Both the position numbers and the translations under genes were made by a program. DNA of 63,971 bases, counting the filler, from Reticulomyxa filosa (taxonomy: Eukaryota > Protista > Foraminifera): assembly GCA_000512085.1 (NCBI GenBank). It is 22 parts of 22 records of this genome, joined end to end, with 100 filler letters (N's around TTAATTAATTAA, not from the genome) between each part and the next. Parts side by side here need not be neighbours in the genome. Positions count along the whole stretch, not along the records: positions 20,849 to 35,056 come from ASPP01003623.1; 21 more parts are not named here. The stretch is one strand, 5' to 3'. The notes beneath the pieces were generated by a model that was not told the DNA's origin, ran no database searches, and was given only the letters and a program-made list of their open reading frames with translations. This document shows positions 1 through 63,971 of this stretch, piece after piece (the stretch's first letter is position 1; each line of letters begins with the position of its first letter).

Positions 1-1071
1 CAATATACAGCAAAGTGAAAAAGAAATTTATTTAAATTGAAAATGACATTAACCAGCGACCAAAGTATTGAGATCTGATGTGTCAAGTAATGTATGTTTA
101 ATATACTTTATATTTCTGTATCTGATGTGCTAATGTAAGAAGATATCTCACATTTGATTAATATATACAAAATAGCATCAAGAAGTGAATAAACATCGTC
201 CTTTCTCCAACCAAAATTGCTGCCGACACAAGCAGAAGCGAGATGCACTTCTTCAATCAAGTGAAATAAGCCGCTGATGACAATGCAGACATGCTTCATA
301 TCAAGCTATTACAATCGAATGAAAACTGATTATGCGTCATTCGTTTGTAAAGAATGCAGCGACAAGTTATTGATCAAAAAAGAAAAGTAGTTGCGGTATA
401 TGAAAAGCTCAAAGAAAATGTTGTTGCGTGAAAATATCGCTTTTTTGGCTAATGGAAAATTCAAATAAGTTTGATAATTGAAATGTAGAAAAAAACTTGT
501 TTGGAGTGAGTGGTTTCACAACTCCTTTTTGCATCATTTAATTAAATTTTATTAATTCCAATTCACTGATACATCCAAATATTCTGCTATGTCAAGTCCT
601 ACTTCAAATTTTTATGGTTAAAATGAGTGAACTTGTTATATTCAATTATTGACTCTAAACTTTGTAATTTTTGAAAGAAAAATGGACTCTTCTCACCCAA
701 ACTTTTTGTCTTGTATCTTAACGTTTTTGATAAATGCTATCAAAAATCATAGTATTTTAACAAATAGCCATTCATGAAAACTGTCATACTTTTATTGCTT
801 TTTCTCTAAAGGTATTTTATTATTCAAGGATTCAGAAGTACTAACAAATCTTGCAATACTTCAATATGGAATTGATTCTTTTTTTTCAAATAAAAATACA
901 AAAATATTGAACTCTTTTCAGTTTTTATCATGTGAAATGACCAAAATATAAAAGCAAAGAGAAATTGAAAAAAGGTTTTATTCTTCGAGGAGAAAGTAAA
1001 GACATGGAATGACTCCACAATTGACAGTACTCCCATTGTCTGAGTTGTCGTGAGAATCAAAGAACTGAAAC

Positions 1072-2472
1072 TCAATTTTGGATAGTTGATGAACATCTCA
1101 ATGTGCGATTCGTCGAACCCAGAGTGATTTGCACTTCGGTAATTCTACTCATATTCTTCAGGTCAATAAGTCCGCGCTCGTCAGTTACGCAGTCGAGCGA
1201 GACGTTGTTGGACAACAAGTCGTGTTTTAACTGCAATGTGCACTTGACTTTTTGCAACGGCTCGCCATTTTTGCCGCAAACCATGATTTGATAATGATGG
1301 TCTTTTTTATCCACGGCCAAGGGAATGAAATGAGCACAGGCGATTTCAAAAGATTGGTCCATTTGATTGAGTTCATATGTCCTCGATTTGGATACGTTTT
1401 CTAAGGTGCCATTGGTTTTCCGAATTTGCGTGCGGAAGATTAATTCAATACGTTTGCACTCGCTGGGCATGACAAATTTGACGATGCAATCTCTGGCATC
1501 GCTTATTTCCAAATTGTTGAACGAGCGATTGATCTTGACATTGTCTCCAGCCGAAGTATGCATGGATACGTCCAAAGTGGAATTGGTCAACAAGTGTTCG
1601 ATAGACGTGGCAACGCCATTGGCCAGCAATACGCATCGAATCCAAACATGACATACATTCTTGTCCAGCATTTGCTCGCGTTCCATCCAAAGCTCCGGGT
1701 TCAATTCATAGTGTTCGCCAATGTATTCAAACTCGCCTAACACGCTACAATCTTCACTCCATGCTTTGTTGTACAGTATAATCTTTTTCGACTTTGATCC
1801 AGGATTAGTGTCAAACGGAATGGCAATTTCGCCACTGCTGTCTTTGCTTTCGTATCGTATTCCATTCAATAACACACCGCCTTTTTCGATTACATTTTGC
1901 TCTTCGTCATACAAGATGAGCACGTGTCCACCACTCGCTCTTCGCTCCACAAATTTGATGTCTCCCTTTCGGATCAATGCTCGACAGTGCTTTCCATTGC
2001 CGATGCAGTCCACAAAAAATAGTCCCCTTTCGTTCTTCAATGTGTCGATCAAATCAATCTCAATGTGCTGGATCGCGTAAGGACTCTTGTCTTGTTCCAC
2101 CACGATCTCTTTGTCCACAAACGAGCTTTTCAAACCTTCCAAGTTTAAGTCGCTCGCAATTTCGGACAAATGCTTCTTCAAATAGTTCATGCTATTCATT
2201 CGATACACTTTCACCAACACGTGCTTCACATTCTTCGATCGCAGCTTCAGCTTCACTCCATCCTTCACTCTCACATGTGTCGGGTTCGACTTCTCAAACT
2301 CCAGGACTATCTCCTCTCGCATGCGCTTTAAATACCCGTCGCCTTTTATCTCCGACAGCACATGGTATGCCACATTCGTTGTGTCTTCATGTCCACGGTT
2401 CAGCTCATATTCTGCCTGCATTGCCCGTAACGTTTCTTTGTCGATGTACGGACGTAGCATTTCAACTATTGC
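1072..2472 (-). CDS. Internal exon of a large uncharacterised beta-rich protein, resembling large hypothetical proteins of Planctomycetes/myxobacteria and ciliates
   Basis: Long open frame (ORF 1072..2508) with higher GC than its flanks and an AG acceptor at 2473. Motifs KNVKHVLVKVY..N..NY, DLNLEGL, RGLFFVDCIGNGKHCRALIRKG and GEIAIPFDTNPG were recognised from memory. Confidence 0.6.
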   Translation of the reverse strand, partial: AIVEMLRPYIDKETLRAMQAEYELNRGHEDTTNVAYHVLSEIKGDGYLKRMREEIVLEFEKSNPTHVRVKDGVKLKLRSKNVKHVLVKVYRMNSMNYLKKHLSEIASDLNLEGLKSSFVDKEIVVEQDKSPYAIQHIEIDLIDTLKNERGLFFVDCIGNGKHCRALIRKGDIKFVERRASGGHVLILYDEEQNVIEKGGVLLNGIRYESKDSSGEIAIPFDTNPGSKSKKIILYNKAWSEDCSVLGEFEYIGEHYELNPELWMEREQMLDKNVCHVWIRCVLLANGVATSIEHLLTNSTLDVSMHTSAGDNVKINRSFNNLEISDARDCIVKFVMPSECKRIELIFRTQIRKTNGTLENVSKSRTYELNQMDQSFEIACAHFIPLAVDKKDHHYQIMVCGKNGEPLQKVKCTLQLKHDLLSNNVSLDCVTDERGLIDLKNMSRITEVQITLGSTNRTLRCSSTIQN

Positions 2473-2577
2473 CTTTACACATACACAGCATTTGTAGAAG
2501 TAATGCACATATACACGTATAAATATCTACATATATTTATAAATATGTAGACATTGATTTATATATCCTGTGCTAAC

Positions 2578-3260
2578 TTTGGATCCTGACTCAATAAAAT
2601 TAATCTTTTTATTATGCTTTTCTTCTGATTTGCGTTTAGGTATGGGTTTTGAATTAATCATTTGCTCTGGTTTTGATTCATAGCTCGATTCATCATCTTT
2701 CTCTTCCTCATCATTAGCATAATTATCATTATCTTTCTCATTAGCATAATTATCATTCTCTTCCTCATTAGCATAATTATCATTCTCTTCCTCATCATTA
2801 TTATAGTTATCCTCTTCAAATTCGTTGTACTCTGTCATTTCATCTGTTTCCATTTCGTTTGCTATTATCATTTCCTTATTTTCTTTTTCCTGATATCTTT
2901 TTTGCTGTCGTTGCTCTTGAAAGCGATTATTCGATGGTTTGTTTTGCTGTTGATTTCTTTGTTGATTTCTTTGTCGATTTCTTTGTCGATTTCTTTGTCG
3001 ATTTCTTCTCTGGTCACGTCTATCTTCTTTCATGTATGCTTCATACTGTTCCTCTAACACTTTCAGTCGTTCCTTTTTTTTTTTTTTTTTTTTGTGTACG
3101 TTTCATTTGTCTGTGTTGTGCACTCCTGCAAAAGTACAAATACAAACCGCCACCATATATGTATATGCATATATAAATTTTTAATTACAACAAACCTGAT
3201 CTTCGTTGATTTTCTTCAATAAATCACTTGGAAGGCCTTCATGCATTTTGTCAGGATTCT
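2578..3260 (-). CDS. Low-complexity (R/Q/N then E/D/N-rich) exons of a hypothetical protein
   Basis: ORF 2527..3060 plus a short upstream exon (KNPDKMHEGLPSDLLKKINEDQ|GT near 3196). GT donor at 2577. Confidence 0.5.
2701..3010. repeat. Coding tandem repeats: ~27-nt units (NDNYANEEE) and 12-nt units (RNRQ/RNQQ)
   Basis: Repeated tcattagcataattatcatt at 2711-2784 and ttgtcgatttct at ~2950-3006. Confidence 0.85.
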
Positions 3261-3274
3261 TTTTTTTTTTTTTT

Positions 3275-3374
3275 NNNNNNNNNNNNNNNNNNNNNNNNNN
3301 NNNNNNNNNNNNNNNNNNTTAATTAATTAANNNNNNNNNNNNNNNNNNNNNNNNNNNNNNNNNNNNNNNNNNNN
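3275..3374. other. Artificial contig spacer N44-TTAATTAATTAA-N44, the first of 21. The others start at 6697, 8769, 10134, 11672, 15590, 18201, 19555, 20749, 35057, 37067, 39318, 41137, 46217, 48181, 50300, 52690, 54215, 59043, 61530 and 62635.
   Basis: Identical 100-nt structure each time. The core places stops in all six frames, and genes are cut off at the spacers. Confidence 0.99.
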
Positions 3375-3599
3375 TTTTTTTTTTTTTTTTTTGGTTTGAT
3401 ATTGCAAATATGGAGGTAGATAAACAACAATAAAAAACAGAGTGCCACCAATCTAAATGGCACTACACCATATTCCATAAACGTACTCAATGCAGCCATG
3501 TATGGCGAAGATTGTTGGAATTTTTAGAGAAATATTAAGAGTGCACACAGTTTTTAATTTTATTTTTATTTTTTTTTTAAAAAGAAATTTTTTTTTGTT

Positions 3600-4290
3600 T
3601 GCCACATTTCTTCAGAAATGCTATCCCTCACAGCGCTTGTTATTGCACTGTTGGCTCAGATATGCTGGTGATTGGCGTGTTTTATGTAAGCATGTTCAAG
3701 ATCGGCCAATTATCATTTGCGGAAGAATGCCCTTATTTGGAGTCAATGCACAGTTCTCTAATAACAAGTTTTGGCACCAACTCTTCAACTTGTGCAATTA
3801 CTCGTACTGCGGCAATCAAGTTGTCACCTGCAGACTCCTGCCTAAGTATTCTCCTCATCGCTACAACGCTGTATAAGTCCATTCTATTCATTCACAGACA
3901 CTTGTGTATTGCAAAAGGACCAATCTTGTCAGATATCGCATTTTTTTGCAACACATACATACACAAACGAAAAACAGCAAACAAAACGATGGGAAATGTC
4001 GATTAACACGCTGCCATATGACATGAACAAAGCAAGATCGAAACAATGGATAATTGAGCAAGCAAAGATATCCGACAAACAATTGTGCAAAGCTTTGTAA
4101 GTCAAAGTGTTCAAATTCGTTCGCAATCCTCCAGAGATCATTTCCTACGAAAACGAAAGGCAGGACATCAGCGGCAGCTTTTTTCCCTCTACGAAAAAGA
4201 TGTGCTCTCTACTGTTCGCTACTTGCGGCATTTGCAAACCACCAAAGCTTTGCCGTCTTTCTTTCTTCATATGCAATTTGAAATGGCTAA
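3600..4290 (-). pseudogene. Decayed coding sequence of unknown family
   Basis: Protein-like minus-strand frames (PFQIAYEERKTAKLWWFANAASSEQ*RAHLFRRG...; DKIGPFAIHKCL*MNRMDLY...) broken by several in-frame stops. Confidence 0.4.
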
Positions 4291-5223
4291 GTATCCTGAC
4301 AAAATACATGTTATTTTTTTTGTCTTGTTTTTTTTTTTGCTATTGAATAGCTTTTGAAGCAATTGCATCAGTCCATTACCAACAAATATGGTGATGATGA
4401 GATCGATGAATTACTGATTGAATTGGGCCAATATCGGTCAGTAGTGCATACATAATATATATGTATGTATATATTTGTATATTATGTTATACGTTTCTTC
4501 ATTATGATAATCTGTTAACATCAATAATGCATTGTAAAAATGGTCCTCATGCACCACTTGACACAACTTTGGAGTCAGGATGCTTTAGTTCTTGCTTAAC
4601 TCAAACAAAAATGATTCACATGGAAGATGATAAAAACAAAAAGTCAATAAAAACTTGAAACATATTATCATCCCGTTTGCTCAGTGTTTCAAGATTGGAA
4701 AATTTTGAAATTGACATGGTGAAATATATCAATCATCATCACAATGCATGTATTAAAGCCTTTGAAGAAAATGAAAAAAACTCGATGAGCTGCTCTATCA
4801 ATTGTCACTACACAGAAGAAAACATTTGCTCTCTTATATTAATTGCGACATGGAAACGTCAAAAACACATCAAATACGAGCGGGGATGACAGCATTATTA
4901 GTTCTCAAACATTGGGATTTGCAAATTGAAATATTATTGTTTGGCTATACTGTAAACGCATATGAATATGATTGGAATAGAACTGATGTTGATGCACAAT
5001 ACACCTATTTGTTAAAATTTGAGCACCCAGTTATCAAAAAGCAAACAACTTCTCACTGTCCAATGCATGCAATGTTTTAATTGCAATTTTGACTTTTAGA
5101 TTTGAAAAGAAATTTTTTAGATAAATATAATTGGATTGAAGATGTCAGGTGAGCTGGAGAATGGCATTGCAATTATTTAAAAAAAAATCAAAAGAAATCA
5201 CAATTAGGACAAAAACAAACAAA

Positions 5224-6040
5224 ATTTGAGCAAGTATCAAACACTTGCAATCAAATATACTACCAATTTTGGCATTGTTAACTTCACTTTATCTTTGCTC
5301 GTAACCACAACAGTCACTTTCCAATTGCTCGACATGTAGCCTATGTTATATATGTGTGTATTCATCACAAGTGTTTCAAATGTTTTCCAATCACATTATA
5401 AAAAAAATACTATAACTTGGAACATTTGTTGCGCAGTCATCACTTCGATCAATTATGAGCACATTACAAAGATATTGTTTGGCTTGAGTATCGTAAAAAC
5501 TAATCCACCAAATTGGAGCCACTGCAACATCAGGAGAATGGCTCCATGTGAAAGTGGCTTATTCAATCGCAATGTGTTATTGTTTCACATAATCTTTTTT
5601 TTTACATTTCTTCGATTAATCTAGTTGCTGCTGCTGTGATGATACCATAATGTCGATATCGTTTTGCTTTGTTTTTTGTGTGGCATTTTCACGTCTTTCT
5701 TTCTGGACCTTGATGCTGCCCGACTACGAATAAAAGCAACTTTTTCCAATCAAAAAAAATTTGAGGCAGGTATTAAATACTTGCGATCAAATATGCCATA
5801 AATTTGGCATTGTTTGTATTTCGTTTCACTCTTGCTTGGCATCACAACAACAACTGAGACTTTCCAATTTCTTGATGGACAGATATTATACGCTTTGAAG
5901 ACCTATGTTATATACATGTGTATTGTCATACGTATTTCAATCACATTACAAAAAAACATTATAACTTGGAAATTGGTTGCGCATTCACGATAATAACCAG
6001 CTCACTACTTCAATTCATCATGAGCCACATAACACGATAT
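5224..6040. repeat. Degenerate direct duplication (~5224-5475 vs ~5760-6040)
   Basis: Collinear shared blocks acttgc.atcaaatat, tttggcattgtt, actttccaatt, cctatgttatata, caatcacatta.aaaaaaa and tataacttggaa. Confidence 0.75.
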
Positions 6041-8868
6041 GGACCTCCAATTTTTTATTTCAAAACATAATGACATGATCCATATTTGATACACGCTATC
6101 ATTCATAGAAATTTGTTCAATGATGAACAAGTATATTTATTGGAGAAATGATAATTGCGTACGTTATAGTGCAGCTTCCATGATTTCAACAGCAACAATT
6201 TGATCATGAGTTTCAAGTTTTACTTTCATTTACTGCAGCAATCGATATTGCTGTGGCTGCTGTTATAATTGCCATTATCGCTGGGAACTTGCTATATCAC
6301 CAATGACAATGTAAATAGCAAAAACATGTCCACTCGCATTCCAAAACTTTGTTGATACGCCTTGGAATATCTATTACAATATTTCAAGTAACAAATATCA
6401 CATACATAAAAATAAATAACCAATATACGTATAAAGATATTATGTTGCTATTAGTTATTGAATATGTACATATAAAAAACTTTTTTAAGCAATGGGCCCA
6501 AATACAAGGTAACATGAACCTGGAACAAGTGCACATAAATGATCAATCGAATAGTTTAAAAAACTTCATTTGGTGGACTCAATATATGAAATTAGTCCAT
6601 GCATAAGATTGCGCAAGGCCTCCACTCGAGGGTGTGAATAGCCCACTTTATAACTAAAGTAAGTTGACGGATGGTCTTTTTTAAAAAAAAAAAAAANNNN
6701 NNNNNNNNNNNNNNNNNNNNNNNNNNNNNNNNNNNNNNNNTTAATTAATTAANNNNNNNNNNNNNNNNNNNNNNNNNNNNNNNNNNNNNNNNNNNNTGAG
6801 AATCCCAAGAAGTTACAAATCATTTCTAACAGCCTATCTATTGTTCTTTCCAAAACACCTTAAAAAAAAGTTGGTGGTAAATATCCTTTTCAACCTTGGA
6901 AAGAGAATGAAAAGTATCTTTGAAATCTACGAAAAATGACTAATATTATAAAACATAAAAAATAAAAAATAAATTTGAATTTTTGGACTGTGATAAAAGC
7001 GAGATTGTGTTATGAATATGTGTGAAATAAAGTTTTGTAACAATATAAGCAGCGAGTCTGCTACAAATGTAATAGAGTGTTTTTTTAATGCATCTTGCAC
7101 TTACGCATTTGTTTTTGATTAACAATCGTTACATAGTCACATCACATTAGAATTTATTTTTGCAGACATTTGTTCGACATAACACATGTTTTTTTTAATT
7201 GAAGAGCGAGATATTTTTTGTCTTTGTGGTCGACACCAACAGGATGAAGTGGATAATTAGTGATGCAGTGGTATTTGAATACTGGCAATAAGTCACATTA
7301 ACAAACATGCACACAGTCATTTTAGAATGGTCAAAAAAATCTATTAACTCTAGATATTTTTATTATATTTTTTTTAAAAAGCAATCATAAATTTATAGTT
7401 AAGTATAAATGTAATGCAAAAGAAAAAAAGATAACGTAGCTGCGATGTATGCTAAGATGCCAATTAATCTGTAAATCACATCAATATTATTTTAAGTTGT
7501 TGAGTTGAACGATGACTACAATATCAATATAAAAACAATGACTAAATAGATATTTTGCATGTATTTATGTTTAATGAATGTAAAAGAAAATATATTATTA
7601 TCAAAGCTCTAAAACGTAATCAAACCAATGATCCATATTTGTGTACGTATTGCAGCAAGTTAATTTTTTTTTCTTTAAAGATACATGTATATTCATAATA
7701 TAGAGAAAAAATTTGAATGTAGTCAATGCAACAAATGATTCAAAACAAATATTGTGTAATTTTGTTTTATTGCAATTGGTGATTAAAATTTTTTGGTTTT
7801 TTTCTATTTAACTTCAACATAGAAATTTTCTTTGATTTGAGATTGTATTTGGAATGATTTAGTAGTTAAAATGCAATTTCTATTTTTATGCTAAATTGAT
7901 TTTCAATTCGTATTTCGTTATAAATGTTACTTTGATTATTATCATGTTGATTTAAATCAACCAAATCGTGTGAAATTTGTAGTTCAATATATGTTACATT
8001 TGCTAATCGAATACTTTAACAGAAAAACAACTTACTATTTTATGTATTTAAAAAAAATAAAATATGTTAACGTTAACAACTCGTACAAAATCCAATTCAA
8101 AAGCAAAAGCAGATTGAATCACAACAGTATTGAATCGACCTGGTTAAAAAAAGAAAATACATATTGAATCAAACTTAAATTTATTGTTTTCGTTCGCTTG
8201 TATGAAGTTGATATTTGTCATTACTTGCATGAATGAATCGTTCAGTTGTATCAATTTTCATTACTTTTTATGTTTCTTTCAATTTTTGATTAATGAATCT
8301 ATTTCATTTAAGATTTTATAACATATAGTTCATGTTGTTTCTTATGTTATATATTGCTTCTTCATGGAAAAAATTTACTATTTTTATAAAATGCAATTTT
8401 AGTCAACTTTCTTTTACATTATATTGTATAATATAACATTTTACTATGATTATACAAAATTTCAAATATGTAAAATCTTATTATAAACTATACTTGATTT
8501 TTTTTTCATATTAATTAATTAAGATTATAACGTATAGTCATAACAATTTGTATATAATGTCATTGTGAGAAAATAAAATTCAGGATCCAAGTATCCTATT
8601 ATTTATCGAATCCTTAAAATTAATTTATATATATATGTATATATAATTAAATTTTTCTTTATTATTTGCAGAAAACTAAATTTGAACATTCAAGAATATA
8701 TTATTTTTAAAATATTTAAAATCTATTATATAAAAGTGAAATTGATTATACATAAGTTTAAATAGAAANNNNNNNNNNNNNNNNNNNNNNNNNNNNNNNN
8801 NNNNNNNNNNNNTTAATTAATTAANNNNNNNNNNNNNNNNNNNNNNNNNNNNNNNNNNNNNNNNNNNN

Positions 8869-9960
8869 TCAATCGCGAATTTGTGGCCCATTCAAGGTGG
8901 TCGCACCATCATCGTTCCACTACATGGAGCCTTTGATCGAATTGACGAGTGGGGTGCCAATGCTACGATTGGGACATTCAAGGGACATACATCCCAATCG
9001 TCCATCGATCTCAAGTAATTGACAATTTGGCACCAAAACCATATAACGACGATTTGAGTGAAGGCAAGTTTGTAAATATCAAACACTACGACATTATTGG
9101 ATTTGGCAGTCACAGTCTCAGCGACGGCGAAATTAGCAGATTGGACTTGCAGCATTGGTGGTCCAATGAAGGTGATGGGTAAAGAGTATTTCAAATGTCA
9201 GCTTTTTTGGCTATTCGTACTTTTGTTCGCGAAAAGACATTGAAAGAATTGTACACCCACTCCCCTCTCCTGCCCCCTACGGCGAGTCTGCAACAGCTGC
9301 CAATTATCAAAGATCGTGTGAAGCATATTCGACGAACAGACAGGGGGTAATTTAATTCGTTGGAACATATGGAATTTGCCAAAGGGGTATGAGTCGGACT
9401 CGTGTTGGATGAACTTTTCGGTCGATGCTACGAACGGCATAGTCAAGAGCACTCTTCTTACTTTAGGACGCATCCGCATCGAGGCTTTTTTTTTTTTTTT
9501 TTTTGGCGCCATCAAAGCGGCTCATCGAAAACTTAGGTTCGATTATCAACAAATCATTCAACATGACGGACTGGCAAGGTAGTAAAGTACATTGGTCCTG
9601 TGAGCGACGAATCCTGAAATGATTGGTATCAAAATGAACTCATAGATATATTCCAATAAACACAAATGGCAAAAGGTCTTTTTACTGGCTGGCATTTTTA
9701 CAAAACGCTCCGAAATTGTCGAAATCATGAATCATAATAGCAGCTTACTTGGAGCAATTACAAATTCAACTGCAGCGACATAAGCAAATCCTCAGTCTGC
9801 GAAAAAACGTCTTCGACAAAGAATTGCGCTCCGATACATTCTCGATGCAGGCGACAGTGGCAAAATTGAGTATCAGACCATATCGAGTCACGTATACCGA
9901 TCCATGTGATATACTGCCATGTCGTCGACCGCATTTTAGCGTGGTCAATGACCACTGCGG
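8869..9960 (+). pseudogene. Decayed coding sequence of unknown family
   Basis: Exon-like GC content, but only short frame-switching ORFs with in-frame stops (8949..9182, 9376..9582, 9749..10006). Confidence 0.35.
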
Positions 9961-10247
9961 AGGGAAACTAAAAAAAAAAAAAGAGATACTCTCGACAAAC
10001 ATATAAAAAAAAGAAATGATCTAGATGGATGGTAATGGAAAATCAAGAAAAAAATATGAATTGAGTTGTTGGCGACTGGAACATGCACTTTGAATGGTGT
10101 TGATGCACTTGGCAAAGACAATACCAAAAAAAANNNNNNNNNNNNNNNNNNNNNNNNNNNNNNNNNNNNNNNNNNNNTTAATTAATTAANNNNNNNNNNN
10201 NNNNNNNNNNNNNNNNNNNNNNNNNNNNNNNNNTATTGTTGACAAAC

Positions 10248-10547
10248 TTACCCAAATTGTTGTAATATTTCCAACGTTTTTGCACAAGACTCATTCCGCT
10301 CTATTTTGTTCATTATCGTCGTGCGAGATGTGGCTATGTCCAACATATTTTCATGGATAGGGTGCTTCCATTCTTGCTCGTTTTGCTCTAAAAACGACAC
10401 TAAGGTACTGTTTTGCTGCTCTTGGACTATTTCAGCCAGCTTGGAAAGGAAAGATTCTTCATCTCGATAATCATTCCCCCATTTCAGACTTTTTGCTGAC
10501 GCTTTCGCATTGCTATGTGATAATTGCTTTTTTTTTGGATCGGACAT
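10248..10547 (-). CDS. First exon of a hypothetical protein (partial)
   Basis: ATG at 10547 (MSDPKKK...). The frame ends at a canonical GTAAGT donor at the contig edge. Confidence 0.6.
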   Translation of the reverse strand: MSDPKKKQLSHSNAKASAKSLKWGNDYRDEESFLSKLAEIVQEQQNSTLVSFLEQNEQEWKHPIHENMLDIATSRTTIMNKIERNESCAKTLEILQQFG

Positions 10548-10775
10548 TACCTTTGTTCACAAGAGAAAGGAAGCAAAAGTAGGAGTTCCTAGACCTTTAC
10601 TTTCCAAAAAACACTGAAAATCTAAATATTCGATTGTAGTATAAACAACTGGGCGTTTTTAATTTTTTTTCACGTTTGTGTGTAAATTGATTTTTCGAAC
10701 GGCTGAAATCGTGTTGACAAGAGCTAGACGGGACAAAACCAAAGATTGAATTTTTTTTTTTTTTCTGAAAAGATT

Positions 10776-11671
10776 ATGCGACAGCGCTCTGGCAATCCAA
10801 GCGCTGCAAGATCCTTTGAAACCGAATCAATGGCAAAAACCTGGACTCATTTTGGTCAATACAGACAAGCCAGGACTTGTCCAAAAGCATTGGCCTTGCT
10901 TTGCGTTGGTTTCGTGTGGGTTTTTGTTTGGAACGGCGACATATCTAACGTACGCAACGAACCGCAATATACTGAATGATATTCCTTTATGTGACACATG
11001 TCCAAACTTGGCAATGGCATTGGACGACGAGTCGGTCTTGACCTATCAATTGCATCTGTATGCCCCGCACTCGAACGTCGAGGACGTGCACAAAGTGCCG
11101 CTGTTTATGGCGGAGACGCCAAGTGAGAATCAAGTTGAGTTTGAGTTGTATCTCATGTCACGTGGGACGCCGCAAGACACAGCAAGTCGAGTGCAATTCG
11201 AAGTTAGTATTAAACACAAAGCGAACAAAAAAGGATGCAAGTTTCGTCAGGTGTTTTTAAGAAAAATTTTAAAAATTTTGATGACAATGCAAATTTTTTT
11301 TTGCGTTTTTTTTTTTCTCTTTCAGAAAAAAAAAATTTAAAAAATTTTGATGACAACGCAAAATTTTTTTTTTTTTTTTGCGTTTATTTTTTTATTTTTT
11401 TTTAAATGGGATTGTGTATATATGTACGGACAAAAAAAAGCAATCGATCCAAGTAAAGTCGTGCAAAGTTTTTATGGCAACGAATACTTTAATTTCCATG
11501 ATGCGTCTTGTAGCGATGCACTGTTTGCCATTCGACTGGACCAGTTGGCATTGGAAAAGAAGAAGAAGAAGACGCTCACGTCCAAAGACAAAAGCTGTTG
11601 ACATGTGTGAATTGGAAAAGACAATGAGACTCGTGGAAACACTTTCAACTGTTGCTTGTGAATCGATATCC
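10776..11671 (+). CDS. Hypothetical protein with an N-terminal hydrophobic segment (partial, two exons, possible frameshifts)
   Basis: ORF 10816..11340 (HWPCFALVSCGFLFGTATYL), a GT donor near 11203, an AT-rich intron, and a second exon AIDPSKVVQSFYGNEYF. Confidence 0.5.
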
Positions 11672-11771
11672 NNNNNNNNNNNNNNNNNNNNNNNNNNNNN
11701 NNNNNNNNNNNNNNNTTAATTAATTAANNNNNNNNNNNNNNNNNNNNNNNNNNNNNNNNNNNNNNNNNNNN

Positions 11772-11809
<38 letters not shown>

Positions 11810-11817
11810 CGAATGAA

Positions 11818-12926
11818 ATGACATCCATGTTGCTGGATATGATCCAATGGAACTTGAGAAACTTGTTGGAAGATTGGAAACAGTTACGGGGACGCGACGA
11901 ATCTGGCCATGAATGGCTGAAGCTGCTGCACAGGGGTACGTTTCATAGCATGGTGGTCAACACATTGCTACACTTTTCAGAGGACTCTCGGATGAACGAA
12001 CACGGCAGCATGTTCCAACACTCGAAACCCTTGTTCGAATACTTGGTGCGATGGACGACAGAACAAAGTGATTGCAGCAGCCAATTAAAAGACGAACTCG
12101 CCCATATGTTAAAGCAATTCTCATCACCACCACCGCCCACCAAATACATTGCTGGTCCACCTGTCGTTGCTTTTTCATCCACAAATCATGACACACCGCC
12201 TATGATGCGAGCGCAAGAATTGAACTTGGACCGAGTGAACAGAAGACATTCAGAACAATCACCACCACCACAGCCGCGACTATATCCACATCCACAAACA
12301 CAAGAACGAGAACAAGAGCAAACACAGAAACGAGATCCGAAAGATGACGATAGTGACGTTGAAACAAATACGCAAGTCACAAAAAGTGATGAAAGACACG
12401 AAACTGGTTCTACCCCTATGTATGTTGATAACGAAGGATGCGATAACAACAATACTTACCAAGTTAAACAAAAATATACTTTTTTTGTCTGTTTGTTCGT
12501 TCTTAATGGCTCTCACTGCTTATTGTGTAAAATGTTTTGGGACGGGGGGGGGGGGAAAAAAAACAGCAAGGGGTCGTTCTGATGGGAATGGCTCGGCCAG
12601 GGCCAGTGCAATTTCAACGCAAGGAACCCGTTGACGCGACGTGCACATCGCGAAATGGAGAAGATATCGATGATGAAAGAGAAATGCAAACTGCTTTCGA
12701 AGTAAGTGTTGGAGATGGCGAGCCATCATTCTTGCACTCGGAACATCCACACGTTTTGGACTTTGAAAAACGGCTGGAAATGGAAAATGAAAGAATGCTA
12801 CAGCGCTTTTACACACAATACCATGCAACTACGCCAACGACGCAAAAACACGCCTTGGGACCATCTGGTGGAGACGTTTTTCCATACTTTTGTCATAAAC
12901 AGGACGGAGAGGAAATGACAGGCTGA
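11818..12926 (+). CDS. C-terminal part of a hypothetical protein with Pro/Gln-rich low-complexity regions
   Basis: ORFs 11818..12582 and 12537..12926, separated by an AT/poly-G intron-like segment. Confidence 0.6.
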
Positions 12927-15219
12927 AACAAAGCAATTCATTAGTTTTTTTTTATTTATTTTTTGTCTTGCTTTCTTTTGCGTGCTTTTTGTTTGTTTGA
13001 ATGTCGTCTCTTCAAACAAGCAATAACAAACAATCCATAAATAATTTTGTACACCATTCCCTCAAATGTGTTAAGTTGCAATTTTTTGCTAGTTTTTGTA
13101 GTTCATTGATTTCAAACCATTTGTAGAAATTTGGTTTCGCATTGATTCCATTTTTGGAATAACTCTCAATTTGCAACACTGATGTCTCCAGTGTCATGGC
13201 TACAAAAAAAAAAAGTAATATACTATCCTTTTTTTCCTTTCGAGTTTTATTTTTGATGTATAAACGCAAAAAATTATACAAATTTACATTTGAGAAAAAT
13301 TTCTTCATATTGCTTTGTCCTTTGGTTCTGCATCAGTAAAATCAAGAAGAAGTAAAATTAATTGATGACAAGTAAATCAACATTAATATTATACACTTTT
13401 TCCATTGACCGTGATATCATACAAGCATCCTTTTTGGTGTTTTCCCCTCATAACATACTTTTTTTTAGTTTAAAAGCATTACATACAAACTTTTGTGTTT
13501 ATAATTTATTCGACTTGTGCAGCTTATACACCAAGTTTTTGTATTGTTTATTGCTATTTTTGTGGATTTTTGTCAATTTTTTCACATTCTAATTGGTAAA
13601 TGTACATTTTAAATTAATTTTGCTTTCATCAGAAAAAAGTATTTTTTTCCAATTATAGACTGTCAATTCATTGTACTTTTTTGCAATAATTTAGTCATTT
13701 AAAAAAATAAAAATATCAAATATAGAACTACACTGAACTAAAAAAATAAATGACAAAATATTAAAATAATTATGATATATTTAATAAAAAACTAAAATGA
13801 TATATAAAAATTACATTGTTAGAATATATAAAGAGGTTGTTTTTTCATGAAGATATATATAATGTGCTGTTTTATTTGTCAAATTTACTTTGCATTATAC
13901 ATAACTTGTATTTGTCAAAAACTGCTATATCTAATTCATAGTTAGTCGCATTAACGCACAAATAAGTGACAATGTAATTCATATTTTCTCAAATTATATA
14001 AAATAACTCAATATCAAATTTACTTAAAAAGGTAATAATTATTTAACAGTTTTAGTCAAATTGTGCAAACGTAGACTACGACAATGACGTTATAATATCG
14101 AAAGTATACAAAATAACATTATTATATGAATCGTTTACAGCACTTGATCTAAATTCAATATCAATTGCTTATCATTTCAAAGGAATTTTGCATTGATAAA
14201 TTATTGTGCTCAAGAAATCAATTTATCGATAAACATTACAAACGTCCGGAATAACTTTCAACTGTTGTATTTTGTATATGTTAAATTGTCACGAATGTAA
14301 GTCACTTAAAATTAATTGTCATCATTCTAATATTTTTAAAACAAAGATAAACACATAAAAGGTATTGTGATATAAAACAACTTAGACAACATAACAGTGA
14401 TATACAAAGGATTTGTTGAATGTTCATGATTTCAATCACATAAACATAAAATGACTTTGATAAATTGTTGTCCGATTCTGTTTTCATCAGCTACATATTT
14501 ATCAGAATTTCGATACTAGTATAATGATCCAACTGGATAGTCAATACAACGTATAATATTTGTCGTTCCAAATTACATTTCGAAATATTGTGCTGTAATT
14601 GTCGTTCAGTTGATCATATCCTTTTTCAAAGCACGTATTTAGCGAAAACTCACAATGTACATATTTTTTTAGGGAGACCACTAGCTGACCTAGTTCAATG
14701 GAATTTTTTCTTGGCGCAGACTGTGTAAATGCGAGTTTAGAATTTTGATCTTGTTGTTGTCTTTAAAATTTGCACTTTTTTGAAGAACAATTCTCTACAT
14801 GAACTATAACATAAATTAATACTACGAATAAGATGGTTATTTTTTTGTTTCCTTTCAGTTGTAAAAATTTAAGCAGGATAATGTTATGGCATAGCTTGGT
14901 GGCAATGACAAATTAATTTTGACAAGCTTTCCTTTAGCATTACTGCTTACATTTTCTTTTTTTGATTTGAACAAACAAATTTCGAAAAAGCAAAAGGGGA
15001 TATCAACATGTCGAACGAATTTTTTTTTTAGTAGCAATCGCTAAATGTTCGCGCATTGAATAACATCATTCATTTGCAAATAGTCTTATGGCGCGACAGC
15101 ACACAGAAAAGCTCCATGAGCGAACACATCGTTCAGCTTATCAAATGAACAAACAACAAAAAAAACTGACCAGTAAACGAATTACAACTTTAAAAAAAAA
15201 ACAAAAAAAAAAAACAAAA

Positions 15220-15540
15220 GCGTACGCGTCTGGGAAGGACTGGAACAACGGATGTTTAGATCGTTACTACATAAACGACGCTCATGCAGTGAGTTACGCA
15301 CTGAATGCGGCAGTGGGGCATTCAAAATCAGCAATGCACCGAAAGCAATGGGACAATGTATGCAAAACGCATTTGATTCCAAACGGCTATCTAACAGCAG
15401 AAAATGAGAAAGAAGTGTGGAATTTGTTAGCGCAAAAGCATCAAGAGCTGCAATTTTCTGCGTTAGTGAGAGTGTGTAGCCAATTTAAGACCCCTTCGGA
15501 CATGCCACTATCATTAAAGAATTTTTTCATAAAGATGACA
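15220..15540 (+). CDS. Exon of a hypothetical protein (partial)
   Basis: Protein-like frame AYASGKDWNNGCLDRYYINDAHAVSY...FFIKMT, between a poly-A/AG acceptor and a GT donor. Confidence 0.45.
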
Positions 15541-15689
15541 GTTCAACTTTTTTTTTTAAAAAAAAAGGGTTTTTTTTTTTTTTTTTTTTNNNNNNNNNNN
15601 NNNNNNNNNNNNNNNNNNNNNNNNNNNNNNNNNTTAATTAATTAANNNNNNNNNNNNNNNNNNNNNNNNNNNNNNNNNNNNNNNNNNNN

Positions 15690-16351
15690 TTTTCCTTTTC
15701 CTTTTCCTTTTCCTTTTCCTTTTCTTGCTCTTTTTCATTTCCTTTGTTCTTATCCTTATCTTTATCTGCTTCTTCCTCTCTCGGATGCAATTGACTCATT
15801 CTCCACACTTGGAATCTTCTCACATGATTGACTGAAATCTTGGTTTTGATTTGCAAAGGACAAGTCTCCTTCATTGGCATATCGAAATCATAAGCCTTAA
15901 AAATTCCACTTATCCCCCCAATTCGAATCCCTCCAAATCGGATCACTCCACTTTTCCCCAAATAGTAAATGTTCGGTGCTAACCATCCTCCATTGTATAG
16001 CTCCATATTGTGATTACTTGCTTCATGATTCCCTCCGATTACTATCATCAATCTTTTCATTTTTTTTTGCCCGTTGTAATATTTCTTAAAATCACCTTCT
16101 TTCATATACTTGCGAGGACATGACAAGCTGCTTAAATCATATCCATTACGCACTGCCTGTTGTGTTATATTATTGTTTGTCCTTGCATAATTCCTTTTTA
16201 TTTTCTTTCTCTACGTTTTCTCCATCACCTGAAAGTCTCCACAACATATGATTATGTCGATCTCACATTTCTCGTTTTTCTCGTACTTTTCCACTTCTTC
16301 AAGTATCTTTTCCAGCTCTCCATGTGCACAACCTACCACTGCCAACTTATA
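15690..16351 (-). CDS. DBR1: RNA lariat debranching enzyme (metallophosphoesterase), N-terminal part
   Basis: Exon ~16351-16229 gives LAVVGCAHGELEKI...DIIICCGDFQ. A 72-nt GT-AG intron follows (16228-16157). The next exon gives AVRNGYDL...IGGNHEASNH.MELYNGGWLAPNIYYLG.SGVIRFGGIRIGGISGIFK, all diagnostic DBR1 motifs. The start codon is unresolved. Confidence 0.95.
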
Positions 16352-16774
16352 AATTGCAATACACGCACAGATGTTTTTTTCTTTCTCTTCAAAGGCCTTG
16401 GCTCATATATATATATATATATTACATACTCTCATTCTTGCAAAAAGGGTCTTTCCTTCTAAGCTTTTCTCTTATCACTCAACGTGCTGATCCTTTTGCC
16501 TGTTTAACTGTTTCTTTTTTAGGCCTTTGAGTTCTATGTATTTTCGTCTTTTTTTGACGACCCAGTTACTCTGACGTTTGCCGTTACCGGTCTAACCTTT
16601 AAGTTGCTAGTATAATTTACAACTACGAAGTGAAAAAAAAGAGCATTCAAAGCAAAAAATAATTGATAAAAGTACGTTTATAATGACAAAAAAAGGTCGA
16701 GTTTAGCATCGTGTAAGGTGTGTCACCGAGACAGGACAAGAACGTTGGGGAGGGCAGAAAAAAACTCAGCTGTC

Positions 16775-18200
16775 ATGATGTCCAATCCAGCTGCGGCCGA
16801 TTTCATTTCACTTGAAGGAATTTCTTCAAAAAATATTTTTAAAGTGGAAAATGTTTCTCCAGATGAAACGTCAGGAGTGATCGAAGAGCACGGGTATTAT
16901 TTTTTAGTAAAAGAGCGGAAGCGTCGCACAGCCTGGCACATAAGCAAAGACGCGAAGCGAAACATATCTAAAATCTTGACACAAAAAGCAGAAGAAGCAG
17001 TGCATGTTCGTGAAAAAGAATCTTTTTGCGTTTTTTTTTTTTTTTTTTTTGGAAAGATGAGTGTATAATGTATTTAAGAAGTAATAAAAGAAAGAAAGAA
17101 AGAAAAAAATGGACGCATAACAACAACAACAACAACAACAAAAATGGCATATGTGCGGAACAAAGGCGAATGAAGCCGAAAGAGCGCAAGAGTTGCTAAA
17201 CAGTGCACTGCGTTACGACGACGGGAATGTGAATGGACTGAATTTGTATGGGAAATTATTATGTGCAGCGAGTCTGTACGACGAAGCATTGCACTTGTAT
17301 GCGCGCTGTTTGAGCGTCGATCCGACAAATTTGGAAGCATTGATAAGTCGAGCAATGATTTATTGTCGTCATGACAATGAAAGTCAAACTACTCCAAAAT
17401 ATTACGAAGCGGAATGGCATTTCAAATTGGCATATCGATTCCACCATAACAATGTGTACAATACTATACACATATAACCACACATATATATATATATATA
17501 TGTATATACATATATGTATACGTAAATATATATATATGTTTATATGTTATATGTAATAAACTGACACTTTTTTTTTTTCCTATCAATGCACCAAGCATAA
17601 CGTATACTGAACACGAAAACTGACTACAAAAAAAAATAGGTGTTGGTGTTGAGCATGTATGCAAATTTTTTGAGTGACATTCGCAGAGACAAATATTTGG
17701 CGGACAAATACTACAAAAAAGCTCTAGAGCGAATGGAGCTTGAATCGGGGTCGTTGACGACTCATTTGACGGCGGCCAAAGAAAAGGCAGCTTCGGTGCC
17801 TCCTTCGCAATTGCCAACACAAGTGCAAGGACAGGTGCAAGGACAAGTGCAAGTACAAGGACAAGGACAAGTGCAACCGCAAATACAACCAATGCCGCCG
17901 CTACAACCAATCACTCGCGCTTATTCTAATAACAGCATTGCTTCCAAATCATCTTTTGTGTTTGGTTCAAATGGTGAACCTATCAATCACTCCGCGACAA
18001 TCTTTATCAATACGAATGGCAATAACAACAATAATGAACTGAATCACGCGAATTCAAATGCAAAGATAAGAGGGGACAATACGACAGCGCTTCGGTTCAA
18101 TGGACGAGATCAATCGCCTCGTGACAACAAATCGACGAAAGAGAAGAACAGCCATGTTAACATAAGTACATCTGCCAGGTATGGTCACACTCAAATACAT
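16775..18200 (+). CDS. TPR-repeat protein (partial, multi-exon)
   Basis: TPR consensus in LYGKLL..ASLYDEALHLYARCLSVDPTNLEAL, YYEAEWHFKLAYRFHHNN and YANFLSDIRRDKYLADKYYKKAL. A QG/QV-rich tail follows. Confidence 0.8.
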
Positions 18201-18300
18201 NNNNNNNNNNNNNNNNNNNNNNNNNNNNNNNNNNNNNNNNNNNNTTAATTAATTAANNNNNNNNNNNNNNNNNNNNNNNNNNNNNNNNNNNNNNNNNNNN

Positions 18301-19480
18301 TTCTTCGTCTTCGTATGCTTCTTCTTGGCTATCCTCTTCATAGCTTTCTCAACATCTTCAGATTCACTGACAGTTCTCGTGCAGACATGATAGTTTGCAC
18401 CAATCGTTTCCAATCTATCAAATAGCAAATAGAACACACACACGTATATATGTATATACATGTAATAGATCTTTGATATACCTTGCTCGGAAGAAAAACG
18501 GACACAAGCACGACGATTGTCATCAAGAAGCCATTTTATATCCATTGAAGTGGTTATATCAACACTTTCCAATGGCACTGTAATATGAAAATAGTGTATT
18601 ATATATCATTTGCATCTATGTAAACTTAAATCTTTTTTTCGATATATGTTTAAACACACCATATGTATTGAAAAGATATTGTTGCTTTTTCTTTTCTTTG
18701 AACATCAGCCGATACTTGTGAAGGGGTTCATCCAGCACCAATGACAATGAACCTTTGCCAGAGGAAGTCCATTTGCTATGCATACCAATCAACAGCTCCA
18801 CTGAATCACCGGAATTGAAAAGAGTTTTTATTTCGATGGCATGTTTTGTGTTGGCAAATTCGGTTTTCTTTTCGTCGTCTTGTCCTTGTTTTTGTTCCTT
18901 ATTTCCTGTCTCATGTTCCACATTGGTTTTTATGATTGGTTTCTGTGCGATCAAGTTATCTGTACATTTTTTTTCCAATAGATCGATTCGTTTGTAACAA
19001 TTTTTGAAGCGATGGCCAACAAGTTACAGGAAGACACAAAAAGAGAGAGAGAGAAAGTCAAATATCCCTAAAAAGATGCTTGTTTGTGGGATCGAAACTT
19101 GTCGATTGTGGTGCTGTAGCTTGATTTTTTAATAAAGAGGAAGGTGAAGAAAATGAGGATGAGGATGAGGATGAAGAAGAGGAAGAGGGTTGTTTGTCGT
19201 CCGCTTGTTTTGATTCAGCAAGCAAAGGACCTGAAGCAGAAGGGACGAATTTGGATGTGTCTACAGAGCCACGAGGGAATTGAGAAGAAGAAGAAGAAGC
19301 AACAGCGGCAGTCTGTGGATGATTGTTGATGGCAGAGACGCCTTGTTGCCCCTGAAAAGCATGAGCAGCATTTATTGCATTCCATTCAAATAACGCATTC
19401 TTTGGAAAGATGCTATGTAAGATTTTTTCCAATTGATTGGCTCTGGCTTCACTTTTCAGTAGTTCTTGTTTCTGAGAACA
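18301..19480 (-). CDS. Hypothetical multi-exon protein with a possible RanBP1-type (PH-fold) domain
   Basis: ORFs 19058..19519, 18616..18978 and 18249..18578. The pattern KW...GKG.L.L......KYRL.F.......LFN resembles a Ran-binding domain. Confidence 0.4.
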
Positions 19481-19516
19481 CGCCCAATCAAAAATACGTG
19501 TGTATATATAAATAGA

Positions 19517-19554
<38 letters not shown>

Positions 19555-19654
19555 NNNNNNNNNNNNNNNNNNNNNNNNNNNNNNNNNNNNNNNNNNNNTT
19601 AATTAATTAANNNNNNNNNNNNNNNNNNNNNNNNNNNNNNNNNNNNNNNNNNNN

Positions 19655-20350
19655 GTCAGTCAACCAAAAAGACCAATAAAGAAACCATTCAGTATGCCAG
19701 TCAGTGGTATTTATAATATCAAAGGATTGGGTGATATGATTACTAGACGTATTGAACAATGAACAATTACTACTGGTATCCCTGTTCTTTTTTATCCAAC
19801 GAACGCAACTGACAAAGCATTTTCCATTGAAATGAATCACAAAACAGTCGACAAAGCCAAAGCTGGCGGTGTAAACGTGAAAAACTTAAAAAAGGAAAAT
19901 ATACCACAAACTGGTGATGTGGTGTGCATTGATGACCCTGCTGTAGATCCTAACCCACCAAAACAAGCAACCAAATTTACCGCTTTTGTATTTGTTCAAG
20001 ATCATCCAGAACAATTGAAAGAATCAACTAATGACGAAAAAGGCAACTATAAAGGAGGATTTACCCCATAGACTCATGTCCGAACTGATAAAACTCCTTG
20101 TCAAATGTTGGAAATCAAATGTAAAATGGGAAAAGCAACAAACAACGCAAAAGTTGATAGTGCCACTTTAATTGATGCCAGTGGTCAAGCTGAAGTCCTA
20201 TTTGCTCCAAAAATGCATTAGTCTTGATATCACTTAATGAATGCAAACCATTATTTATGTCTAAAAATAAAAATAGTTTTTCATATAATAATTTATATTG
20301 TTTTGTATATGACAAATAGTAGCCATTGAATCGAATAAATGCGCGTATAC
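19655..20350 (+). pseudogene. EFL: Elongation factor-like (EFL) GTPase pseudogene, domains II-III
   Basis: One frame from 19655 reads PKRPIKKPFSMPVSGIYNIKGLGDMITRRIEQ*...AFSIEMNHKTV...VQDHPEQLK...GGFTP*THVRT.K.PCQMLEIK.KMGK.TNNAKV...QAEVLFAPKM. These are EFL-type rather than EF-1alpha-type motifs. In-frame stops at 19760 and 20069, and a deletion in the GDNVG motif. Confidence 0.85.
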
Positions 20351-21559
20351 TAGCACGAATAATGAAAAAAAAACAAATAAAGGCAAGATGAAAAAACGTA
20401 AATTCAAAGAAATGATTAATGATGAAATGAAAGTTCCAAAAGATGAAATAATTGAAAAAATATCAAATATCAATAAAAGAGTATGTATATATATTTTTAA
20501 AAAAAAAACCCACGTGGTGTATGAGTGGCGGAGGCACATTAGCTATGGGAGGAGCATGATGTAATATGGCGCAATATCTTATTAGCGCTGTTACAACTAT
20601 GCTCTGTTTTAGCTACATGCGCTGTTACTACTAATACAATATATATATCTACTTACATTTTTTGTAAAGTTTTTTTTTAATATAGGTTATCAAAAAGGCA
20701 ATAAGATATTGGGATTTTCCAACATTTAATATCGTCAAGAATTTAATGNNNNNNNNNNNNNNNNNNNNNNNNNNNNNNNNNNNNNNNNNNNNTTAATTAA
20801 TTAANNNNNNNNNNNNNNNNNNNNNNNNNNNNNNNNNNNNNNNNNNNNCTATTTTCCTCACTGTTTATATTCAAGTTTTGAGCGTTACCAACAAAACTCA
20901 GTGCAACGACGACTGTGAGCAAAATTATGCACATTCCAACAAAAATGCCCAAAGTGTTTCATAATGCCTGGACAGATCTTAATAGAAATTTTTAAAACAA
21001 CCCAGCCGGGGAGTGGTTGACCAACTTACGAACCTTTGACGAAAAGTGGTATAGATGTTAGAAAGTTCAATTGTTGTAAGATTTTTCGATTTAGATTGTT
21101 GTGCGACTGAATTTAATTGTAGAAAAGTTGGTTTATTATCTTTCTAATAAAAAATGTCGCTGAATTTATTGGTTTTTTTCACTTTATAACAGCAAAGCTT
21201 TTTTTTATTTTTGTTTAAGCAAATTTTTTTAAAAGACTATTGTGATAAGTGTATTGGCTGAAAAACAGTCACGCACACAGACAATATTTCCAATCACCAT
21301 GAGGTGGCTTTGTTGTTCAAGCTATTTTTCTTTTTTTCTGCGTTGTGCTTTTTTTGTGTCAGTTTGCTTTCTTCGATACATATGCAACAGCGGAATCATT
21401 TTCATTAGCCTTTCGACCTCCAAATTTGTTAATTGCTGCCAAGGAATATTTCTTGATCCTATTTTGTTTGAGAAAGAATTGTGAATAGAGCAATGTTAGT
21501 TAAATTTTCAAAGATATATAAATAAGATTTTCTTAACTGTGAACAAAAGAAAAATTTGG

Positions 21560-23350
21560 TTGTCGCTGTTTCTCCATATAGTGGAATCACCAGTCCAAGC
21601 CCGCAGACGATCAGTCAAAGTTACTGACATCAGTTGAGTACTGTCATCGACAATAATCATGTGCTCTGGTGGACAAGATTTGAGATATAAACATATCTTT
21701 TCCGATTTGGTATTTATTGATATAATAACCCAACAACTTTTGGAATGTAACGATCCTTTGTTTTCGTGACAATAACGTGAACATAAGGAGTTTTTGTCTT
21801 CTCGACCCTGATCGGTTTCGCGCGATCGTTGTCTTCGCCAGATGAGTGAAGATGAACCATCAACATTTCCACTTCAAAAGGCTATCCGCGACATCCTCAT
21901 TTTGTGTTGTCCTCCAAGAAATTGGCCAGAATTTTTTCCATGTGCAACACGAAGTGAATGAAGGCGTTTGCGTCGTTGCATTCCGACAGATGTACTGGAC
22001 TTAACTGGCATTTACTTAAACTCTAACGATAGGGTCATCGTCCTTAACATGCTGCCGCACTTCAACCTTCAAGGAATTTGGTTGGATATTGAACACGACC
22101 TTTTTTATCGTATAAATTTTATTATTATTACATTAGCATATATACACACATACAAGTTTGTCATCAAATTAGAACCAATCAAACCATTCTTGTCAACACA
22201 AATAATATCAATTCTACAATACAAAACTGTCAGCTTTTTCTTCAGCTTGATTAGGATTGGCCTTGTTGAATGGAGTCTTTTGCATTTGGAGATATATGCA
22301 AAATTGCGGAACAAAACAATGGACCGAATTTGACCGCCTGCATCCACCATAGTACTGCGGTCTTCACGCCCTCGCACACACGCATGATACAACATGATCT
22401 TGGCACAAGGAAGCATTGCATGCTTTTGTCGGATGACACTTTTGGGCACATTTGTGGCAACAAGGCAGCAAGCCACATTTGCTACTGGCCTTCACTGGCC
22501 ATTGCGTATGCTTCAAGTCGTTTACACGTGCCAACGCTAATGCCACTCGGGCAACTGTGTCGACATGCAAGGCAGCAATTGTTCGCACGTATTTCCACAA
22601 GACAATGCTTTCGTCCAATAAGGGATATTGTGTACTAATATGTTATAAGTTTTACAATGGATCGATACATGTTCTGTATATCTATTACAAGGACCTTATT
22701 TGCATCCTCACCCCCATTATACATTCAATGAATTTTTTTTAAAAAAATTTTCTAATTTGATAAAAAAAAAGGAAACATACCAAAGTGACAATATTCACTG
22801 TATCGATTGCTACAGTCTAACACTGATTCAGCGTCACGGTTCCACAAAGCATTGAGCAGTGAATGCGCGATGCAACAAGCATAGGACAGACCATCTCGGA
22901 GGGTAAATCCACACAACTGGCAAGGCCCACTGTAACAAAGACTAGAACAGTTATGACGACCACATGGCAATGGCTTGTTGCAGATCTCACCACACCGTTG
23001 TCATGGGAAAAACCGGCCCTTGTCACTGTTTTCAGGCACAAGTCTTTGCATTTGTGCATTCCACAGGTCACAATGCGATGACAATTGTCAATGACGTATC
23101 CGTTGTCATAAAAAATATCATCTCTTTAAAAAAGAAGCAAGAAACATTCGACGATTGCATATACTGCTTAGATGACCTTCATTTCGCTGCCGCAGCGACA
23201 TTGGTTATTGGCCGGAATTGCGCAAGGTTGAGACATGGCATCGCTAAGTACAACAATTCTCTCCGCACGTCAACATACTGTCGTAAGCGCTGCCACAAGT
23301 TGGTACGGGTCCATTCTTCAAAGAAGCGTCTGTCACTGCAAGTATTATGA
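21560..23350 (-). pseudogene. NF-X1-type zinc-finger protein pseudogene
   Basis: Fragmented Cys/His repeats in shifting frames: PTCGSAYDSMLTCGENCCT*RCH, TCGMHKCKDLC, PCGRHNCSSLCYSGPCQLC and CGLLPCCHKCAQKCHP. Confidence 0.7.
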
Positions 23351-23399
23351 ATGATAACAACGCATTGCGTTGTCAAAGTTGATGCTATCTGAAACATCC

Positions 23400-26300
23400 G
23401 CCCATGTTGCAACAATGTTTTCTTTCACCGTATTTCACCTTCAACACAATTGTCGAGTTTGGACTCACTAGGCAACGTTCAAATTTTCAAAATGCCAGTA
23501 ATTGGAATACACAACAGCATATGTGTTGTATCTTGAGGAATTAACAGCATATATGTTTGACCGATGTTCACAATCCGATACGAATGGTGGCATCAGCAAT
23601 GGAACAGTTAAATTGTCATAGTTGCACGATTGGTTAGAAATCGCTAATTGTGTTCACTCGCAGATAATCGTAGTTTGTCATAAGCAGATCATACTACGAT
23701 TATATATATATATTCAATCGACCATTCAGTGTGGTCAACTGAGTCATAAGCATCTTCACACATGCTATCCAAATACAAAGATTCATTGTTGTCACGTTCG
23801 GAATCATCGCTTGACGATTAATCTAATGATGATATATTTCCTCGCAAACATCGATGGCCAATATTGTATCGTTGATATCGTGAATTCCTTGCAATTCGTA
23901 TAATCCTTGCTCAAAGTTGTATGTCCTTTCAAAGCTAACCAAGTATTTACACTTGCCAGTAGTAACTTCGACTTCCCGACCCATCCTCGGTCTAATTCAG
24001 TTGTGAATCCATCATATCTTTGGCCATAAAGTCAATGCAAGTTAGTTGCAAGGAATTTGTAAAAATAATTTCTCCAATTACACTGGAACTTGGGTTAGTT
24101 GTTCAAACCGACTTCTCGCATACACACGACTTATTGGATATACGTACATCCTTGGAAGCTTTAAACAGTCGATATCTCCAATGTCCATTCAGCTTCATCC
24201 TTATTCCAGTGCATGCGGAAATGTGATGAGGATATTAGCAAATTGTAGCTGTTGGGCTTCCCGTTGTGCGAAGACTACTTGTTTGATCAGGTTGGTTTGC
24301 TTGTGGACTTTGTGTTGGTCTCGAAGAGGAGTTGAGCTGAATGTTGGACTATTGTTTGGGTGATGTTGTGAAATCTGTGGGATTGTTTGTTCGACTGTAT
24401 GTCGGACTATAAGTCGGGCTGTACGTAGGACTGAATGTGCGCTTATGTCGGACGTTGGTAGGAGAATTGGTTGAGCTTAGAGTTGGATTGTAATTCGTAG
24501 TATTTGTTGGACTTTCCGTCGGCTGATGTAGGACTATGTTGGCGAATGTTGGCGCATTTATTGGGCTGCCGTTGGTGCACTTACTGACTGTAAGCGGGAC
24601 TTTCCGTTGGATTATAATTCGGTTCGATGTCGGTGAATACGTCGGGCGTAGCGTTCGTTGGACTTGTTGGACTGTAAACATTGCATTTGTGGACTTGGTG
24701 TTGACTTTACGTTGATGTCCACTGCAAGAGGTGCGTTCGCTGGACTGAAAGTGGATGCATTCGTCGGGCTATATGTTGGATTGGCTGTTGGATAATGTTG
24801 GCGCATTTGTTGGTCTCTCCGTTGCGCTGTAGTGGTGCACCTGTTGGAATGAAGTTGGACAATAAATGGACTGCATGTTGGAGCATTGGTTGGATTTGGA
24901 GTCGACGTTTGTTGGACATAAGTTGCTCTCCGTTGGCCATACGTTGGAGCGTTTGTTGCGCTATCCTTGGGCTGATGTCGGACTGTCTGTTGTAGAATAA
25001 GTTGGCAGTATATGATAATGTGTTGGAAAATATTTGGACATTCGTTGGTGACTCCGTTGGAGCGGTTGGATTGTGCGTTGGGGCCAGTTGGTGAAAAAGG
25101 AAGTTCGACTCCCGTGGAAATGTAAGTTGGAAAGTCTGTCTATCGGGGAATATTGGCTGTTGGATAACACGTTGGAGCGCCAGCTGGTGAATACGTTGAG
25201 GTATAAGTCGGACTGTTTGTTGCAGCACCAGTTGGGGAATATGTTGGAATGTTAAAGCGCCGTTGGGAATAATTTGCTGTCCGTTGTCGAGTATGTGGTA
25301 CTCCGTTGGCAAAGCAGTCAGCGAGCGTTGCTGGATGTTATAATCCGTTAGAGAAAATGTTGGCGTTGGTAATAATTTGAAGCTATGTGGGGAATTAGTG
25401 AGAACGTTGGTGAGCGTTGATATCTCCGTTGGAATATCGTTGCAAATACGTTGGTAAAGTTGGTAGTATGTCGAGAAAATGCTAGTGCGTCCGTTGGTGG
25501 GTAGTACGGAAATATGTTGGTAACTGTTGACGAGTTAGTTGGTGACTCCGTTGGCACATTTGTTGATGAGTACGTTTGGCTGTATGTTGAACGCTCGTTG
25601 GTGATATGTTGGAATGTCGGGCGGTGTTAGGCGTCGTTGGCGAATACGTTAGTGAATATGTTAATGCAATTGCCAACAAATTATTCGCGCATTGATTAAG
25701 ACTCCGTTGGCGCTAAGTGGGACTGAGTTGGCGTTGGTGAATATGTTGGAGCCCCAGTTGAAAAGTTGGGAAAATGTTGGCGCCCCGTTGGCAAAAAAGT
25801 TGACTGCGTGTGTGCATTGGTCGTTGACTCCATTGGCGATTAGTGGGACTAAATGTCGGGCCTCGTTGGAAAATGAGTTGGCAAAATCAGCGATCCGTTG
25901 GAGTATTTGTTGGACCATAAGTCGGACTGTATGTTGGCGCATTAGTTGGATTTGGAAGCTGTTTGTTGAACAAAATCTGGCTCTCCGTTGGGCTTATGTC
26001 GCTTTGTCGGCTGTCTGTTGGAGGAAGTTGGAGCACCAGTTGGCGAGTGTGTTGGAGAATAGGTCAGGTCTCGTTGGCGATTGGGTCAGGAGTCAGTTGG
26101 AACACCAGCCGGGGATATGTCGGTGAGTACGTTGGAGCGCCGTTTGTGATCATTGATGAATGTTGGCAAGTTGGTTGGAGACGTTGGACTGTACGTTGGA
26201 GAGCCAGTTGGTGAATACGTTGGAGTCGCTGTTGGATTGTGTCTTAGTGCTTGTTGGAGCACCGTTTGGGGACATGTTGGACTGAATGTTTTAGCACCTG

Positions 26301-28055
26301 TTGGAAAATAAATTGTGGAATACGTTGGCGCACTGTTGGCGAAGCAGTCGACGTTGGACTAGATGTTAGAGCATTCGTTGGAAAAAATGTTAGCACTTGT
26401 TGGTGAATAAATTGGTGAATGGTTGATCATCAGTTGACTGGGTCGCATTTGTTGAGTACGTTGAGCGCTTGTTGGGGCATCAGTTGGATAAGGTTGGCCA
26501 GTGTCGGAGCGCATGTGGAGAATTGGATGAGACGTTGATGAATATGTTGGTATTCGTCGGAACACCCGTTAGCAAATAGGCTGATGAATGAGTTGGCGAC
26601 TTCGTTGATGCACTGTGACTCGTTGGCGTATTTGTTGGTGAGTCGTGGGGCTTTATGTTATAGCGCCGTTGGATATGTTGGAGAGAATGTTGGTGCAGTA
26701 GTCGAATAATGTTGTGATTGCATTAGTGCATTTGTTGACGACTCCGTTGGTGCATTCGTTGATGAAAAGTCAGCAGTATGCCGGACTATATGTTGGATGA
26801 AGGTTGGCGCATCCGTTGGCATTCGTTGGCGAAAGTTGGCGACTGCGTGGATGCATTGATCGGTGACTCCGTTGAGCATTTGTTGGTGAATAAGTTGGAG
26901 ACTCCATTGGCGCATTCCTTGATGAATAAGTTGGCGAGCACGTTGAACTAAATGTTGGGGCACCCGTTGGAAAATAGATTGGACAGAATTTCAGCGCATC
27001 CGTTGGGACATTATTGGCAAATAGTTCGAACGTTGGACATCAGTCGGTGAATGTGTTGGAGCTCCTGTTGGATACGAAATTGGGCTCAAATTGGATGTCT
27101 GGTTGTATCTTGTTTGGCTTTTTGTGAGATGCTTGGTTGTTTCGTTAGTTGCTTGGTGATAGCCTGTAAGTCAAAACGTATATTGTACATATTTTAGTCA
27201 AAAATACTATTAGTCGCACAAAAAACAAAACTTGGTTTGACACTAAGCACTGCGAAGATCGCCAATCCTTCAAGGTGATGACTTGGTTGTCATTGATAAC
27301 ATGTTGAGTTGAAGGTTTCAACTAGCAAATCATTGTAAGTGATATTTTAACAGGAACCACCAAAAGTTAGTCAATTTTTTTTGAATTTCGTCCAGTTGAC
27401 AAGTTTATTGTCATCACAGTCAAATATCAATTCCTGCCTAAAACATTATCTAGAAATCTTTGTACCACCATAACGCATTCATTCGATACCTTCTTTTAAT
27501 TCTCGCAAATAATGTACCATGTTTTCTGAAACGTCATCCAAATTGACTTGGACGCTCACGATCCAAAGTCCATGTTGCCCGTTTGACAATTAGTCCCGCA
27601 GTCGAAATAAATGAAGTTGGTGGATATGTTGGTGGTTTGTTGCGCCAAAATAGTTGTTTGACTGCATGGCAATACATTTGAATAAGCGATACTGGCTGAA
27701 TTAGCAAAGTTTGTTGGTTCAATGTACCAAATTTTGCCTGGTCTTCGCTGGTTGATGCGATCCATGTGAAGCACGTCGTTTTTGAGAACTCGACTGAAAG
27801 CATTTGGAAGTGAGGAATAAATGAATGGCGACGCCCATCTGTTTCCGTTTGGATTTGTCCATTTTCTGAATCAACAGCCACGAACGTAAGGAACTTTTGC
27901 CTGCCCAAGTCAATCAACTGTCCGGTAATGTAAATGTATACTGCCGCCTGCGATACCATAACCAATTCCATGCTGCTGTTAAATGTGTGCGTCAGTTGCA
28001 AGCCCACTTTGTCTGATTTGGGAAGTCGATACTCTTCCCGCCGTTGTCCACTCAA
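23400..28055 (-). pseudogene. Decayed gene for a large mucin-like protein with a PT-repeat stalk
   Basis: A globular exon (27534..28055) is followed by ~2.8 kb of SPTYSPT/NAPTESPT repeats in constantly shifting frames, then further broken coding sequence. Confidence 0.6.
24290..27100 (-). repeat. Degenerate 12-nt-period array encoding xxPT tetrapeptides
   Basis: Dense recurring gttgg/gtcgg (CCAAC/CCGAC on the minus strand). Fragments translate to FSPTYSPTYSPTYS and PTESPTN. Confidence 0.85.
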
Positions 28056-29420
28056 TGACGAATCATGAAAAATTTTTGCTTTGAAAAATGCCCAACTGGA
28101 TCCTGGGTCTTGGTCCGTATCACCAGTATCTATTTAATGTTTTTAATTTTTTTTTGTTCACCAAAAAGATTACACGTGTATAAATATAATTTTACTATAT
28201 ACAAATGCTTTAAAAAAATTTATCCCCTTTTTTTTCATTGTACGTTTTTTTTTTTGCTACCCTTTTGCTTGCAATTTTTTGAGGACATGAAATGAACACT
28301 TTCATTAACTTTGTGAATTACAAGTCGTTGATAATTGTGAACCGGCGCCTAATATTGTTATTCCATGTGCTACTATGAGTTTCTGTGCAAAACCTATTTT
28401 TTTTTAAACACAAAAACAACCAATTTTTATGTGAAAGCTTTTTTTTTCCAACACCATTGTCTTTCAAAAAGTTTTTTTAATATCTAGTAAAACTCAAAAA
28501 AAAGCGCGTGCATACAAAAACAAAAAAACACGGAAAAATTCTTGCAAATTAACTGATTGCAACGCTAAACAGCAACAAAAGAATTGTATTCATTGAAGCG
28601 TTTTCTTCTTTTTTTTTCGCAAGCATTCTCAACGCAAACGAGAAATAACTTTTGTCAACGTTCAAAATAAACAAAAGTTGAATAGAAACAAAATAAGGAA
28701 GAAAGTACAATGAAAAGGTATAATAAACCACAAAAATAAGACAACGAAACACTAAAGCTAAAAGCAAAACTAAAACTCACCAAAAGGGGCGCACGTGGAA
28801 AAGTCTCGTTGTACGTATATTTGACTTTGATAAAAATGCTTGCAGTGAAAAACGTGATAAACTACCAGCTCAAATTATAAAACAAATCCAATGTATAGAG
28901 CAAAATTAAAATTGTTTAAATTTATTTTCACAAGTATCCAGGGATTTAAAAATAAGAATCCCTAAAGCAAGTGCACAAAGCTAGTGACAGAAAATGACTG
29001 TCTCAGTCCATAGGCCCCGTTTCGTGCGTGTTATGATTGGCGATTATGATCCATTAAATGATGAAAATGCAATACCACATCGGTTGAATATTTAAAGTTT
29101 GTGTTATTTTTGACATCCCAAAAATGGAAAATATGAAGAGACGCTGTACAACAATGATTGTTTCATAATTTACATTACGTATGCTTCATTTATTTGGAGT
29201 AGATACGTTTTATTTTTTTCGTGGGAGATATTGAAAAGCTTGCAATTGAAAAAATATAATTATATTGTTATTTGTTGGGAAAAATGCAAACAAGGACAGG
29301 GGCTGAAGATTCAAGAAAAAAAAAGATGATATCTTTCAAAGAAATTAAAACAGGCACAATTTTTTTTTTTTAAGTAACAAAAAAACAAAGGATTCGGATC
29401 GATTTGTTTTTTTTTTTAGT

Positions 29421-31549
29421 TTACCAGTCGATAATTTTGTAGTCTTTCAAAAATACTCCACAGAAAAGATGTCCTTTCAACCCACACCAAATTGGATGCA
29501 AAACTCTAGCAGCACCATCCACCTCGTCAAGAGGTGGATGAAAAGCAAACTCACTTCTTTCGTCGTGCTCTTCTCCTTGGAGTGTATGTTTTGAGCCCGG
29601 AAGACCTAAGATTTTGGCTTTGACCCTTTTTTTCAAGGGAAGTTCATCAGTGACCCAGCCAGTGTCAACACTGGTCATATAGCAATTGTGATCTTTCGCC
29701 ATTTGCTGTCCGGACGTTCTGGTCAGCATGTTCAGTGCCGCTTTGGCCATATTGGTGTGAGGATGAGTGCCCCTTTTATTGTGATGAAAGCAGCCCTCCA
29801 TTGCGGAGACATTGATAATGAAGCTAGTCTCTGTGGTGCCTGCGCGAGACAATAGCGGCAGCAAATGATTTATCAATAAAAACGGAGCGAATTGGTTTAC
29901 AACGATTGTTTCCATCGCCTATTGGTTTATAAAATATAAATATATAAATATATATGTGTACATATATACTATATATATACCATATATGAATAAATTAAAT
30001 TACCTCAATGGGATGAACTTCTCCCACTTTGGCAGTCCACGAGTTGTGATCTCGTAAATCCAAAGGCTGACTGTGTTCGTCATAATTGCCAAAAGTGGTG
30101 ATGACTTTGTCCACCATTGTTTTGGTGGTGGTTAAATCAAGGTTTTTCTTCCAAGTTTCCTGGGATAGCTCATTGTTGGAAGATTCGGTTGAACTTTTAT
30201 AAACTAAGTATATAAGTGCATATAAACATATATACATATATACATATATATATGTATGTAAAACTCTTAATTCAACTTTGCAATGTCATCAAATTATCAT
30301 TTGTTTTTTTTTTTTTAAAAAAAAAGTAAACCAGTCAGTTGGTCGATATCTTTCAAATAGGAAGACGAGCCCAAGACCATTTGCTGTGAAATGTTAGCAG
30401 GCAAGGATTTGGTAAGATAGTTGGTTTCGATGGCGACGACGTCTTGATAAAAGGAAGGGTCTTTTCGAACGGTGGTGGCGGCGTTGTTAATGAGGAAATC
30501 GATCTTGGTGAAACGCGACAGCGTCCATTGGATGAACTTCATGACGCTCTTCAAATCCAAGAAGTCGACACCGTATACACACAGACGGTCTTTCCATTGA
30601 TCAAAGTCGGACTCCTGACTATATCGCAGCACGGCATACTTTGGGAAGCGCGTGGTCACCACCACGAAGCACTGACGTCGCAACAACTTCAACACGATCT
30701 CATAGCCGATCTTGATGCGTCCTCCGGTCACAATCGCCACTCTGCCACTCAGATCCTCGCTGTCCAAGCGCTGCTTGTAGTTCTCATCGCCACACGTCTC
30801 GCACATTTGGTCGTAAAAGTGGTGCAGCTTCCAATACTTTTGCTTACAAATGTAACAACACCGCACAAAGTTTAGCTCGCTCTTTGCCTCGTCTAGTGAC
30901 TGTCGCAGCTGTGACAAGTACTCGGATCTTGCCATATTTTCATTGTCATTGGTATTCATATTGGCATTCATATTTGTTTCGATATTAATATTCATGCTTG
31001 TATTCTCATTTATACTTTCATTTTTATTATTTCCATTTTTATTTTCATTTGCATTTCCATTTGTATTTGCATTTGCGGTCGAATTATTTTGATCGTTCTT
31101 CCTTTTCTTACCAGGTCGCCTTCTGCTTATGGGCTGTTATTGATCAAATGGATATGTGCATGTGCATATGCATGTGCGCGTGTTGGGATGACATATACAC
31201 ATGCAAAGATATATGTGTATATATATGTATACATATGTACTTACTTGTGTATTGTTTGCAATGGCTGACTTCCTGTCAACGGTGGTCCCGTGGCATTGCA
31301 GCATTTGTTCGCGTGACAATGAGTCCAAGATTTCATCTTTCTTTTGTTTGTTTGTTTGTTTATTTGATTGTGTTGAATAGACAACAGAGCAAACACCTCT
31401 CGCCCTTCCTCTGTATGTGTGAACAAATAGGAAAGGGGAGGAGGGAAAAAAACGACAAAACTTGTGTTTTGACAACAGTCGGGCAAAATTGCTTTTGCAA
31501 AGGATTGCGATACACACTTTGAACAGATGTAATGTCTGTATCATCATCA

Positions 31550-31605
<56 letters not shown>

Positions 31606-32719
31606 GCCTTGCTTATTCGTATAGCGTTGTTCTTGTTCGTGTTCACTTTCAGTGTCATGTTCACTTTTCTGTCCGAGCTCAACCCCTCCTTCTTGAAGTG
31701 GTAATTGTTGCTGTTGTTGCTGTTGTTGTTGTTGTTGTCGATGATGTTTTCGACTACGCTGTATCTTCTTCTTAATCTCTTGACACAGGTTTGCGGGGAC
31801 GTAGTTGTTATGAAGTCGCACGATGGGCCATTTGGCAAGCGGAAACTCGTCAATGAGCCGCTGCAAGTACAGAGCGCCTTGAGTCGAGACGCAGTTGCGT
31901 TCGACGGACAGCTTGTCAAACTTGGTGTCGTTGTCGTTGTCGTTGCCGTTGTTGTTGTTGACGGCAATCCAAGCCAGACTGTCGGCCAAGGCCTGAAAGC
32001 CGACATCGCCAATGTGATTGGGCAAGGCACCGACCGCAACAGTGTTTGCAGCATAGCCTTTTGTACATCAAATCATGTCATGCATTTTACAAAAAAGGAT
32101 CAAATATATATATATATATGTATGTATATATACCTAAATCTAAGTAAATAAAGTTGGGATGCGAGCCAATGGCAAAAGCCAAGGCCTGTGCTCCGGCATC
32201 GCCGATGGAACAGCTTCGCAAGCTCAAAACTTTGAGCTGTTTGGCATGACATACAGCCTTGGCAATGGCGATAGCGCCGTCGTCGCCGAGAGGATTGGAT
32301 GTGAGATACAGTTCGGTGATGTGCGAGCAATGGACGAGCAGTCTGGTGAGATGCTGCGCCGCAAATGCGCCGGTCAGACCCAACGCGCCCAAGAACAGAC
32401 GCTGCAGTCCGCTCTCGCGGTTGCTCAGAATCGCGTCGATGATATAGCTCAGCCTTTTTCGCCGATTCCCGTGGACACCAGGTCCAATGTCCGCAGATGC
32501 GTGTTCACTTTCAGCATGTCGCCGAGTTCCTTCGCGCCCTTCCATCCGAGTGGATTGCGCTTCAGCCACAGTCCACGCACTGTCTTGTTGTTCTTCAATG
32601 CCTGCGACAGGGCCGTCGTACCGTCCGTTTTTATCAGGTTGCATCCTAAAAATATTGTCTCTACTTTGTTGTTCGCTTCGATCATCTCTGCCACTGCCTT
32701 GAAAAAATTGTAAAGTATT

Positions 32720-32750
<31 letters not shown>

Positions 32751-33821
32751 TAAATAAAATAAAATAAAATAAAAAATAAATATAAAAAAAAAAGTTGTTA
32801 CCTTTGCGCCGTGGTCACCAATGCCATTCGCTCCCAATAACAATGCTTGTATGCACTGGTTGTGCTTCATCACTTGGGCGATGCTGGTGGCGTGATTGGG
32901 CCCCAGCTTTTGCTTGCACAAGTCCAGACGCTGTGACCCGTCTTGATCGCGAATCAGCGTGCCCACTTTAAACGCGGTCGTGTTTGCCAATGGGGTGTTG
33001 TTCTTGATCATCTCTATGCACTCCTCCAAGTCTCGTTCCGAACATGTTACCAATACTTGTTCTCGGAACATGTGGTCGTCAATGTTCTTTGCTGCGTGCA
33101 CGGTCACTTCTTTTTTTTCTTCTTCTTCTTCTCTTTCTTTTACCTCGCCCATCTCAAGCGCCATTCGTGTCTCTGTTTCCTCATACCCCACTTCGGCCTC
33201 TGTCAGCTTTCGAAACTTTTCCGACACCTTTTTGCGTTCCATTCTTTGTTGGCGGATCCCTGTTTGCGCTTGTTTTTCAAAATCTTTCATTCGCAAGTGG
33301 TACATTTCCAATTGTTTTCTTTTTTTTTTTTTTTTGATTGGGTGTGGATTGGATAGTAATTGATTGGTTGATAAAAAAAAAAAAAAAAAGGTTGTTAATA
33401 CCATGAGGACATTTTTTTTTTTTGTGCAAAAGAGCACTCCCCTTTTGGCTAGTTTTTTTTTTAAAAAAAAAAACAACAAAAGCTCAGACTTGGCGTGTAT
33501 TTTCCCCGCTTCTCGACATTGGGTCACGTAGTCACCCAGTGTTTTGATGTATGGCACAAATTTCTTAAACGTCGGCTCATTCAACAGCTTTGGCTTGTTG
33601 CACAGCTTCAATAACACCTTCTCACATATCAAAATGTCTTCCAGTCGTAGGCTATCTTTGTTGCTGGGGTTCTTCCATTGCATCTCTTGTGGAGGCTTTA
33701 TTGCTTCTCGTTTCTCCTCTTCCACTTGCGGTCTCAAATCTGGACCGACGTCGGGCTCATTTTCCGAAGAATTTTCTGCGGAAATCTTTTTTTTTTTTGA
33801 TACATCCCCCCCCTCTCTCAT
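29421..33821 (-). CDS. Multi-exon fusion protein: helical N-terminus, RNI-like LRR domain, poly-Q/N linker, CxxC...CxxC Zn ribbon, atypical short-chain dehydrogenase/reductase
   Basis: LRR motifs: RLDLCKQKLGP, LLLGANGIGDHGAK, GLWLKRNPLG, ELYLTSNPLGDDGA. SDR motifs: CYICK..HHFYDQMCETCG, VAIVTGGRIKIG, TTRFP, LINNAA.TVR, NVSAMEG, HPHTNMAKAALNM, VDTGWVTDE, FLKDY..IDW*. Phase-compatible GT-AG introns link the exons from the LRR through to the SDR (e.g. 32133-32058, 30331-30204, 30003-29919). There is one 1-nt frame break at ~32455. The true start is uncertain, with a possible upstream exon to ~34100. Confidence 0.8.
31548..31605. repeat. (ATT)n microsatellite encoding poly-Asn in the LRR-SDR linker
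   Basis: Pure ATT run in frame with ORF 31360..32025. Confidence 0.9.
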
Positions 33822-34839
33822 TCTTTCGTTCAAAAATATGACAGAAAGGACTGCATATTCATTTAAAGAGGAGGGGAAAAAAAAAACATGCCTTGGGAAA
33901 AAGCCTTGAAGAAGATTTGTCAATCCATTCCCATTCCAAATGGTGAATTAATAGTTTGGTCTCTTTTTTCGTGTGCAGCTCTGCCAAAGTCGGCTTTTCA
34001 TTAACCAGTACATAAAAATTATCGCCTTCTCTTAGATCTTCCAGACAATATTTGATATGACTGGACATAATCCGCCTTGCTTGATGGAAACCTTTCTTCA
34101 AAAAAAAAAAGATCTCAATGACATGTTCGTCAAACGAGTTTTTTAAAAGTTCTGTCTTTCGCCGTTGTTCGTTTAGTGTTTATTCATTGTCTTGAAGCAG
34201 TTCCTTGTTTCTCTTTGTTAAGTAAGCCACAAGCCGAAGAACAACCGATTGAAATAATTGGTTTAAGTACTCTTAACTGATTTGTATTACTAGTTTTATT
34301 TCTAACGACGGTAGCATTTAGTCTCAAAAGCTTGAATAGTCCAACAACAAAAATCGTTTTCTTATTTTTGTTCTCATGCAGTGTTTTTGTATTTCCGACA
34401 TGCGCGTTGAATGTTGTAAATGCCAATGGGAGAAGAAAAAAAAAAAAACGACAACAAACAACAAAATGTTGATTTTCGTTAAAAAAAGTTTGAGACGACT
34501 ATATTAACTGAGAAAGATTATGTTTGTGTAATAACAAACACAAAATCGATATGACTATGTTATTATAGCAATTACAAAAAAAAAAAAAAAAAGTGACATT
34601 ACACTCCGAGAAAAGGTTCGAATATTCGGATTAGTGGAACAAACATACTTTCATACAAAAATAAAATTTTTTTTTTTTTTTTTTTTTTTTGTTGCTCCCT
34701 AATGTTATATTTATAGTTTTCTTTCTCCCCTTTTCCCTCCCGTTTTCTCTTCAGACAAGGAAAATGACCCAAAGTTGCCAAACGGAACTAAGGATTTAAT
34801 AGACATTACACGCCGTTTAGGCCGGACGTGTATGATACG

Positions 34840-35008
34840 TTAGAGGTTATACTGTGCAAGATGTTGCTGCAGTGCGGCTACCTTTTGGACTAAAAAAGGT
34901 CCCCACTTGAGTTTTTGTAACTCGTTCAAATCAACTGATGTTTGAATTTGGAATAGCAGCTCGTCGCGATAACGCCACTGGGGTCTGTCCATCGACCTTC
35001 CAATGACA
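34840..35008 (-). CDS. Terminal exon of a hypothetical protein
   Basis: The minus frame VLQTVIGRSMDRPQWRYRDELLFQIQTSVDLNELQKLKWGPFLVQKVAALQQHLAQYNL* follows a poly-A/AG acceptor. Confidence 0.5.
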
Positions 35009-35015
35009 GTTTGCA

Positions 35016-35056
<41 letters not shown>

Positions 35057-35156
35057 NNNNNNNNNNNNNNNNNNNNNNNNNNNNNNNNNNNNNNNNNNNN
35101 TTAATTAATTAANNNNNNNNNNNNNNNNNNNNNNNNNNNNNNNNNNNNNNNNNNNN

Positions 35157-36890
35157 CAATAACGAAACGATTTACCGACCGAGTGTGAATCACAAAGGAC
35201 AATGGTTCCATTCGAACGCGCATTTGACAATGGAACAACGGAGTTGGAATATCAAGCCATTTGTGCCGACAAGCGTGGATTCACAAGAAGAAGAAGAGCG
35301 AGGAACGAGGAGAAGGAGGAAGAGATAGCAAAGACGAAGAGCAATTGAATTACCAATACCCATACATTGCAGGACAATTGATAGATGAAAATAACGAAGC
35401 AAATGGCACAGATAATGATAAAAGTAATATCAATGTGAATGGCAGTAGTAACGGTAATAGCAGTGGTGGCAGCAGCAGTACCAGCAATGCAAACCTTGTT
35501 CAAAAACATGGAGAAACGAATACAAACAAAAGTCATAATCCCATGGGCAGTTGCAGCGGCAGAAACAATACGATTTTGACGGAGTTGGATAAATGCATTG
35601 AATGCAACCTAATGTATTTGCCCCCGTCAACAAAAACTGGATGACTTGCGCAAAAAGTTTTTATTTTTTGGGGACAAACAAAAAATGAACTAAGATAAAA
35701 CACCTCTTTTTTTTAAAAAAAAAAAATTAGATTCGACTTAGATAAACGCGAGCTATGCGTTAGTAATCGCTGGCATGAATTGCAATCTTCTCCAAAGTCA
35801 TTCAAAGCTTTCCAGAAAAATTGTCTTTGAATTTTGGCAAAGATGTTGGCTTCATCAATGGCATTCTGTTTTGTTTTTGTTGTGACTGATTGTGCAATTG
35901 TGCAATAATGCAGTTTGAGACTTTGATTTGCGTCATGTTCACTAGTGTTTGTTTGTGAAATTATAGAACACATTTACTGGACATGCTCGTTGCAGAGGGA
36001 AATGGAGTGATCGCACACACACACGAGATATCGTCGCGCAATGTTTTCTTAAAAACAGTCGCTTTTTTGTGCGTTGTTCCAAAAAATACGACGAGAAACA
36101 TTTTTTCACTAAGTTAACCCGAAATATTATACTACACACATGATAACTATGACTTTATGATTCGAATATACGCACATATACACATATATGCTGCAGAATA
36201 ACTGACTCAAATTTCTCCAAGTGATCAAATCCTTTTGTGAACATTTGAAACCGGAGGTATGTAATATGGTGGTCACAATGTGTTGAAGTATTTGATCGAC
36301 AAGACATTTATGGAAAGCCAGGTGAAAATGGAAGAGGTATTGAAAAGCATAGAAGATAAAACTGGCCCTTCCATCTTCAAAAATGAGTTGTTTTTATTGC
36401 TCTTTCACAACTCGATGTTGTCCAGAGTCTCAAATGCAATCACTTCGTCGTTTAAATCGCATTTGTTCGATGCGTTAGTGTGTTATTTAAATGACATTTT
36501 TGTCAAGTCCAAAGATGCAATGGAATTTATTCAAGCCAAAATGCAATGACAAAAAAATAAAAGTTTTTTAAATTTAAATTTTTTTTAAAAAAAACATTTG
36601 CGTATACGTCAATAGATTGATTTGTATTTGTTTTGAAATACCAAACGAAAAAGTCACTATTATCGATATTGCAAGGCTCGCCAATGGGCCTGACACAGTC
36701 GCAATTGCGTCCAATTCCTCGAACGGATTTGGATATTTACTGCGGAAGACATTCGGGCTGTTGCCTTTGGAAATACACTGTCCGAAATTGTATTTGAAGT
36801 GGAGTCGAACAGATCAGCCTTCGTTTCAATCGATTGTCGACACAATTGAGCAGTATTTCTCATCGAAGCTTATCGACAACAATGTGCTTG
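35157..36890 (+). pseudogene. Fragmented hypothetical gene (frameshifts and stops)
   Basis: Protein-like pieces at 35261..35644, 36280..36549 and 36617..36916, with premature stops and frame switches. Confidence 0.4.
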
Positions 36891-37166
36891 CTATACACAA
36901 TAATAATATAAAATAATAATAATAATAATAATAACAATTGTTTCAGCTGCGCAACTCCACGAGTTTTAATTTGTTGTATTCCTCTCAGGGATATCCAGTC
37001 GCTTAGCCGCAGTACTACGGCATCCCCAACCACTTGTTTTCGCTCTATCTGTTTTCTAACAGTTGGNNNNNNNNNNNNNNNNNNNNNNNNNNNNNNNNNN
37101 NNNNNNNNNNTTAATTAATTAANNNNNNNNNNNNNNNNNNNNNNNNNNNNNNNNNNNNNNNNNNNN

Positions 37167-37938
37167 AGTTTGTAAAAGGGCAAGTAATCAAAGATCAACT
37201 GGATCCACGCTTGCAATCGAGATTTCCATTATCTCATTCATGGGTTTGCATAAGCTCAATGCTCTCGACTTGGCCGCTTTCACCACGGACTCAAGTGATA
37301 CAACTCATTCATCCGTGGCAGAAATATCATCTTCTTTTTTTTTATATTTTATGTTTTTATTTAATTTTATACGTTTACAATGTCCGTCACAATATCTTTT
37401 GCTATTCCTTCATCTTCTCATCATTTTCCTCTTCATTTAACTAGTATTTGCTGCTGATTCAAATCGTACAAATATTTTATCAATTGTCTTTGATTCCACT
37501 TTTTGGTTTGCAGCTGTTTATTATCAGATTGAATTATGTGCACCTCCCTATCCCCACTTTCTTCTATAAAAACAGTATATACATATATATGTATACATAT
37601 GTATATGCGTATCAACTCTTAGGTATTGAGAATCAGAATTAGTCACCAACTTGGCGGCTAATACGTCACCACAGATAAAATCTGTTGGAACTACATCCTT
37701 TGTGGGGCCACCTATATATTCTATCGACAACAGGTAAACAACTGGAACGGCATGTGCTGGCTTTGGCTTTTCTTCTAACGGCTTCCGCTTTCGTCATTTG
37801 TGCATTCATCTCGACGTTCTTTTCCACACGATTTAGCTTTGAGCTTTTGCGACTTCTATGAGACTTGTGATGGTTGGAAGTTGTTGATTTGCCACTATCA
37901 TGTGGAGTTTTCGACCGTGGAGAGTGCTTCTCAGTCAT
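37167..37938 (-). pseudogene. Decayed hypothetical gene with a basic Ser/His-rich N-terminus
   Basis: Starts MTEKHSPRSKTPH..., then switches frame, with a TA-rich intron and in-frame stops. Confidence 0.4.
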
Positions 37939-38161
37939 TATCTTCAAATTTAAAAGGGTTAGTCTCAAGTGTTTTTTTTTAACTGAGTAAAAAACTCAAC
38001 GTACCAAATTTCAAACAAAACCAAAATATTTTTGTAATTTGTCACTTTTTTCTTGTTAAGAACATGTTCTCAAATTTTTATTTTTTTATTTTTTTTTTTT
38101 AAACAACTTCAACTTATATACTCCCTTGACCGAACATATAATCATCAGTAAAAACAAAAAA

Positions 38162-39290
38162 ATGTCAGAAGAAAAAAAAAAGAGTTAAAGGCGCAAAATG
38201 GTATGGAAGAAGAAAATCAATTTGAAACAATGACAAAGCTACTGGAAATAAAAGATCGTGAATGGTACCCAACAACGTACAAAACCAGTTTTGGGTGGAT
38301 AGTCAGTGTCACTGCCCGTGAGCTCAGGTGTAGCAAATACACGCGAGCAAGCAGTGGAACTTGTGAATTTGATGCTTGTGGCGAACGTCTTTGGCCACGT
38401 GACAAAAGACCGCAGTTCAAAGATGACAACTTGTACTATCGTTTTGTAATGGACAAAGTCAGCCACGGCGAAAAAGAGAAAAACGAGAAGACCTCACAAG
38501 ACTGGAGCTGGAGAAACTTGGTTCCCGAGCTGTTTCTGACCGAGAAACAATCAACTTGCAAGCCAAAGTCAAAGACATGTCGTTGGAAGTTGGAAATGCT
38601 AAACTTACTGAAAACGACACGTTTGGTATTTGGTCTATCGATAAGTACAATCAATGTACATCCAGTCAAATGGATTTCCATTAAGCCAAAGGGCAAATAC
38701 AACATTGTCGCAATTGGTATTTTAATTTTTTTTTAATTAAAAAAACAATATTTTTTGTATATGTATTTTTTTTTTTAAAAAAAAAATAAATTGATTGGCT
38801 TATTGAGTGCAACTGGCGCAGCAGGTTTAGGAGCCAAAGCGGCGATCATCAAAGAGCATCTGTTCGCTGGGAACTGCCTGAACAGTGGCTGTGTCAAAAG
38901 AAAAGTTACTATCGACTTCCCGAAGGTGATGGAAAGAATGCGAAAAATAAGATTCATTTTTCTTTTTAATAAAGAAAAAAGAAAATTATAAATAATAATT
39001 TATACTTACTCTAAGTATTTTACAAATATATATGTATATTATATAAACATACCACACAAGAAGTGAATACTTTTGAATGAAAGGGACAGGTGTTACAATA
39101 CAATGTGAATAGATCAGATATATTTCATCAAGATGCTTGTGGACGATTCACGAGATTGTATATAATGGACGTGTTTTTGGGGAGTGTAAAATTTATATCG
39201 AAAAATAAGATAAAGGTGGCGATAATGTATTGGAGTTTGCACGTGCATTGGTTGCGACCCGAGGAATAGAGGATTACGAGACTGCCTAAG
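38162..39290 (+). pseudogene. DEP domain fused to a mercuric-reductase/dihydrolipoamide-dehydrogenase-like flavoprotein disulfide reductase (decayed copy)
   Basis: DEP: LEIKDREWY..TYKTSF, then in the +1 frame SSGVANTREQAVELVNLMLVANVFGHVTKD, then FKDDNLYYRF. Reductase: NVHP..W....PKGKYNIVAIG, GAAGLGAKAAIIKEHLFAGNCLNSGCV (CxxxxC), IDFPKVMERMRKIR, DVFLGS.KF, LEFARALVAT. Several frameshifts and internal deletions. Confidence 0.8.
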
Positions 39291-40869
39291 TGGTAAGGGA
39301 ATCGATGGAATCTTGTGNNNNNNNNNNNNNNNNNNNNNNNNNNNNNNNNNNNNNNNNNNNNTTAATTAATTAANNNNNNNNNNNNNNNNNNNNNNNNNNN
39401 NNNNNNNNNNNNNNNNNAAGAAAGTAAATTAGCGGAAAGTGAAAAATTTAAATGTAGGTGGCAATGGAAATGTAAATGCAAATTTAAATAAAAATGTAAG
39501 TATGAGTATGATTTATTGGGTGAAATACCAAAAGAAAATTTTGATTAAATTCAAACATGGTTAAATTAAGAGAATTGAAAATGAAATTAATAAAAACCCA
39601 AGATGGATCATTAGCGAGAACAAAAAAGACAAATGTATTAAAAAGTCTATTTAAAATACAAACAGTATTAAGAAGATCTGGAACAGTCAGTAGACAAAGT
39701 AGATTTTGTGAAGGAAAAAAAAGCAGAACATATATTATAAATTAGAAGAAAATCAACACAATGTTAGGCAAAATGTAGACAAATGAAGAAGTACAAGATT
39801 GGCTAAGATAATATCAAAAGATATATTAAGAGAAAGTGATAGAGACAATGCCATAGATTGCAAAGTAAAGTGATATATCAAATAATAAACACAAGAACAA
39901 TTAATAAACGCATTTGATATATTATTATTTACACATGTGGATGTAGGAAAAAAAGTAAATGATTTTGAAAAAGAAATAAATAATATACATACAATCAAAT
40001 AAAACAGTATGCAAAGGATATCGAATATTTGATAAAATGAAGTGAAAATGCAATGAATGATATTGAAATTAAAAAATTAGCAACAAGACTGCAGAAATAC
40101 GAAATTACAGTTTTGAAAACTACATCGTTTATAAGAAAATGAAAGATTATTGGAAAAAATTAAAGTATTATATCGTAGTGATTCTAATCAAGCATTTGAT
40201 ATTGGAGTATTTACAATTTTATGTGATAATTCAACCAAACTATAAACTGTATTTGCATTGATAAAAAAAGCAGAACCCAAAAATAAGAATTCATTTGATA
40301 AACAATCAAAGACGTATTATCAATTTTATAGCATTAAATTGTATGCAAATAACGTTGAAGAATTTTACAACGTTAAAAGGATAGAATCAAATGAAGTAAT
40401 TTATTTTATGAACATATTCAAATATGGAAATCTAATAACTCATGAAAAGATGAAAAATTAAAAGTAAATAATAAAACATTGGTTAAAATCAATGACATAA
40501 TTTGCAGATTGTTACAAATCAATTAAAAAGAGTAAATGAAGAAGCAATCATTGTCAGAAATGATATCTCTTTGAAATTGACCAAATTTGTATATGACCAA
40601 CTTTGTAAATTCAATCCAAAGACAAATTATTTATATGTGATTGTTATCAGCATATATTGATTTGTTAATTGAAGAAAAAGAAAAAAAAACGAATGACAAC
40701 AAGCAATTATATTACAGTCTATTATCATCATTTAGAAGCATTGCGGAAAATAAATGTAGATTCTAAAATATACATTCAGTTTATTCCCATTACATAAACT
40801 ATTGATAAATAAATAAAATATGCTAAAAAAAAAAGTAGACTCCTGAAATAGGACATCACCAGTGTATGT

Positions 40870-41136
40870 TTATGTTTTCCACCAAAAGACAATAAAACGT
40901 GATTTAATTTTTTTATTGTTGTTATCTATCAGTTTCACTACACAGTGTCCACATAATTCAACATCACTTGGATACTCACAGATAAACTTGTATTCGTTTT
41001 TGATCTTATGATAAGAATAACAAGCTCTTTTAAGATAACCTCCACAAATGAGTATTTCGTGTTTGTGTGGCACACATTGAGTTTGATCAAGTGAAGTGGG
41101 CAACTCTTTCAAAGTTTGAAAGTCTTGGTTGCTCAA
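40870..41136 (-). pseudogene. Kelch-repeat family fragment
   Basis: FQTLKELPTSLDQTQCVPHKHEILICGG...CYSYH.IKNEYKFICEYPSDVEL.GHCVVKL, paralogous to the genes at 55664..56758 and 62735..63805. The frame collapses after ~80 aa. Confidence 0.8.
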
Positions 41137-42115
41137 NNNNNNNNNNNNNNNNNNNNNNNNNNNNNNNNNNNNNNNNNNNNTTAATTAATTAANNNNNNNN
41201 NNNNNNNNNNNNNNNNNNNNNNNNNNNNNNNNNNNNATTGATTTCATTTGCATGAGTCATTTTGTTGTTTCTACAATATTTCTACCTGTTGTTACATGTT
41301 TTTCAAAGCAGAATTTAGATATTTTGTCCGTTACTAAGAGTTAGTAAATAATGTTTACTGCATATTTGATTACATTGAAAAATTTTTAAAAAATATATCA
41401 AAACAAATCCAATCACCGCACAAAATTGTCAGCTGACCACGTGCTTTTTGTAATAAATTATTGTATGAAGTAATGCTATTTGCATCGATTTTTTTTTCTC
41501 AAGTTAATGTCGTACATCATCCAACAGGGTACATGTTATAAAATTTTCTAAAAATTTCAGAAAAACAAGAAAATTTATTCACAATTTGATATTTTCGTTT
41601 TGTTTTCTTTGTTTTCTTACATTTTGTACAATTTATATCACATGTATCATGTACACATATTCGACAATTCATTCTTCACTTCCATATTTCGTTTCCAAAG
41701 GACGAACTATCTTTTTCTATGAAGTTCCCTTTTGATTTTTATATTATGATTGTCTTTTTTGTCATGAGCATTTTCATTTTTTACTTTGTTTTTTACATTT
41801 TTGTTTACAATTCATTTTGTATTGTAATTTGCTAAATGTGCTTTCTAATTTTTTGCTTGATTTGGCTTCATTTAAATACTACAATTGATAAATTTATGCT
41901 TTCATGAAACCAATTTACAACAATTTCTGTTTTTTCTGTTTTTGTATTTGTTCAATTGTACTTTAATAAATATGAATTACACATAATTACTTTGTTGAAC
42001 AGATTTAATGCTATGCATTATTTAAATCTAATTTGATGTCTTCGATATCCTCTAATTGATCAATTACTTTCAAAACAACTTATTTTTTATTGTAATATTG
42101 TCGTGTATATAACAT

Positions 42116-42350
42116 TGTAGGGTAAGCCCCTATTATACATGGCTGAGCTCTTATGGAACTGAGGAGTGCCCTCTGGGTTAAACTTCTCCACAAACCTTCT
42201 TCACTTCTTGTTTTTGGTCTTTCCTTTTTATTTACTGAGTTATTTATTTTGGTTATTTAGTTTGCTTTATTTTACTGAAATCCACTCTCAATTCGAGTAA
42301 AATCTTTTCGTATTACATTTAGTGTAGCTCTCTACAGTAGACACCCCACA
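42116..42350. mobile_element. Solo-LTR-like (or MITE-like) insertion, 235 bp
   Basis: TG...CA termini and an imperfect terminal inverted repeat (TGTAGGGT / ACCCCACA). It is flanked by the direct repeat ACAT (42112-42115 and 42351-42354). The ends are GC-richer than the surrounding DNA, and AATAAA occurs on the minus strand. Confidence 0.7.
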
Positions 42351-43150
42351 ACATTATGTGCTGTTATTGCTTAATTTTACATTTAGTTATTTCGTAAATT
42401 CTTTTCATTTTTTGTTTTTTAATTTGTCCAGCATCTCTGTTTTTCATGTTCGAGTTTTTCGACACTAAGTAATATTGTTATTGTTTGCTTATTTTATGTT
42501 GTTTTGTCATGTGTCGTGCGGTATACTTTTATATTTCAGTTTGTCTGAATTTTTACAATATTTTTTATGTCAATATAGAAACTGATATAGAAGCAGCCCG
42601 GATTATATCAGCAGTAATCTAAATATCAGAAGCAATAAAACTAAGAAAGCTTTATAATGCAGGACAACCAAGAGAAAGGCCACACGATGCATAGATACAC
42701 CAAAAAAAGATCATCTTGATGTGGTGTATTATTTACAAAAATGCTTCATACACAAAATTAGTGGTTCATTTTATTGTATCATTTTTAAGTTGATATAGTC
42801 ATAACCAACTCTAAAGTTGTATATACAACTAGTCCTTCTTTTGATAATGATTACTTTATATTTAAGTATCTATACTTTATACCTCTTCCTACACAGAGCA
42901 CTTCTACAATTTGTCATTCAATCCATTTCTATAAATAATCTCTTGAAAATTGTCATATTGAATTGCTTGCTTTTGAATGGCAAAATCAAGGTGAAAAGAC
43001 TGTTTGACATGTTGTGCTGATTCATTTTATGTGATAAAATAGAAACCCAACAAGTGGCAATATATTGGGATTTTGAAAGTTCGCAGGTATCACCAAACAA
43101 AAGTATAATTCACTCTCTTGATAAAAACTTTTCTTAAAGAAAAACAACAT

Positions 43151-46134
43151 TTACAAAGTTTGACCTCCAATGCGCAGAGGATTTTTCTTGATATTTTTTT
43201 GACTACTTTTTACTTTTTCTATAAAATTCATCTTTTTTCCGTCAGTCTGTGTTTGTTGTGTGCCAAGGTTTTGTGTTTGCTGCAATGCATTCGGAGTGGC
43301 TTTGTTATCTTCGTATACTGGCTCTCTCTTTGCTCTTTGTGTTGATTCTGGGTGATACCCTAACTCCGTATTCTGTGCACGTATTGCGGAGCCGTGATTC
43401 ACATTTAATTTGGAATCTTCGTATGCGTTAGCGTTCCATCTCTTGGTTATGGAAGAAGAGTCGATTGGACACACTTTAAAGCGGATTATACTTTTTGGCA
43501 ATGAATGTTTCTCATAAAAGTCTTTTTCCGGTACTTCATCTTTCAGACGTATTATCAACGCTTCAATTTTGGTCTTTGTGGTCTCAGGAGTGGGATGAAT
43601 TTCCGTCAATAGCGATCCATCGAGTTCTAAACTCAGTACGCGTTGAAAGAGTTTTGACACATCTATTTCACAAAAAAAAAAAATGAAGATTATGTAATGA
43701 TAAAAAATAACAAAAGTGATTAGACACACACACAACACCTTCTGGAGATAATTTTCGTGGTGATGACTCGTCATTGTACAAGCATAATTTCTGAGTTTTG
43801 TCTCCCAAAGTATCTAAGAATTCTTGAATGGTGATGGAATTAGGACAGATCAATCCCAAATAACTCAATTTCGGACTCAAAGCTCGGACCATGTCAACGT
43901 TCCATTGAACGGAGGGACACAATAACTTAAGCTCTTCAATGTGGTCGGACAAGGACTGCACAAATTCCGGAGTGATTTTGCAAGGCGCGCACTCCAAGAC
44001 CAAACACTTGCATTTCAAAGCGCTAACAAACTTTGCGACTGGTTGAAGCTCTTCAAAGTCCTGATCGTTGTAATGTTCTACCTTTGGTTGCAAACGTGAG
44101 ATGACCACGTGCTCCAAGTTTGCTTGCGACAAGAATGCGCCCAGTTGTGCCCATTGCACCCGATTAACCCACGAGGATTGGACCGGGGATGAGGGGATTT
44201 CCAGTCGAAATGATTTCAACGACACAGGGGACAGTTCGAGCAATTGGGTTTGGAATTTGTCCAAATGTTGTGGACCGAGGGATTCAATGGCAATAAACCA
44301 TCCACTCAATGTCAACGCTTCAAAGCTTTTTGGAAGTTCCTTTTCTTTGTTTTCCTCTCGGTCGATCGCTTGATGATCTTGCGCTTGCTGTTGCAATTGT
44401 TTCGCATTTGCGTTGCCATCTCCAATGTGTTGTTGTTGTTGCTGTTGATAATGCTGATGATGTTGATGTTGATGACTTGCTGCGTTTGTCACATTGTTGT
44501 TTTTCGTGTCCGTTTCATTGTTCACATTGTTGTTATTATTATTATTATTATTGTTGTTTTGAGCTGCAAAGCCATGTTCTTTCGTGCGATAGTTTACAAA
44601 GTTGCCTTTTTTCTATTCCATATATATGTATATATACACATATGTATACGTATATGTTACATTAGAGGTATCAATCAAAGTATTGAATAAACATGATATA
44701 TGTATATTGTCTCATCTCCTCAACTGGGAATTTTTTTTTGGGATATCTTGTTTTCTTTCGTGAAGATGCTTGGTTGTCGTTGTTTGTGTGATGGGCCCCT
44801 CGTTCAGCATCGCCGCCGAACCAATGCTGTTTGGGACCTCGATGAGTTCGATCGCCATGTTGGAATTTTCTGCGTCGAAAGTTGCGTTGTCCGTTGAAAT
44901 GGGGCTTGTGTCCAGACCCTTGTTGGTGCTGCGGATGCATCTGCCATCCGTAATAGGCTTGGCCATTGTCCATGGGTCCTCCCCACATGGCGGCATTGGG
45001 GTCCATCGTTCCTTGAGGGTAATAAGGCTGCGCGGCATAATTCATGCCATCCCCGCCACTTGGTATGGTGTAATCGTTGGAAGCATACAGTTGCGCATTC
45101 GCCGGAGCATCCGAGGGCAGTTGCGAATTGGCTTGCGCGTCGCCAAAGGGCTGGGTGGTGGCCATTGTCGCTGTGGATTGCGTGTTGAATGCCTCGTTCA
45201 ATGCGTGCGAGACTGGAACTTGTTCCGGAGACTGCGACGGGGGACCTCCTGCAGGAGTGTTGCCCGACGCCGTGACTCCTCCATTGACCGTTGCGTTCGA
45301 GGGACCGCCGAGCGTGTGATCACCGCCAAAGTTGGGATAGTGGCCCATGTCGTAGTCTATATCTCCGCCAATGTCCTGCGCGTAGATTGATTGGTCCGAA
45401 GGATGGAACGACCAAGACAAATGCGCGTTCGGGTCTTGCATTGTCTCTGCTTCGTTTTGCGCTTGCGTTTCATACGTTGGATACACGCCGATATCTTTTT
45501 TTTTTTTTTTTTTTTTAATCAAATTGCGGGTTATTTGAGAGTGTAAAAAAATTAATAAATAAAAAAAAAAGGGAGAACGTTCACACATGAACTCGACAAG
45601 AAACAAACATACTTTGTGCGTGTTCAACAACGTCACCACTTTGATCTATTGCAAATTGTCCATGGTCTAACGGCGAGTTGATATCTTTAATGATATCAAT
45701 AAAAAAAAAAAGAATTAAAATTTCTCTCGTATTCGTGGGATCAACATATAACATACATATGATACACACACACACACAAAAATTAAACCTGAAATGTGTT
45801 GTTGAGGAGCAAATTCAGGACCCAATGGGTTCAAATTGGTTTTCAATTCTTGTTTGACCAGTTCGGCGTTTTCTCGCGTAATGTCTTCGTTTCCGTCGAA
45901 AGTGGCTCTTAGAGCGTCTTCGGCACTGGACAGAATGGCTTGGAAGCCTCCGACGACACCCGCCACGTTCTGAGCCTTCGCTTTCTCTTTCATTTGTTGC
46001 TTGATCTTCATTATCTTTTCGTCTTTCTGTTCAATTGACCCTTGCAGTTTCACCACCTGCACCAACTGCTCCTTCGGCGCGCTGTATGTCCTTGTCACCA
46101 TATTGCTAGATCTGTCAATGCTTGCTTTCAGCAA
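43151..46134 (-). CDS. Multi-exon hypothetical protein: coiled coil, G/P/Q/Y-rich disordered region, degenerate LRR-like C-terminal domain
   Basis: Co-oriented ORFs 45715..46134, 44671..45639, 43668..44525 and 43151..43774, separated by short AT-rich introns. LxxLxL periodicity (IEELKL, LSYLGL, TQKLCL). Confidence 0.65.
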
Positions 46135-47826
46135 ACGTTGATCACTTGATCATGTGTGTGTATATACATATATATAAACAGTGTTCCAATTTTATTATTA
46201 TTATTAAAAAAAAAAANNNNNNNNNNNNNNNNNNNNNNNNNNNNNNNNNNNNNNNNNNNNTTAATTAATTAANNNNNNNNNNNNNNNNNNNNNNNNNNNN
46301 NNNNNNNNNNNNNNNNTTTTTGCGGTGCCTGATTGTGATAAGATTTGTTTTTTAGAATTCAATTTAAGTTTACCAACGTGTTATATTTCTTTGGCGTTTT
46401 TAACTGACTGTATTTTCTTTGGCATCGGCTTATTAAGGTTTCACAAATGTTTGTTTCCATTTTTTCCCATTCTGTTTCGAATTGGTTCCAAAGATTTTTT
46501 CAGTGGTATTAAATGGTCCTTTTTTGTGAATCATTTTCTTTACTATCCACCAAAAATTTTCAATTTGATTTAAATCAGGAAATTCATTGTTTTTTTTTGT
46601 TTAACCATTTCATAATTTTTTCCGATTTATGGCATGTTGTATTATCTTGCTGAAAATCCAATCATCTTTATTTTCTAAGCATTAATTGACGTTCTTTAAA
46701 AGAAAAACTCCGTAGACATTTGAATTAGAATGGGAAAAAAATGAAAAAGAAACTTAACAAAATCAATTCCAGAGAAAATACAAGCAGTATACAATGCAAA
46801 AAGTGATTTAGCCAAATGATAATTTTCATTAAAAACAATCTTACCACAAAAAAAAATTTCAGTTCTTATGTTTTTGAATTAACTTGACTTGTTTGTCATT
46901 AGACAAAAAAAAGCAAAAAAATCAATAATAAGTAAAGATAAAGCAAACAGTAGTCAAAAACTATCATACCTTCACACTCAATCCTTATATTTTTGGCAAC
47001 AAGATATTTTTAATGAAGGAAAAAAAACGAAAAGCTTTATTCATATATGTTCATCCTTAAATATAAATTTGGCCTCTGATTGAACTATCATTTTTTAATT
47101 TAATTTCTTTTTTCAATTGTTCATAAGTTGATTATCAATTAATGAGGTATTTAAATGTTCATTAATGATCTTCACCAAAGAACAATGTAACACCATTGTA
47201 CATAAATATGCATATTCATTGAATGATGCAATATCATCACAAACAGATAATTGACAAATTGAAAAACATTGTCATCTTCATTATATTCAATTAATAATAC
47301 CGTATTAAAACAAAAACGACAGTATTATTATTATCTTTTTCTTCATTTATTTTCATCGTTTCTTTTACTTGTCCCTTTTTTTTGTGTTCGGCGCATTATC
47401 ACGTTAACGAGAAAAGGAATTATCAATAAATAATCATCTTTGATTAAATGAAAAGTGTGAATAAAAAGCTATTTTATTGTCAATTACGAACTCTGATACA
47501 TTTATTTTTTATTTTATTTGATAGCATCAGGTCCATGTTACCCTTCTAATTCAAAGATTTTTGCATTGTAGAATTGTTGTGATGTCCAAATATTTTACAA
47601 AATGTAACATTTTTCTTTATTTTATTATATAAAAACAGCGCACATTGACCAACACAAATTTTCCTTTTATAAACAAAAGTTCAACCATTTTTTCATCTTG
47701 TATCATCAAATCATCTCAACAAAAAACTAAACAAGTTACAAGAATGAACTTAAATTTATCAATCAAAGTTAAGTCCAACTTGTTTTACGTTTTTATTATT
47801 AATTTATTTATCGTTGTTACGTGTGA

Positions 47827-48180
47827 TTGAAACAGTCAAAAGAAGAAGAGATTCAAACAATTATTCGACATTGGATTAGAATGTTACATATCAGATTTGG
47901 ATGGATTAAAGATTTCGACAAATTTGTTATCAATTATGTTAGTTCATTTGTTTTTTTTTCATTTGTATCAATCAAAGTCCAATATTTATATAACATATGT
48001 GTACACAGTCTTCATGCTTGATACATTTCGTTCATCATCCAAATTAATCAAGACATTTACTGAACATACAAATTTTATTTGGAGTACTGCGTGGAGTATT
48101 GATTATTCAACATTTGGTAATGGTCAATTCATTTGTTCTGGATCAGATGATAATACAGTTCGTGTATGGTATATTGATAA
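47827..48180 (+). CDS. WD40 family gene fragment with the family-specific helical linker (possibly a pseudogene)
   Basis: KEEEIQTIIRHWIRMLHIRFGWIKDFDKFVINY, an intron, then LIKTFTEHT...FICSGSDDNTVRVW. Confidence 0.75.
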
Positions 48181-48280
48181 NNNNNNNNNNNNNNNNNNNN
48201 NNNNNNNNNNNNNNNNNNNNNNNNTTAATTAATTAANNNNNNNNNNNNNNNNNNNNNNNNNNNNNNNNNNNNNNNNNNNN

Positions 48281-48438
48281 TCAAGCAGGAATGCCTCGCT
48301 CTGCGAGGCGTCGATCTTGTTGCCGAAGCGTGCATCCAGCGCCGCTTCCAGCTGTGCGCAGTCTGCACTGCGCAGCAGCACGGCCAGCAAGTCCAGGCTG
48401 GCGGATTTGATTTCAAACAGGTTGGCCGCAGGGCTCAT
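48281..48438 (-). CDS. minC: Septum site-determining protein MinC, N-terminus (partial)
   Basis: MSPAANLFEIKSASLDLLAVLLRSAD...LEAALDARFG matches the betaproteobacterial MinC N-terminus. Confidence 0.75.
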
Positions 48439-48699
48439 TGTATGGCTTCGCTACCGGATAGATTAAATTTATCACCGGAGTGTAAAGCTTTGGCGTATGC
48501 CTTTCAACGCGCGGATACGGCTTTCGCGGCATACGGTGACAAAACGCAAGCGCGGGTGTGGTGTTTTTCCGTGACAGGCTGGTGCGGGCACCGCGCTGGA
48601 TCGCCATAAATTTAACCGTCATGTCATGTTCGGCGGGCAAGATGCGGCAAAAGGTGTTGCAAAAATAGGTGCTTACCGCAGCATGGCACCGAAATCTGC

Positions 48700-48749
48700 T
48701 TGACATTGCTGCAGTGCAATATAAAATCCGAATTGCTGCAATGCAGCAA
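48700..48749 (+). promoter_or_regulatory. Sigma70 promoter of the phasin gene with two putative PhaR operators
   Basis: TTGACA (48700-48705), a 16-nt spacer, then TAAAAT (48722-48727). TGCAGTGCA lies between the boxes and the palindrome TTGCTGCA-A-TGCAGCAA at 48733-48749. Confidence 0.75.
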
Positions 48750-48804
48750 CAGGACTAACCACGGTTTTGCTGCTGAGTTCTCTCATTCGAAAAGGATCAT
48801 CTCC

Positions 48805-49368
48805 ATGTTTACCAATGCACAAGAATTTTCCGCTTTCGGTCAGGCACAGTTCGACAAAGCCGTACGCCTGTCCTCCATCTTTCTGGCCAGCGCCGAGCGC
48901 CTGACCAACCTGCAACTGGAAATCGCCCGCAAAGTGCTGGCGTCCAACGCGGAAACCCTGAAGCAGCTGTCCAGCATCAAGGACCCGAAAGCGTTCGCCG
49001 AATTCCAAGCCGGTCTGGCCCAGCCCAGCCTGGACAAAGCCCTGAGCACCGCACGTGAAGTGTACGATGCCACGCTGGTAACCCAGACCGAGCTGACTTC
49101 CTTCGTGGAAGAGCAAGTTGCCGAAACCAACAAGCAAGTACTGGAAGCCATCGACCGTCTGGCTAAAACCGCCCCGGTGGGTTCCGAGCCGGCTGTTCAG
49201 GCCCTGAAAAACCTGGTGAGCACCAGCAGCGCTGCTTTCGAAAACGCTTCGAAGACCGCCAAGAAAGTGGGTTCCGAGTTCGCCGAAGCCAGCGTTGAAG
49301 CCGCAGAAACTTCCGCCAAAGCCGCCAGCGCTGCCGTAAGCCGCGCTCGCAAAGCTCCGGCTGCTTGA
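48805..49368 (+). CDS. phaP: Phasin (PHA granule-associated protein), 187 aa
   Basis: AAAGGA RBS before ATG 48805. Ala-rich amphipathic sequence with AERLTNLQLEIARK, IKDPKAFAEFQ..LAQP..DKA and APVGSEPAVQALK motifs. Confidence 0.9.
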   Translation: MFTNAQEFSAFGQAQFDKAVRLSSIFLASAERLTNLQLEIARKVLASNAETLKQLSSIKDPKAFAEFQAGLAQPSLDKALSTAREVYDATLVTQTELTSFVEEQVAETNKQVLEAIDRLAKTAPVGSEPAVQALKNLVSTSSAAFENASKTAKKVGSEFAEASVEAAETSAKAASAAVSRARKAPAA

Positions 49369-49403
49369 TGTACCAGCAGCGTGGCACTTGCCCGCTGCTG
49401 AAG

Positions 49404-50123
49404 CTAAAAAGCCCCTGCTTGCAGGGGCTTTTCTTTTGTTAGCGGCGCGGGTGGCGTGGTGGCTGCAAGCGGGTTCCACTCCGCCAGCAGTCGCCTGGCA
49501 GGCTCGCTCAGCGTCAGGGCCGTTGCCAGCAGTTGGGCGAGCGTGAGGGCGTAATGGTCTTGTTGCTGCGGTGGCACACGGAACAGCGCCAGCAACGCGC
49601 CGGCATCTTGCGGTAGCGTTGTCAGCCCGTGATGGTGCAGGTATTGCCAGCACAATGCCTGCAGGCGTTCCGCCAGCTGCTGATGTTGTTGTAGCAGCGC
49701 GGCCCAGTCGGCTTGCTGGGCGGCACCGTGGCGCTGCAGCGTGTGTTGTATCAGCGCCGGGCTAGCCAGATAGAACAGGCTGTCGAACACGCGCTTGCAG
49801 AAGCCGGCAGCCCCCAGCGGGCCGCAATACAGCCAGGTTTGTGGCGTCCCGGTCAGGCTGTGCCATAGCGGATCACAGGCCGCGACAGTCGCAGGGCTAC
49901 CGGCCAACAGCAGGCCGGGGTTGAGCGGGGAGTGGGGCCACAGCTGGCAGAGTTCCAGCCGGGTAATATCGGTGACGGGTGCTAGGGCGCTGGGCAGCGG
50001 GGCGCAATGAATGCGCCAGCCCTGCCAAAGGATGATGTCATCATCGCCGTCCGCGGCAATGTCCGGGTAACTGGATTGCAGGCGATGAATCAGGGCATCG
50101 CGTTCCGGACGGCAAGCTGGCAT
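49404..50123 (-). CDS. Hypothetical protein, degenerate 6-phosphogluconate-dehydrogenase-like
   Basis: 239-aa ORF directly downstream of the LysR stop. LLLAGSPATVAACDPLWHSL....WLYCGPLGAAGFCKRVFD resembles the 6PGD segment LMxGG...G..GAGHFVKMVHN. Confidence 0.55.
   Translation of the reverse strand: MPACRPERDALIHRLQSSYPDIAADGDDDIILWQGWRIHCAPLPSALAPVTDITRLELCQLWPHSPLNPGLLLAGSPATVAACDPLWHSLTGTPQTWLYCGPLGAAGFCKRVFDSLFYLASPALIQHTLQRHGAAQQADWAALLQQHQQLAERLQALCWQYLHHHGLTTLPQDAGALLALFRVPPQQQDHYALTLAQLLATALTLSEPARRLLAEWNPLAATTPPAPLTKEKPLQAGAF
49406..49437. terminator. Rho-independent terminator of phaP, potentially bidirectional
   Basis: AAAAGCCCCTGC-TT-GCAGGGGCTTTT followed by a T-rich tract, at the junction of convergent genes. 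Confidence 0.9.
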
Positions 50124-50132
50124 GGTGACGAT

Positions 50133-50299
50133 TTAGCTGAGTTTCCATTCAAAGGTCTGCAGCCGCTTGATGAACCAGCTCAGCGCCTGGCCTGGCTGCG
50201 CTTCTTTCCAAGCGTAGTGCAGCTGGACTGGTGTGCGCTTCTCTTCTACTTCCTTGATGACCAGGCGGCCGGCTGCAACATCATCGTGAATGCGGCATA
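50133..50299 (-). CDS. LysR-family transcriptional regulator, C-terminus (partial)
   Basis: RIHDDVAAGRLVIKEVEEKRTPVQLHYAWKEAQPGQALSWFIKRLQTFEWKLS* is a typical end of a LysR substrate-binding domain. Confidence 0.8.
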
Positions 50300-52055
50300 N
50301 NNNNNNNNNNNNNNNNNNNNNNNNNNNNNNNNNNNNNNNNNNNTTAATTAATTAANNNNNNNNNNNNNNNNNNNNNNNNNNNNNNNNNNNNNNNNNNNNT
50401 AAAGTTCATTGGAAAGAGTATCTAGTTGATACATTTACTAAAAAGGCTAGTTATATTCTTAAGTTTGTGTATTTTCTTCTTTTGAAATAAAACATTAAAA
50501 TTGAACGAATACCTTGGAGCAAAAAATATAAATAAGAAAGATGTCTTCAGTGTTAATTCAAACTAAAATCAAAAATTTTTTGATAGTTTCGCTGGAGAAC
50601 AAATGAAAAGCTTCTCCAGAACGAAAAGTATGTCGGCAAAATTCTGTAAACTGAATAAAATGTGTTGAAGAAGTGCATAAAATACTACTGCATTAAAATT
50701 AAATCATTTATACAAACATCAACTTTTTGATTTTTATTATAATATTTACCATTTATCTTTATCAACGTTTTCTTTGCCAATGATAAAATATTCTATTGTA
50801 ATGGCGTTACTGAAGAATGAATGAAACGCCAACAATAGAACAATCTGAGGCAGTTTTTTGAAAACACACTGACAATGATGATGGACTTCCATTAGGAAGG
50901 GCGTTAACCTTTAGGTAATAAAACGACTGTCTCAGCTATGAGGTAATTTTGGATTTCTAAATTCCCACAATTTTAACAATTTCTTTTTAATGTTTTTTTA
51001 ATATCTGTTGAAGAAAGTATATATAATATACATATAAAAAGTAATTTCAAACTCTTTTTAGAAAAAAACTTTTTTTAAAATTCATTTTATCAATTTTTAA
51101 ATTTTTTCAATCAGTCTAATCAGGAAAAGAAAAACATAACATATTTTCTCTCGATGTTATAGCATTGCCTCCACTTAAAAATAAAAACATTCAACGTAAG
51201 TGCGCACAATTAGTGACAAATAACACAATTTATTTTACAAACAATACTTTGCGATTTGTCTAGTGCAACAATTGTTTGTTTTTTTCCTATACACGACAAA
51301 ATTCTCAATTTTTAAGCAGAAAAACAATGTTCTTTTAAAAAACAATGTCAACAAGCCATGCATTCATTTCAACGCAACAACAGAAGCTCCAAACATACGC
51401 TCAAAAAAGTACCAGCAAAATGTTTTTTAGTGCTGTCAGTTTTTCTTAAACTTAACTTTATAAAAAAAGAATCCAAAACGTACAACACTTCTACAAAACA
51501 ACAACAATTATCCTTTCTAAATTGTGATCAAAAGTTTGACAAAAGAAAACCCTTGGGTAAAACTTTTCAAAAGCGAAATTCTTTTATTATGTTCGTGGTT
51601 GTCCGACCATAACTTGCTTGTTACAAATATATCTTCTCGGATCACTTTTTGATATTTTTTTTTTGCTTGATAAGATCCAATGAATGGAAAAAACGTAAGG
51701 ATTACTTCAAACAAATATTTCATTGTATCACAAAAAAAAAAAAATTATGAAACACATTGCTTGAATAAAATTTAAAATCAATTTGAACTGCATCAAACAA
51801 TACAAAGGATACTTAAAAGAAAATTATTTCCTAAATCGAGAATACATAAAACCAGAAGTTTTGTGAAAAGTGTTTGAAAAAAAAATTAGAATTTGCTTCA
51901 GACGTTATTCCTCCTCTAGATGAAGGATGTTGTTTATCTGAATGTATTACCCCTGGGATTTGCGTTTTTGTGGTGAAATTGACATCCGTTTTAGAAGGAT
52001 AAATATCTAAAGGAGACAGTTCTAACAACATCCTATTTAATTGTGATAGTTGTTA

Positions 52056-52217
52056 TGTATGTTCATCTTCTTCTGTATCTTTAAATTTTTTTATTGTAAT
52101 ATTTTCTTTTGTTTCCTTATTTTGGCATTTAAGTACAATTCCATAATCTCCTTCTCCTATTTTTGTTTCTATTATATAGATACAGGATTTACTTCTTATT
52201 TCATTTTCTGAATTCAT
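52056..52217 (-). pseudogene. CDKL-like (CMGC) protein kinase N-lobe remnant
   Basis: [30 protein letters not shown], then after a frameshift [10 protein letters not shown] and a stop. No catalytic loop is found downstream. Confidence 0.7.
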
Positions 52218-52896
52218 TTTTTTTTTTTAAAAAAAAGGTGCAACAGCAAAGAAAAAATGTAGCATCATTCTCTTTTCATTATGAGATTTGTTGTTCTCGG
52301 ACTGAATTATAATCATTTAACCTTACCAAAAAGATTTTTCTAATGTACTATTCGATCTTTTTTTTAATAAACGAATGTGGATGGTATTACTATGATGTAG
52401 CGCATGAGTTCTAGACCGGAAAAGAACGAATATTTGTTTATCTGATTTTTGTTTAAACAATAACATCATTCCGTTTTGTTTTCAAAAGCATAACTAAAAA
52501 TTGTAACTATTGAAAGAGCTTGTTATCTGATTGCAAAAGAATGGAAATATTTTTTGAAAAAAGTGTACCAGCAAAATAACACAAATTATTTATTTCAAAT
52601 ATAAAATAAATAAAAAACAAAATTATGATGAATTGAAGAGTTCTCTAAAAAGGGCCTAGTTCCAGATTTTTTATTTTTTTATGTTACATNNNNNNNNNNN
52701 NNNNNNNNNNNNNNNNNNNNNNNNNNNNNNNNNTTAATTAATTAANNNNNNNNNNNNNNNNNNNNNNNNNNNNNNNNNNNNNNNNNNNNTATGTATATAA
52801 TTTATAATCCGTTTCAACAAATATGTTTGCTTTTAACATTTGGAAAATTTTTAATTAACATGCATGCATGTATGTATGTGTATACGTGTATGTGCA

Positions 52897-54110
52897 AGAT
52901 CTATCATTGCTACTCTGATCACCACTCTACGATATTTACAGCCTTGCACAATTTGAAAAAGCAGTCGTCATCTGGAAAGGTACTCCAAGCAACCGAAAAT
53001 TTCAGGAAAATTCGCGGCTACGCTGGGGACACAATGCATTTGGCGAGGATGTTTGGAGGTGTCGGAGAGGACAACAATTTGGAGTTCCTCTACGACATAT
53101 GGGTGCCACAGACTCCAGATGGCAAGCACGTAGCCCTTCATCACACAATGGAAGATAAAAGCGACGATAATAATAATGATGGCAAAAGTAAAAACGATGA
53201 ACACATTATTAAGCCCAAAAGGAAGACGCATGACTCCATACAAAAAGATTTGGTCTTTTTTTTTTTTTGAATCTATTATTGTTTTCTACATATATAAATT
53301 TTTTTTGAAGACAACAAAAAAAAAAACGTACAAGTTTGGAGGCAGTAGTTTGATTTTGATATTTCATTTTATATACTTTATTTATTATAAATGCTTATGT
53401 ACGCATGATCAAAAAAAAAAAAGAAAGAAAACCCCCAAAATTTTTATGAACATTGCGGAATGGAGGCACAACGTACGTATAAGGTGTACAAAGAGTTGCG
53501 TAAACAATTGATAAACACGACATGCGAGCCAATGTTAGTAGCCACAGATTTAAAGAAGAAACTGGAGGAACTGATCGGCTCTGCAAAGCCGAATCTGACA
53601 TTGTGGGATGTCTATTTGTGCACTTGGCTCCCATTTGGACAGTTGTTGGCAAGTATGGAGACCGTTGGCTTCCCTTGTCAAACTCAAATTTTGAAGGAAA
53701 TGGAGGCTATTGCCAAGCAAGAGCGTCAGGAGCAGCACGATATTTTTAGGCAATGGATAAGGCCTTGGTTTGACAATCGAACAGAAATAATGAATCTCAA
53801 GAGGTTCTCTCTCTCTCTCTCTCTCTTTTTTTTTTAAATGTATTACAAAGAAAGGAGTGGAATGAAGAGGGAGGGAGGGGGGGGACACTAACTTAAAAAA
53901 AAAATATATATGTACATATGTATACGTACATATATGTGATCACTAAAAATTACTTAAAATCTATAATAATAATAAAAAAAAAAAAAAAAAAAAGTAAAGC
54001 ACAATTGGCAAAGTTCTTTTTTGGTGATCCGTCAGAAAAATGGGAAATACAGTTTGAGGTTAAAAACAATGAGGAAACCACTTCTTCTTCGTCAGGAAGA
54101 AAAAAAAAAA
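52897..54110 (+). CDS. Organellar family A DNA polymerase (POP type), exonuclease-to-thumb region (partial, multi-exon)
   Basis: IRGYAGDTMHLARM, LWDVYLCTWLPFGQLLASMETVGF, LKEMEAIAKQE....DIFRQW and MNL.SKAQLAKFFFG correspond to POP motifs DTMHMARLW, YW.PFGELL..ME..G and MNVGSD.QLRQLFFG. Confidence 0.75.
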
Positions 54111-54578
54111 AAGGTCCTTTTATCCCAAAGTTTTGTTTTGTTATTGTTATTGTTATTGTTGTTGTAATATCAACTTTCAAAATAAAATATTTTTTAGATT
54201 TATTATTATTATTANNNNNNNNNNNNNNNNNNNNNNNNNNNNNNNNNNNNNNNNNNNNTTAATTAATTAANNNNNNNNNNNNNNNNNNNNNNNNNNNNNN
54301 NNNNNNNNNNNNNNTTTTTTTTTTTTTTATTTCGTCATTTTATGTATCATAAAATACTATTACAACACCATCATTTTGTGTTTTTTTTGCTTTGCTTTGC
54401 TTTTCTTTGTTTTGTTTTGCTTTGCTGTTTTTGGTCATGAAAAAAAACACAACCTTTGACGTTTCAATTTACCCTTTTTACTTCCTCGCCGGATACTTTG
54501 TAATGAACTAAAAAACAATTTCGAAAGTGCATTCCTTTGGTTTAAAAAACAATGGGACAACAATTTTTTAAAAATGCT

Positions 54579-56758
54579 TTACAACAGTCTATCCCATATT
54601 CTAATTGTCTGATCTCTAGAACACGAAATAATTGTTTTCCCGTCAGGTGATACATCAACCCCTGTTACATCTTTTGAATGTCCTTTTAATTTCTCTATTT
54701 CTATTCCTAATTTTATATCCCATATTCGAATTGTTTTATCTGATGAACATGATACAATTGTTTCACCATCCATAAAATATTTCACATCCCTTACAATCTT
54801 GCTATGCCCGATCAGTCTTTTTATTTCTCTTCCTGATTTTATGTCCCATATTCGAATTATTCCATCAATCGCACAAGACACGATGCAACAATTATCTGGA
54901 GAAAATTGTGATTTCATTACACGTGAATATACTTTTAATTCTTTAATTATTTCAAACGATTCAATATCCCAAATTTTAATTTTTTCATCATCGGATGATG
55001 ATACAACCATTTTACCATTAGGTGAAAATTGTACATCATTAATTGGCATATCATGCCCCTCTATACTTTTTATTTGTTTACCAGATTGTACATCCCACAA
55101 TCGTATTGTTTGATCAAAAGAACAAGATATTATTGTTTTTCCATTTGGTGAAAATTGTGCTCTTCTTACATCTATCGTGTGGCCTTCTAATGTTTGTATT
55201 TCCGCACATGATTTTGTATCCCATAATCGAATTGTCTGATCATCAGAGGATGATATAATCATAGTTCCATCCAATGAAAATTGTGCATCATTTACCCAGC
55301 GTGAGTGTCCTTCTAATCCTTTAATCTCATTTTGTAATTTTATATCCAATGCTTTTGATTACTCCATTAGTTAAAGAAGCGACAATTTTAGTACAATCTG
55401 GTGAGAATTTTATAGTGTTAATACTTGTATTAGGAAACGATTGAAGAATTTTTAGTGGTTTGAAGTATCTCATCAAAATATATCTCAAAATGATAATGTC
55501 AAAATCTTGAATCCATCCCATTTTGATATGTAATAAGTGAATCCAATATTGGATTACTGTTTTAATTTCTTTGCTCCTTTTTAGTCTTTTAATATCCAAT
55601 TCTTGCTTCATTTCTTCCAACTGTAGCTTAATTTCTTCGATCTGTACTCTTTCTTGTTCCTGCTCAATCCATTGTTTTTCTATTTCTGTTTCTTCTTTTG
55701 TCCATTCTTTTACAAGTATTTTTTATGTGTGTCGACATTTGACTTTTTCCATTGTGTCCTCCAATCATATGTACAAACGAATCCCTATCCAATATTGCAA
55801 CGCAACCTGTTAGCGACATAGGTAAAGTCGCTTCGAATTTTATCCATTTATTTTCCGTTATTGAATACTTATAAATCTTGTTTGAAAAATCACTATCAAT
55901 ACCCTCTTCTCCACCAAAAAATAAAATAAAATTATTGACATATACATACGCATATGAAGATAGTGATTTAAGACTTGAACATACTCGTATGTCGTGAAAT
56001 TGAAATATATTTTCATCTTCATTGTACTTAATCATTAATCCCTTTTTAGCACAAAATAATATCATTTCATTTGCATTGCTATTGTTTGTTGAAACCAAGC
56101 AATGGTATTTTATCCCATCAGAATCACCATTACCATCATCGTCTTCATTTTCATTCTCTATTGGCAAAATATCATGTCTGATATATTGCAATGTGTTCGA
56201 ATTGAGCACGGCAATGTAATTGGGTTGGTATGTGATAAACAATAAATTGTTATGCTTTCCACCGATTACTGCACATGCTTCATGACAATTTTCTTCGTTT
56301 CCACCAATAAAAATCGGTTTATTGCTATCCTTATCTGTCAAAACAATCCATTCGTTACAATTTTCATTTTCTTTTTTTATAGTATTTGTTTCATTATCAT
56401 CATCATTCCAAACACTCACATATCTCATCATCAATGTATGCCGTGAATATTTCGATCCACTAAAAGACAATAAAGTAACTTCATTTAGATGTTCGTTTTT
56501 GATATTCGTCAACTTTATTATGCAATGCCCATATAATTCAACATCCATTGGATAAGAACAAATCAATTTATATTGTTTTTTAGTAATATGATAGGAATAA
56601 CAAAGGCTGTTCGATAGGCCTCCACAAATTAGAATTTCATCACCGTGTGCCACACATTGTGAAAGATAAAATGGGGTCGGTGAACAGGGCAGCTTTTCAA
56701 AGGAAATAGTAGTAGTATCAATTTTCATTTCATCTTCTTTCAGATCATTTCGATCCAT
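54579..56758 (-). CDS. Intronless Kelch propeller + coiled coil + helical linker + WD40 propeller protein (two 1-nt frame breaks)
   Basis: ORFs 55664..56758 (Kelch), 55327..55620 (linker) and 54579..55349 (six GH...WD-type repeats). They join into one frame if one base is removed from each of the T-runs at 55719-55724 and 55353-55356. Confidence 0.9.
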
Positions 56759-59700
56759 TCTTCACATACACAATTAGACTTTTGTTTTGTTTTCTCTCCT
56801 TAAAGAAACATATTAAAAACGTAAGAGTTTTTTTGTTAACAAAAAAAGTATTACCTTTGTTAGTGTTGACACGTCCAACTTGGCTATTCTGTTATTTCAA
56901 CAACAATCACAACAGATCACTATTTTCTTGATAAGTGCAATAGTAGTTTAATCATTTGTATTATGAGTTAGCACTTTTAAAGTGATCATGAATGTTATGA
57001 TTCAAATAAGGAAAAAAAATTTTTAGATACATATGCTGATATACACTACAAACATAGAAATTCTGATATAAAACCCACTTACATCATCGATACCAAAGTA
57101 AAACAAGTGGTTGGGGGGGAAGATTTTGAGAAAAAGGGGGAGAAAGTACAAAACGTAGTTCTTTTTTATTTCAACTTCACAACTTTCTGTCCTGACATTC
57201 TAGTAGAAAGAATCATCTTGTTTTTTTATTGTTATTATTTGCTTAGTTTTTTCTCATTGTTGTGCAAAAAAAGAACTTGGCAGTGGAGAAGTAAGTTTTT
57301 AAAGAACTTGTTGTCCTTTTTTTTAAATGACTCATTTTTTTTTGTTATTTGTTTGATTGTAGATTTTAAGATTTCAAAATATTTTTATATAATCAAAACA
57401 AAAAAAGGCGAAGTGACTTGCTTTAGCATCTCTGGCTTAACATTGGACTTAAAAACTCTTTCGAAATTTGCAGAATTTTTGCTTAACTCTTTGTAAGCAA
57501 AATTGGATTATTTGAAAGCATGTTCAAGCTTTTCTTCATAGACAATAAAAAAAAGGGTTGAAAAGAAATAATGTTAACAATAGCTCCAAAATAAATATTC
57601 GATTCAAATGTTCCAACCTTTTACAGTATTCCTTTACTTTCATACTTGTTTCTTCCATTTGTTTCAAAGTTAGCTTTGTTTCTTTTGAAGTGTTGCATCT
57701 ACTTTTACCAAAACATCACTGAACGACTTTGTCGACCTGAAAAAAACACTATTCGTACGCAAACGAAAAATTCTCAAAAAAAGTCGTCCTTCCAAGTGTT
57801 TTTTAAACGAAGCAACCATTTGTAAACACAATGATATATTTGGCACATATCTTTGTCCCGGTGAATTCATTGAATAATAATTCAATTTAAAAACTTAATT
57901 GCAATTAAAAATTTTTTTTAATTGTGGGTCATTTTGTTTAAATTATGGGTCATTTTTTATTTTTTTTGAACCTGTTTTTAAAAATGACCCAGTTTTATTC
58001 AAACAAATCAAAAAATGTTTTTTTCAATCAAATATTCACTAGTTAAGTCAGTTATTGTGTTATTCATCTGTTTTTGTCAAATCAAAAATATATCCAAAAA
58101 TCAATCAAATCAACGAGTTACAAGGGGGAACGTAGTCCCTTTTTTCAATTTTTTTCTATGTCATGGTGCATAGTGAAGCAACTTAATGATGAAGTTATGT
58201 TTACAAATTTTGGAAGTATGAGCAATTGTGAAAATATGTGTGTTGTTTTTTGTGGAGTTTCGTTTTGGTTTTTTAAAAAAGTACTTTTGTGTTTTACACG
58301 GATACATTTTTAGAAAAATCATTTACATGTTGTTTGTACTCAATGATGTGCTTTAAACTTTTTTCAATGATTTGCATTTGCCTCTTTGCTTTTTTTTCCT
58401 AAAATGTGCATATTACAAACTTTGTGAGTAAAGTCTCTTTCAAAAAGGGTCCCCTTGCCTTTTCACCTTTCTTAACCTGTTATAGCATTAGCTCTTTCAT
58501 GGAAAATGCAATTACTGTCCAAATGACATAGCCTAAAATTTGATTGGTTGTCACATGAATATAATAGCTTGAAGAAAAGGCGCTCTAAGGCTATTTCGTC
58601 TTTTTTTGAAGCACTGTTTTGTTTTTTTAACAAATTTTAAGTGAGCTTGTCTTTTGTTGTCGATAACAGCACATATTTGTAGTTGTTTTAATAACAATTT
58701 GAAAAATCCGCAAAACTGAGTGTATAAAATTTATTATACATGAAATATATAATTTCTGTGATAGCACTAGAATACCCTTTTAATACATGAATTTTATTAT
58801 TTGATTTGCACTCCATCTTCTGACGGTTTTGCATTGGAAGAAGAAACAAGTTTATTCTTTCATAACATTATCAATTTTTTTTTTTTTAAACTCAAAAGCA
58901 ATAACAAAAATGTATTATTTACCACAATATTACACATCATTCATCAACTCTTTTATTTTATGTTTTACTTTCAGTGTTTCTGCATGCACTTCTCCCAATG
59001 CTGCGCTGTAAATTTTATATGCTTCTTCAAAATATTTCAAAGNNNNNNNNNNNNNNNNNNNNNNNNNNNNNNNNNNNNNNNNNNNNTTAATTAATTAANN
59101 NNNNNNNNNNNNNNNNNNNNNNNNNNNNNNNNNNNNNNNNNNATCATCATCATCATCATCATTAGATTAAGTCGTCTTTTAGTTATTCGACTGAAGTTCA
59201 ATGATTCCAATTCCAATTGTTTAATCTTGATACAAAATTTTACAATTCTATTTAAAAAGATCTTGGAAAAAAAAAAAGAAATAGTCAAAAAGTAAACAAA
59301 ATTGTGTAAAAAAGTTTAGAGTGAAATAGTTAATACAGGTACATCATTAGTGAAATTACACCAGAAATATTTTGTGAGTAGATAAACGTTTTTATTGAAA
59401 AAAAAACAATGATGCTGACATCTAAAACGATAATGCAGGAAAAAAGACAAAAAATATTTGCAAAAATATAATTAATACTAGTCACGATTGCCCAAAGATA
59501 AACAATTTTGGCAGGATCATCTACGTTCAAAATGGAAGACCTAAGTGCATGTAGTTATCTTTGACTGCATGATAACTCAAATATTTTGTAAATTAAAAAG
59601 AATTTTGAACATAAAACTTCAACAACAAACAAACAAAATGAGTTACAAACAAAAATTTTTTTGAAATGCTTTAACAAGAACCAATCATACACAAATTTCT

Positions 59701-60146
59701 TTCCATTACAAAAAGGCTTTTTTTAGTAGTTTTGTTTATTTATTTAATTTGTGTTGCTGTGATATTTTTTTGTAGTTAATGTAACAAAGAAAATTTTTTT
59801 TGAAATAATCATGGCTGTCTTGGTGTCAGTTTTTTTAAAAAATTGTGTTACCTGATATATATAAACTCCTTGCATTGCAATGAACATCATTTAATAATTA
59901 GTATGCAAAAAAAAATTAATATCTCAATGAATAGGCATTACTTTGTATAGGATATTTTCAACTGTGACATGACATCTTTTCTTGTTAAAATTTTTTCTAA
60001 AATACTTTTTTGAAAAAACATTCATGTAATAACAAAAATTTACAAACAAATAATTTTACTTTTTTCAATTTGTGAAGTGAAACTTGGTGACCAAAGCAAT
60101 TAAAACGGTTTTTTGTTAGCTTTTTGGTAATGTAAGGTCAATAATT

Positions 60147-61496
60147 TCATCTTTTAATTTCGTCAACCAAATTAATTGAACCAGCTTGTTCAACTATTGA
60201 TGTATCAACTCCTTTAACTAATTCATTGATTTTTGGTTTAATATTTTTCGACACACCATCACTTATACTTACGCCGATGTTCACACTTTCCACAAAAGAT
60301 ATTGGCATTACTGCCTGTATCGTTGTGGGACTTATCAGTTGATTACTACTGACATTAGTTGCTAGATTCATCAATTGCGTTATGTTGTGTTGCATATATT
60401 GCACATATCGCATATAGTATATATATTGTACTTGTTGAAATCGTTTCATTTGTTCCATTTGTTCCTCAGTTTCTCTTTGAAAATTCGCAAATGGATTTGA
60501 GTCACTTTCACTCAACTTTTTTTGTCGTTTATTTGGTTTTTTTGGATCAACGAAGACTTCTTCTTCTTCCATTTCGTCTAGCCTGCGCTTTCTCTTTTCT
60601 TGGAAAGAGAGACGTACACTTTTTGTGTGAGTTGATTGTTGCACAGGCACATGCAGAGTGTCTAGCTTTTCCATATCATCAAAGCCCTTACTTACACTCA
60701 TGCTATCTTCTCTATTGTTATTGAGATATAAGCTATTGTCAATAATGTGGTTATCCATATGTAACAGTGATGGTTGTGTACGATTGTTTGTTTGTTTTGT
60801 GTTTTCCAATTCTATTATTGGAATATCATCGTAATCTTTAGGCTGTAAATCTGCCAAATCAAATGGCAAAGATTGGTTGTTTTTCCAAAGTCTGACATGT
60901 TTTCTATACCGTGCCAATATTTCTGCTGATCTCGCATTAAATCCACAAATTTTTTGTGGATATTTTTGTATTTTATCTATATTACTATGTTCAGTAGCAA
61001 AGGTGCGTACCTTTATACATTCTTCTTCCATGCAGGGACAAAATATACATTTGTTGCACTTAATATTCGCGTTTATAAATACGGGACATCTTGATTCGAC
61101 TAAACGAGGAAGTGCATATGCAGCATCACTATTAAGCTTGTTGTTACGCACCATGTAACATACATATTCTTTATCTAAATTATTTACATTGTTTGACCAC
61201 TTTAAATGTTCTCTATAACACGATAAAATAAATGTATGTGCACAGTTTTTGCACATGTAATGGCCACACGGAAATTGGCATATTTTTTCATATTTGTGGT
61301 ACACATAAAAAGATCTTCCACACAGTGCACAGGATCCTCTTGTACAATCCGCTTCTTCCAGCCTTCGACAAGGGAAAGGATAACTCTCGACTGAAATTGC
61401 ATTGTCTTTGCGAAACTTTGTGTTTTGGTTAATTGTGGCCGTTGCTGCGAAGAGGTCATTGGGATTATGTTCACTTACTCTCTTGTTAAAACTATT
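60147..61496 (-). CDS. RING-finger protein, large terminal exon
   Basis: The frame opens after a CAG acceptor at 61497 and reads CALCG...CQFPCGHYMCKNC...SRCPV...IKC, followed by basic NLS-like KRKRR and KKPNKRQKK. Confidence 0.7.
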   Translation of the reverse strand, partial: NSFNKRVSEHNPNDLFAATATINQNTKFRKDNAISVESYPFPCRRLEEADCTRGSCALCGRSFYVYHKYEKICQFPCGHYMCKNCAHTFILSCYREHLKWSNNVNNLDKEYVCYMVRNNKLNSDAAYALPRLVESRCPVFINANIKCNKCIFCPCMEEECIKVRTFATEHSNIDKIQKYPQKICGFNARSAEILARYRKHVRLWKNNQSLPFDLADLQPKDYDDIPIIELENTKQTNNRTQPSLLHMDNHIIDNSLYLNNNREDSMSVSKGFDDMEKLDTLHVPVQQSTHTKSVRLSFQEKRKRRLDEMEEEEVFVDPKKPNKRQKKLSESDSNPFANFQRETEEQMEQMKRFQQVQYIYYMRYVQYMQHNITQLMNLATNVSSNQLISPTTIQAVMPISFVESVNIGVSISDGVSKNIKPKINELVKGVDTSIVEQAGSINLVDEIKR

Positions 61497-61639
61497 CTGA
61501 AAAAAAGAAAAATATTTTACAAATAATCTNNNNNNNNNNNNNNNNNNNNNNNNNNNNNNNNNNNNNNNNNNNNTTAATTAATTAANNNNNNNNNNNNNNN
61601 NNNNNNNNNNNNNNNNNNNNNNNNNNNNNCTTTGTCCAG

Positions 61640-62490
61640 GAGGTGCCTTAACCTTTTTTTTTTTTTCCCGTCCCCCCCCCCCCGCCCCCCATTCCATGTC
61701 AATACGTACATATCACAAACAAACGAATAAATGTAATTTTTGTTGTTTATTTGCTTTCGTAGAAAGGAGGAAATGATAAATAAATATGTATATGTATGTA
61801 TATGTATGTATATGTACATGGGATATACCTCAATCCTTCCTGTACCGTGTCGCTGAGAATATAAAGCAATCCATCCGACGTACGGCTTGGAGGAATCGTG
61901 TTTGTGCATTGGACACTCAGGTAGATCAATTTGAGGTTTGCAAAGATGAAACCGAGACAACAAGTACATGCTATACCGACCACAGCGGCGCCAGAAAGGC
62001 TGTCCGCCACCGGCAGTAACCAGACGTGCTATTTGTTTTGTGGAGTGTGTGCCCTTATCTGGATTGGGTTTCTTGATCATAAACTCTACACTATCGCCAG
62101 GAAGCAGCATATCCACGTTCATGGTCTGTACAAGTATTTTCACAACAACTTGAACTTATTGAAAATGAAAGGGAAAAAAAAAAAGGCAATTGTGTGAATG
62201 TATTGGTTGGTTGATTAGTGGGCGGGAGGGAGGGGGAAAGCAATAATAAAATGGTGTCGTAACATGCAAAGTGGAGTTGGCTGCAAGAATAGTATTGTGC
62301 GCATAATCCTCGGGTTTAATGACAAGATATTTGCTCGCAAGAGACGAAGAAACCACATGACCTTTGTGTCTTGTATTTGGATCAGAGAACAGTTTGGTGC
62401 ACTGTTTCCAAGGACAATAGCTATTGTCACTGTGATAGCATAAAAGTGTTTGATTTGGACCAGTGATTTGGACCGCATTAAAATTTATCT
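61640..62490 (-). CDS. Hypothetical protein with possible cold-shock/OB-fold repeats (partial)
   Basis: LLPGDSVEFMIKK...ARLVTAGGG and FNAVQITGPN resemble the ends of cold-shock domains. Multi-exon. Confidence 0.35.
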
Positions 62491-62516
62491 CAACTCTTTT
62501 TTTTTTTCGTTATGCC

Positions 62517-62590
62517 ATTATTATTATTATTATTAATATTATTATTATTAATATTATTATTATTAATATTATTATTAATATTATTATTAA

Positions 62591-62634
<44 letters not shown>
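62517..62634. repeat. (ATT)n / ATTAAT microsatellite at a contig end
   Basis: Directly visible in the sequence. Confidence 0.9.
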
Positions 62635-62734
62635 NNNNNNNNNNNNNNNNNNNNNNNNNNNNNNNNNNNNNNNNNNNNTTAATTAATTAANNNNNNNNNN
62701 NNNNNNNNNNNNNNNNNNNNNNNNNNNNNNNNNN

Positions 62735-63805
62735 TTTTTTTCATTTGCTTCATTTTCTTCATTTGCTTCATTTTTCTTCATATCTAAAATCTCTGTTTCT
62801 TTCATCTCTTCTTTGCTCAGCCATTCGCTAATGTGTGTTTGCAGGTGTGCTGCTCCATTCAATGTGCCATATACTCCAATGACATTCACACATGTACCAT
62901 TCTCAGTCAAAACTGCAGTACCAGAGCCCAATGGAATAGGCAAAGTATGTTCAAACATCGTCCATTTGTCTTCTTCAATAGAATATTTGTGCACTTTGTT
63001 TCCCCATTTTCCGAAATCCATTCCGCCAAAAAATAGTACATTATTGTCATTAACACGTACATATGCATAATCATTAAGATTTGCAATACTGTCACAAACA
63101 GACAAGCGATGGCCTTGAAATGTATTTCTGTCTTCATCATATTCAATTAACAATCCTGTCTTTTTACAAAATAACAGCATTTCATTCTTTTTTTGATTTC
63201 TGTTTTCACGTCTGGAAATAAAACAAGGGTATCGAATATAACCGTCAACTAGAAAAGTACTACGATTAATACATTTAAAAGGTATTTAAATTGAATACTG
63301 CAATATCTTTTGGAGGATAGGTAATAAACAACAAATGATTATTACTTCCTCCAATTAACGACCTTGCTCCAGTGTAGTCGTCTTCTCCTCTTCCCATTTG
63401 AATTGGAGCGCCGCATCCATCAATTAATGGTTCCCATTTATTGAAAGCCTTATCGGAAATGATATTCTTATTTTCATCGTCATCCCAAACACTCTTGTAA
63501 TACATTCGCAATATATTTTTGTTTATATTACTATCGCCGCCAAAAGACAACAAAGTGATATCATTTGATATTTTATCGTTGTTATTGCGCACATCTGCCA
63601 CCACACAGTCCATATTCTTTTTAATATGCTGTGGATAGGAACAAATTGATTTGTACTGCTTTCTGGTTATATCGTATGAATAGCAGTCCCTTGAGACGCT
63701 TCCACAAAGCAGTATTTCTTTTTTGTACACCACGCATTGACTACGATATAGTGAAACTGGCAGAGAAGGCAATGTTTTAAATCCAGTGACAGTTTGCTTT
63801 GCCAT
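62735..63805 (-). CDS. Kelch-repeat family protein (one 1-nt frame break, C-terminus cut by spacer)
   Basis: MAKQTVTGFKTLPSLP..LYRSQCV..KKEILLCG...GARSLIGGSNNHLLFITYPPKDIAVFNLNTF. Removing one base at 63277-63280 joins it to MLLFCKKTGLLIEYDE...VHKYSIEEDKWTMFEHTLP. Confidence 0.88.
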
Positions 63806-63971
63806 AGTTGTTGGTAACGTCAAAAACCTTTGGCAATTTTTTTAAGTAAATGGAAACAAAAAAAAAAAACAACTGTTTTTGGAAAAACAGAGCCAAAGGG
63901 AATTAATAATCATTGTAGTTTATTATCTGTGATTATTTTTAATTGAAGTAATGATTGAACAATTACAAGAA

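What the first reader, a model, noticed from the sequence alone, without database searches (positions are those of the whole stretch)
29421..33821. A bacterial-type LRR module appears inserted inside a Zn-ribbon atypical SDR: candidate sensor-enzyme fusion
Seen in sequence: one minus-strand spliced frame can be built, with phase-compatible GT-AG introns through the LRR-to-SDR portion (VVKTQ|KDEILDS...ANNTQ|PISRRRPG...CCYICK). It runs helical N-terminus, LRR array, poly-Q/N linker, CxxC..CxxC, SDR. Recalled knowledge, not searched: the SDR half resembles a bacterial family whose own N-terminal extension carries 'L..C..VL..L' and 'D......TGIR..R' motifs just before the Zn ribbon. Here those motifs (LEDILICEKVLLKL; KDFEKQAQTGIRQQR) lie upstream of the LRR. 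The LRR resembles standalone actinobacterial/cyanobacterial 'gala'-type proteins from start (F..GT...DG..RLDLCKQ.LGP) to their usual C-terminus (D....SVYR). Inference: a whole LRR protein was nested into the SDR, giving a ligand-gated oxidoreductase or receptor-like enzyme built from two bacterial-type parts and since intronised.
Basis: partly seen in the sequence, partly recalled or inferred. Interest (0 to 1): 0.8.

Follow-up and report, generated by a model that had tools for sequence, protein, structure and literature searches.

The report
LRR partner nested inside Zn-ribbon SDR
A protist (probably foraminiferal) gene appears to encode, in one chain, a zinc-ribbon dehydrogenase-like enzyme with a complete leucine-rich-repeat protein inserted into it; in many bacteria these same two proteins are separate neighbouring genes, so they probably work together.

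Summary
On the minus strand, 33821-29421, eight GT-AG-bounded, phase-compatible exons encode four parts in order: the N-terminal extension ('ext') typical of a Zn-ribbon atypical SDR family, a complete RNI-type LRR module, a CxxC..CxxC ribbon, and the SDR.

- **Nesting:** an ext profile built from 116 family members hits only the segment upstream of the LRR.
- **Relative:** a metagenome relative (L002) has the same order. Its ext and LRR sit in one 760-aa ORF that abuts the SDR ORF.
in 14 bacterial genomes from at least seven phyla, the homologous LRR protein (about 380-430 aa) lies immediately downstream of a gene of this SDR family. It has the same N-cap and the same C-terminal SVYR motif. 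Planctomycetota/Myxococcota carry a different fusion, LRR-ext-ribbon-SDR.
- **Reading:** the window gene is a nested Rosetta-stone fusion of a conserved two-gene module.

Caveats:
- No RNA evidence could be obtained.
- A one-base frameshift interrupts the LRR at 32452-32449 (assembly error or pseudogene).
- The LRR-to-SDR joins in the window rest on predicted introns.
- Function is unknown, and 'ligand-gated' is untested.
- The SDR family is pan-eukaryotic as well as bacterial, not specifically bacterial.

The parts
33895..34068 (-). Possible exon 0 or upstream small ORF (MSSHIKY...EWEWIDKSSSRLFP). It is conserved upstream of the gene in relative L002.
   Evidence: BLASTP against L002:214-438 gives 41% identity over 51 aa, E 8e-14. 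No significant Pfam family. L002 has a clean 75-nt GT-AG link to the next exon. In the window no convincing canonical link was found.
33490..33821 (-). Exon 1, from the first in-frame ATG. Holds ext motif 1 (LEDILICEKVLLKL..LLNEPT).
   Evidence: Sequence; ext profile alignment; exon statistics.
33319..33489 (-). Intron 1: 171 nt, GT..AG, stop-free and a multiple of 3, so it reads through in the raw ORF (poly-T/poly-A).
   Evidence: With the intron removed, the motif-1 to motif-2 spacing is 57 aa, against 63-66 aa in L002 and Bolivina P0022.
32802..33318 (-). Exon 2. Holds ext motif 2 (KDFEKQAQTGIRQQR), an acidic spacer, and the LRR N-cap and first repeat (FKVGTLIRDQDGSQRLDLCKQKLGP..) in one uninterrupted frame.
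   Evidence: BLASTP of its C-terminal part to bacterial LRR residues ~14-100, E 1e-12 to 1e-17.
33084..33668 (-). Region matched by the SDR-family N-extension profile (includes intron 1).
   Evidence: hmmsearch with a profile of 116 family extensions: 24.0 bits, the only hit above threshold in the piece. The best of 500 shuffles scored 10 bits.
31507..33110 (-). Complete RNI-type LRR module, from N-cap helix to the SVYR motif. It is interrupted by introns 2 and 3, one frameshift and a poly-Q/poly-N insert.
   Evidence: Pfam LRR_6; alignment A1; collinear BLASTP hits of the four exon pieces to bacterial partner LRRs; end motifs compared.
32449..32460 (-). Frameshift site (..GGC GAA AAA GGC TGA..). 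The frame of exon 3 stops at TGA 32451-32449. The homologous reading LSYIIDAIL.. starts at CTG 32452-32450, which shares base 32452. One base is therefore missing, next to an A5 run.
   Evidence: Collinearity without a gap to P0087 (GIGLEGCREIINAL) and to L002 and to bacterial LRRs. No GT..AG pair that could remove the shift.
32134..32697 (-). Exon 3 (LRR repeats), in two frames because of the frameshift.
   Evidence: Piece 32697-32452 is 46-54% identical to bacterial LRR residues ~95-176 (E to 1e-28). Piece 32449-32135 matches residues ~178-280.
31462..32057 (-). Exon 4: last LRRs, C-terminal tail with poly-Q/poly-N, SVQSVYR, then 15 more residues.
   Evidence: The exon 3/4 join gives YLDLG|YAANTVAVGALPNHIG, matching bacterial P0087 YLDLGFAPNTELIGSVPNRL. 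SVYR motif compared.
31245..31340 (-). Exon 5: 96 nt, phase 0/0, optional. No homolog found.
   Evidence: No similarity to the L002 linker or to the ext profile. E4 to E6 direct splicing is also in phase.
30332..31133 (-). Exon 6: basic and Asn-rich linker, Zn ribbon, first half of the SDR (TGGRIKIGY, NNAA).
   Evidence: adh_short E 1.6e-9. 44-56% identity to the family. A stop codon lies directly upstream of the acceptor and the first ATG comes only at 30995.
30792..30860 (-). Zn ribbon: CCYIC..HHFYDQMCETC.
   Evidence: Sequence. The motif is conserved in all homologs shown.
30004..30203 (-). Exon 7: variable insert of the SDR, ending in the conserved DLRDHNSW..VHPIE.
   Evidence: The same segment is present in P0004, P0020 and P0022.
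29421..29918 (-). Exon 8: second half of the SDR, with stop codon 29423-29421. Holds NVSAMEG, HPHTNMAK (29765-29742), DTGW and the C-terminal FLKDYKIIDW.
   Evidence: adh_short E 3.6e-4. Motifs are shared with the family. His aligns with the catalytic Tyr of classical SDRs.

Best explanation
This is one intron-containing eukaryotic gene, probably foraminiferal, of about 1,200 codons. It is a nested fusion of two proteins that in bacteria are separate but adjacent, probably co-transcribed genes.

The two partners:
1. A Zn-ribbon atypical SDR with a helical N-terminal extension. It has a Rossmann core, NNAA, Ser and Lys, but His in place of the catalytic Tyr (motif HPHTNMAK).
2. An RNI-type LRR protein of about 380-430 aa.

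In this gene the entire LRR protein, from N-cap to its C-terminal SVYR motif, lies in the normally short, length-variable linker between the extension and the Zn ribbon.

Shown:
- the domain order;
- the homology of each part;
- the bacterial gene pairing;
- the alternative bacterial fusion order;
- conservation of the nested order in a second organism.

Inferred:
- the two modules form a functional complex, with the LRR horseshoe as the binding or regulatory subunit of an NAD(P)-binding SDR, and the fusion makes this a single chain;
- the exons are spliced into one mRNA;
- the frameshift at 32452-32449 is an assembly error or a very recent lesion, because every family motif downstream of it is intact.

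Substrate and physiological role are unknown.
For: **Architecture in the window.**
- LRR_6 and adh_short hits on collinear minus-strand ORFs.
- Seven AT-rich GT-AG introns with compatible phases.
- Ext motif 2 and the LRR N-cap share one exon.

**Nesting.**
- The ext profile built from 116 family members scores 24 bits on the window, upstream of the LRR, against a shuffle maximum of 10 bits.
- It scores 47 bits on L002 residues 20-162, also upstream of the LRR.
- It scores 52 bits on bacterial P0087 residues 416-543, downstream of the LRR.
- In 110 family proteins the distance from ext to ribbon is 1 aa at the median and 104 aa at most.

**Relative L002.**
- One 760-aa ORF carries ext plus LRR plus a basic tail.
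- It abuts the SDR ORF, and a phase-compatible intron of about 150 nt joins them. There is no room for a separate promoter.

**Bacterial pairing.**
- Thirteen of the 14 best bacterial LRR hits have a gene of this SDR family directly upstream (gaps of about 0-170 nt, several overlapping). They come from Planctomycetota, Abditibacteriaceae, Cyanobacteriota, Armatimonadota, Chloroflexota, Bacteroidota, Actinomycetota and Ca. Uabimicrobium. The 14th is a fusion.
- No third gene is conserved around the pair.
- The same pair occurs in Gloeothece verrucosa PCC 7822.

**Other fusion.**
- P0087/L083 have the order LRR-ext-ribbon-SDR.
- An ESM Atlas cluster of 64 bacterial proteins carries adh_short plus LRR_6.

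**Whole-module insertion.**
- The bacterial LRRs start with FPRGT..DGRLDLCKQNLGP and end 4-17 aa after I.SVYR.
- The window has both motifs, and its exons are collinear with residues ~14-312 of the bacterial proteins.

**SDR half intact.** All family motifs are present.
Against:
- In the window, the LRR-to-SDR connection depends on predicted introns 4 and 5. The intervening exon 5 and the exon-6 N-part have no significant similarity to L002's linker.
- The LRR frame is broken by a one-base frameshift.
- An ATG at 30995 could start a separate ribbon-SDR protein.
- Only two instances of the nested order were found, the window and L002. The word-based search for more was swamped by generic LRR proteins.
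- The physical interaction of LRR and SDR is inferred only from gene order and fusions.
- None of 80 other bacterial loci of the SDR family had this LRR within 8 kb, so the partnership holds for a subfamily only.
Confidence: 0.7

Rival explanations
1. There are two adjacent same-strand genes, not one: an ext-LRR gene ending at the stop at about 31360, and a ribbon-SDR gene starting at ATG 30995. This would be a gene fission, or a never-completed fusion. The in-phase introns 4 and 5 would then be coincidental.
For: - Exon 4's frame runs on to a stop at 31360 if unspliced.
- An ATG at 30995 precedes the ribbon by 45 codons.
- Exon 5 and the linker have no detectable homologs.
- A phase match has a chance probability of about 1 in 3 per junction.
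Against: - The ext would be separated from its SDR. In 110 of 110 other family members the two are contiguous.
- In L002 the ext-LRR ORF and the SDR ORF abut or overlap, with a clean phase-compatible intron and no intergenic space.
- Only about 230-370 nt would be left for a terminator plus a promoter.
- The open frame of exon 6 extends 46 codons upstream of the ATG, exactly to an AG acceptor that follows a stop codon.
Confidence: 0.15
2. The locus is a pseudogene. The one-base frameshift in the LRR at 32452-32449 is real, translation stops after about 3 LRRs, and the downstream LRR and SDR exons are a decaying relic.
For: - A stop at 32451-32449 lies in the frame set by exons 1-3, and no intron can remove it.
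- No expression data are available.
Against: - Downstream of the shift there are about 2.4 kb of exons with no further stops or shifts. All family motifs are intact: LRR consensus, ribbon, TGGRIKIGY, NNAA, HPHTNMAK, DTGW, FLKDY..DW.
- The site adjoins an A5 homopolymer, a typical place for an assembly or base-calling error.
Confidence: 0.2
3. One reading: a ligand-gated oxidoreductase or receptor-like enzyme. The LRR would sense a ligand and switch the SDR's catalysis, and the gene would be assembled from two unrelated bacterial-type parts.
For: - LRR horseshoes are binding modules (established knowledge).
- The nested position would allow allosteric coupling (inference).
- The architecture is confirmed.
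Against: - The parts are not unrelated. They are conserved operon partners. The LRR is therefore more simply a dedicated subunit of the SDR than an independent ligand sensor.
- There is no signal peptide or transmembrane evidence for a receptor.
- The catalytic Tyr is replaced by His in the whole family, so even the oxidoreductase activity is unproven.
- The SDR family is not specifically bacterial.
Confidence: 0.15
4. The whole SDR+LRR module was transferred from a bacterium and later rearranged in the protist. The alternative would be that a resident eukaryotic SDR captured a bacterial LRR gene.
For: - The LRR exons are 46-54% identical to cyanobacterial and planctomycete partner LRRs, more than to eukaryotic RNI-like LRRs at about 36%.
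- An AU test does not reject a clade of the foraminifer-like SDRs plus the operon-type SDRs (p = 0.42).
Against: - In the SDR tree, the window groups (SH-aLRT 96) with un-nested Bolivina and metagenome SDRs. The operon-type SDRs lie across a branch with support 98.
- At 10 columns that separate LRR-linked from unlinked SDRs, the window and L002 carry the linked state at 1 and the unlinked state at 3-4.
Confidence: 0.3

Closest known systems
Bacterial two-gene cassette: ext-Zn-ribbon SDR followed by an RNI-type LRR protein (e.g. Gloeothece verrucosa PCC 7822, CP002198.1, SDR 461 aa then LRR 388 aa; also Waterburya, Limnoglobus, Streptomyces sp. NPDC005302, Virgisporangium aurantiacum)
   Same: The same two protein families with the same landmark motifs: ext, the HHFY(D/H) ribbon and HPHTNMAK in the SDR; FPRGT..DGRLDLCKQ.LGP and I.SVYR in the LRR.
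   Different: In bacteria these are two separate genes in the order SDR then LRR. In the window they form one intronised gene with the LRR inside the SDR's N-terminal linker. NCBI names the LRR 'ribonuclease inhibitor' or 'hypothetical protein', JGI names it 'RanGAP', and the SDR is a generic 'SDR family oxidoreductase'. As far as I could find, the pairing itself is not described.
Bacterial fusion LRR-ext-ribbon-SDR (P0087, 924 aa; Planctomycetota MAG L083, 926 aa; ESM Atlas cluster of 64, mostly Myxococcota)
   Same: A single chain holding the same LRR module, ext, ribbon and SDR.
   Different: The LRR is N-terminal and ext stays next to the ribbon. This is not nested, has no introns, and implies an independent fusion event.
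Canonical eukaryotic ext-ribbon-SDR proteins (Bolivina argentea P0022, 537 aa; metagenomic P0040; Phytophthora ramorum H3GL43 'Oxidoreductase')
   Same: The window's SDR exon groups with P0022, P0019 and P0040 (SH-aLRT 96). Ext and the C-terminal motifs are near-identical in style.
   Different: These proteins have no LRR. Ext is at most 104 aa from the ribbon.
Metagenome scaffold L002 (ENA ERZ23488602, scaffold_9112)
   Same: The same nested order ext-LRR-ribbon-SDR and a conserved upstream small ORF. The SDR is 51% and the LRR pieces 37-46% identical to the window (BLASTP).
   Different: There are no introns inside its ext-LRR part, and only one short intron before the SDR. It lacks the 'YAANTVAVG' insert that the window shares with P0087.
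Classical SDRs and eukaryotic RNI-like LRR proteins (ribonuclease inhibitor, RanGAP, NLRC3, LRRC34)
   Same: The fold families: adh_short Rossmann core and LRR_6 repeats.
   Different: The catalytic Tyr is replaced by His, and the glycine motif is TGxxxKIG. The LRR carries the bacterial-partner end motifs. No evidence ties it to RNase or Ran.

Membership tests
Zn-ribbon atypical SDR family with N-terminal extension (uncharacterised; core = Pfam PF00106 adh_short) | adh_short Rossmann core | tested here: met
   PF00106 at E 1.6e-9 on exon 6 (above the gathering score) and 3.6e-4 on exon 8.
Zn-ribbon atypical SDR family with N-terminal extension (uncharacterised; core = Pfam PF00106 adh_short) | CxxC..HHFYD..CxxC ribbon about 15 residues before the TGGR(I/V)KIGY strand | tested here: met
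   Window 30860-30792. The same motif is present in all homologs printed. phmmer gives E to 2e-56 with 593 representatives below 1e-30.
Zn-ribbon atypical SDR family with N-terminal extension (uncharacterised; core = Pfam PF00106 adh_short) | HPHTNMAK (His at the Tyr position), DTGW, and the C-terminal FLKDY..DW | tested here: met
   Exon 8 sequence, family sequences, and the alignment of P0004 to PDB 3rkr.
Zn-ribbon atypical SDR family with N-terminal extension (uncharacterised; core = Pfam PF00106 adh_short) | N-terminal extension (profile of 116 members) lying directly before the ribbon | tested here: not met
   The extension is present (24 bits; shuffles at most 10) but lies roughly 870-880 residues upstream of the ribbon in the exon model, with the LRR in between. 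In 110 other members the distance is at most 104 aa. This displacement is the finding itself.
Bacterial SDR-partner RNI-type LRR protein ('ribonuclease inhibitor' in NCBI naming) | LRR_6 repeats collinear over the whole ~380-aa protein | tested here: met
   Pfam LRR_6. The four exon pieces match bacterial residues ~14-100, 95-176, 178-280 and 288-312.
Bacterial SDR-partner RNI-type LRR protein ('ribonuclease inhibitor' in NCBI naming) | N-cap F.(R/V)GT...DG.RLDLCKQ.LG and C-terminal I.SVYR | tested here: met
   Bacterial set: the N-cap is present in 13 of 13 and SVYR-type ends in 11 of 13. The window has FKVGTLIRDQDGSQRLDLCKQKLGP and SVQSVYR.
Bacterial SDR-partner RNI-type LRR protein ('ribonuclease inhibitor' in NCBI naming) | Standalone gene immediately downstream of the SDR gene | tested here: not met
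   In the window the module is embedded in the SDR reading frame. In bacteria it is standalone in 13 of 14 loci plus Gloeothece.
Classical SDR (catalytic Asn-Ser-Tyr-Lys tetrad) | YxxxK active-site motif | tested here: not met
   The family has H-T-N-M-A-K, with His aligned to the Tyr of PDB 3rkr. The window has the same string at 29765-29742.
Ribonuclease inhibitor / RanGAP (functional sense) | Binding of RNase A-type nucleases, or GAP activity on Ran | not testable with these tools
   Only database names point this way. No sequence feature specific to either function was examined.
Known anti-phage defence systems (PADLOC) | Match to any PADLOC model | tested here: not met
   No hits for P0087 or for the Waterburya/Streptomyces pair members.

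The most novel reading that the evidence does not exclude
The Zn-ribbon SDR and the RNI-type LRR are the two subunits of a previously unrecognised, widely conserved complex found in bacteria of at least seven phyla. They have been welded into one chain at least twice independently and in different topologies: LRR-first in Planctomycetota/Myxococcota, and nested in foraminifer-like protists. On this reading, the protist version arose when a resident eukaryotic SDR captured a bacterial partner gene into its own linker.
Probability: 0.45. Interest if true: 0.65.

Novelty: new variant of a known kind. Interest (0 to 1): 0.55.

Why it matters
Both families are large and uncharacterised. The SDR family has hundreds of 50%-identity clusters. 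The LRR family has hundreds of members that carry misleading names such as 'ribonuclease inhibitor' and 'RanGAP'.

A conserved operon plus two independent fusion topologies is classical Rosetta-stone evidence that the two proteins act together. This gives a concrete, cheap experiment: co-express a cyanobacterial pair, then test for a complex and for NAD(P)H binding.

For protist genomics, this is a clean case of domain insertion. A whole protein has been placed inside another protein's linker. It possibly involves a bacterial donor gene that has since acquired spliceosomal introns.

It is not a new kind of molecular system, and no function can yet be named.

Tried and rejected
- **Word-based search for more nested relatives.** Searching with L002's 760-aa ORF was swamped by generic LRR proteins and did not even recover P0087. 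Its blank therefore says nothing.
- **ESM Atlas with P0168.** It returned only generic RNI-like clusters.
- **Exon 5 as a degenerate second copy of ext motif 1** (KDEILDS.. versus EDEILEC..). Rejected: the profile score is -1.7 bits.
- **Basic stretch PISRRRPGKK versus L002's PRSRRRSKK as a cross-link between the ORFs.** This is visible by eye only and is not significant by BLASTP.
- **A third conserved gene in the bacterial cassette.** None was found.
- **Defence-system and curated-family names.** No PADLOC hit, and no NCBIfam model reaches its cut-off.
- **Origin of the SDR half.** The tree and the AU test are inconclusive.
- **First alignment for the bacterial-genome scan.** The first alignment (A1, with partial window rows) had no conserved stretch usable for the genome-contig scan. 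It was replaced by A2.
- **Structure prediction.** A mixed alignment for predicting the P0087 fusion (A3) misaligned the LRR-only rows (15-18% identity), so no prediction was run.
- **Spliced protein.** Every search used single exons or ORFs by reference.

Full report
**What is in the sequence.**

The piece is AT-rich eukaryotic DNA: exons are 41-55% GC and introns 7-39%. On the minus strand between 33821 and 29421, a series of open frames carries recognisable domains:
- Pfam LRR_6 on 32694-32452 and 32644-32090;
- adh_short on 30995-30318 and 29915-29424.

Reading the strand and locating junctions gives eight exons: E1 33821-33490, E2 33318-32802, E3 32697-32134, E4 32057-31462, E5 31340-31245, E6 31133-30332, E7 30203-30004, E8 29918-29421. 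They are separated by seven GT..AG introns of 76-171 nt, all with compatible phases.

Homology supports several junctions:
- Removing intron 1 restores the family's spacing between the two extension motifs.
- The E3/E4 join reproduces an unusual stretch (YLDLG + YAANTVAVGALPNH) that matches bacterial P0087 (YLDLGFAPNTELIGSVPNR).
- The E6/E7/E8 joins reproduce the family's DLR..NSW and ..E(A/L)..VN..APF segments.

The first junction is 31461/31341.

**The frameshift.**

The frame of E3 ends in TGA at 32451-32449. The homologous reading (LSYIIDAIL..) continues from 32452 in another frame, so one base is missing beside an A5 run.

Alignment to P0087, L002 and 13 bacterial LRRs is gapless across the site. 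No intron can explain it. Everything downstream is intact, so I favour an assembly error or a very recent lesion.

**The SDR half.**

The exon with the ribbon finds 18 relatives by word search. An exhaustive phmmer search finds 2,794 representatives, 593 of them below 1e-30.

The family is defined by these features:
- a CxxC..HHFYD..CxxC ribbon;
- TGGR(I/V)KIGY;
- NNA(A/C)QT;
- NVSAMEG;
- HPHTNMAK;
- DTGW;
- a C-terminal FLKDY..DW.

The window has all of them. Against a classical SDR structure, the second His of HPH aligns with the catalytic Tyr, so 'atypical SDR' is justified. No solved structure and no curated NCBIfam model covers the family.

Most members are 400-700 aa, with a 100-300-aa N-terminal extension. 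The family is not specifically bacterial. Named members come from Bolivina argentea (Foraminifera; the closest, at 53-56% identity), Phytophthora ramorum, Amoeba proteus, Cyanophora, Choanoeca and Amorphochlora. The window is therefore probably foraminiferal or at least rhizarian. That is an inference, not a demonstration.

**Is the LRR really nested?**

I built a profile from the N-terminal extensions of 116 family members and searched all ORF pieces of the genomic piece. The only hit is the ORF upstream of the LRR: 24 bits despite the in-frame intron, against a best of 10 bits from 500 shuffles.

The second motif and the LRR N-cap lie in one uninterrupted exon, so their order is a fact of the sequence. 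Among 110 family proteins that have both the extension and the ribbon, the extension ends 1 aa (median) and at most 104 aa before the ribbon. In the window and its relative, some 650-880 residues intervene. Exon 5 and the exon-6 N-part do not match the profile.

**A second organism with the same order.**

The SDR relative P0020 (51% identity) lies on metagenome scaffold L002. There, a single 760-aa ORF carries the extension (47 bits, residues 20-162), the full LRR module and a basic tail. It abuts the SDR ORF. A phase-compatible GT..AG intron of about 150 nt joins the two, and there is no space for a separate promoter. This is the strongest available evidence that ext-LRR-ribbon-SDR is one gene.

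For the window itself, the LRR-to-SDR link rests on three points:
- predicted introns 4 and 5, or a direct in-phase E4-E6 splice;
- the fact that exon 6 is open exactly from an AG acceptor that follows a stop codon;
- the argument that an extension without its SDR would otherwise be unprecedented.

Linker similarity between the window and L002 is not significant.

**What the LRR is.**

A pattern scan of one genome per bacterial species with an LRR alignment (A2) returned 22 loci. In 13 of the 14 best, a standalone LRR protein of 372-524 aa lies immediately downstream of a gene of this same Zn-ribbon SDR family, extension included. The two are on the same strand, and the gaps range from overlapping to about 170 nt.

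The organisms are Planctomycetota, Abditibacteriaceae, Cyanobacteriota, Chthonomonadaceae, Ca. Uabimicrobium, Chloroflexaceae, Saprospiraceae, Streptomyces and Virgisporangium. No third gene is conserved around the pair. The complete genome of Gloeothece verrucosa PCC 7822 shows the same pair, with independent gene calls.

These LRR proteins begin with FPRGT..DGRLDLCKQNLGP after a ~50-aa cap and end 4-17 residues after I.SVYR. The window's LRR exons are collinear with them and up to 54% identical. That is more than to eukaryotic RNI-like LRRs.

The family has hundreds of members, named 'ribonuclease inhibitor', 'hypothetical protein' or 'RanGAP'. These names are by fold, not by function.

The partnership holds for a subfamily only. 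None of 80 other bacterial or metagenomic loci of the SDR family had this LRR within 8 kb.

**Other fusions.**

- The 14th locus (Planctomycetota MAG L083) and P0087 on a compact bacterial contig are single proteins with the order LRR-ext-ribbon-SDR.
- An ESM Atlas cluster of 64 bacterial proteins, mostly Myxococcota, has adh_short plus LRR_6.
- One metagenomic protein (P0259) is ext-ribbon-half SDR-LRR, probably a deletion across the operon.

So the same two modules are found as neighbours, fused LRR-first, and nested. By the Rosetta-stone argument they very probably act together. That is inference; nothing here shows a physical contact.

**Origin.**

In a tree of the ribbon plus first SDR half (exon 6 only for the window), the window groups with Bolivina P0019/P0022, L002's P0020 and P0040 (SH-aLRT 96). 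P0022 and P0040 are canonical un-nested proteins. The operon-type SDRs lie across a branch with support 98.

An AU test does not reject uniting the foraminifer-like and operon-type sequences (p = 0.42). At ten columns that separate LRR-linked from unlinked SDRs, the window and L002 carry the linked state once and the unlinked state three to four times.

This leans towards a resident eukaryotic SDR that acquired a bacterial-type partner LRR in its linker. Co-transfer of the whole module is not excluded.

**How it most likely works.**

A single polypeptide reproduces a two-subunit bacterial system:
- An NAD(P)-binding Rossmann enzyme carries a Zn ribbon and a helical N-terminal arm.
- An RNI-type LRR horseshoe serves as its dedicated binding or regulatory partner.
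- The insertion site is the one place in the SDR that is naturally variable in length.

Whether the SDR is a true oxidoreductase (His for Tyr), what it acts on, and what the LRR binds are all unknown.

**Limits and rules observed.**

- No RNA data were available.
- Only two nested instances are known.
- The organism is not identified.
- The spliced protein was never joined, searched or folded. All searches used single exons or ORFs by reference.
- No structure was predicted, because the only usable mixed alignment (A3) was misaligned.

**Verdict.**

The finding is enriched by the discovery that the two parts are conserved operon partners. It is a new domain arrangement of known, uncharacterised families, of moderate interest.

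Noticed in passing
window 34068-33895 (-) and L002 214-438 (+): A small ORF (..EGD..EWEWID..S.RLFP) is conserved directly upstream of the gene in both organisms (41% identity over 51 aa, E 8e-14). It may be the true first exon: L002 has a clean 75-nt in-phase intron to the next exon. Or it may be an upstream small gene. There is only a faint MBT-like hint in Pfam.
   Followed up: partly
window 24349-27348: A stretch of about 3 kb has strong strand asymmetry (GC skew about +0.4, GC 45-49%). Several Pro/Thr/Gln-rich minus-strand ORFs of 90-200 aa (e.g. SPTYSPTYSPTYS) have no Pfam match. It could be a repetitive, possibly frameshifted or intron-rich gene.
   Followed up: partly
P0019 (Bolivina argentea transcript, 424 aa): This is the closest SDR relative of the window (56% identity). 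It carries an unrelated ~190-aa N-terminal region in place of the extension or an LRR. The N-terminal side of this SDR therefore seems to be a hotspot for domain swapping in Foraminifera, unless the transcript model is chimeric.
   Followed up: no
L107 933-2888 (P0259, 651 aa): A bacterial metagenomic protein has the extension, ribbon and first half of the SDR running straight into the partner LRR. It lacks the HPHTNMAK half. It looks like a deletion across the SDR-LRR operon, or an assembly artefact.
   Followed up: partly
window 31549-31605 and 31028-31076: An (ATT)19 microsatellite encodes the poly-Asn run inside the LRR tail. A 12/24-nt repeat encodes the NANxN low-complexity linker before the ribbon. 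Both are length-variable elements within coding sequence.
   Followed up: no
window 35020-35056: A run of 37 T lies at the edge of the piece. It is possibly an assembly boundary.
   Followed up: no
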